Under the pieces are notes generated by a model. It was not told the DNA's origin. It did not search any database and saw only the letters and a list, made by a program, of their open reading frames with translations. A program made the translations under genes and the position numbers. From Christensenella sp. UBA6406 (lineage in GTDB: Bacteria; Bacillota; Clostridia; Christensenellales; UBA1242), in contig DJPS01000043.1 of the NCBI GenBank assembly GCA_002438625.1, forward strand, positions 1 to 28,287: 28,287 nucleotides of DNA, in the 5' to 3' direction. Within the stretch, counting starts at the first letter, position 1; the number at the start of each line of letters is the position of its first letter. Below are positions 1-28,287 of the stretch, one piece after another.

Positions 1-1
1 A

Positions 2-757
2 GCAAGTGGTGCGGTAGATAGTGCTGGCATAAATGTAAGTATTCCAGCAAGTGAAACCGCAACAGAAGATACGGCAAATTCAGTGGCAAGCATAACAATG
101 TGGGCAAGTGCATTCCCTGAGCCTGTACCTGAGCCAGAAACAGGTTCATTGGAAGGCATTTTAAAAATTGGTGTATTAGATGAAGCACAGAAAACTGCAA
201 TTATTGGTGGGGATACAAATTGCCCAAATGAATATGTAATACCATCATATGTAAAGAAGGGAACAGAAAAAGATAGTCAAGGTCGTCTTATTTGGTATTC
301 ATCAGCTGACAACTATAAAGGGCACGAAAGTGATAGTGATATCTATAAGGTAACAAAGATTACGGGAGGTCTTAGGAGGAATGGTTCAGAGTATTATGAA
401 GACGATGTCTCAGAGATAGCGTTTCCTGAAGCATTAACATCAATTGTAATTCCAAAAACTGTAACGAGTATAGACTGGGGTGCATTTGATGGATGTAGTA
501 GCCTAACAAGTGTAATAATACCAGAAGGAGTAACAAGTATAGGTCTTCACGCATTTAGAGGTTGTAGCAATCTAACGAGTATAACTATACCAGCAAGTGT
601 AACAAGTATAGGAATTCTTGCATTTTATTATTGTGGTCTAAAAATTATTAATTATGGTGGTACAAAGATTCAGTGGGAAAGTTTAATGAGTAGTACTAGT
701 AGTTGCATTCCTAGTGGAGTACAAGTTATTTGTAGTGATGGAACAATAACAATATAA
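2..757 (+). CDS. C-terminal part of a BspA-type leucine-rich-repeat surface protein (5' end lies outside the window)
   Basis: The frame is open from base 2, with no stop upstream of the GTG at 83 used by the ORF track, so the gene enters from the left edge. It has consecutive ~23-aa units of the form IP..VTSI...AF.GC..LTS (IPKTVTSIDWGAFDGCSSLTSV / IPEGVTSIGLHAFRGCSNLTSI / IPASVTSIGILAFYYC), typical of BspA-like LRRs. The TAA stop is followed by a hairpin terminator. Confidence 0.75.
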   Translation, partial: ASGAVDSAGINVSIPASETATEDTANSVASITMWASAFPEPVPEPETGSLEGILKIGVLDEAQKTAIIGGDTNCPNEYVIPSYVKKGTEKDSQGRLIWYSSADNYKGHESDSDIYKVTKITGGLRRNGSEYYEDDVSEIAFPEALTSIVIPKTVTSIDWGAFDGCSSLTSVIIPEGVTSIGLHAFRGCSNLTSITIPASVTSIGILAFYYCGLKIINYGGTKIQWESLMSSTSSCIPSGVQVICSDGTITI

Positions 758-781
758 GCTAAAAACAAAAGAAATAAGAAG

Positions 782-818
782 CATTGAAACTTTTAAAAAG
801 TGGTTTCAATGTTTTTTT
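782..818 (+). terminator. Rho-independent terminator downstream of the LRR gene
   Basis: A 9-bp perfect stem (cattgaaac 782-790 pairs with gtttcaatg 803-811), a 12-nt loop, then T7 at 812-818. Confidence 0.8.
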
Positions 819-825
819 GTTGTGG

Positions 826-1250
826 GAAATGTGGAGTGGGATTAAAAGTGCGGTTGACTGTAAAAGAAATAAAAATGTAAATCTGCTTTATTGTTTTTGT
901 TAGGCTAAAGGCTTGTTATGGGCGGAAATGGGTGTTGAGCGAAAGTGTGCGGAGCGAACGGTTTGCGGGAGCGGTTGGGGTTGGGTTTGTTTGGGCGTGT
1001 GTGTGGGTGTTGTGGGATGTGGGGAGCGGAAGGAGTTCGCACGGCTTTGCATCTGTCGCAAGGGCGAGCGGGTTTGGGTAGCGTGGGGGTATGTAAGTGT
1101 TGTGGCGGTTAAGTGATTGATTTGGGGGTTATGGAGATTAGGGGCAGAGATTGAGATTGGGCGAAAATGTCTGGGGTTAGCGGTGCGTTTGTGAATGTGA
1201 TTGCTAAGTCTATGGTGAGTGATTTTAGTGCATAGAAAATGTTGGGGCTG
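826..1250. repeat. GC-rich, G/T-skewed island 1, an inverted diverged copy of the island at 19435-20128
   Basis: Hand count over 941-1100 gives 78 G, 18 C, 43 T and 21 A (60% GC, 76% G+T) in an otherwise AT-rich window. Four colinear sequence anchors are shared with 19632-19842 on the opposite strand (see findings). ORFs here appear in several frames only because stop codons are rare in this composition. Confidence 0.7.
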
Positions 1251-1765
1251 TAAATATCATTATTAATTAATATTGCAACTTTTCCTAATCGGGTTTGATA
1301 GGTTGAAAGATTAAATTTTTTTTCAATGTCGCCTTCTTCATAAATATCAGTTAATGTGCCATTTGAGATTATTGCAACTGCACCATTTGTTGTTGATTGA
1401 ATTGTCTGTTGTACTTTTTGCTTCTTTATTAGTGGAACCATTGTTTCATCTGTTTGTGATTGACTTTCTTGTGTGTTTTGTTTTGGATTTAATGTGGGTT
1501 GCAAAATGTGAATAGCGTTATTTTCATAAAAAGTTTTAGTATTCATTTCATTTAAGTTTTTATTTGGTTCTGTGTTATTGTAGCATAATGTGAAATATGA
1601 AAAAATTAAGCAATTCAAATTTGTGGAAAGGCTGGTAAGGTAAGAGATTAAGTTGCTATCAAATATTGTTTCCGCTTGTTCTTTTGTGTCTTTTAAGTAG
1701 CAAAATATTATATCACTTTGTTTATATTCTATATCTTTCAAATTATTAACATATTGAATTAGCAT
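1109..1765 (-). CDS. Hypothetical protein; the 3' end runs into GC-rich island 1 and may be truncated
   Basis: A 218-aa ORF with AT-rich codon usage like its neighbours. The segment VAIISNGTL...YQTRLGKVAILINNDIYSPNIFYALKSLTIDLAITFTN loosely resembles the region around the catalytic Cys of carbon-nitrogen hydrolases (G-x-[IV]-G-x-x-IC-Y-D-x-x-F-P), but Cys is replaced by Asn. The last ~45 codons (about 1109-1250) lie in island sequence of a quite different composition. Confidence 0.4.
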   Translation of the reverse strand: MLIQYVNNLKDIEYKQSDIIFCYLKDTKEQAETIFDSNLISYLTSLSTNLNCLIFSYFTLCYNNTEPNKNLNEMNTKTFYENNAIHILQPTLNPKQNTQESQSQTDETMVPLIKKQKVQQTIQSTTNGAVAIISNGTLTDIYEEGDIEKKFNLSTYQTRLGKVAILINNDIYSPNIFYALKSLTIDLAITFTNAPLTPDIFAQSQSLPLISITPKSIT

Positions 1766-2155
1766 TTAACCTACCTTTAATATTTTTAATTTTGTGTAAA
1801 TTTTGTAGCAATAGTTAGAATTTATGCAATGACACTTTTTGCTAATTTTTGTTGGTTCAGTTGAAAATTTTATTTTGCCGATTTATTTAAATATTATATG
1901 AATCATTTTATTTTGTTGTTAAATGGTTTTGTTGATAAAGAAAAATTGCAATAAAAAATAATAAATAAAAATACTGCTTTATTGAATTAAAATTTAAATT
2001 TGCTTACTTAAATGCAAAAAGATAATTAAATATATTGAAAAGTTTTCATTTTTTGTGTATAATAGGATTAATAAAGCTAAACTAAAATATATAAAGTGCA
2101 TTTTTTCATTTTATTATTTTGAATGATTTATCATTAAAGGGAGTTGCGTGCGTAA

Positions 2156-3091
2156 GTGAAGATTGGAAGCATAGAGTTTAAAACGGGAATATTTTTAGCA
2201 CCTATGGCATCTGTAACCGATGTAGGGTTCAGAAGTGTTTGCACGGATTTTGGTGCGGAACTAACATATAGTGAAATGGTGAGTGCGAAAGGGCTTTATT
2301 ATAGCAGTGAGAAAACGCAAGAACTTTTAGCCTTTGAAGATAATTGCAAAGCAAAGGCAGTTCAAATATTTGGCAACGACCCTGCAATTATGGCGGAAAT
2401 AGTTAAGGGGTTTGGGACAAAATATGATATAATTGATATCAATATGGGTTGCCCTGCACCTAAGGTTTTTAAAAATGGCGATGGTTGTGCATTAATGGGC
2501 AACATTGAACTTGCAAGAGAAATTATTTCCGCTTGTGTTAAAGTTTCGCAAGTGCCTATTACGGTTAAGTTTCGTAGTGGAATAGATGAAAATCATATAA
2601 ATGCCATTGAATTTGCTAAAATGTGCGAAAGTGCAGGGGCAAGTGCGATAACTTTGCATCCACGCACACGGGAGCAGTTTTATAGTGGTAAGGCTGATTA
2701 TGAATTGTTAAGGCGGGTTGTGCAAAGCGTGAACATTCCAGTTATAGGCAGTGGGGATGTGGTTGATATGCAGTCTTATATGCGGATGAAAGAAACGGGC
2801 GTAAGTGCGGTTATGATTGGTCGTGGTGCACTTGGAAACCCTGAGATTTTTAGCATTTTAAGCGGACAAAATGTGCCATATTCTAAATTTGATGCAGTAA
2901 AAAAACATATAGAGATTTTAAGAAAGTATTATAGTGATGATTATTTAACAAAATATTTACGCAAGCACTTTTTATGGTATGTAAGTGGCATTGATAATGT
3001 TAAGCAAATAAAGGCAAAACTTGCACTTTGCGATGATTTAAATGTGGCGTTGCAATTAATTAAAGATGCATTTAATCAAAGCGGATTGTAA
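2156..3091 (+). CDS. dus: tRNA-dihydrouridine synthase (Dus family, DusB-like)
   Basis: It has LAPMASVTD near the N-terminus, the catalytic-Cys motif DINMGCPAPKV, ITVKFRSG, ITLHPRTR and GSGDV...MIGRGALGNP, which together form the Dus TIM-barrel signature. A GTG start follows AAAGGGAG. Confidence 0.9.
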   Translation: MKIGSIEFKTGIFLAPMASVTDVGFRSVCTDFGAELTYSEMVSAKGLYYSSEKTQELLAFEDNCKAKAVQIFGNDPAIMAEIVKGFGTKYDIIDINMGCPAPKVFKNGDGCALMGNIELAREIISACVKVSQVPITVKFRSGIDENHINAIEFAKMCESAGASAITLHPRTREQFYSGKADYELLRRVVQSVNIPVIGSGDVVDMQSYMRMKETGVSAVMIGRGALGNPEIFSILSGQNVPYSKFDAVKKHIEILRKYYSDDYLTKYLRKHFLWYVSGIDNVKQIKAKLALCDDLNVALQLIKDAFNQSGL

Positions 3092-3200
3092 TTAATGTGG
3101 AGATAATTTAATCAATATAAAATTTATTTAAATATATAAATCAATTTTTAAAAGGCTAAAATTTTATTTTAAGGAAAGCAAAAGGAGGAATGAAACAATT

Positions 3201-4655
3201 ATGTCTTGGATAGCACTTGGAATAGTTTTATTTGTCAACTTAGTTTGTATTGGAACAATGATTTTCCTAGAAAGAAAAAATCCAAACTCTGTTTTAAGTT
3301 GGTCGCTTGTTATGACTTTTCTTCCTATGATTGGTTTCTTTATGTATTGCCTTTTGGGCAACAGTCTATCTATCAAAACGACTAAAATGATAAGGGAAAA
3401 GAGCATAAGAAGTAGAGAGTTTAAAGAACTTGTTGTAAATCAAAAACTTGGACTTGATGCAGGTGAATTGCCACTAAATGAAGTTGAGTTTACGCATAAG
3501 CAGTTAATAAGGCAAAATTTGCTAATGTCGCAATGTGCTTTAAGTCAAAACAATATAATTGATGTATTTTCAAAAGGTAAAGTTTTTATAGATAAATTGC
3601 TTGAAGATATCCAAAGTGCAAAAAAATCAATAAATATTTCATATTATATTTTTGCAACTGATAAAGTGGGAATGAAAGTGCTTGAAGCCTTGATAAGCAA
3701 AGCAAATGAAGGTGTTGAAGTTAATTTGCTTATAGATGCGGTTGGAAGCTTGAAGAGCAATAGAAAACACTTTAAAAGGCTTGTTAAAGCGGGTGGGAGA
3801 GTTGCAGAGTTTTTCCCACCACTTATGGGGTTTAGGCTTTTCAATTTAAAACTTAATTATAGAAACCATAGAAAGATTGTTGTTATAGATAACCAAATTG
3901 GCTACACGGGTGGCATAAACATAAGGGATGACCATATGGGAGGTGTGCAAAGGTTATCACCTTGGACTGATATGCAAATAAGAATAAGGGGAGATGCCGT
4001 TTTAGATTTGCAAAAGTTGTTTTTGGGCGATTTCCGCTATGCTTATAAGGGTAAAGATTTAGATGATGCAAATTTAATAAGATTTTTTGAAAAACCTGAA
4101 ATAGTTGGTGAAAGTGGCGTGCAAGTTGTTTATAGTGGCCCAGATGAAGAAGAGCAACAAATAAAGAAAAGTATGATTAAAATGATTATGTCCGCAAAGA
4201 AGTCAGTTGTGCTTGAAACGCCATATTTTGTGCCAGATGAATCTTTTACGGAAGCAATTAAAATTGCAAGTGCTTCAGGGGTTGATGTGAAGATAATCAC
4301 ACCGCAACTGCCCGATAAAAGAGTTGTTTATTATACATCGCTATCTTATTTGCGAGATATGGTTAATTGCGATGTTAAGGTTTATCAAAGGGAAGGTTTT
4401 TTACACTCTAAATGCTTGCTTGTGGATGATGAAATTTGCTTGATAGGCACTTGTAATGCGGACATACGGTCTTTTAAACTTAATTTTGAAGATGCGTGCA
4501 TAGTTTACGATAAAAAGTTTGCAGAGAATATTGCAAGAATTTGTGCTTATGATTTATCTTATAGTCAGCAAATTGATATGGTCTGGTTTAAAAAGTTGCC
4601 AATTAGGGTTAAAATGGGAAAATCATTTTTTAGATTATTCAGTGCAATTTTATAA
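3201..4655 (+). CDS. cls: Cardiolipin synthase (phospholipase D superfamily)
   Basis: Two N-terminal TM helices and two HKD motifs (NHRKIVVIDNQIGYTGGINI and LHSKCLLVDDEICLIGTCNAD). The 484-aa length is typical of Firmicute Cls. AGGAGG lies upstream. Confidence 0.9.
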   Translation: MSWIALGIVLFVNLVCIGTMIFLERKNPNSVLSWSLVMTFLPMIGFFMYCLLGNSLSIKTTKMIREKSIRSREFKELVVNQKLGLDAGELPLNEVEFTHKQLIRQNLLMSQCALSQNNIIDVFSKGKVFIDKLLEDIQSAKKSINISYYIFATDKVGMKVLEALISKANEGVEVNLLIDAVGSLKSNRKHFKRLVKAGGRVAEFFPPLMGFRLFNLKLNYRNHRKIVVIDNQIGYTGGINIRDDHMGGVQRLSPWTDMQIRIRGDAVLDLQKLFLGDFRYAYKGKDLDDANLIRFFEKPEIVGESGVQVVYSGPDEEEQQIKKSMIKMIMSAKKSVVLETPYFVPDESFTEAIKIASASGVDVKIITPQLPDKRVVYYTSLSYLRDMVNCDVKVYQREGFLHSKCLLVDDEICLIGTCNADIRSFKLNFEDACIVYDKKFAENIARICAYDLSYSQQIDMVWFKKLPIRVKMGKSFFRLFSAIL

Positions 4656-4820
4656 TTTGAAATTTGCTTTTAAAGTTTTAATAAAGTTGATTTATGTTAA
4701 TTTATGTTGATATAGAATAAATTATTTATTGCATTACTGTTGAAATTTATCATTATAGTTTTTAAGCAAAATTATGGCAAAAGTTGAAAAAAAGGGAAAA
4801 ATAAAAGGATAAAAAATAAT

Positions 4821-5525
4821 ATGAGAATTTATGCAATAGCCGATTTACATTTAAGTTTATGTGGGCAAAAACCTATGGAAGTGTTTGGTGCAAATTGGGA
4901 TAATTATTTAGAAATAATAAAATCCGATTGGAATGAAAAGGTGGCGGATGATGATTTGGTTTTAATTGCAGGCGACATAAGCTGGGCAATGAAAATGGAG
5001 GAGTTTGACCTTGACTTAAAATTCTTTGAAGGTTTAAAGGGGAAAATAGTCTTTACAAGGGGCAACCACGATTATTGGTGGGATAGCATTTCAAAGGTGC
5101 GAAGTCATTTAAAACCAAATATGTACGCTATTCAAAATGATTGCTTGCGTTTTGAAAATGTGCTAATTTGTGGCACAAGGGGGTGGGTTATCCCTGAAAT
5201 GAACCAACCGCAAAGTGAAGAAGATGCAAAGATATATAATAGGGAAATTGAACGCACAACACTTTCTCTTAAAACTATGCAAAAGATGAGAAAGGATGGC
5301 GATAAGGTTATTTTTATGATTCATTATCCGCCTTTTAATTCAACAAGAAATCAAAATGAGTTTTTGGACTTGTTTGAAGAATATGGCGTTGATGTTGTTA
5401 TTTATGGGCATTTACACGGAAAGAATGTTAAGGCAAAATTACAAGAACATAGAAACGGAATAGATTTTTATTTAACATCAACTGACCAAATCAATCACCA
5501 TATGGTAGAGATAGATTTAAATTAA
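4821..5525 (+). CDS. Metallophosphoesterase (calcineurin-like phosphoesterase family)
   Basis: It has the ordered metal-ligand motifs of the family: IADLHL, GDISWA, RGNHDYWW, IHYPP and GHLHG. Confidence 0.8.
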   Translation: MRIYAIADLHLSLCGQKPMEVFGANWDNYLEIIKSDWNEKVADDDLVLIAGDISWAMKMEEFDLDLKFFEGLKGKIVFTRGNHDYWWDSISKVRSHLKPNMYAIQNDCLRFENVLICGTRGWVIPEMNQPQSEEDAKIYNREIERTTLSLKTMQKMRKDGDKVIFMIHYPPFNSTRNQNEFLDLFEEYGVDVVIYGHLHGKNVKAKLQEHRNGIDFYLTSTDQINHHMVEIDLN

Positions 5526-5604
5526 TAGATTGATAAAATTTAATATTTGAATTTAAATATATGAAAAACAAATTTAGATAAATGTAAATTAATTATACGC
5601 AAAG

Positions 5605-5634
5605 AAAAGTCCAAATTGAATTGGACTTTTTTTG
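5605..5634. terminator. Bidirectional hairpin terminator
   Basis: The stem agtccaa (5608-5614) pairs with ttggact (5621-5627). An A-run sits upstream and T7 downstream, so it can act on both convergent transcripts. Confidence 0.7.
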
Positions 5635-5689
5635 TTATTTATGCATTGGTTAAAGTGTCTTGATTTAATTATTAAGATTATAAAGTGTT

Positions 5690-5878
5690 TTAAATAAAGG
5701 TTGTTATGGTTTGCGTGTTATTGTTGCGGTTGCAACAGCAGTTGCCATTGTTGTTTGTGTTTGCCATTAATGCTAAAAGCAAGATTAGCAAAATAATTGT
5801 GTTGTTGGCAAGGTCAATGTTTGTTGCTTGTGCAAGGACTGCAAGACCAATGATTAAAAGTATTTCCCAATTATTCAT
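5690..5878 (-). CDS. Putative small membrane peptide with an Asn/Cys-rich tail (CCC motif)
   Basis: A 62-aa ORF with a hydrophobic stretch (WEILLIIGLAVLAQA...IILLILLLALMA) followed by NTNNNGNCCCNRNNN. AAGGAG lies about 12 nt upstream of the ATG. It is divergent from the ArsR-family gene and followed by the 5605-5634 hairpin. The overlapping + strand ORF (5706-5900) has no RBS. Confidence 0.35.
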   Translation of the reverse strand: MNNWEILLIIGLAVLAQATNIDLANNTIILLILLLALMANTNNNGNCCCNRNNNTQTITTFI

Positions 5879-6039
5879 TTTACAATTTTACTCCTTTTAA
5901 GACAAAAATATTGCTCATTAATTGACTATGCGACAAAATTCGTAATTGTTACAACTTTTTTTGTATGGCATAATTTAATTGATAAAAGAAATATTGCAAA
6001 ATGAAGAAAATTTATAAGAAGTTAAAGGAGAAAATAAAA

Positions 6040-6384
6040 ATGTATAATGAATGTTTAGCAGTAGATGAAAAGAAGCAAAATGATATTTTAAGTTACTTGC
6101 CAAGTCAAGAAGTTTTGGAGTTGCTTGCAGATTATTTTCAAGCATATAGCGACCCAACAAGAATAAAAATTTTGTCTGCACTTTCTATGAGTGAACTTTG
6201 TGTTAATGATATCAGCACACTTTTAAATATAAATCAAACAACGGTAAGTCATCAACTTAAACTTTTAAAAAATTTAAATGTGGTTAAGTTTAAAAGAGAT
6301 GGTAAAGTTATTTATTATTCTCTTGCGAATCATAATGTTAATGATATAATGTTAAATGGAGTAAATCATATTTTAAAATTTTAA
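6040..6384 (+). CDS. ArsR/SmtB-family metalloregulatory transcription factor
   Basis: A winged helix-turn-helix signature: DPTRIKILSAL...ELCVNDISTLLNINQTTVSHQLKLLKNLNVVKFKRDGKVIYYSL. I prefer the ATG at 6040 (AGGAG 10 nt upstream) over the ORF-track start at 6001, which has no RBS. Confidence 0.85.
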   Translation: MYNECLAVDEKKQNDILSYLPSQEVLELLADYFQAYSDPTRIKILSALSMSELCVNDISTLLNINQTTVSHQLKLLKNLNVVKFKRDGKVIYYSLANHNVNDIMLNGVNHILKF

Positions 6385-6502
6385 ATGTATATCTACATAT
6401 TTCAAATTGTAAAGTTTGTCAAATTTAATTAACAAGATAATTTATTCATTTAAAAGCAAAAATAACATTGCAAAGGTTTTAAATAGACCAAAACATAAGA
6501 AC

Positions 6503-6541
6503 AAAAAACCGCTATTTTATGGATTTCTAGCGGTTCTTTTT
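6503..6541. terminator. Bidirectional hairpin terminator between the ArsR gene and mnmG
   Basis: An 8-bp stem (aaccgcta 6507-6514 pairs with tagcggtt 6528-6535), flanked by an A-run upstream and a T-run downstream. Confidence 0.75.
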
Positions 6542-6626
6542 GCTTATATTTAATTATTTTTATCAATAATTGAAATTGATTTATTTAAATAATAAATTTT
6601 AATTTATTGCAACTTAAATTATTTAT

Positions 6627-8462
6627 CTATCTAAAATAACACAATAATATTGCAATGTCAGCAGGACTAACCCCACTTATTCTGCTTGCTTGTCCAATGC
6701 TAAGTGGCTTTATGTCATTAAGTTTTTGCCTTGCTTCTAGGCGTAGACCTTGAATAGAGTTATAGTCAAAATCTTGTGGAAGTTTTTTGTTTTCTTTATC
6801 CTGTGCTTCCTTTATTTGTAGTTGTTCTTTGGCAATATAACCTTCATATTTTAACTCTATGCTTAAATAATTTAAAACATCTTTTGAAATGCCTTCAAAT
6901 ACGCCTAAATGTTCTTGACAGTCGCTGGCATCAATATTGTTACGCTTTATAATTTGTGCTAAACTTATGCCACTTTTAGGCAAGTTTTCGTCTTTTAATT
7001 TAAATAATTCCTCAACTTTGGCGGGGCTGAAATTTTGGTTTAATTCGGCTTTTGCCTTTTCTAATTCGCTTAATTTATTTTCAAATATTTCTTGCCTTTC
7101 TTTGCTTGCTAGTCCACACTTAATGCCGTATGGGGTTAATCTTATATCTGCATTATCTTGCCTTAAATGTAATCTATATTCCGCACGGCTTGTCATCATT
7201 CTATATGGTTCGTTTGTGCCTTTTGTAACAAGGTCATCCACAAGCACGCCTATATAACTTGAATCTCTTGACAAAATCAATGGCTCTTTTCCTAGTGCTT
7301 TTAAGCCTGCATTTATGCCTGCAACAATGCCTTGTGCACCTGCTTCTTCATATCCACTGCTTCCGTTAATTTGCCCTGCAAAATAAAGTCCCTCAACGAG
7401 TTTTGATTCTAGGGTAGGTTTTAATTGAGTGCTATCAATGCAATCGTATTCTATAGCATAAGCATCTCTTAATATTTCACAATTTTCCATTCCTATAAGG
7501 CTATGATACATTTTATCTTGTACATCAATAGGCATTGAAGTGCTCATTCCTTGCACATAAAATTCCTTTGTTTCAAGTGATTCAGGTTCAAGGAAAATTT
7601 GGTGCCTATCTTTATCTGCAAATCGCACAATCTTAGATTCTATGGATGGGCAATAACGGGGGCCAATGCCCTTAATCTCACCACTGAACATTGGGCATCT
7701 ATCTAAATTTGCTTTAATTATATCGTGCGTTTTTGTTGTTGTGTAAGTTAAATAACATTTTGCAACATTTTTAGGTTTTTCTTTGGTTAAGAAACTAAAA
7801 CTTTGAATGTTGTCATCACCATTTTGTTCTTCCATTTTACTAAAATCTAGGCTATCTTTGTGCACTCTTGCGGGGGTGCCTGTTTTGAAACGCCTAATCT
7901 TAAAGCCTAAGTTTAGCAGGCTTTGGGTTAAATATGTTGCGTTTGCAAATCCGTTTGGACCAACTTCTTTTGTGTAAGGACCTATAATTATTTTGCTATT
8001 TAGATAAACGCCTGTGCAGACAACAATGCAATCCGCTTCATATGTTGCCCCTTGTGCAGTTTTTACGCCTATGACTTTGCCGTTTTCAACCAATATTCCG
8101 CTTGCTTCCGCTTGCTTAATGTGTAGGTTGTGGGTTGTTTCTAAGGTAAGTTTCATTGCGTTATGATATTTAACTTTATCCGCTTGAGCACGTAAACTTT
8201 GCACTGCTGGACCTTTTCCCATATTTAGCATTCTAAGTTGTATAAGTGTCTTATCTGCATTTACGCCCATTTCTCCACCAAGTGCATCTATCTCACATAC
8301 CAAATGCCCCTTTGCCGTTCCACCGATTGATGGGTTGCACGCCAAAAAAGCAATGCTATCTAAATTAAGTGTTAAAATTGTTGTTTCTATTCCCATTCTT
8401 GCTAATGCTAAACCCGCTTCACAACCTGCGTGTCCGCTTCCTATCACTATTGCCTTTTTCAT
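6627..8462 (-). CDS. mnmG: tRNA uridine 5-carboxymethylaminomethyl modification enzyme MnmG (GidA)
   Basis: 611 aa, with the N-terminal FAD-binding motif VIGSGHAGCEA, internal FAGQINGSSGYEEA, and a C-terminus GQASRISGVSPADI typical of MnmG. Confidence 0.95.
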   Translation of the reverse strand: MKKAIVIGSGHAGCEAGLALARMGIETTILTLNLDSIAFLACNPSIGGTAKGHLVCEIDALGGEMGVNADKTLIQLRMLNMGKGPAVQSLRAQADKVKYHNAMKLTLETTHNLHIKQAEASGILVENGKVIGVKTAQGATYEADCIVVCTGVYLNSKIIIGPYTKEVGPNGFANATYLTQSLLNLGFKIRRFKTGTPARVHKDSLDFSKMEEQNGDDNIQSFSFLTKEKPKNVAKCYLTYTTTKTHDIIKANLDRCPMFSGEIKGIGPRYCPSIESKIVRFADKDRHQIFLEPESLETKEFYVQGMSTSMPIDVQDKMYHSLIGMENCEILRDAYAIEYDCIDSTQLKPTLESKLVEGLYFAGQINGSSGYEEAGAQGIVAGINAGLKALGKEPLILSRDSSYIGVLVDDLVTKGTNEPYRMMTSRAEYRLHLRQDNADIRLTPYGIKCGLASKERQEIFENKLSELEKAKAELNQNFSPAKVEELFKLKDENLPKSGISLAQIIKRNNIDASDCQEHLGVFEGISKDVLNYLSIELKYEGYIAKEQLQIKEAQDKENKKLPQDFDYNSIQGLRLEARQKLNDIKPLSIGQASRISGVSPADIAILLCYFR

Positions 8463-8976
8463 TATATTGTCAAAATCTCCTTTATTATTTTATTATATAT
8501 CTTTTTATCTAAATAAGCAATAATTTTTTGCATTTTTAATTTTTTTATAAAATAAGATTGAATTGAAATCCTTATTTTGTGCATTTTTTTACTTAGAAAA
8601 AGAGTAAAATCAATTAAAAAGGGATAAAAATTAAAAATTTTTAAAAAATCTTTGCATTTTATTTTACAAATTGACCAAAATATAATATAATGTAATATGA
8701 ATAGACAATTATAGACATTATTTGCCGAATTTAGCACTTTTGGCAAGTGTTTGCAAAAATAATTGTTTAGATATTTATTTAGTTACAAATCAAACAACAA
8801 TGGTAACAATGTAATAGCAAAAAAAAACTTGGACTAAAAACATTTTAATCTTTATTACTATTGATATTATTCAATTTAATGATTAATTTAGCACAATGTT
8901 TTTGGCGGAAAGTGAATAAGGACAACCATTTCTTTAACTAGCATAAGTATGCAAATATGAAAGGGGAGGATTAGCT

Positions 8977-10476
8977 ATGGGTGAAGAAAAGGATTTATCT
9001 ACGACCAAAAAGCGTGGTAGACCAAAATCAGGCGAGCAGTCAAGTTCTTCCAGTGGAAGACCTAAGGCAAGTAGCACTACAAATGCGGGTGGTGTAACGC
9101 AAAAGAAGAAACGCCCAACAGGAAACAGCAGTAAAAAGGCACAAGTGGTGGCTGCTGCAACAGAGTCTGCAAACAAAGCAAATAAAGCAAAAAGTACATC
9201 AAAATCAACAATCAATTTTGATGAGAATGTTTCGCCTAAGGTAGATGCACAAGTTGAAAATAATGTACAATTTGATGCAAATGTGGACGCATCAACAACT
9301 GCTGGAGAAGTGGCTAGCGGTGGTATAGATGCAAGCATAAATGTTTCTAGCGATTTGGGCGAAAGCGATGTTTCTAATGAAAGTTTAGATATGAACGGCA
9401 TTGAAAGTGATGATTTGAATGGTGATGTTAATGCGGAAATTAATGCAGATGTGGGTGCAGACATTTCTGCTAGTGCAGATTTAGATTTAAATGTCGCAAA
9501 TGAAAAAGATGCTATAAATGACAATGCTTTAAGTGGTGAAGAAGAAAGCGGGCTAGATTTGCAAGAAGGTCAAAATGAAAATAATTTATCCGATAACGAA
9601 CCACAAAATGAACCACAAATTGAAGAAAGTGGTGAAGAAAATCACAATGAGCAAGAGGAAGAGAAGGCTGGTGAGGAAGTAAAGGCGGACAAGCAGGAAG
9701 AAGTTAGTGAGTTGGATTTAACTCTTGATGATAGTGAATTGGAGCAGTTAAAAGCAAAGAAAAAGAAGAAGAAAAGAAAAGGTGGCGGTGCGGATTTAGG
9801 CGGTGGCATAAACCCTGATTCTAGCGATGAAGCGGGTCTTCAAGGAAAACAACAAAAGAAGAAAAAATGGTGGCTTTTATTGCTATTATTGCTTTTGCTT
9901 TTAATTGGCGGGTTGGTGTTCTTATTTAGGGATGTGCTTTTCCCTCCGAAACCTATTGTTATTGTTCCGCAAGGAATGATTATAGATATCAAGGAAACTG
10001 GAATAAACCAATTTGGTATGAAGGAATTTATTTTCAAACCTGGTGATACGATTGAATTTAACAATGCACTTTCTGTTGGTTCAGAGAGAACGGTTGAAAA
10101 GGAAGACGGAACAAAAGAAGAATTAAGTCCATTCTCTTTAAGGCTTCGTTTCTATATAGAATATCAAGGTGAGCAATATCAAGCATTTATTGAAGATATT
10201 CATAATTCAAAAGATGCAACGATAAAGAAGTATTATGATTGGTATTATTGGTATGATATAGCAATTCCTGGAGCGCCATATAAAAAGATTATTGAAAGCA
10301 TTAAACTTTCAGCTACGGGCATAGGCAATGAGTGGCAAGGTAGGGAAGTTAAGTTAGTGCTTGAATATCAAACAGTTGTGCCAGTTTTGGAAACTATTCA
10401 AGAAGATTTTGAGTATGAATACGACCCAGAGTGGGCTGAACTAATTGCTGATATATATAAAGATTATACAACGTAA
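8977..10476 (+). CDS. Single-pass membrane protein with N-terminal AT-hook(s), an acidic low-complexity region and a C-terminal extracytoplasmic domain
   Basis: A strong RBS (AAAGGGGAGGA). One canonical AT-hook KKRGRPKSG and one GRP-core copy (SGRPKAS). A ~250-aa D/E/N/S-rich region, a poly-Lys block (KAKKKKKKRKGGG and KKKKWW), then a WWLLLLLLLLLLIGGLVFLF TM helix and a ~175-aa aromatic-rich globular tail. Confidence 0.75.
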   Translation: MGEEKDLSTTKKRGRPKSGEQSSSSSGRPKASSTTNAGGVTQKKKRPTGNSSKKAQVVAAATESANKANKAKSTSKSTINFDENVSPKVDAQVENNVQFDANVDASTTAGEVASGGIDASINVSSDLGESDVSNESLDMNGIESDDLNGDVNAEINADVGADISASADLDLNVANEKDAINDNALSGEEESGLDLQEGQNENNLSDNEPQNEPQIEESGEENHNEQEEEKAGEEVKADKQEEVSELDLTLDDSELEQLKAKKKKKKRKGGGADLGGGINPDSSDEAGLQGKQQKKKKWWLLLLLLLLLLIGGLVFLFRDVLFPPKPIVIVPQGMIIDIKETGINQFGMKEFIFKPGDTIEFNNALSVGSERTVEKEDGTKEELSPFSLRLRFYIEYQGEQYQAFIEDIHNSKDATIKKYYDWYYWYDIAIPGAPYKKIIESIKLSATGIGNEWQGREVKLVLEYQTVVPVLETIQEDFEYEYDPEWAELIADIYKDYTT

Positions 10477-10497
10477 TTTGATTAAAATAAATGGAAG

Positions 10498-10536
10498 ATG
10501 ACAGAATTGAAATTTAATAATTTTGTCATTTTTTCT
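10498..10536 (+). terminator. Rho-independent terminator
   Basis: The stem atgacagaa (10498-10506) pairs with ttttgtcat (10521-10529) with one G-U pair, followed by a T-run. Confidence 0.7.
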
Positions 10537-10595
10537 TTAAAAGTATTGTTAAATCGTTTTCATATAAAAATTGAATTTGCAGTTTATTATATTGC

Positions 10596-10624
10596 TTGAC
10601 TTTTTTGTTGTAATTTAATATAAT
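10596..10624 (+). promoter_or_regulatory. Sigma-A type promoter for metG
   Basis: TTGACT (10596-10601), a 17-bp spacer, then TATAAT (10619-10624). Confidence 0.6.
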
Positions 10625-10749
10625 GTTATTATAAGAAAGTAAATAAAAAATGGATTTTTACTATATAAAATTTTTTGCATTTTAATTTCATTTTGTCCGC
10701 TTTTTAATGGATAAAATTAGGTGATTTGTGAATTATAGAGGAGTTTTAA

Positions 10750-12738
10750 ATGAGTGAGTTTGTTAGGGTTAGACCAAAATTTCCTAAAAGGGCAATTATA
10801 ACAACTGGAATGCCATATGGAAATAAAGAGTTGCATTTTGGGCATATAGGCGGAATGATGGTGCAGGCAGATTGTTTTGCTAGATTTATGCGGGACAGGA
10901 TTGGCGAAAAGAATGTTATAATGCAAAGTGGAACAGATTGCTATGGCTCTCCTATTTTGGAAGGATATAGGAAGTTAGTTGAAGCGGGAAAGTTTAATGG
11001 CACAATTTTAGACTATGTCAAGAGTAATCACGATAAGCAAGTTGCATCATTAAATAAATATGAAATAGGGTTCAATTTTTTTGGCGCATCAGCTTTTGGG
11101 ATAGGTGCAGAGTTCCATAACAAAACTTGTGCGGAAATTTTTGAAAGTCTTTATAGGGTTGGTTCGCTAAAAAAAATGAATACTTATCAATTTTTTGATG
11201 AAGAAAAGCAAACATTTTTAAATGGTAGGCAAGTTATTGGTAAGTGTCCTGTGGATGGTTGTCAAAGTGAAAAGGCATATGCGGATGAGTGCGATTTGGG
11301 GCATCAATTTTTGCCGAAGGATTTAATTAATCCTATTAGCACATTAAGTGGGAAAGCACCTATATTGAAGCCGATTAATAATTGGTATTTTGATATGGCA
11401 AGTTATTGTAATGATGTGTCTGTATGGCTTGATGATATAGCGAAAGACAAAAGAACAAGGAATTTTGTTGTTAAGGAACTTAGAGAGTTTTTGAAAAAGC
11501 CTGAAATATATATTTTAAGGCGAGACCAAATGGAAGTTTGGGAAAGTATTAAAGATACATTGCCTCCTTTTGTTGTAACCGAAGATTTACCGAACAAGCC
11601 AAGTTTTACTATTACTTTTGAAACTCTTGATGATAGAGAAAGTGCGTGCGACATTTTGGCGGAAAATAAACTTAGGTTTAGAACGGGGAAAACGCTTGTG
11701 CCGTTTAGAATGACAGGCAACATTGAGTGGGGTGTAAAGACGCCAGTGATTGATGGAATGAAGGATTTAACCTTCTATTGTTGGCCAGAGTCTTTGTGGG
11801 CACCTATCAGTTTTACAAAGGCGTATTTAAGCGAAGTAGGTGAATGTGATGTGCCAAGCAAAGATTGGAAAGACTGGTGGAATAGTGAAGATGCGGAAGT
11901 TTATCAATTTTTAGGTGAAGACAATATGTATTTTTATGGTCCTTGCGAAATGGCAATGTTTGAGGCTTTAAAGGCGGATAAGGGTAATGGATTAGGATAT
12001 AGTGAAGTCAAGTTACCTAATTTAATTGTAAATAAGCATATCTTTTTTTTGGGAAGCAAGGCAAGTTCAAGCGGAGCAATAAAACCGCCAATGGCTGACG
12101 AGTTGCTTGAAAAATACAATGTTGAGCAATTAAGGATGCATTTTTTAGGTATGGGGTTAGGCAATAACAGTGCAAGTTTTAATCCTAAGTATGCAATAAA
12201 AGATGCTGGAGAGAATGACATTGATGTTGTGGAGAAGGAAGGAAATTTGCTTACAAATGTGTTTAACAGAGTGTTAAGGCATTGTTTGTTTGAGTTAAAG
12301 GAAAATAATGATAATATTATTCCTGTTTGTACGGTTGCGGATGAAGTTAAAGCTTTGTGCGAAAAAGCAATTTTAGATTTTGAAAGCAATATGTATGGAT
12401 ATAAATTCCATGTATGTTCAAACAATTTGGATAGTTTTATAAGGAATATAAATAAATATTTCCAAGCAAAAATGCAAAAAGCGGAAAATTTGGATGCGAA
12501 GAATGCGGTTGTTTATAATACTTTGCATATGGCAAGAGTTGCTTGCACTTTGCTACATTCGTTTGTGCCAAGTGGTGCAGAGAGGGTTGCGGATTATTTA
12601 GGTTTTAATGATAAGTGGCATAATTGGGAATATATATTTAATCCGCTTAAAGATTTCTTTGATGGAGAAAAAGAAAATCATAAAGTTAAGCCGATTGAGG
12701 CAAAGTTTGACTTTTTTACAAAAGATTGGGGAAAATAA
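10750..12738 (+). CDS. metG: Methionine--tRNA ligase (divergent; no C-terminal Trbp111/EMAP-type tRNA-binding domain)
   Basis: A class I aaRS with the HIGH motif as HFGHIGG. It also has SGTDCYGSPI, a zinc knuckle CPVDGCQSEKAYADECDLGH, and a KMSKS-equivalent segment GSKASSSGAIKPP followed by EQLRMHF. It aligns by eye with E. coli VNGAKMSKSRGTFI...DSLRYYY. Confidence 0.85.
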   Translation: MSEFVRVRPKFPKRAIITTGMPYGNKELHFGHIGGMMVQADCFARFMRDRIGEKNVIMQSGTDCYGSPILEGYRKLVEAGKFNGTILDYVKSNHDKQVASLNKYEIGFNFFGASAFGIGAEFHNKTCAEIFESLYRVGSLKKMNTYQFFDEEKQTFLNGRQVIGKCPVDGCQSEKAYADECDLGHQFLPKDLINPISTLSGKAPILKPINNWYFDMASYCNDVSVWLDDIAKDKRTRNFVVKELREFLKKPEIYILRRDQMEVWESIKDTLPPFVVTEDLPNKPSFTITFETLDDRESACDILAENKLRFRTGKTLVPFRMTGNIEWGVKTPVIDGMKDLTFYCWPESLWAPISFTKAYLSEVGECDVPSKDWKDWWNSEDAEVYQFLGEDNMYFYGPCEMAMFEALKADKGNGLGYSEVKLPNLIVNKHIFFLGSKASSSGAIKPPMADELLEKYNVEQLRMHFLGMGLGNNSASFNPKYAIKDAGENDIDVVEKEGNLLTNVFNRVLRHCLFELKENNDNIIPVCTVADEVKALCEKAILDFESNMYGYKFHVCSNNLDSFIRNINKYFQAKMQKAENLDAKNAVVYNTLHMARVACTLLHSFVPSGAERVADYLGFNDKWHNWEYIFNPLKDFFDGEKENHKVKPIEAKFDFFTKDWGK

Positions 12739-12770
12739 TTTTGTTAAGTTAGAGGTCAATTAAGAAGTTT

Positions 12771-13271
12771 ATGAAAGTAAAAGTAAAAAGAAAACAGACG
12801 AATGCGAAAATGTGCATTATTTGCGGTATGCAAAACGATTTGGGTGTAAAGGCACAATTTTACGAAATGGAAAATGGAATGCTTTGTTCTTTATTTCAAT
12901 TTAAGGAGCAACATCAAAGTTATCCAGAGCGTGTGCATGGCGGACTTATAACTGCTCTTTTAGATGAGATGATTGGGCGAGTTGTTTGGACAATAGAGCC
13001 CGAAACATTTGGTGTAACTACATCAATTAAAGTGGATTTTAAAAAACCTGTGCCATATGGCGTGCCACTTAAAGGGGTAGGTTATATAACTAAAAATTCA
13101 TCACGCCTATTTTACGCTAGTGGCGAAATTAGAGATATGGATAACAATGTGCTTGCGAAAGCGGAAGGTGTTTATTTGAAAATGCCAACAAGCAAGATTT
13201 GTCAAAATGCAGATATAAACGAAGATTTAAATTGTTTAATTGAAGATGATGTAACTGAAATAGATTTATAA
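12771..13271 (+). CDS. PaaI-family hotdog-fold thioesterase
   Basis: It has CIICG near the N-terminus and the HGG...LLDE core (RVHGGLITALLDEMIGRV) typical of PaaI/YbgC-like thioesterases. Confidence 0.75.
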   Translation: MKVKVKRKQTNAKMCIICGMQNDLGVKAQFYEMENGMLCSLFQFKEQHQSYPERVHGGLITALLDEMIGRVVWTIEPETFGVTTSIKVDFKKPVPYGVPLKGVGYITKNSSRLFYASGEIRDMDNNVLAKAEGVYLKMPTSKICQNADINEDLNCLIEDDVTEIDL

Positions 13272-13384
13272 TGTAAATCTATTTGAATTAAAAGGTTAAA
13301 ATGTTGTGCTTTGATTATATTGATAAGTTGATAAAGATTTTAAGAATAGCATTAAAAATTGCAAATCAAAAAATAAGCTAAAAT

Positions 13385-13417
13385 ATAGGCGACAATTAAA
13401 ATTGTTGCCTATTTTTT
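13385..13417 (+). terminator. Rho-independent terminator
   Basis: The stem aggcgacaa (13387-13395) pairs with ttgttgcct (13402-13410) with one G-U pair, then T6 at 13412-13417. Confidence 0.8.
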
Positions 13418-13459
13418 GTGGTGGAGTACGTTTGATACATAGACAAATAAACAAAAATG

Positions 13460-13488
13460 TTGACAAATGCCAAAGTTTGTGCTACCAT
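13460..13488 (+). promoter_or_regulatory. Sigma-A type promoter with extended -10
   Basis: TTGACA (13460-13465), a 17-bp spacer, then TGcTACCAT (13480-13488). Confidence 0.5.
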
Positions 13489-13579
13489 ATATAGTATATA
13501 AATTAATTTAATCTTTCATATTTTAATGAATGTTTTTATGGAAATATTAAATTGAAAAAGTTAATTAAGGAAATTAAAA

Positions 13580-14113
13580 ATGTACAAATATAAAGGTGTA
13601 GCATATGATGATTATTTGCTTATAGAAGTGCTAAAAAGTGCAAATGCTGAACTTAGGATAAATAGCGAGCAGTGTTTGCAAATGTTGAATAATTTGCTTT
13701 TAAAGGGTAAGGGGTTTGTTGATGCTTTGGCGATATATGAAGTTAAAAACGAAAAAGTGGATACCCTTGTAAAAAAGTATGAGAGCAAGTGTGATAGGAG
13801 AGTAGAGATAGAAACTGCAAGACAATTAGATAAGCAAAGGAGCATTGCTAAAAATGGGCAAGTGAAACAGTTTGTGAAAAACATTGAAGATGAGCAAAGA
13901 GGGAAAGATGAGTTGCTTGTTACAATAGAGAAACTTAACAGCGATTTGGAAAAGCAATTTAATAATGGAGATGTTGCAGGGGTGGAGATTGTTTGTGCTA
14001 AATTAAAAAGTGAAAAAGAATTGCAACAAAACTTGTTTGCCATTTATGATTTGCGTGATAATTTTTTGGATAAGTTTAAAGATTATGTTGAGCAAAAAAT
14101 GATTTCTAAATAA
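13580..14113 (+). CDS. Hypothetical protein, K/E-rich and probably coiled-coil
   Basis: A 177-aa ORF with an AAGGAA RBS and its own promoter and terminator. I recognise no family motif. Confidence 0.55.
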   Translation: MYKYKGVAYDDYLLIEVLKSANAELRINSEQCLQMLNNLLLKGKGFVDALAIYEVKNEKVDTLVKKYESKCDRRVEIETARQLDKQRSIAKNGQVKQFVKNIEDEQRGKDELLVTIEKLNSDLEKQFNNGDVAGVEIVCAKLKSEKELQQNLFAIYDLRDNFLDKFKDYVEQKMISK

Positions 14114-14172
14114 TATATTTTAAAAATTAATTTTTGCAACAAAAGAGATTTAGTTTAGCGAATAAAGTTATT

Positions 14173-14214
14173 AAAAAAAGACCATTAAATTTAAACATTT
14201 TAATGGTCTTTTTG
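14173..14214. terminator. Bidirectional hairpin terminator
   Basis: A 9-bp perfect stem (agaccatta 14179-14187 pairs with taatggtct 14201-14209), flanked by A7 upstream and T5 downstream. It sits between convergent genes. Confidence 0.8.
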
Positions 14215-14270
14215 TTTGTGTTATAATGGATTAAATTAAAAGGTTAATTATTTAATTTAATTAAATTTTC

Positions 14271-15119
14271 TTATCTCTTTTTATTAATATATAAAATTCC
14301 TATTGTATTTTTGCCACAGTGGCTTGAAACGGTTGCGCCTGCCTCACATTCCAAAACTTCTTCAAATTTGCTTTTTACTAAGTTTTTAACTATGTCAACA
14401 ACTTCTGGTGATGTAGGAGTGTGGGTTACGAAAACACGCCTTGTGTCAAAGTCATTAAATTCTTCTAATGTGTCCAAAACATATTTTTTTACAACGGCTT
14501 CAAATTTTCTCATCATATATTTTCTGTGAGCAACAAGTTTTCCGTCTTGCATAAGCATAGATGGTTTAATTGCAAGTGCCATTGATATAAGTCTTGTTGT
14601 TCCACTACATCTTCCACCTTTGTGAAGAAGTTTTAAACTGTCCAATGTAAAAGATGCTTGAACATATGGGATGCATTCTTTACATTTTTCTACAACTTCA
14701 CCAAAATCTTTTCCTTCCTCTATAAGGTCACAAGCATATAATGCTGGCAATGCTATACCTGAACTAAGCGACTTTGCATCAATAACGGCAACTTTACCTT
14801 CAAAATTATTGCTTGCTCTCTCTGCATTACTGCAAGCAACGGATAAATCTCTTGAAATGCAAAAATGAATCACTTTATCATTATTTTTCAATAAATTTTC
14901 AAAATGTTCTTGATAAGCAAGTTCACTAGGGGCAGAAGTCTTAGGTAGTTCGCCTGTTTCATCAACAAAGTCAAGAAGTTCTGTTCCAGTAACGGTAACA
15001 CCGTCCAATTTGCTGCCATCTTTCAAGTTTACAGTAAATGGCACAACTGCAATATTGTATCTATCAATCAACTCCTTAGATAAATCTGCTGCACTATCCA
15101 CTGATATAGCAATTTTCAT
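14271..15119 (-). CDS. DegV-family fatty-acid-binding protein
   Basis: 282 aa, with MKIAISVDSAADL at the N-terminus, PKTSAPS, and the overall DegV layout. Confidence 0.85.
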   Translation of the reverse strand: MKIAISVDSAADLSKELIDRYNIAVVPFTVNLKDGSKLDGVTVTGTELLDFVDETGELPKTSAPSELAYQEHFENLLKNNDKVIHFCISRDLSVACSNAERASNNFEGKVAVIDAKSLSSGIALPALYACDLIEEGKDFGEVVEKCKECIPYVQASFTLDSLKLLHKGGRCSGTTRLISMALAIKPSMLMQDGKLVAHRKYMMRKFEAVVKKYVLDTLEEFNDFDTRRVFVTHTPTSPEVVDIVKNLVKSKFEEVLECEAGATVSSHCGKNTIGILYINKKR

Positions 15120-15485
15120 ATATACTTACTCCTTTTAATAAAACAATCACTTTTATAATATCAAATTTATGCAACAAAGTCAATAAAAATCTCTATTTTA
15201 AGTCAAAATTTTTACGCTGAAACTTCTGTATTGTAACTAATTACAAAAACCAACATATATATAAGCACATATTCTAAAACAATAAGGTAAATAATATGTT
15301 TACTATTTAACAATAAATTCTTAGCATAGTTTAAAAACAATGTTATCCTACAATTTAAAATAATAAATAAGTAAATTTTGTTTTATAAATGAGATAAAGG
15401 AGACTTAATGTAGTTTTAAGGATATCTAATTAAAACCTCAGAAAGAAGCTTAACAAACTAAAATTTTAAAAAAGGCAAAAAAGTG

Positions 15486-15514
15486 TTGACAAACACAAAA
15501 AAATATGGTAGACT
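15486..15514 (+). promoter_or_regulatory. Sigma-A type promoter (extended -10) for tRNA-Ser
   Basis: TTGACA (15486-15491), a 17-bp spacer, then TGgTAGACT (15506-15514), ending about 14 nt before the mature tRNA 5' end. Confidence 0.6.
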
Positions 15515-15528
15515 TATAAAGTGTCAAT

Positions 15529-15620
15529 GGAGAGTTACCCAAGAGGCCGAAGGGGCGTCCCTGCTAAGGATGTAGTGGTGTTAAAAGCCAGCGAGAGTTC
15601 AAATCTCTCACTCTCCGCCA
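15529..15620 (+). tRNA. tRNA-Ser (anticodon GCU), type II with long variable arm and encoded CCA
   Basis: Hand-folded: acceptor GGAGAGT/ACTCTCC, anticodon stem CGTCC/GGATG with loop CTGCTAA (anticodon GCT), a long variable arm, T arm GAGAG-TTCAAAT-CTCTC, discriminator G, then CCA. Confidence 0.95.
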
Positions 15621-15720
15621 TTTTTTTGTAGGTTTTTCCTAGCATATAGCGAATTGCTGAACCTAGTTTTGAACCTATTTTGAGTTGGAAAAAATTAGAT
15701 ATCATTTTTATCTTCAATAA

Positions 15721-15751
15721 AAAATCACGCTTGTTTGCGTGAATTTTTTTC
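15721..15751. terminator. Hairpin terminator (T8 on + strand; A-run upstream allows use on - strand)
   Basis: The stem tcacgc (15725-15730) pairs with gcgtga (15737-15742), with loop ttgttt, followed by a T-run at 15744-15751. Confidence 0.65.
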
Positions 15752-16139
15752 TTTGGATTTCTTCTTTTATTGTATGTTAAGTTTTATTAATGGGGTTGGA
15801 TTGTTTTGCGATTTCTTATAAATTTTCTTTTTAATTTATTCTTTATTATTTTGCATTTTGGCTTAATTGAAAAGTGGTGGCTAAGATAGAATTTTTATTG
15901 TGCCATTTGTGGCATTTAGGCTGACTTTTTTGTTTAACAATTTTTGTTTTGTTTGTTCGCCTACACCTGTTATGCAAGGAACGTTGAACTTTCTCTCTAT
16001 AATGCAGGAATGGCGAATTCAATTAAATCATTTTTATCTTTATTTTATTTTTTGCTTTTAATTGTATTTAGTTTTTAACTTTTAATTATAAATAACTAGT
16101 TGAAATATTTTGAATTTGTTTTATAGTAATTTTAATAAA

Positions 16140-16961
16140 TTATTTAATTTGCAATATTCTTTCTAATTTGGTTGTTAGGTTTACAAAGTCTTGTGTTGAA
16201 AGTTGTTCAGCACGAGTGGTTAGTGGGTGAGGGGCGATAAGGTCTGCAAGTTGTGGTGTGGATAGGTTAAAGGCTTGTTTTAGGTTGTTGTACAGGGTTT
16301 TGCGTCTCATTGCGAAACTTTTATGGACAAGAAGGGAAAATAAGTCTTCGTTACAATCATATTTATGTGTTATAGCAATTTGCACGATTGCACTGTCAAC
16401 ATTCGGTGGTGGGGTAAATAAATTGCGGTTTACAATGCGGGCAATTTTTGCGTTTGCATAGAAATCAATCATTATACTTAAAATGCCATAATCTTTTCCG
16501 CTTTTTGCAACAATTCTTTCTGCAACTTCTTTTTGCACCATTATGTTCAGACTTTTTAATTTCTTGCTATTTAGAAACTTAAAAATTATTGGTGTGGTGA
16601 TGTAATAGGGAAGATTTGCAACTAAATGATATGGCTTTGTAAATTGTTTTTCTATTTCTAGCAAATCTTTTTCCATAATGTCGTCAAAATTTAGCGTTAC
16701 ATTTGGGCAGTCTTTTAGTGTTTCGCTTAAAATGTCTTTTAGGCGTTTGTCTATCTCGTATGTTACAACTTTATGCACCTTTTTAGAGATTGCTTGCGTT
16801 AGTGTCCCCGCACCTGTGCCAATTTCTAGCACTTCATCAGTTGACAAAAGATTGCAATCTGCAATTATTGCGTTTAAAAGATTTGTGTCTGTTATAAAAT
16901 TTTGACCAAACTTTTTTGCAAATTCAAAATTGTTTTCCTTTAATAATTTTGTTACTTCCAT
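16140..16961 (-). CDS. rsmA: 16S rRNA (adenine1518/1519-N6)-dimethyltransferase RsmA/KsgA
   Basis: KKFGQNFITD near the N-terminus, SAM motif I VLEIGTGAGTLT, and ANLPYYITTPI. Confidence 0.92.
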   Translation of the reverse strand: MEVTKLLKENNFEFAKKFGQNFITDTNLLNAIIADCNLLSTDEVLEIGTGAGTLTQAISKKVHKVVTYEIDKRLKDILSETLKDCPNVTLNFDDIMEKDLLEIEKQFTKPYHLVANLPYYITTPIIFKFLNSKKLKSLNIMVQKEVAERIVAKSGKDYGILSIMIDFYANAKIARIVNRNLFTPPPNVDSAIVQIAITHKYDCNEDLFSLLVHKSFAMRRKTLYNNLKQAFNLSTPQLADLIAPHPLTTRAEQLSTQDFVNLTTKLERILQIK

Positions 16962-17094
16962 TTTGTTTTACTTGTCCCTTATCTTATTTGTTTTTTTATC
17001 ATTATTCCACTTATGTTTAATAATTAGGATTATAATCAATTAAAAATATTTAATTTGCCTTTTCTTTTGATTGATTTATTTTATAATTCAATTT

Positions 17095-17853
17095 TTAATT
17101 TTTCAAATTGAATAATTTAAAAACATTTTCCGTTGTTTTATCATAAACATTTGCAACATTTGTTTCAAGAATGTCCGCTATTTTTTGTGCAACTATTGTA
17201 ACATTGTATGGTTCATTTTCTTCGCCTCTGTGTGGCTCTGGGGTTAGATAAGGGGAGTCGGTTTCAAGCACAATGTGGTTTAGCCCAACTGTTTTAACTA
17301 CATTTCTTATCTTTTCCGCATTTTTAAATGTTACAACACCGCCAATGCCCAATAGGTAACCTAATTTTATGTATTCTTGTGCTGTTTCTACGCTACCACT
17401 GAAACAATGGATAATGCCTTTTAATCCATTATATTTTTTTAAAATGTCAAGAGTGTCTTGCGTTGCTTCTCTTGTGTGAATATTTACGGGCTTGCCATAT
17501 TTTACTGCTAAGTCAAGTTGCTTTATAAAAACTTCTTTTTGCTTTTCCCTGTCTGAAAAATCATAGTAATAATCTAAGCCTATTTCGCCAACCGCTGTGG
17601 CATCTTTTATCAATTCTTCTAGTCTTTCAAATTTTTCTTTTGTCATTTCATCTGCCATATGTGGATGTACCCCTGTAACAGGGTAGGCGTTTGCATATAA
17701 AGCGCAGGTGCTTGCCACAATTTCTGCATCTTTTAAGCTTGTGCTTATTGCAAAAATTTTGTTTCCGCCACGCTTAAAAAAGTTTTCTATAACTTCCTTT
17801 GGCGTTTTTGTTATTTTTTCATCAACTAAATGTGCGTGCGTGTCAATTATCAT
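17095..17853 (-). CDS. tatD: TatD-family metal-dependent hydrolase/DNase
   Basis: MIIDTHAHL, GEIGLDYYY, PVNIHTREA, IIHCFSG and VLETDSPYLTP form the ordered TatD motifs. Confidence 0.92.
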   Translation of the reverse strand: MIIDTHAHLVDEKITKTPKEVIENFFKRGGNKIFAISTSLKDAEIVASTCALYANAYPVTGVHPHMADEMTKEKFERLEELIKDATAVGEIGLDYYYDFSDREKQKEVFIKQLDLAVKYGKPVNIHTREATQDTLDILKKYNGLKGIIHCFSGSVETAQEYIKLGYLLGIGGVVTFKNAEKIRNVVKTVGLNHIVLETDSPYLTPEPHRGEENEPYNVTIVAQKIADILETNVANVYDKTTENVFKLFNLKN

Positions 17854-18068
17854 TTTTATTTTATGTTTTATCCTTTTAATTAAATTATTATTCTATTATT
17901 TTTTTACTTTATTAATTGTTTTTTCATTTTGAAAAAGTAATGCTAAATAAAGCAATACTAAATAAAATTATTTTGGTGTTTCTATTGAACAAGCAAGTTT
18001 TTATGCTTGCATAAACTCCCTTTATTATATCATATCATATATTATAATGTCAAAGGGAAAAATTAAAT

Positions 18069-18812
18069 ATGAATTTTTTGTGGACTATTTTAGTCTGTGC
18101 TAGTATTGTGCTTTTTTTGTTTAGTGACCCTAATTTACTTTTATCTACTGCAACGGCATCTATTTATGATTCGCTTAAATTATGTTTTACACTTGCGGGT
18201 ATTTACATTTTTTGGATGGGCATTATAAGCATTATTGAAGAAAGTGGGTTGGCGGACAAGTTATCAAAGTTATTAACACCTTTTATATTCTTTTTGTTTG
18301 GAAACATTGGCAAGGAATCAAGCGAGTTGATTGCCATAAATATGTCCGCAAATATTTTGGGTCTAGGCAATGCTAGTTTGCCTGTGGGGCTTAAGGCAAT
18401 GAATAAGTTAAATGAAGAAAGAATGAAAAATGAAAAACGGCTAAATGAATTTGTGCAAAATTCTTGTGTTGAAAATTGTGGGGATAAATTAAATAAGAAT
18501 AAACGCAAAAAAAATTTATTTGACTTTTTTAAAAAGGATAAAAGCAATTCAAAAGATATAGTAAAAGAAAAGGGTGGACAAGCAACAAAGGCAATGATAA
18601 TGTTATTTGCAATAAATTGTTGTTCAATTCAAATTTTGCCAAGCACTATTATTTTAATGAGAAGTGAAAATGGAAGCAGGGCAAGTGGTGATGTGATTTT
18701 GCCCATCATCATTGTAAGTGTTGTTTGTTTTGCTTTAACAATTTTGTTTGTAAAGTTGCTTTTTAAAGATGGGTTTAAAGATGAAAGAAGTGGGCAATAT
18801 ATTGGAAAATAA
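18069..18812 (+). CDS. spmA: Spore maturation protein A (nucleoside-recognition/Gate-domain membrane protein)
   Basis: The N-terminus NFLWTILV...GIYIFWMGIISIIEESGL...LTPFIFFLF matches the SpmA pattern. It is immediately followed by spmB. It also contains a K/N/E-rich hydrophilic insert (see findings). Confidence 0.8.
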   Translation: MNFLWTILVCASIVLFLFSDPNLLLSTATASIYDSLKLCFTLAGIYIFWMGIISIIEESGLADKLSKLLTPFIFFLFGNIGKESSELIAINMSANILGLGNASLPVGLKAMNKLNEERMKNEKRLNEFVQNSCVENCGDKLNKNKRKKNLFDFFKKDKSNSKDIVKEKGGQATKAMIMLFAINCCSIQILPSTIILMRSENGSRASGDVILPIIIVSVVCFALTILFVKLLFKDGFKDERSGQYIGK

Positions 18813-18893
18813 AATGAAGTCAATTTAAGAAATGAGCATTTAATGGTTGGTTGATATAGCAGGGCAATTATGTAAGTGGGGTGTGGTGCGAAA

Positions 18894-19400
18894 ATGAGTG
18901 CATATGTTATGCCAATTATTATTTTGGCAATTTTGGTTTATGCGTGGGTAAAGCGGGTTAATGCATATGATAGTTTTTGCAAAGGAGCAAAGGCGGGTTT
19001 TAATTTAGTTATAGATATAATGCCTTACATATGTGCAATTATGCTTCTAGTCGCTTTAATGCGTTATAGTGGTGTGGGCGAATATGTTATAAAAGCGGTG
19101 GCACCTGTTCTATCTTTTTGTGGTGTCCCTACCGAGCTTACTGAGTTTGTCATTTTGCGACCATTCACGGGTAGTGGAAGTTTAGCATTGTTGCAAGATA
19201 TCATAAATCATTTTGGTGCAGATAGCAAACCCGCAAGAATTGCTTGTGTTATTATGGGGTCAAGCGAAACAGTGCTTTTTGTAAGTGCACTTTATTTTGC
19301 TAATTTATCCGTCAAAAATGTGGGAAAAGCAATAGTTTTAATGCTAGTCATAAGTTTTTTAGGTGTACTTTTATCTTCACTTATATGTTCTTATATTTAA
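18894..19400 (+). CDS. spmB: Spore maturation protein B
   Basis: MSAYVMPIIILAILVYAW..., FVILRPFTGSGSLALLQDII and IMGSSETVLFV are SpmB-like. I prefer the ATG at 18894 over the GTG at 18876 from the ORF track, but either is possible. Confidence 0.8.
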   Translation: MSAYVMPIIILAILVYAWVKRVNAYDSFCKGAKAGFNLVIDIMPYICAIMLLVALMRYSGVGEYVIKAVAPVLSFCGVPTELTEFVILRPFTGSGSLALLQDIINHFGADSKPARIACVIMGSSETVLFVSALYFANLSVKNVGKAIVLMLVISFLGVLLSSLICSYI

Positions 19401-19434
19401 ACACGTAGCACGAATTAACGCAATGCAATTATAT

Positions 19435-20128
19435 AAGCGGAATCGCTTACGCTAAAAATGGATCAAGTTGCCGTTGAAATTGCTTAAAAGCAATTTGGCT
19501 TGCAAATAGCAAGCAAGCCCTTTGCTCAAAAGCAAAGCAACGGCAATTAAGTGGGGTGCGGAAACACCGCAACCGCAAGCCCGCCCCGCAAATAAATTTG
19601 CGTGCCCGCCTGTGCTTGTCCGTGCCAGCGTTTCCGCCCCCACAAAACTCGCTCCGCTCACGACCGCTCTCGCACAGGGTAGGCAAGCCCCGCTCACGCT
19701 CGCTTGCCCCTTCGCTTTCGCTAACCGTTCGCTCCGCTCGCTCTTTAGCCCGCATCCAACTTCACCCAAAAGCCAAAGCAACCCTTTAAACGCACCCACA
19801 GTCGTTCCCAAAGTAGAACCGCAGTGCTCCACTCTCCGCATTGCTTAAATAAATATAGAATAGAAGCGAAATCGCAAAAAGCAAGTTTTTGCTTAAAATA
19901 AATAGATATTTAAAGCAGAACCGCTCCGCTAAGAATGATTGAAAGGGTTGCTCGCCCCAAGTGCGGATAAAGGCGAATCCTAGCCCTCATACACGCCCGT
20001 CTGCGTTTCACACACTCAACAACTCACACACGCCACTAAAACCCAATCGCCTTTGCCATTACACTTGACTGCTCGCTCAACCCGTTTTTGCCTAGCGTTC
20101 ATTTCCTACAATAAAACCATTAAGCAGA
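19435..20128. repeat. GC-rich, C-skewed island 2 (hairpin cluster, C-rich block 2a, AT-rich linker, C-rich block 2b)
   Basis: Hand count over 19561-19800 gives 102 C and 44 G in 240 nt (61% GC). Over 19921-20100 it gives 63 C and 32 G in 180 nt. The island shares colinear anchors with the reverse complement of 826-1031. Four mutually overlapping ORFs on both strands are composition artefacts. Confidence 0.7.
19466..19548 (+). other. Predicted compact four-way junction (cloverleaf-shaped) element; RNA or ssDNA structure of unknown function
   Basis: The closing stem ttgccgttg (19468-19476) pairs with caacggcaa (19538-19546). It encloses three abutting hairpins: 19477-19496 (8 bp), 19497/8-19514/19 (6-7 bp) and 19520-19537 (6-7 bp). 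Each is built on TTGC-(A-rich loop)-GCAA. Confidence 0.45.
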
Positions 20129-20369
20129 AAGCTCTAAACAAAGCAAAATTAGGTTAAAAAACTTAATAAAAAATATAAATTAATTAAGTCAAATTCACAA
20201 AAACTTATCCACTTTTTATGAGAGGATGTGGATAAGATGAAAAGACAAAAATTGCAAAAGTTGTACAAAAATGGAGGATGAAACACTAAAAAAGGGTAGA
20301 AAATTAAAAATTTTGCAACTTTTTCAAAAAAGAGCCGAAAATGCTTGACAAAAGGCGGGGGACAAGATT

Positions 20370-21011
20370 TTGGAAGTTGGTGCAGGAACAGGAAGATATT
20401 CTTTGCACTACGCTGAAAAAGGTTTTAATGTTACTGCTATTGAATTTATTGAGCATAATTTGGATGTGCTTAAATCGCACGTAAAAGATGGAATGAAGAT
20501 AAAGGCAGAGCAAGGGGATGCGGTTGACTTGTCTAGGTTTGATGATAATGTTTTTGATGTTACGCTAGTGCTAGGTCCGCTTTATCATTTATATAGTGAG
20601 GATGAGCAAAGAAAAGCAATAAGTGAAGCAATTAGGGTTACGAAAAGTGGTGGAGTGATTATGATTGCGTATATACCAAATGATAGTGTAATGATTAATT
20701 GGGGTCTTGGCGAAAATATTATAAAAGGTAAGGGCATTGAGTTTGATGAAAATTTTAGGTTCTTTAATAATGAAAATAATATTTTTGCAACTTTTTGCAT
20801 AAGTGAATTTATGCATATGATGAATGGTTTTAAAGTAAAATATTTGCACAATGTTGCAACTGATGGATTTTCTGCGTGCCTTAAAGATAAAGTTAATGAA
20901 CTAACAGATGAGCAGTTTAAAGAATGGGTTAGATATCATTTATCAGTTTGCGAAAGAGAAGATATGTGTGGGGTTAGTGCTCATATGTTGTACATATGTA
21001 AAAAAGAATAA
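20370..21011 (+). CDS. Class I SAM-dependent methyltransferase, probably 5'-disrupted (candidate pseudogene spanning about 20237-21011)
   Basis: SAM motif I (ILEVGAGTGRYS) sits at the very N-terminus of the ORF-track call, which uses a TTG start. The same frame continues upstream as MEDETLKKGRKLKILQLFQKRAENA-[TGA 20346-20348]-QKAGDKILEVG. An RBS-preceded ATG at 20237 is in another frame. The downstream motifs (VLGPLYHL, GGVIMIAYI) are intact. Confidence 0.6.
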   Translation: MEVGAGTGRYSLHYAEKGFNVTAIEFIEHNLDVLKSHVKDGMKIKAEQGDAVDLSRFDDNVFDVTLVLGPLYHLYSEDEQRKAISEAIRVTKSGGVIMIAYIPNDSVMINWGLGENIIKGKGIEFDENFRFFNNENNIFATFCISEFMHMMNGFKVKYLHNVATDGFSACLKDKVNELTDEQFKEWVRYHLSVCEREDMCGVSAHMLYICKKE

Positions 21012-21129
21012 TTTTAAGTGATAATTATGTATCTTTTTTTGATGAATGTATCAAAATTGCTTTATTAAAATAAATATTTTTGCCTTTTAAAAATATTTTA
21101 ATTGCTTTATAAAAATTTCATTTGTAAAG

Positions 21130-21158
21130 TTGACATTTTTTGCATAATATAGTAATAT
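21130..21158 (+). promoter_or_regulatory. Sigma-A type promoter for the SPFH/zinc-ribbon operon
   Basis: TTGACA (21130-21135), a 17-bp spacer, then TAATAT (21153-21158). Confidence 0.55.
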
Positions 21159-21246
21159 ATTATGTGAAGTAGAGAATTAACCAATATTGATTATATTGAA
21201 TAGTTATTCAAATTGAATTTTTAATTATGGCTTTTAGGAGAAGATT

Positions 21247-22386
21247 ATGGGATTATTTAGTTTTATAAAGAAACAGTTGCTTGAAGTTATACAGTGTAAA
21301 GATATTGATAAAGATACCATTGTAAGCAGATTTAAGTTAAAAGATAGAGAAGAAATAATGAATAGTTCAACATTAATTGTTGGGCCAACTCAAACTGCAA
21401 TTTTTGTGCATAAGGGTCAAGTGTGTGATATATTTGGACCTGGTACATATAAACTTGCAACAGAGAATATACCATTCATTACTAAGATTTTATCATTGCC
21501 AACTGGTGGAAACTCACCTATTGATGCTGATATTTATTTCATTAATATGCAACAATTTTTGGGTAACAAGTGGGGCACACAAAATCCAATAATGATGAGA
21601 GATGCCGATTTTGGCACAATTAGATTAAGAGGTTTTGGTGTTTACTCATTTAAGGTTGAAAATCCTAAATTGTTTATGACTGAAATGTTTGGTCAAAATC
21701 AAGTTTACAAAGTTGCGGATGTAGAATCTCAAATTAGACCTATGCTTATTCAATCAATGACTGATGCGATTGCTGAAAGTAAAATTTCTGCACTAGATTT
21801 GGCATCTAATTATAATGAATTTTCTGGTTCTATTTTGGAATGTTCTAAGGAGAAATTTGGTAAGTTTGGTTTAAAACTTTGCACGGTTGTAATTGAAAAC
21901 TTATCATTGCCAGAAGAAGTTGAAAAAGCCCTTGATGAAAGAACAAAACTTGGTGTATTGGAAGATAAGATGGGAACATACACACAATATCAAGCAGCGA
22001 ATGCTATGCGAGATGCGGCACAAAATGAAGGCGGTGGCAATATGGCTGGCATTGGCGTTGGCTTAGGTGCGGGTGCTGCCATTGGTAACATTTTTGGGCA
22101 AAATCTTGCCACATCTAATCCGCAAGGCGTTGGCTTATCTGCTAAATCAAATCAAATTGAATGCTCTAAGTGCGGTGCTAAGATGAATGCTAATGCTAAA
22201 TTCTGTCCAGAGTGTGGGGCTAAGCAAGGCAATTCTTGTGCTAAGTGTGGGGCGACTCTTGCTAAGGGTGCAAAGTTCTGCCCTGAATGTGGTGCACCAA
22301 CTGGAAAAGTTTGCAAGAAGTGTGGTAAGGTTGTAGGGGATAAGACAAAGTTTTGCCCTGAATGCGGAGAAAAAATAGATGAATAA
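21247..22386 (+). CDS. SPFH/Band-7 domain protein with three C-terminal zinc ribbons (B. subtilis YdjI-like, COG4260-type 'virion core protein-like')
   Basis: The N-terminus MGLFSFIKKQLLEVI..., then TLIVGPTQTAIFVHKGQV...GPGTY, IRLRGFGVYSFKV, a Gly-rich linker, and three copies of C.KCG-x9-11-KFCPECG. AGGAGA RBS. Confidence 0.8.
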   Translation: MGLFSFIKKQLLEVIQCKDIDKDTIVSRFKLKDREEIMNSSTLIVGPTQTAIFVHKGQVCDIFGPGTYKLATENIPFITKILSLPTGGNSPIDADIYFINMQQFLGNKWGTQNPIMMRDADFGTIRLRGFGVYSFKVENPKLFMTEMFGQNQVYKVADVESQIRPMLIQSMTDAIAESKISALDLASNYNEFSGSILECSKEKFGKFGLKLCTVVIENLSLPEEVEKALDERTKLGVLEDKMGTYTQYQAANAMRDAAQNEGGGNMAGIGVGLGAGAAIGNIFGQNLATSNPQGVGLSAKSNQIECSKCGAKMNANAKFCPECGAKQGNSCAKCGATLAKGAKFCPECGAPTGKVCKKCGKVVGDKTKFCPECGEKIDE

Positions 22387-23440
22387 TGGTGTTAAGTTAG
22401 AAACCATTGATGGAAAGTGTGAAAATTGCGGAAATAATTTAAAATATTCGCCTAATGATGGGGCGTTGAAATGCGAGAAGTGTGGGACAAAAGAAACGAT
22501 TGAATTTTCATCTAATAATGCAAAAATGCCTTATGATGATGTGAATGATGATGCGCTAATTGCGTGGCTACAAGAGCAAAAGTATATAAAGTGCAAAAGT
22601 TGTGGTTCTACGATTGAACTTAAAAATAATGAAATTTCTATTGATTGTCCTTATTGTGATAGTCAAAATATTGTTGTAGAAAAAGAGATTAAGGGTCTTT
22701 ATCCTAGTTCTATTGTTAGATTTGCCTTTGATAAGGCTCAGGCATCTATCAACTTTCAAAAACAAGTGAAAAAGAAGTTTATGGCACCTAGAAGTTTTAA
22801 GAAATTATTGCCAGAGAATAAGATTGAAGGATTTTATTTCCCTGCATTTAGTTTTGATGCAGATACATCTTCAACATATAAGGGTGTGCTTTATAGGTAT
22901 GAAACGCATGGAACAGGCGATAATAGGCATACAACAGTTGTTAGGTTTAACATTAAAGGTGATTTAGATTTTAAACATAGGAATGTGCTTGTGGAATCTA
23001 GTTCAAGGCTAACGCAGTTTGAACTTAAAAGTTTGTTGCCGTTTGATTTTTCGCTTAAAGCGGACTTTAAACCCGAATATATGCTTGGGTATAAAGTGGA
23101 GCAATATAACGAGCCATTTAGGAATGCGGTTTCAAAAAGTGCGGAAATTTGCAAAGAGCAGATTAGGAATGCTATTTTAAGCAAGTATTCTTATGATGGG
23201 GTTGATAAGTTGGATGTGCAATCTATATATAGCAATAAATGTTATGCCTATTGTATGATGCCCGTTTATACATTTGAGTTTATGTATAAGGATAAGAAAT
23301 ATATAACTTATATGAATGGGCAGACGGGAAAAGTTGGCAGTGGATTGCCTATATCTAAGGTAAAGGTTGCATTTGGGATAATCCTTAGTGTTTTAATTGT
23401 TTTAATCCCTATTTTGCTTGTGTTGTTTTTGGGCGAGTAG
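22379..23440 (+). CDS. Zinc-ribbon protein with C-terminal TM anchor (YdjG-like)
   Basis: Two CxxC...CxxC ribbons (CENCGNNLKY...CEKCG and CKSCGSTIEL...CPYCDS), a ~220-aa middle domain, and a C-terminal helix AFGIILSVLIVLIPILLVLFL. Its ATG overlaps the upstream stop by 8 nt, indicating translational coupling. Confidence 0.7.
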   Translation: MNNGVKLETIDGKCENCGNNLKYSPNDGALKCEKCGTKETIEFSSNNAKMPYDDVNDDALIAWLQEQKYIKCKSCGSTIELKNNEISIDCPYCDSQNIVVEKEIKGLYPSSIVRFAFDKAQASINFQKQVKKKFMAPRSFKKLLPENKIEGFYFPAFSFDADTSSTYKGVLYRYETHGTGDNRHTTVVRFNIKGDLDFKHRNVLVESSSRLTQFELKSLLPFDFSLKADFKPEYMLGYKVEQYNEPFRNAVSKSAEICKEQIRNAILSKYSYDGVDKLDVQSIYSNKCYAYCMMPVYTFEFMYKDKKYITYMNGQTGKVGSGLPISKVKVAFGIILSVLIVLIPILLVLFLGE

Positions 23441-23561
23441 AGTGGACTTTTAGTTGAGTTTGGTGGATTTAATTGCCTAAAAAATAGAATAAGTGAAAAT
23501 GTGATTGTATAAGAATAATTGAGTAATTATTTAAAATTAAGTTTTATAGAAGGAGTTTGCT

Positions 23562-23996
23562 ATGAATAAAATTGAAAAGGGGAAAACAGCCTTAATTGTT
23601 TTGGGCATTATAAGTTTAGTTTGTAGTTTAGTGTTTTTGGTGCTTGGCATTGTTATGGTATCAACTTGCAGTGCGGAAGATAGTGTAAATATTGTTAAAC
23701 TTGTGTTTGGTATCATATTTATTGTGTTGTTTATTCCGCTTGTTATTTTTGGAATATATTTTACTTGGGTTGGCGGTGCATTAAGGGCAACAAAAGGTTC
23801 TATTGCAGAAGACAATTTAGGCAAAGGCACAGTTAATAAAGCACTTTGCAACAACTGCGGAAGCGAATTGCACGGTGAAAAATGTTGTCCAAATTGCGGA
23901 AGGTCAGTTGAAGATAAAGTGATTTGTGCGGATTGCGGTGCGGAAAATTCATTCGATAATTCACATTGCAAAAACTGTGGTAAAGAATTAAGATAG
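23562..23996 (+). CDS. Small membrane protein with two TM helices and a C-terminal double zinc ribbon
   Basis: AAGGAG RBS. TM1 is ALIVLGIISLVCSLVFLVLGIVMV and TM2 is VFGIIFIVLFIPLVIFGIYFTWVGG. These are followed by CNNCG...CCPNCG...CADCG...CKNCG. Confidence 0.7.
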   Translation: MNKIEKGKTALIVLGIISLVCSLVFLVLGIVMVSTCSAEDSVNIVKLVFGIIFIVLFIPLVIFGIYFTWVGGALRATKGSIAEDNLGKGTVNKALCNNCGSELHGEKCCPNCGRSVEDKVICADCGAENSFDNSHCKNCGKELR

Positions 23997-24020
23997 ATAA
24001 ATAAAAGTTATAAAATTAAA

Positions 24021-24058
24021 AAATATGGATATATCATAAAGGTTATCCATATTTTTTT
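24021..24058 (+). terminator. Rho-independent terminator of the SPFH operon
   Basis: A 9-bp stem (atatggata 24023-24031 pairs with tatccatat 24044-24052), then T7. Confidence 0.8.
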
Positions 24059-24089
24059 GTGCGTTTAAAAAATTATCTAATTTGATTTA

Positions 24090-24147
24090 ATTTTTACACC
24101 TTTCTTAGATTTTTGTAAAGCGATTTTTACACCTTTCTTAGATTTTT
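24090..24147. repeat. Two perfect 25-bp direct repeats with a 33-bp period
   Basis: atttttacacctttcttagattttt occurs at 24090-24114 and again at 24123-24147, separated by gtaaagcg. Confidence 0.9.
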
Positions 24148-24343
24148 TGACTTTTTTGTGTGGATTTTGGGGTTTATAGAGAGATGTTTTCAGTTATTTA
24201 GATTAGTAAAAAAGCAAACACTTTAATTTAGAAATTTTTAAGTTGTTTGCCTTTTTATTGTTTTTTTAATGTGTGATTGTTAATGGCTTTTAAATGTTGG
24301 TTGAGTAAAATTTTATTGGGTAGAAGAAAGTGGTTAAATTTTA

Positions 24344-25267
24344 TTATATTAATTTATTAAAATTTATTTCATTTTCTTTTGAAAGTGGAGTTAAAGGAAG
24401 TCTAAGAATGTTCTTTATAAGATGCTGCTTATATAATAAATACTTTATAGGGATTGGGTTGACTTCGCAAGATAGTGCATTAAATAAATTCAAAAGATTG
24501 TAATGCCATTTTTTAGCGGAAGCAAAGTTTTTGTTTAGGCATAAGTCAACAAGTTGCTCCATTTCTTTTGGTTTTGCGTTTGATGCGACACTTATAACAC
24601 CTTTTGCTCCTAATGACATTGCTGGTAGGGTTAGGGCATCATCTCCGCTATAAAGATAAAAATTAGGGTCGCATAAATTTATAATTTGAGCAATTTGATT
24701 TAAGTTTCCGCTTGCTTCTTTTATTGCTATAATGTTTGGGTGTTTAGAGAGTGTTTTAACAGTTTGTGGTAGCATATTTACATTTGTCCTTGATGGAACA
24801 TTGTAAAGGATAATTGGAGTTTTTATGCTATTTGCAATTTTGGTGAAGTGTTTAATTAGTCCGCTTTGAGTGCATTTGTTATAGAATGGGGTAACAATTA
24901 AAAAGGCATCAATTTTTCCTAATTTTTCAAATTGGGTGCATTTGTTTATAACTTCTGTTGTGTTGTTGCTACCTGCACCAACAATTAATTTTGTTTTTTT
25001 GTTTATCCTTCTTATTGCAAATTTTATTATTTCAATTTGTTCTTTGTTTGTTAGTGTTGAAGGTTCGCCCGTAGAGCCAAGCAAAGTGATTGCGTCAATT
25101 TCATTTTTTATTTGATAATCAATTAATTTTCCTAATGAAGTAAAGTCAATTTTTTTGTCTCGGCCTTTAAACGGTGTGATTATTGCCGTTGCGGTGCCTT
25201 GAAAAATAGGGCGTTTTATGCTTATTGTTTTTGTCATTTGTGTTTGTTTCCTTTTTAATTTGAACAT
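24344..25267 (-). CDS. dapA: 4-hydroxy-tetrahydrodipicolinate synthase
   Basis: GTATAIITPF, LLGSTGEPSTLT, YNVPSRT and IIAIKEASGN (active-site Lys context) are DapA motifs. The true start may be the ATG at 25237, which has AAGGAA about 12 nt upstream, rather than 25267. Confidence 0.9.
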   Translation of the reverse strand: MFKLKRKQTQMTKTISIKRPIFQGTATAIITPFKGRDKKIDFTSLGKLIDYQIKNEIDAITLLGSTGEPSTLTNKEQIEIIKFAIRRINKKTKLIVGAGSNNTTEVINKCTQFEKLGKIDAFLIVTPFYNKCTQSGLIKHFTKIANSIKTPIILYNVPSRTNVNMLPQTVKTLSKHPNIIAIKEASGNLNQIAQIINLCDPNFYLYSGDDALTLPAMSLGAKGVISVASNAKPKEMEQLVDLCLNKNFASAKKWHYNLLNLFNALSCEVNPIPIKYLLYKQHLIKNILRLPLTPLSKENEINFNKLI

Positions 25268-25854
25268 TTATTGTTGGCTTGATTTGATAAAATCATTGGT
25301 TGAATTTGGTTGTTGTTTTCAGCATTTATAAGCGTTTCTTCAATTAAATCAAAATTGGCAACAAGTGATTTTGGTTTATTAATAAAATCATCTTGCATAA
25401 ATGGAATGAAATAAATTCCTTTACAATTAAGAAGTTGTGCAATATTTTTTGCGTTTAAACCTAGTGCATCGTTTGTTGATATGCCTATAATGACTGGCTT
25501 ATTGTTTCGCATTAATGCTTTGGCTGTCATTGTAACTGCATTGTCTGTTATGGCGTTTGCAAGTTTGCTTATGGTGTTGCCTGTGCAAGGTGCGACTACA
25601 AGTGCATCAATTATTCCTTTTGGACCAAGAGGCTCCGCACTTGTTATATTGTCAATTACTTTGTTTTCGCAAATTGTTTCTAGATTAATAATAAAATCTT
25701 TTGCTTTACCAAATCTTGTGTCTGTAAGTTTTACTTTGTTTGTTACAATGGGGTGGATGTTATATCCTTTTGCTTTTAAATTTTTGATGCAATCTAAAAT
25801 TTTTTCGTGTGTACAGAAAGAACCAGTGATTGCAAATCCTATGTTTTTTATCAT
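25255..25854 (-). CDS. dpaB: Dipicolinate synthase subunit B (SpoVFB; flavoprotein family)
   Basis: IGFAITGSFCT at the N-terminus, VAPCTGNTISKLANAITDN, a ~200-aa length, and a position directly downstream of dpaA. Confidence 0.88.
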   Translation of the reverse strand: MIKNIGFAITGSFCTHEKILDCIKNLKAKGYNIHPIVTNKVKLTDTRFGKAKDFIINLETICENKVIDNITSAEPLGPKGIIDALVVAPCTGNTISKLANAITDNAVTMTAKALMRNNKPVIIGISTNDALGLNAKNIAQLLNCKGIYFIPFMQDDFINKPKSLVANFDLIEETLINAENNNQIQPMILSNQANNKCSN

Positions 25855-25911
25855 TTAATATTTTCTCCTATGTTTTTTGTTTTTGTTTGATTGGTTAGTG
25901 CTTTTAAAAGG

Positions 25912-26679
25912 CTAATTTTTTAAATTTAAATTGCTTTCAATAATTTCATAAATTAAATTACTTGCGGAAAGGGGGCAAAATTTTGATGGCAATGCAGGTA
26001 ATTTATGATAATTTAAAATGGATATGCTTTTATCTGAAAGTGATTGAACTGATGCAATTTCTAAATAGATTGCATCTTTATCAATTTTTAAAGCGGTTTC
26101 ATAATCAATTAATTGATGTGGAATGGTGTTTATAATTATGTCAAATTTGCTTATGTCCTTATAAAATTCATCTTTTAAATAAACTTTATCTGTAATAAAA
26201 AGTGCGTTTTCATAATTGTTTTTATCATAATCACATATGGCAAAATCAATATTTAATTTGTTCAATATTTGTGAAAGTGCTTTTCCACACCTTCCATAAC
26301 CTAAAATTAAAATATGATTTTCGTATATTGATTTTGGACTTAACTCTAAAATTTTTGCTAAAATTCCTTCGCTTGTTAAATTGGCGTTTTTAATTGAAAA
26401 AGTTTCATAAGATAAATAATTTATAAACTTTATGTTTTTTTCTTTGCATACTTGCGTTAAATCTTCCAAGGGGACACCAGCAAAAATTGTTATGCCGTTT
26501 GGAAAGCTTTTGATTTCTTTGCTTGCAAATTTTTTAACGGGAGAAAAAATAAAAATATCGCCCGCTTTTGCTAATTTTATGCTGTATTCATAAACTTCGG
26601 CAGTCTCATAATTTTGTTTTTGTAGTTTGTTTAATATAATTTTTAAACGATTGTCTAATGTGTCAATAAAAAATTTCAA
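25912..26679 (-). CDS. dpaA: Dipicolinate synthase subunit A (SpoVFA)
   Basis: A Rossmann motif ILILGYGRCGKALSQIL, its position upstream of dpaB, and an AAGGAGGA RBS. At 255 aa it is somewhat shorter than the B. subtilis protein. Confidence 0.8.
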   Translation of the reverse strand: MKFFIDTLDNRLKIILNKLQKQNYETAEVYEYSIKLAKAGDIFIFSPVKKFASKEIKSFPNGITIFAGVPLEDLTQVCKEKNIKFINYLSYETFSIKNANLTSEGILAKILELSPKSIYENHILILGYGRCGKALSQILNKLNIDFAICDYDKNNYENALFITDKVYLKDEFYKDISKFDIIINTIPHQLIDYETALKIDKDAIYLEIASVQSLSDKSISILNYHKLPALPSKFCPLSASNLIYEIIESNLNLKN

Positions 26680-26821
26680 TTTATTCCTCCTTATTCATTA
26701 TATACATCAATTTTAAATTTGTGCATTTGTTTTTGCTTTGTAGGGTGGAGGGTTGATTGTTTTATTATAAATTTAAAATGATATTGCAATAAATTTTTAA
26801 GTTGAAGAAAGTTTAATAAAT

Positions 26822-26850
26822 AAGAAAAAGAGCAAATTAAATTGCTCTTA
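26822..26850 (-). terminator. Rho-independent terminator of mnmE
   Basis: The stem aagagcaa (26828-26835) pairs with ttgctctt (26842-26849). On the - strand it is followed by ctttttctt. Confidence 0.7.
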
Positions 26851-26910
26851 AAATTTACTTAATTTATTTAAGTGTGTTTTTATTTGATTACAATCTTTAT
26901 TTTTTCATTT

Positions 26911-28287
26911 TTATTTACCTAAGCAAAATTTGCTGAATATTGAGTCAATCACTTCTTCGGTTATAACTTTACCTGTAATGTTGGCAAGATTATTCCACGC
27001 TTCTTTAATGTCTAATGTAATGCAATCTAAACTTGTTTTGCTAATGCTGTTAATGGCTTGACCTAAATTGTCGCTTGCCATTTTTAATGCCTCTAAGTGT
27101 CTTTGATTTGTTATAAGTAGGGCGGAAGCATTAAAATCTTTACCTAGTGTTAAATTGTATAGCAAATTTTTTAATTTATCTATATTTTCGCTATTTTTAG
27201 CGGATATTTCTATTGTATTTAAAATATTGCAACTTTTTGGTAAATCGGTTGTATTGAATTGATTTTCTTTTGCATCAATTTTATTTATTACTAAAATTGT
27301 TGGGGTTGTGTAGTCTTCAACAAGTTCAAATATCTTTTTATCTTCGGCATTTATTTTGCGACTGGCATCAACAATAAGCAATATAATGCTACTTGATTTT
27401 ATTTGGTTTATTGCCCTTTCAATTCCTATTGATTCTACAATATCAGTGGAGTTGCGGATGCCTGCTGTGTCGCATATGTTAAATTTTACGCCTTTAAATG
27501 TAAAACTATCTTCTATGCTATCTCTTGTTGTGCCTGCAATGTCAGTTACAATCGCTCTATCATAGTTAAGTAAAGCATTCAATAAACTGCTTTTTCCCAC
27601 ATTCGGCTTTCCAATAATTGCTATATTTATGCCACTTTTTAACATTCTTCCACTTTTATTTGTTTCAATTAAAGCATTTATGCTTGAAAGAACACTTTCA
27701 AGTTTTATTTTTATTTGCTTTTCCGTTGTGTATTCAATGTCTTCTTCTGGATAATCAAGTGCGACTTCAATTTCTGCTAAAATGTCGGTTAGTGTGCTTT
27801 GATTTTTTTCCAATTCTTGCCTTAGTTTTCCGTTTGCTAGGTTAAAGTTGGCGGAAAGTTCGGCTTCGCTATCTGCATTAATTATATCAATTATGCCTTC
27901 TAAGCTATCAAGTGATTGCTTGCCATTTAAAAATGCACGCTTAGAAAATTCTCCACGATTTGCAAGTCTACAACCAAACTCTAAGCATCTTTTAAGTGCA
28001 AGGTCGGTTAAGGCTATGCCACCATGCAAATGAAGTTCAACAACATCTTCTCCCGTAAAAGAGTGGGGTGCTTTAAAATAAACTGCAAGACATTTGTCTA
28101 TGCCGTTTTCTAATTCTACATCACTTAAATACATATGCCTTGCTTCAATTTGTGTGCGTGTTTTGAAGGCTGTTATAAATTTCTTTGCTATGTTTAATGA
28201 TTCTTTGCCACTTATCCTAATTATAGATATACCAGCAATAGAGTTATTGCTGGTAGCTATGGCACAAATTGTGTCGGTATCTTTCAT
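26911..28287 (-). CDS. mnmE: tRNA modification GTPase MnmE (TrmE)
   Basis: MKDTDTICAIAT...GISIIRISG at the N-terminus, G1 motif GKPNVGKSSLLN, DTAGIR, NKID, and the C-terminal FCLGK tetrapeptide. The start codon coincides with the last base of the window. Confidence 0.95.
   Translation of the reverse strand: MKDTDTICAIATSNNSIAGISIIRISGKESLNIAKKFITAFKTRTQIEARHMYLSDVELENGIDKCLAVYFKAPHSFTGEDVVELHLHGGIALTDLALKRCLEFGCRLANRGEFSKRAFLNGKQSLDSLEGIIDIINADSEAELSANFNLANGKLRQELEKNQSTLTDILAEIEVALDYPEEDIEYTTEKQIKIKLESVLSSINALIETNKSGRMLKSGINIAIIGKPNVGKSSLLNALLNYDRAIVTDIAGTTRDSIEDSFTFKGVKFNICDTAGIRNSTDIVESIGIERAINQIKSSSIILLIVDASRKINAEDKKIFELVEDYTTPTILVINKIDAKENQFNTTDLPKSCNILNTIEISAKNSENIDKLKNLLYNLTLGKDFNASALLITNQRHLEALKMASDNLGQAINSISKTSLDCITLDIKEAWNNLANITGKVITEEVIDSIFSKFCLGK

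Follow-up and report, generated by a model that had tools for sequence, protein, structure and literature searches.

The window, by which we mean the whole 28,287-nt stretch of DNA analysed here, carries two islands of a modular, non-coding repeat family that is G-rich on one strand, and the copies of this family are many, mosaic in structure, built around invariant blocks and different from strain to strain. The family probably constitutes an undescribed, lineage-restricted set of bacterial interspersed repeats of an uncultured low-GC Firmicute, and it is probably transcribed. The explanation towards which we lean is that island 1 (W1; ~781-1108) represents a truncated b unit together with a stub of the preceding unit, and that island 2 (W2; 19437-20362), which runs the other way, represents units c and a in that order, preceded by the AT-rich module D with its promoter-like sequence. 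Island 1 and its flanking gene are composed as follows.

781..819, plus strand: module H, a hairpin GCATTGAAAC-N11-GTTTCAATG followed by T7
826..901, plus strand: degenerate remnant of a module T (...GTGCGGTTGACTG...CTGCTTTATTGTTTTTGTT), the 3' end of the preceding unit, with hairpin and T-run; the part 848-901 was placed by coordinates
902..1075, plus strand: unit b, the core of the finding, G-rich and non-coding
920-930, plus strand: GGGCGGAAATG, inside unit b
949-963, plus strand: family motif GCGGAGCGAACGGTT, inside unit b
1034-1070, plus strand: invariant 37-mer AGTTCGCACGGCTTTGCATCTGTCGCAAGGGCGAGCG, inside unit b
1076..1108, plus strand: short G-rich spacer that ends at the stop codon of the convergent gene
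1109..1765, minus strand: gene for a 218-aa conserved hypothetical protein, outside the repeat, with its stop codon TAA at 1111..1109

Island 1 is real and odd in composition. The GC content of the whole window is 32.4%, and a recount of positions 941-1100 (A21 C18 G78 T43, 60% GC) returned the values originally given for them. The stretches from about 871 to 1220 (G-rich on the plus strand) and from 19561 to 20120 (C-rich on the plus strand) are the only strongly skewed, GC-rich non-coding stretches of the window; the statement that there are only two such islands holds within the window, but the family carries on just beyond its right end, where a second copy of the 3' domain of unit a (92.6% identity) is found. 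The original prediction had treated 826-1250 as non-coding, with an ORF (1765 to 1109) running into the island. However, positions 1109-1250 encode, on the minus strand, the C-terminal ~50 codons of the 218-aa protein, whose homologues (43-94% identity) align over the whole length down to the last residues, indicating that this stretch is a genuine coding C-terminus and that the non-coding island extends over ~781-1108. The protein itself had no match in Pfam, NCBIfam or PADLOC. Module H, which was called terminator-like in a terminator scan, terminates the upstream BspA-type LRR gene and at the same time marks where the repeated sequence begins on the left; its stem is also found, with other loops, ahead of islands in the loci L008 (c3), L019 and L018/L029. 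Intact T modules (..TGCGGTGGTTTGGTTTATAAATAAATCATTCCGCTTTTTTGTTTGTTGA..) in L008, L020, L025, L027 and L028 could be aligned with the module T remnant. Unit b has a 31-nt internal deletion and a 3' truncation; positions 954-1074 matched the b units of six other loci at 81-92% identity, and past 1074 BLAST found nothing shared with other islands.

The two islands of the window had been described as inverted copies of one another, on the basis of four colinear anchors (A to D) and one additional short match (E). All five are literally present in the sequence, and an independent repeat search returned the arms 944-973 and 19713-19742 (30 nt at 83%). When 826-1108 was locally aligned with the reverse complement of 19435-20128, the sole match was a 25-nt block around anchor B, with a score of 35 compared to 23.3 +/- 3.0 in dinucleotide shuffles (reached by 2 of 300 shuffles). 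Only this block was significant; the other anchors (A, C, D and E) are no better than composition alone would give, so the four colinear anchors overstate the direct likeness. A third island (L008 1-760) aligned with island 1 at 77% identity across 333 nt, and its continuation aligned with window positions 19653-19822 in reverse at 77% identity across 177 nt. These alignments indicate that the kinship between W1 and W2 is real but indirect, via the L008 island; the two share one repeat family, but neither is a simple inverted copy of the other. The modules of island 2 and its flanking gene are listed below.

19437..19650, minus strand: structured 3' domain of unit a, consisting of a tail, a four-way junction and an irregular hairpin
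19460-19437, minus strand: unit a tail, CATTTTTAGCGTAAGCGATTCCGC
19546-19468, minus strand: unit a four-way junction, with closing stem TTGCCGTTG/CAACGGCAA and three hairpins
19641-19620 / 19568-19553 (P1) and 19602-19587 (P3), minus strand: irregular hairpin of unit a, ~90 nt
19651..19844, minus strand: body of unit a, GAGCG(R)-rich, opening with GCAATGCGGAGAGTGGAGCACTGCGGTTCTAC (19844-19813)
19873..19894, minus strand: AAGCAA-AAAC-TTGCTT hairpin resembling a terminator, with TTTGCGATTT after it; on the G-rich strand it separates unit c from unit a
19906..20120, minus strand: unit c, with conserved 5' end GAGCGAGCAGTCAAG and conserved 3' end GGTTCGCCTTTATCCGCACTTGGGGCGAGC...TAGCGGAGCGGTTCTGCTTT
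19930-19912, minus strand: terminal hairpin of unit c, with G.U and T-run, at the end of the conserved 3' part
20121..20362, no strand assigned: module D, AT-rich
20204-20236: inverted pair CTTATCCAC-N15-GTGGATAAG inside module D, also a hairpin followed by a T-run
20200-20172, minus strand: promoter-like TTGTGA-17-TATATT in module D, reading into unit c
20345-20360: TTGACAAAAGGCGGGG, at the end of the right arm of module D, a stub of a b unit
20370..21011, plus strand: SAM-methyltransferase ORF, flanking and outside the repeat

The body of unit a holds a hairpin (GGCAAGC..GCTTGCC) and the shared motif GCGGAGCGAACGGTT (19737-19723), and is called a 129-aa ORF (P0001) by public pipelines. The AAGCAA-AAAC-TTGCTT module was also found behind c or a' units in L018, L028 and L030. 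In unit c, an interior of ~75 nt varies from copy to copy, and the terminal hairpin (AGCGGAGCGGTTCTGCT plus T-run) was terminator-like on the G-rich strand in the terminator scan. L008 c2, L025 and L027 likewise have a module D ahead of their G-rich strand. In another assembly, contigs break at ~19457 and ~20334, bracketing the repeat. The methyltransferase ORF begins exactly at motif I, is aligned by Pfam Methyltransf_11 from residue 2 and has residues 1-2 corresponding to residues 36-86 of solved homologues; it is 5'-truncated where it joins module D.

A count of copies across public assemblies of this organism and its close relatives, including MAGs, yielded at least 12 non-redundant islands of 0.3-1.1 kb: two each in the window, L008 and L025, and one each in L017, L018/L029, L019, L020/L030, L027 and L028. 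The assemblies were made by different assemblers from more than eight samples. The neighbours of the islands are unrelated (rpsL, rplS, rho, uvrD, murG, mnmE, spmB, pilin genes and an RNase HII region), and in 34 contiguous kb (the window plus its L008 extension) ~8.6% of the sequence consists of islands. Each island is a mosaic of the modules a, a', b, c, T, H and D in differing orders. As with BOX elements, there are many dispersed intergenic copies in one lineage, built from a few modules that vary in number and order. Contigs repeatedly stop inside islands, and this, together with the copy number and the mosaic structure, supports the non-autonomous repeat that had been one of the options raised by the original prediction. 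The coincidence with contig breaks might also suggest that the islands are assembly chimeras, or else remnants of a decayed high-GC protein or RNA gene, a reading to which we attach practically no weight: the same island sequences were recovered in MEGAHIT, SPAdes, Logan and NCBI MAG assemblies from different samples, no match was found in Rfam, Pfam, plasmids or phages, and a reading frame is ruled out by 1-nt indels. Indeed, unit a is non-coding because its copies differ by 1-nt indels in G and homopolymer runs. A protein-coding reading was rejected for the family, given these indels, the frame shifts between copies and the fact that the called ORFs belong to no family.

On the G-rich strand the word GAGCG(R) recurs at intervals of about 60 nt. 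GAGCG was counted 117 times in 6.5 kb of island cores, against 21 expected, and 14 of the 15 GAGCGR sites of the window lie inside the two islands, on the G-rich strand every time. Comparison of strains showed that the islands differ at single loci. Between L018 and L029, which represent one locus, there are deletions at GAGCG repeats, with the junction present or absent; L020 and L030 differ by an inversion with a breakpoint within junction hairpin H1; and L030 differs from L031 at 29 positions, all inside 120 nt of the c interior. The L030 version of this interior is nearly equal to that of L027, indicating a segment swap. In addition, genes are damaged at island edges (the truncated methyltransferase and a DUF6273 fragment), and inverted island pairs are found on either side of a surface-protein gene in L008. 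A search for terminal inverted repeats, by minus-strand self-comparison of the 12 islands, found none and returned only internal hairpins and the L020 inversion variant; no transposase was present among the genes in ~150 kb of flanks, and no conserved partner protein was found among the neighbours with NCBIfam and PADLOC. We infer that the family may have been reshuffled by recombination at short GAGCG(R) repeats and hairpins, without a transposase.

Within the units, the invariant 37-mer has one variable position over eight b units, beside flanks that are ~50-80% alike, and ~85 nt of the unit a hairpin are invariant in nine copies. In the four-way junction (19468-19546), which has a 9-bp closing stem, 6-7-bp arms and hardly any linkers, 7 of 58 stem columns vary compared to 13 of 24 loop columns (Fisher p = 1.3e-4). 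Folding of the 3' domain of unit a gave z = -5.4 for RNA of the G-rich strand and -6.9 for DNA of the C-rich strand, and among the units this part of unit a (window positions 19437-19650) alone folded better than shuffled sequence; for unit a as a whole, z was -4.5 on the C-rich strand versus -1.8 on the G-rich strand. Units b, c and a' folded no better than dinucleotide shuffles on either strand (z ~-2 to +1.3 on the G-rich strand), their C-rich strand being nearly unstructured (MFE -9 to -25 kcal/mol per 125-196 nt, z up to +2.1), and unit b of island 1 likewise showed no excess folding energy on either strand. RNAalifold analysis of nine a units found a double change in only 3 of 81 pairs, and no compensatory covariation was seen because the copies are too alike to inform. 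A long-range helix proposed in unit c (CAAGTGC/GCACTTG) was rejected, its 5' half being variable and uncompensated.

The earlier view that no known RNA family is represented was upheld by Rfam covariance-model scans and ARAGORN. Rfam 15 returned nothing for the whole window at the gathering threshold, chance-level matches only for both islands at E <= 10, and no match inside any island unit for five further loci at E <= 1. ARAGORN made no tRNA or tmRNA call at the junction, its sole find being tRNA-Ser(GCU) at 15529-15620. An exact unit-end pattern gave one chance match, in Streptomyces, among GTDB representative genomes, and a 21-mer of the unit a hairpin gave four chance matches, on GC-rich contigs, in JGI metagenomes; two exact patterns gave no match in IMG/VR, and blastn gave none in PLSDB and INPHARED. 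Among 1.84 billion proteins, only 23 representatives resemble the spurious island ORF.

Such a very narrow distribution, with nothing in other collections, would be in line with tolerated selfish or neutral repeat DNA, namely a non-autonomous element or a recombination-amplified satellite that has no host role and no regular transcription, and whose conserved blocks reflect recent spread, gene conversion or its own propagation signals. The mosaic build and its variation by strain, the genes damaged at island edges, the lack of covariation and the ordinary folding of the b, c and a' units would all be accommodated by this reading, which we regard as unlikely but deserving of serious attention. 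However, neutral sequence of 55-60% GC, with a G:C ratio of ~3:1, should decay in a 32% GC genome, and conservation is very uneven, with an invariant 37-mer set beside divergent flanks and with junction loops that vary while the stems do not. Moreover, neither terminal inverted repeats nor a transposase was found, and the hairpin-plus-T-run modules are consistently oriented in one direction.

This shared orientation is relevant to the question of which strand is transcribed. We consider it likely, from the arrangement of sequence features, that RNA from the units corresponds to the G-rich strand, the possibility that the original prediction had put forward as its alternative; hairpins, gene context and a depletion of GGAGG agree with this. 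Hairpin-plus-T-run sites number 17 on the G-rich strand versus 7 on the C-rich strand, a count that takes in the terminators of neighbouring genes, and the T module, the second terminator and the unit-end hairpin point in the same direction. Two G.U pairs are required in each of the unit-end and 37-mer hairpins, and in L008 c2 the junction hairpin H1 survives only via two G.U pairs on the G-rich strand; a single junction variant, that of L030, speaks for the C-rich strand instead. At seven loci the G-rich strand runs in the direction of the upstream gene; at four the upstream gene is divergent, and a module D is present at three of these (W2, L008 c2 and L025) and missing at L020. GGAGG occurs once against 21.9 +/- 4.2 expected, which may partly be a consequence of the GAGCG excess. 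The coding strands of this genome are generally G>C, and orientation with respect to genes is inseparable in these data from orientation with respect to replication. A convincing sigma-70 promoter is missing ahead of most islands, and module D has a weak -10 element that differs by copy (TATATT, TACATT or TGCATT). In the model that we judge likely, transcription would start at the weak module D promoter where the upstream gene is divergent, and would elsewhere arise by read-through from a co-directional upstream gene. Every unit would close in its own hairpin and U-run, so that non-coding RNAs of 0.2-0.7 kb, poor in C and rich in G/U, would come from the islands, which would also act in cis as stacked one-way terminators.

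The original prediction had instead favoured the C-rich strand as the RNA, in the form of an unstructured 3'-UTR or rut platform at which Rho loading ends transcription of the gene running into the island. The organism carries a rho gene, the C-rich strand of the b, c and a' units is almost without structure, and spmB has no obvious intrinsic terminator. Nevertheless, W1, W2 and L018, 3 of the 10 members with a known neighbour, are the only ones whose C-rich strand is entered by a convergent or upstream gene, and at the other seven no gene enters this strand and the neighbours are co-directional with the G-rich strand. The ORF supposed to run into the island is a real coding C-terminus, and a length of 0.3-1.1 kb, the invariant blocks, the junction domain and the G-strand terminators far exceed what a rut site needs, so that we hold this reading to be very improbable.

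That RNA from the G-rich strand serves as a sponge for CsrA, or for a protein like it, via GGA is, in our estimation, scarcely credible. The G-rich strand is probably the transcribed one and contains 2.5 GGA per 100 nt, but neither GGA (167 vs 154 +/- 9 in shuffles) nor A-N-GGA (23 vs 26 +/- 5) is enriched over shuffle level, just 53 of the 167 GGA are unpaired in the MFE fold, and the enriched word is GAGCG(R), not GGA. No csrA was found in the sequence examined.

Alternatively, the G-rich strand could work as duplex or single-stranded DNA, in the manner of a Chi-like AddAB cluster, a G-quadruplex or R-loop hot spot of recombination or inversion, or a DnaA-box cluster together with module D, all of which we consider improbable. 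The Chi sequence of Bacillus subtilis is AGCGG, and in the islands AGCGG (82 vs 22 expected) and GAGCGG (59 vs 8) are in excess on one strand only; furthermore, the islands' G-rich strand is the locally G-rich strand at ~7 of 10 loci. Outside the islands, however, AGCGG is distributed 86 to 46, a skew that is within composition expectation and in the lower half of 20 permutations, although polarity was examined over 87 kb only and the power of this comparison is low. For other skewed k-mers, GGGTG and GCGAG among them, the bias looks driven by codons. With regard to quadruplexes and recombination, the only positions of the window with G4Hunter >= 1.5 fall in 960-1125, the 3' domain of unit a folds best as C-rich single-stranded DNA, and the inversion and deletion breakpoints, like the inverted pairs around the L008 surface-protein gene, involve islands; but canonical G4 motifs, present in W1, L008 c3, L020, L025b and L028, are missing from W2, L008 c2, L017, L018, L019, L025a and L027. 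The inverted pair of module D contains the sole perfect DnaA-box 9-mer of the window and one box with a single mismatch, which together form a hairpin, and the pair reads equally well as a plain hairpin with T-run. The region is not oriC, because the cumulative GC skew keeps its sign across the window. Finally, the one-way terminators would be left unexplained by a DNA-level element.

Returning to the transcription model, it is conceivable, though we doubt it, that a host factor binds these RNAs, or else the invariant 37-nt hairpin and the junction domain of unit a, and that they are useful to the cell rather than tolerated by it. A bolder proposal, which we think unlikely, is that the islands encode long non-coding RNAs of a new class, abundant, poor in C and rich in G/U, and that they have their own promoter module and terminators and occupy several per cent of the chromosome; the 37-nt bulged hairpin and the four-way-junction domain would serve as host-factor handles, and the exchangeable interiors with their many GAGCG(R) words would either sequester a partner, whether protein or C-rich sRNAs, or, by forming R-loops, program local recombination or inversion beside surface-protein and housekeeping genes. 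If transcribed and functional, the islands, at 6-9% of the sampled sequence, would be an unusually large investment in one family of non-coding RNA for a small AT-rich genome. Even as mere repeats, they break metagenome assemblies of this lineage, are misannotated as hypothetical proteins in public pipelines and indicate where deletions, inversions and truncated genes occur. For pull-down and structure work, the invariant 37-mer and the junction domain offer concrete handles, and the strain-level rearrangements offer a natural test of whether G-rich tracts drive bacterial recombination. To our knowledge, the strand composition of the islands (G:C ~3:1) has no described counterpart in bacterial repeat or RNA families.

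When compared to known systems, the islands share with rut regions and Rho-dependent terminators a C-rich, G-poor and unstructured strand of >80 nt in an organism with rho. In contrast to rut regions, most copies have no flanking gene whose sense strand is the C-rich one, and the size, the invariant blocks and the structured domain are foreign to rut regions. Sponge RNAs include CsrB/RsmZ and RosA, a G-rich sponge of B. subtilis; the islands may resemble them in having a G-rich non-coding transcript with a short repeated word, but this word is GAGCG(R) and not GGA, which is unenriched in the islands. G-rich R-loop or G4 tracts are known from the ColE1 RNA II origin region, immunoglobulin switch regions and the pilE G4 of Neisseria. 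Like these, the islands would have a non-template strand of >40% G with G clusters, and they are tied to rearrangements, at some loci near surface-protein genes; in contrast to such tracts, their G4 motifs vary between copies, and priming, switching or a dedicated recombinase has no support. In the GC-IGR approach, large structured non-coding RNAs are sought as GC-rich intergenic regions of AT-rich genomes (PMC6429828, PMC11109978). The islands are comparable to RNAs such as OLE, ROOL, GOLLD, raiA and HEARO in being long GC-rich intergenic regions of an AT-rich Firmicute and in the strongly structured junction and hairpin sub-domain of unit a (z -5.4). They differ from these RNAs in that they have no Rfam match, are mostly (b, c and a') without excess folding, and occur as many mosaic copies per genome rather than as one or few conserved genes. 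Among interspersed repeats, bcr repeats belong to the Bacillus cereus group and REP/BIME/ERIC repeats are enterobacterial. The BOX, RUP and SPRITE repeats are those of Streptococcus pneumoniae (PMC3049150). The islands resemble BOX, RUP, SPRITE, bcr and REP-like repeats in forming many intergenic copies without coding capacity in one Firmicute lineage, and have in common with BOX (boxA-boxB-boxC) a modular mosaic build; BOX-like repeats are likewise hairpin-forming, strain-variable and often co-transcribed with their neighbours. Unlike BOX-like repeats, the islands showed neither terminal inverted repeats nor target duplications, and they carry one-way terminator modules and a promoter-like module. 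They reach 0.3-1.1 kb compared to under 0.2-0.3 kb, and have 55-60% GC in a 32% GC genome with a G:C ratio of ~3:1; both composition and size are greatly different from those of BOX, RUP, SPRITE and bcr.

The two islands of the window belong to a lineage-restricted, multi-copy, mosaic family of non-coding repeats with an unusual composition and unevenly conserved blocks. The window is a segment of bacterial chromosome (GC content 32.4%) carrying dusB, cls, a metallophosphatase gene, an ArsR-type regulator gene, mnmG, metG, degV, tRNA-Ser, ksgA, tatD, spmA/spmB, a methyltransferase gene, a Band-7 protein gene, dapA, dpaB/dpaA and mnmE, and its host is a low-GC, spore-forming Firmicute represented by metagenome-derived sequences only. 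Coding strands show a marked excess of G over C across the whole window, and this very strong asymmetry tracks gene orientation here and at other loci of the organism (outside the islands, strand counts were 72 versus 1 for GGGTG and 69 versus 4 for GCGAG). The hand count that the original prediction had made for 941-1100 (A21 C18 G78 T43) was exact, and the two skewed GC-rich stretches are real, with no other non-coding ones in the window. Since the same sequence came from different assemblers and samples, being identical in the NCBI MAG GCA_002405695.1 (DHMH01000095.1) and in several ENA and Logan assemblies, an artefact is excluded.

The non-coding island had been drawn as 826-1250, and the right third of this interval turned out to be coding: the 218-aa ORF 1765..1109 has homologues at 43-94% identity whose alignments reach its final residues, so 1109-1250 is the C-terminus of a real protein, with no family assigned, and the island stops at 1108. 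Island 2 had been described as an inverted copy of island 1 linked by four colinear anchors. Every anchor string is present as written, but the claim overstated the direct similarity, since aligning 826-1108 locally to reverse-complemented 19435-20128 recovered a single block, GCGGAGCGAACGGTT plus 10 nt (score 35, compared to 23.3 +/- 3.0 for dinucleotide shuffles, 2 of 300 of which reached it). A repeat search of the window gave the same block as an inverted match of 30 nt (944-973 / 19713-19742, 83%), and global alignment of the two islands was uninformative. The tie between the two islands is instead an indirect chain through an island of L008, a locus that reaches 5.8 kb beyond mnmE and carries two further islands. 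One of these approximates a copy of window 19437-20330 (about 90% identical in conserved parts), while the other follows a DUF6273 surface-protein gene, opens with the same hairpin as window 781-819, shows 77% identity to island 1 over 333 nt and continues with sequence 77% identical to window 19653-19822 in reverse.

The spmB contigs of other samples end 57 nt past the gene, corresponding to window position 19457, and BLAST placed a second copy of 19437-19583 (92.6% identical) directly past the window's right edge. Exact-pattern scans across GTDB representatives, JGI metagenomes and IMG/VR returned only chance matches or none. More islands were reached by protein searches with two spurious ORFs (window 19452-19841 and P0008) and look-ups of their matches, which added L017, L018, L019, L020, L025 (two), L027, L028 and L029-L031. 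Since an exhaustive HMMER search found only 23 relatives of one island ORF among 1.84 billion representative proteins, and plasmid and phage collections held nothing similar to the islands, the family appears to be confined to a small clade. The islands are non-coding: the copies are distinguished by indels of one base within G runs, and the island ORFs vary in frame and length between copies and matched no family. Public pipelines annotate hypothetical proteins of 78-270 aa on the island G-rich strand (window 19452-19841, minus; P0001 and P0005-P0013), all of these ORFs being almost certainly spurious.

Seven recurring modules were recognised, and the coordinates of all island modules were verified.

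Modules (sequences on the G-rich strand) and their places in the window
Module H: hairpin GCATTGAAAC..GTTTCAATG followed by a T-run; stem conserved, loop variable
Module T: ..TGCGGTGGTTTGGTTTATAAATAAATCATTCCGC with T6-9, and GTTTGTTGATTT
Module b: ..GAGCGAAAG..GCGGAGCGAGCGG..GGCGGAAAGGTGGGCGAACGGTTTGCGGG..GGGGTTGGGTTTGTTTGGG.., then the 37-mer AGTTCGCACGGCTTTGCATCTGTCGCAAGGGCGAGCG
Modules c and a': conserved ends, with an interior of ~75 nt differing among copies; both finish ..GGGGCGAGCGAC..TAGCGGAGCGGTTCTGCTTT
Module a: GAGCG-rich body, irregular hairpin of ~90 nt, four-way junction, tail
Module D: AT-rich; contains the inverted pair CTTATCCAC..GTGGATAAG and TTGTGA-17-TATATT, which resembles a promoter
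781-819, island 1: H
826-901, island 1: decayed T
902-1075, island 1: b unit, truncated at the 3' end and with 31 nt deleted
After the b unit, island 1: spacer of 33 nt
20362-20121, minus strand, island 2: D
20120-19906, minus strand, island 2: c
19894-19873, minus strand, island 2: second terminator-like hairpin
19844-19437, minus strand, island 2: a

The inverted pair of D, with a spacing of N13-15, was seen at window 20204-20236, L025 9843-9877 and L027 44-78; it holds the sole perfect DnaA-box 9-mer of the window, and a 9-bp hairpin with a T-run after it is another possible reading. A direct repeat of ~85 nt (..tattgaagtcgggagagcgggaaaatttattttcacatttgaccgacgaatatatttcaaattgtg..) with hairpin potential and no Rfam match lies beside the island in L020 (746-830, 893-975) and L030 (~960-1040, 1125-1200). 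An AT-rich motif, AAAAAGGG.A.AAAATTAAAAATTTT(GCAAC), stands upstream of several genes (window 8608-8645, 20281-20324, 24000-24027, 27217-27238) and may be a promoter or regulator site. In the 499-aa protein encoded by window 8977-10476, the long N-terminal half is acidic, lysine-rich and of low complexity; the protein also has a hydrophobic segment (WWLLLLLLLLLLIGGLVFL), and its C-terminal domain found no match in Pfam.

The island cores (6.5 kb) contain 117 GAGCG compared to 21 expected, and 14 of the 15 GAGCGR sites of the window lie inside islands, on the G-rich strand every time. A role at the DNA level, as a Chi-like cluster or a G4 or R-loop hot spot, is quite unlikely. The test that was run gives it no support: AGCGG lacks polarity outside the islands (over 87 kb only), and G4 motifs are not conserved among copies.

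The 3' domain of unit a (19437-19650, 214 nt) shows strong structure on both strands (z = -5.4 for G-strand RNA, -6.9 for C-strand DNA). Across six different junction copies, variable columns number 7 of 58 in stems versus 13 of 24 in loops (Fisher p = 1.3e-4), and nine copies agree throughout about 85 nt of the long hairpin; because the copies are too alike, essentially no compensatory changes were available to test. In the b, c and a' units, with all of island 1 included, folding did not exceed that of shuffled sequence, and island 1 thus has no claim to be a structured RNA in the usual sense. A helix proposed in unit c was rejected, since it is not maintained among copies. Island 1 stands out most for its 37-mer, in which eight copies with flanks 50-80% alike vary at one position, and which can fold into a hairpin of 12 bp with two G.U pairs and an ACGG bulge.

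The G-rich strand is probably the transcribed one; six lines of evidence point to it, none of them decisive. The hairpin-plus-T-run modules (T, the second terminator and the unit-end hairpin) share one orientation, our own scan found such sites 17 times on the G-rich strand versus 7 on the C-rich strand, and a terminator scan rated AGCGGAGCGGTTCTGCT plus T-run as terminator-like. Among the conserved hairpins, G.U pairs are required by the unit-end hairpin, the 37-mer and hairpin H1 of the L008 copy, and become A.C mismatches on the opposite strand; one L030 variant favours the C-rich strand instead. In 7 loci the upstream gene runs in the direction of the G-rich strand, and in 4 it is divergent; of these four, three (island 2, island c2 of L008 and L025) have a D module with its promoter-like element before the G-rich strand and one (L020) has no recognisable D. 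L027 has a D module too, and is not among these loci with a known upstream gene. GGAGG, the strongest Shine-Dalgarno core, occurs once in the islands compared to 21.9 +/- 4.2 expected, partly because of the GAGCG excess. Sense strands of this genome as a rule hold more G than C, and the C-rich strand continues the sense strand of a neighbouring gene in only 3 of 10 loci. A point against transcription from the G-rich strand is that, besides the weak, variable promoter of D, no good sigma-70 promoter was found. The original prediction had favoured the C-rich strand as a 3'-UTR element with rut-like Rho loading, a reading that was not supported and is improbable. Its alternative of a CsrA sponge, drawn from GGA triplets, was not supported either and is very improbable.

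Comparison of related loci revealed rearrangements within islands. L018 and L029, one locus in two strains, are distinguished by a deletion between GAGCG repeats, and the whole junction is present in one and absent from the other; L020 and L030, again one locus, differ by an inversion with its breakpoint within the loop of junction hairpin H1. All 29 differences between L030 and L031 over 1.2 kb fall in the ~120-nt interior of one c unit (L030 145-266); the interior in L030 nearly matches the version of L027, which indicates a swapped segment, and the difference looks like cassette-style replacement through gene conversion. Between L025 and L026, none of 54 SNPs lies in 1.2 kb of islands where about 3 were expected, which is weak evidence. 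Damaged genes coincide with island edges. The methyltransferase ORF 20370-21011 opens exactly at SAM motif I (EVGAGTG), lacks ~35-85 N-terminal residues found in solved homologues and adjoins at its 5' end TTGACAAAAGGCGGGG (20345-20360), which is the stub of a b unit; island rearrangement probably cut the gene short. At L008, a 74-aa ORF (1195-1419) beside the island duplicates the C-terminus of the adjacent 549-aa DUF6273 protein (1705-3354). Two islands in inverted orientation enclose the whole DUF6273 gene and could permit inversion of the segment between them. DUF6273 and pilin-like genes adjoin islands at other loci, and window 83-757 codes for the C-terminal region of a BspA-type surface protein with leucine-rich repeats and contains a tandem repeat of 69 nt (482-619). 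Neither a transposase nor a recombinase nor any other recurrent protein neighbour turned up beside the islands.

On balance, we lean slightly towards a combined reading in which the G-rich strand would be transcribed, each unit bounded by its own terminators, and recombination at short repeats and hairpins would reshuffle the family; the islands would act at least as one-way transcription stops and yield C-poor non-coding RNAs. That island RNAs or the invariant hairpins serve the host is a tentative suggestion, and the alternative, tolerated selfish DNA, is fairly unlikely. It is also unlikely that the islands are abundant G-rich lncRNA genes of a new class or tracts for programmed recombination. 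The element is real, odd and previously undescribed, with a narrow distribution and a function that is only hypothesised.

The bcr repeats are among the modular interspersed repeats of Firmicutes that come closest. Nearest in kind are BOX, RUP and SPRITE (PMC3049150), with which the islands share dispersed intergenic copies and a modular build, the two general features tested. What sets the islands apart is their size, GC content and strand skew, as well as the terminator and promoter modules that they carry themselves. The islands would be caught by screens of GC-rich intergenic regions for large ncRNAs (PMC6429828, PMC11109978), but they match no Rfam family and lack excess structure over most of their length. 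The islands are therefore filed outside the named families and, by kind, among the interspersed repeats.

Follow-up and report, generated by a model that had tools for sequence, protein, structure and literature searches.

A C-rich, modular array of non-coding repeats downstream of spmB in an uncultured low-GC gut Clostridia lineage

Composition and module structure of island 2

The window, the whole 28,287-nt stretch of DNA analyzed here, has a GC content of 32% and contains two islands of different composition. Island 2 spans positions 19428-20128 on the 3' side of spmB. It is non-coding, with a GC content of ~50-60% versus 32% for the genome and about twice as much C as G. Base composition over 19435-20128 is 28.5% A, 31.3% C, 18.6% G, and 21.6% T, and between 19550 and 19850 C makes up 39.5% and G 19.9%. 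The original prediction had counted 102 C in 240 nt, which we reproduced at 19600-19839 (102 C, 46 G). The methyltransferase gene 3' of island 2 carries an in-frame TGA and looks damaged; TGA recoding was rejected as the cause, because in other parts of the lineage long ORFs end at TGA.

We located the short words on which the original prediction was based. The motif described as recurring three times, CGCTCCGCT, has exactly three copies in the window (19650, 19730, and 19922; 0.00 expected from shuffles), and the words described as bracketing the modules are TAAGCGGAA at 19434, AAAGCAGAA at 19912, and TAAGCAGAA at 20121. An extended word, AAGCRGAAHCGC, has six matches in the window with at most one mismatch (0.41 expected), four of them co-oriented within island 2. 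The word said to be shared with island 1 is present there as AAGCAGA on the reverse strand at 882-888. Tandem Repeats Finder returned only one 9-nt, two-copy repeat. The Bacillus-type Chi word AGCGG is enriched on the G-rich strand, an enrichment inseparable from plain sequence conservation within the family described below.

Two independent ENA assemblies contain the island 2 sequence with 100% identity across both junctions, and a one-sample artefact is therefore excluded. An ORF inside the island is recorded on five contigs, one of them an NCBI record. Two Logan contigs end at window position 19457, 22 nt into the island, as expected because the sequence is multi-copy.

Alignment with related arrays and structure prediction divided the islands into the following modules:

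19435-19466 (+), START motif of the first unit: AAGCGGAATCGCTTACGCTAAAAATGGATCAA, which includes the dyad AAGCGG-AA-YCGCTT
19467-19547 (+), head, a perfect four-way junction: outer stem GTTGCCGTTG/CAACGGCAA(T) around three hairpins, with zero unpaired junction bases
19553-19642 (+), core, a 90-nt imperfect hairpin closed by GGGTGCGGAAAC / GTTTCCGCCCCC
19643-19810 (+), C-rich, CGCTC-rich tail: conserved unit end ...CCCTTTAAACGCACCCAC..GTTCCCA, holding CGCTCCGCT twice
19811-19850 (+), T unit: AAGTAGAACC, hairpin GCAGTGC-N10-GCATTGC, and TTAAATAAAT, with a G.U pair and a degraded T-run
19851-19911 (+), AT-rich linker module: GCGAAATCGC, hairpin AAGCAAGTTTTTGCTT, and AAAATAAAT
19912-20120 (+), B2 unit: START (19913-19943), TTGCTCGCCCCAA, stem-closed loop, then CTTGACTGCTCGCTC (20064-20078)
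19969-19975 and 20048-20054 (+), B2 closing stem, AAAGGCG / CGCCTTT, enclosing a 72-nt C/A-rich, G-poor variable loop
20121-20134 (+), truncated START or T remnant at the end of the GC-rich part: TAAGCAGAAAGCTC, which aligns with AAGCAGAAACGCAATGC of T units
20135-20236 (+), AT-rich 3' module, tentatively assigned to the family: terminates with two DnaA-box-like words in inverted arrangement (CTTATCCAC...GTGGATAAG) and lies beyond the span originally predicted
881-1215 (-, the C-rich strand), island 1, the second array: U3-type unit, CCGTTCGCTCCGC tail, and T remnant

The hairpins noted originally at the head of the island are confirmed. The head folds with a minimum free energy of -39.1 kcal/mol (z = -6.6). 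It is kept at six loci with its stems fixed and its loops variable: 12/64 paired columns vary versus 10/17 unpaired columns (Fisher p = 0.002). For the core hairpin, z is -5.5 (+ strand) and -6.0 (- strand), and ~82 nt of it are near-invariant among six to seven copies from different loci. The START motif heads the head unit at six independent loci in the alignment and also opens B, U3, and T units in other arrays, and the C-rich tail has 80-90% identical homologs in L005, L006, L008, L009, L010, and L017a.

T units (n = 7) resemble intrinsic terminators on the C-rich strand only, with a 7-bp stem, a T-run, and a 10-nt loop that exceeds what the consensus terminator scanner accepts. Six of the seven consist of GCAATGC-N10-GCATTGC followed by TTTTATTTTATTT; the window copy has GCAGTGC and TTAAATAAAT instead. 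The T-unit fold reaches -9.8 kcal/mol (z = -2.8). The AT-rich linker of the original prediction is real, and the same linker (GCGGAACCGCAAAAAACAAGTTTTTGCTAAAAATAAAT) sits before a START motif in L006, L010, L019, and L017a, so it is a member of the family and not flanking DNA. The B2 unit has an nhmmer match at 19944-20081 (E = 6e-29). Among 11 aligned B units the loop is the most variable part, and subtype B1 has another closing stem (CCGTTC/GAACGG) in the same place as that of B2. Island 1 terminates in a remnant similar to that of island 2, AAGCAGATTTACATTTTTATTTC. The AT-rich 3' module matches the DNA that follows the L016 array on its 3' side (87% identity, 101 nt). Of six similar TTATCCACA...TGTGGATAA palindromes in ~154 kb, four follow an array (window, L015, L016, and L017b), at a distance of 77-265 nt on its 3' side.

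A family of related arrays

Using the spurious in-island ORFs as probes, we found copies at other loci. In all, ~13 non-redundant related arrays were recovered from further intergenic positions, on metagenome contigs that come from this organism and its sisters; island 1 is counted among them. Comparison of the arrays by blastn and nhmmer gave identities of 75-93%, with E-values as low as 1e-79. The ~13 also include two arrays of the same genome, on a second contig (L017) from the window's own sample. Island 1, with 44% G and 9% C on the + strand, has an nhmmer U3 match at 952-1074 (-) with E = 1e-31 and is 86% identical to L007 over 121 nt; the proposed link between the two islands is thus one of homology in inverted orientation. 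A neighboring ORF also takes its final codons and its stop from island 1. Within the window, G-quadruplex candidate motifs are confined to island 1; many arrays are without any, and a G-quadruplex function is unsupported.

Arrays are 0.3-1.1 kb long and intergenic, and they occur in either orientation relative to genes. Each is a co-oriented, head-to-tail string of units, most of which open with AAGCRGAAYCGC. The unit vocabulary comprises H (head and core hairpin), B1/B2 (stem-closed C/A-rich loop), U3, T (terminator-like), and AT-rich linkers. Units of the several types measure 50-480 nt, the stem-closed C/A-rich, G-poor loops are 66-85 nt, and many arrays end without a T unit. A modular, mosaic repeat family had been suggested from the window, and the copies bear this out: the bracketing words are the starts of the ~30-nt motif that opens most units. 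Homology between arrays starts at START, with none further upstream.

The overlapping ORFs called within island 2 exist but are spurious, with no Pfam match. The homologous "proteins" P0002-P0008 switch frame along the alignment, and 1-2-nt indels fall inside the best-conserved block of the arrays, the core; we therefore rejected a protein-coding gene. An exhaustive protein search (1.84 billion representatives) returned only one true relative. Exact scans with an invariant word from the core, of 22 nt for GTDB species genomes and JGI metagenomes and of 19 nt for IMG/VR, gave no match in any of the three, and blastn against phages and plasmids gave no match to the island. Rfam 15 covariance models gave nothing above noise at both islands and five further arrays in L015-L019, under conditions in which E-value mode detected a control tRNA-Ser (50 bits) and gathering mode missed it. 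The original statement that no known element matches fits the outcome in all these Rfam, phage, plasmid, viral, GTDB, and JGI collections. Island 2 is one copy of an undescribed non-coding modular repeat family of a rare, uncultured low-GC gut Clostridia lineage.

Other element classes did not fit. We found no convincing terminal inverted repeats or target-site duplications at the arrays; one weak 13-nt inverted pair (85% complementary) was not reproduced at other copies, and the other inverted repeats are internal hairpins. The arrays are thus not MITEs, as they have neither matching ends nor flanking direct repeats and their units run head-to-tail. No transposase, recombinase, or reverse transcriptase gene was found in ~150 kb of host sequence. 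A CRISPR array was rejected because the units, 50-480 nt and of several types, show no such periodicity, and group II introns, retrons, and IS605 guide RNAs were rejected because there is no Rfam match and the neighbors are housekeeping genes.

The nearest catalogued relative, L012, has an SpmB 73% identical to that of the window and keeps the order rsmA-tatD-spmA-spmB. Its site after spmB is unoccupied, with 158 nt of 14% GC and one ordinary-looking terminator hairpin. No family member was found by nhmmer in relatives L012-L014, and SpmB used as a probe in JGI metagenomes found no relatives, leaving L012 as the closest empty site.

Close strains differ in unit content at single loci, as judged from contigs several of which are short, low-coverage metagenome assemblies, possibly chimeric within repeats. 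L006 and L009 have flanks 97-99% identical and differ by the head, present in L009 and missing from L006, and by a T-linker-B block; their cores are only 89% identical. L010 and L011 differ only in an 80-nt patch and in a smaller one immediately upstream of it. The L010 patch was found again at a different locus (L016_828), and L015 combines both patch types as a mosaic. In L007 the head is cut to a single hairpin and the body is inverted relative to L010 against the same flank, a difference that may be an assembly artefact. Islands in L017 and L018, two genomes 99.74% identical, show no turnover. Targeted hypermutation of the DGR (diversity-generating) type at the L010/L011 patch was rejected: the differences are indels and all substitution types, the variants are common to other loci, islands are unchanged between the 99.74% identical genomes, and no reverse transcriptase gene lies among the neighbors examined.

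Changes from the consensus occur at 0.055 per GC site (GC to AT) versus 0.068 per AT site (AT to GC). These rates correspond to an equilibrium near 55% GC, not to decay toward 32%, which suggests that the GC content of the arrays is maintained.

Orientation relative to genes varies across the family. Among six arrays between co-directional genes, the C-rich strand is sense at one, the window copy, and antisense at five, a bias with a two-sided p of about 0.2 at these six loci; arrays also occur between convergent and divergent genes. The original observation, in which the C-rich strand has the sense of the gene upstream, therefore holds for island 2 and fails for the family. The sole sense array lies upstream of the methyltransferase gene with the in-frame TGA.

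Origin and function of the arrays

Our preferred reading, to which we assign about an even chance, is that islands 1 and 2 are copies of a lineage-specific, non-coding interspersed mosaic repeat that is reshuffled by recombination between copies. The family would have arrived in the lineage and then spread as a selfish or near-neutral element, with ectopic gene conversion and unequal exchange between copies continually reshuffling and homogenizing the arrays. GC-biased conversion during recombination could help to keep them GC-rich. The conserved hairpins would be the constrained part and may be recognized as single-stranded DNA (ssDNA) or RNA by a partner. The L006/L009 block differences, the L010/L011 patch, and the sharing of that patch across loci argue for turnover by recombination, and the fixed stems and variable loops of the head argue for hairpin constraint. 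Against turnover stand the unchanged islands of L017 and L018; against mobility stand the absence of an enzyme gene in ~150 kb, of terminal inverted repeats, and of target-site duplications. Movement of the arrays is inferred, not seen, because no precise empty/filled pair at near-identical flanks was found.

As part of this mosaic-repeat reading, an array would halt transcription entering on its C-rich strand, given the terminator-like hairpin and long G-poor, C-rich loops found there. Island 2 would then end the spmA-spmB transcript and insulate the damaged-looking methyltransferase gene. The five of six antisense arrays are the expectation if sense insertions are polar and selected against. 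The weakened T-run of the window T unit counts against a termination role. An orientation-dependent termination effect at the spmB locus is plausible from these sequence features.

A purely DNA-level selfish repeat or biased conversion leaves the C/G asymmetry and the strict co-orientation of units unexplained. The first alternative, which we consider possible though unlikely, is that the arrays are modular non-coding RNA genes on the C-rich strand, starting at or near START, ending at the T-unit terminator, and using a hairpin scaffold to present unstructured, C-rich 66-85-nt loops. Such an RNA might be a multi-site antisense regulator of G-rich ribosome-binding sites or a decoy for Rho or a KH-domain protein, and the same genome encodes a protein with a Rho N-terminal domain. 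Structured RNAs are classically sought as GC-rich islands of AT-rich genomes (Stav et al. 2019, PMC6429828), and the arrays are GC-rich islands in a genome of that type. The asymmetric composition and co-orientation of all units suggest a single-strand function. The hairpin with T-run in six of seven T units is on the C-rich strand only, and the G.U pair of the window T hairpin falls on that strand. The conserved head stems with varying loops, the near-invariant 82-nt core, and the sustained GC content are also consistent with an RNA. The START motif of L015 is a 10/12 match to a sigma-70 promoter (TTGAAA-16-TAAAAT), but promoter-like matches are no commoner in the arrays than in shuffles, giving no conserved promoter, and homology begins at START with none upstream. 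Further points against RNA genes are the arrays that end without a T unit, the absence of an Rfam match, and the differences in unit content between close strains at one locus, which would be odd for a needed RNA. No RNA covariation is available in the conserved head and core, where the test is powerless because the conserved parts hardly vary.

Rather unlikely, in our view, is a non-autonomous ssDNA mobile element whose four-way head and 90-nt hairpin are recognized by a trans-acting HUH/Y1-type transposase, modeled on REP/REPIN with RAYT or on IS200/IS605-derived palindrome-associated elements. Insertion of new units beside START sites already present would yield the tandem, co-oriented arrangement. 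IS200/IS605-type elements have no terminal inverted repeats or target duplications, a strand-specific architecture, and co-oriented tandem units, and the arrays share these properties. At the DNA level their hairpins are perfect, and the two strands fold equally well. Between L006 and L009 the head comes or goes as one discrete block, and the single-hairpin head and opposite body of L007 against the flank it shares with L010 point the same way, but the L007/L010 difference may come from assembly. Against this alternative, ~150 kb of host sequence contains no Y1/HUH transposase gene, and we could identify no conserved cleavage tetranucleotide; the arrays are also far longer than REPs and mostly non-palindromic.

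It is likewise rather unlikely that the arrays form a new class of bacterial element acting as a single strand, either as a long C-rich RNA or through re-inserting RNA or ssDNA copies. As RNAs, START-to-T transcripts would carry Rho-sized C-rich loops on a conserved hairpin scaffold and could serve as a decoy or trap for Rho or a KH-type protein, or as a multi-seed regulator. As mobile elements, an RNA or ssDNA intermediate would re-insert beside its own START motif; the conserved 5' word and the A-rich or terminator-type 3' ends would mark the ends of that intermediate.

The suggestion in the original prediction of a dedicated Rho-utilization (rut) site, or a long terminator of the spmAB operon, is very unlikely. 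Known rut sites are ~60-90 nt, C-rich, G-poor, and poorly structured, on one strand. The G-poor loops of 66-85 nt are near this size, the C-rich, G-poor strand is sense 3' of spmB, the compact terminator hairpin of L012 is missing after spmB in the window, and the genome encodes the protein with a Rho N-terminal domain. At the window locus the C-rich, G-poor tract is thus placed as a rut site would be, but across the family it is not: because the C-rich strand is antisense at five of six co-directional sites, the family cannot be a dedicated Rho-dependent terminator for spmB. It also lies between convergent and divergent genes, nothing of it follows spmB in L012, and 700 nt with conserved hairpins far exceeds what a rut site needs. 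As a family-wide explanation, a dedicated spmAB rut site is largely refuted.

There is hardly any chance that misassembly, a chimeric contig, or contaminating high-GC DNA produced the islands: repeats break assemblies, two Logan contigs stop at 19457, and many related contigs are short, but the identical ENA assemblies cross both junctions, the in-island ORF recurs on five contigs, homologous arrays sit inside long contigs (20-113 kb) amid ordinary low-GC genes, and the family's own AT-rich linkers interleave with its GC-rich units.

Even if only a selfish mosaic repeat, the family is unusual: it has 50-60% GC where the genome has 32%, and its C and G contents differ two- to five-fold. With a GC content that seems to be maintained, it lends itself to testing GC-biased gene conversion versus selection in bacteria. 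In practice, the arrays break metagenome assemblies of the lineage, seed spurious ORF calls on both strands, and supply gene ends. If the single-strand features reflect function, the arrays would be a new kind of RNA or ssDNA element in spore-forming gut Firmicutes.

Comparison with known systems

Several known systems share some features of the arrays. Yeast mitochondrial GC clusters are mobile, hairpin-forming palindromes of 30-60 nt in the AT-rich spacers of an AT-rich organelle genome. Like them, the arrays are GC-rich, hairpin-forming repeats scattered through an AT-rich genome; unlike the arrays, the clusters have no strand asymmetry or tandem unit grammar. The arrays share with rut sites C-rich, G-poor, poorly structured tracts on one strand. 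Rut sites, however, are not conserved repeats and are defined relative to the transcript they terminate, whereas the arrays are conserved repeats mostly antisense to their co-directional neighbors.

REP units are 20-40-nt palindromes with a conserved 5' tetranucleotide, as in enterobacterial REP/BIME, and REPINs are mobilized by RAYT transposases. Like REP/BIME, the arrays are an intergenic mosaic of conserved palindromic units and short motifs, in either orientation and GC-richer than their surroundings. Unlike REP/BIME, their conserved palindromic modules (83 and 90 nt) make up only a minority of the array, and ~150 kb of host sequence contains no RAYT or Y1 gene.

BOX of Streptococcus pneumoniae, with RUP and SPRITE, belongs to the intergenic, multi-copy small interspersed repeats (Croucher et al. 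2011, PMC3049150). BOX is modular (boxA-boxB(n)-boxC): internal units vary in number, extensive secondary structure is predicted, and large copies create spurious ORFs on both strands (PMC3049150). Repeats of this type are limited to one species group, are missing from other relatives, and were read by those authors as parasitic elements with slow turnover (PMC3049150). The arrays likewise are intergenic, multi-copy, non-coding, modular, structured, accompanied by spurious ORFs, and lineage-restricted; their modular grammar, ~13 arrays, and restricted distribution place them with BOX-like modular interspersed repeats by description, as a resemblance of kind only. We know of no sequence relationship between the two. 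Unlike BOX, the arrays are much longer (0.3-1.1 kb), reach 50-60% GC in a 32% GC genome, and are strongly C/G-asymmetric with every unit co-oriented, and where BOX has one long hairpin, they hold a four-way junction and large unstructured C/A-rich loops.

Architecture of the array downstream of spmB

The window has a GC content of 32% and carries housekeeping genes of the ordinary kind for a low-GC Firmicute (dus, a cardiolipin-synthase-like PLD gene, mnmG, metG, degV, rsmA, tatD, spmA/spmB, dapA, and mnmE). No credible gene lies in the ~970 nt from the spmB stop codon (19400) to the methyltransferase open reading frame (ORF; 20370). Island 2, the array in this gap, is 50% GC across 19435-20128 and 60% GC at 19550-19850, with about twice as much C as G. 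The original prediction described a hairpin head, an AT-rich linker, overlapping ORFs, three bracketing words, and AAGCAGA on the reverse strand of island 1 (a second array at 881-1215, minus strand), all of which we confirmed. The CGCTCCGCT triplet was likewise found, with three occurrences in the window versus 0.00 expected from shuffles. The finding is real, and the proposed modular, mosaic repeat family was the right idea.

The head is more striking than first described. Positions 19467-19547 form a perfect four-way junction, in which a 10-bp outer stem encloses three hairpins and every junction base is paired. Directly after it comes the core, a 90-nt imperfect hairpin (19553-19642), and both parts fold far better than shuffles on both strands.

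Along the C-rich strand, each array is a series of units, and the majority of units open with a ~30-nt START motif (AAGCRGAAYCGCTYMCGCT..ATGAWT). The motifs are co-oriented within each array without exception, and the AT-rich linkers between units are conserved too.

Unit types of the repeat family (C-rich strand)
H: START, four-way head, 90-nt core hairpin, and CGCTC-rich tail ending in ...TTAAACGCACCC..GTTCCCA
B1 and B2: TCGCTCGCCCCAA, short closing stem (B1, CCGTTC/GAACGG; B2, AAAGGCG/CGCCTTT), loop, and CTTGACTGCTCGCTC; the loop is 66-85 nt, C/A-rich, G-poor, unstructured, and highly variable
U3: the type found in island 1
T: AAGCAGAAAC and GCAATGC-N10-GCATTGC, then TTTTATTTTATTT in 6/7 cases; resembles an intrinsic terminator, and does so only on the C-rich strand

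Units of island 2
19435-19810, plus strand, H
19811-19850, plus strand, T
19851-19911, plus strand, linker
19912-20120, plus strand, B2
20121-20134, plus strand, truncated START

On the 3' side of island 2, an AT-rich module (20135-20236) is 87% identical to DNA 3' of the array on contig L016; two DnaA-box-like words, forming an inverted pair, close the module. Because this module is shared and such palindromes follow other arrays, the element may extend beyond 19435-20128. The inverted pairs (TTATCCACA ... TGTGGATAA, flanked by an A-run and a T-run) occur at 20205-20236 in the window, L015 6582-6605, L016 45-76, L017 9844-9875, and L006 326-357; four of the six palindromes found lie 77-265 nt beyond an array's 3' end on the C-rich strand. 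They could be a further family module, bidirectional terminators, or DnaA sites near the origin.

Two other motifs recurred. Similar terminator hairpins, GCATTGAAAC...GTTTCAATGC followed by a T-run, stand at several gene ends (window 781-815 and the flanks on L008 and L006), possibly another small recurrent motif of the genome. ATTTTGCAACTTTTT occurs three times in the window (20303-20324, 20775-20796, and 27217-27238; 86-91% identical), with one copy inside the methyltransferase ORF.

Family members at other loci

Island 1 contains 44% G and 9% C on the plus strand and has a 30-nt inverted match in common with island 2. A 218-aa ORF without a Pfam match (1109-1765, minus strand) enters island 1 by ~35 codons, so the repeat provides its C terminus and stop codon. 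Since gene callers put ORFs into stop-poor DNA like the arrays, we used a spurious 129-aa ORF (19452-19841, minus strand) as a probe against a collection of 5.8 billion proteins. It returned seven "homologues," with frames that switch along the alignment. Their contigs place the sequence at the rpsL, acyltransferase/kinase, and rnhB sites and at further loci, with 75-93% DNA identity to island 2 in alignments of up to 640 nt. Two later searches added the long contigs L015, L016, L017/L018, and L019; L017, which derives from the window's own sample, holds two more arrays.

Genomic positions of arrays
L005: upstream of rpsL
L006/L009: between an acyltransferase gene and a PRK-family kinase gene
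L008: near rnhB
L015: between gerA and glyS
L016: upstream of murG
L017: one upstream of rplS; one between a uvrD-like helicase gene and a gene encoding a Rho N-terminal domain
L019: among pilin genes

With nhmmer models of four unit types, 15 arrays (~13 non-redundant), island 1 included, were counted in ~154 kb of sequence. A weak T-box leader match on L015 (8435-8591, minus strand; 37 bits, under the gathering score), upstream of the glycyl-tRNA synthetase gene, is unrelated to the family; a T-box leader is expected for such a gene.

A 22-nt invariant core word was absent from 185,579 GTDB species genomes and from JGI metagenomes, a 19-nt one was absent from IMG/VR, and blastn gave no match in phages or plasmids. 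Searched exhaustively with HMMER, using the plus-strand ORF as query, 1.84 billion representative proteins yielded one true relative. Judged by these searches, the family is rare and restricted to the lineage. The GTDB genome closest by SpmB (73% identity) is L012, a roe-deer colon Clostridia MAG in which the gene order rsmA-tatD-spmA-spmB is conserved. Downstream of its spmB, only 158 nt of 14% GC follow, containing a terminator-like hairpin that is AT-rich and a stretch resembling a promoter, so the comparison yielded an empty site. No family member was detectable by nhmmer in L012 or the other relatives, L013 and L014.

Constraint and turnover

Across six to seven copies at different loci, the core hairpin hardly changes over its first 82 nt, and the tails of these copies differ by 10-25%. 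Within the head, fixed stems contrast with variable loops (variable columns, 12/64 paired versus 10/17 unpaired; P = 0.002); covariation analysis, with too little variation, gave one compensatory pair, which did not exceed shuffles. Changes off the unit consensus, in a rough calculation from few copies with subfamily structure, amounted to 0.055 per GC site versus 0.068 per AT site. This lack of A/T bias suggests that the family is near its own equilibrium of ~55% GC, not decaying to 32%. GC-biased gene conversion (Lassalle et al. 2015, PMC4450053) could cause high GC in an often-recombining repeat. It leaves the C/G asymmetry unexplained, and this asymmetry is our main reason for keeping single-strand (RNA or ssDNA) readings.

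Copies at one locus also differ, on contigs several of which are short and low-coverage and could be chimeric within repeats. L006 and L009 represent a single locus, with flanks 97-99% identical and cores only 89% identical; of the two, only L009 carries the head and only L006 a T-linker-B block. The L010 and L011 sequences come from separate studies; they match perfectly across ~1,000 nt plus another 108 nt, and diverge at about half of the positions of an 80-nt patch within the B2 loop, as well as in a shorter patch immediately before it. The 80-nt patch is not new mutation, since its L010 version is found again at another locus (L016) and L015 combines the two versions as a mosaic; exchange between copies would be the simplest cause. 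L007 has a flank in common with L010, its body reversed and its head cut to one hairpin. The islands of L017 and L018 (99.74% identity, 20.6 kb) show no excess change, so turnover is episodic rather than continuous. Two Logan contigs terminate after the first 22 nt of island 2, a break to be expected when an assembly graph runs into multi-copy sequence. Beside the L010/L011 array, AT-rich non-coding DNA of the 5' flank holds two 97-nt direct repeats (82% identical; 71-167 and 226-321, reverse-complement coordinates), which may be a separate small repeat family.

Orientation and comparison with known elements

The C-rich strand had been described as the sense strand of the upstream gene. This holds at island 2 and fails family-wide: of six arrays between co-directional genes, this one has the C-rich strand as sense and the other five (L005, L008, L015, L017a, and L019) have it antisense; the rest of the arrays sit between genes that converge or diverge. 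The family is therefore no dedicated rut site serving the gene upstream. The C-rich strand does pair a terminator-like unit with G-poor loops comparable in size to known rut sites, and a protein bearing a Rho N-terminal domain is encoded in the genome (on L017). On a parsimonious reading, transcription entering an array on the C-rich strand would stop there, and sense insertions within operons would be selected against, leaving an antisense excess, which at six loci is not significant.

The sole sense copy, island 2, precedes a methyltransferase frame (20271-21011) that seems to begin at ATG 20271 (MEDETLKK...) and meets an in-frame TGA at 20346, immediately ahead of the SAM-binding motif ILEVGAGTG; gene callers place the start at TTG 20370. 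The window's 23 long ORFs end in TAA (19) or TAG (4), never TGA. Since TGA terminates long ORFs elsewhere in the lineage, we set recoding aside; the gene is probably a pseudogene or shortened.

No Rfam family matched the arrays. Gathering mode reported nothing for the whole window, even omitting tRNA-Ser(GCT) (15529-15620), and its negatives need care; ARAGORN and Rfam E-value mode (50 bits, threshold 29) both saw this tRNA. A protein-coding origin and a CRISPR array were both rejected, the former because frames switch between copies and no Pfam family matched. A diversity-generating retroelement was rejected because the L010/L011 patch versions are common to other loci. Classic REPs probably do not describe the family, whose conserved palindromic modules span 83-90 nt and make up only part of each array, and MITEs were dismissed for want of target duplications and convincing terminal inverted repeats. 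No transposase, recombinase, or reverse transcriptase was found in ~150 kb of host sequence, G-quadruplex motifs were not general across arrays, and promoter-like matches in arrays were at chance level.

We can only infer the family's function and mode of spread. The closest known kind is the modular interspersed repeat, exemplified by the BOX elements of pneumococci, which are judged parasitic (Croucher et al. 2011, PMC3049150). Like them, the family is intergenic, lineage-restricted, and structure-rich and spawns spurious ORFs; enterobacterial BIMEs offer a second comparison. Unlike either, it is distinguished by its GC content, strand asymmetry, strict co-orientation, and array length, and by a four-way head and large C-rich loops.
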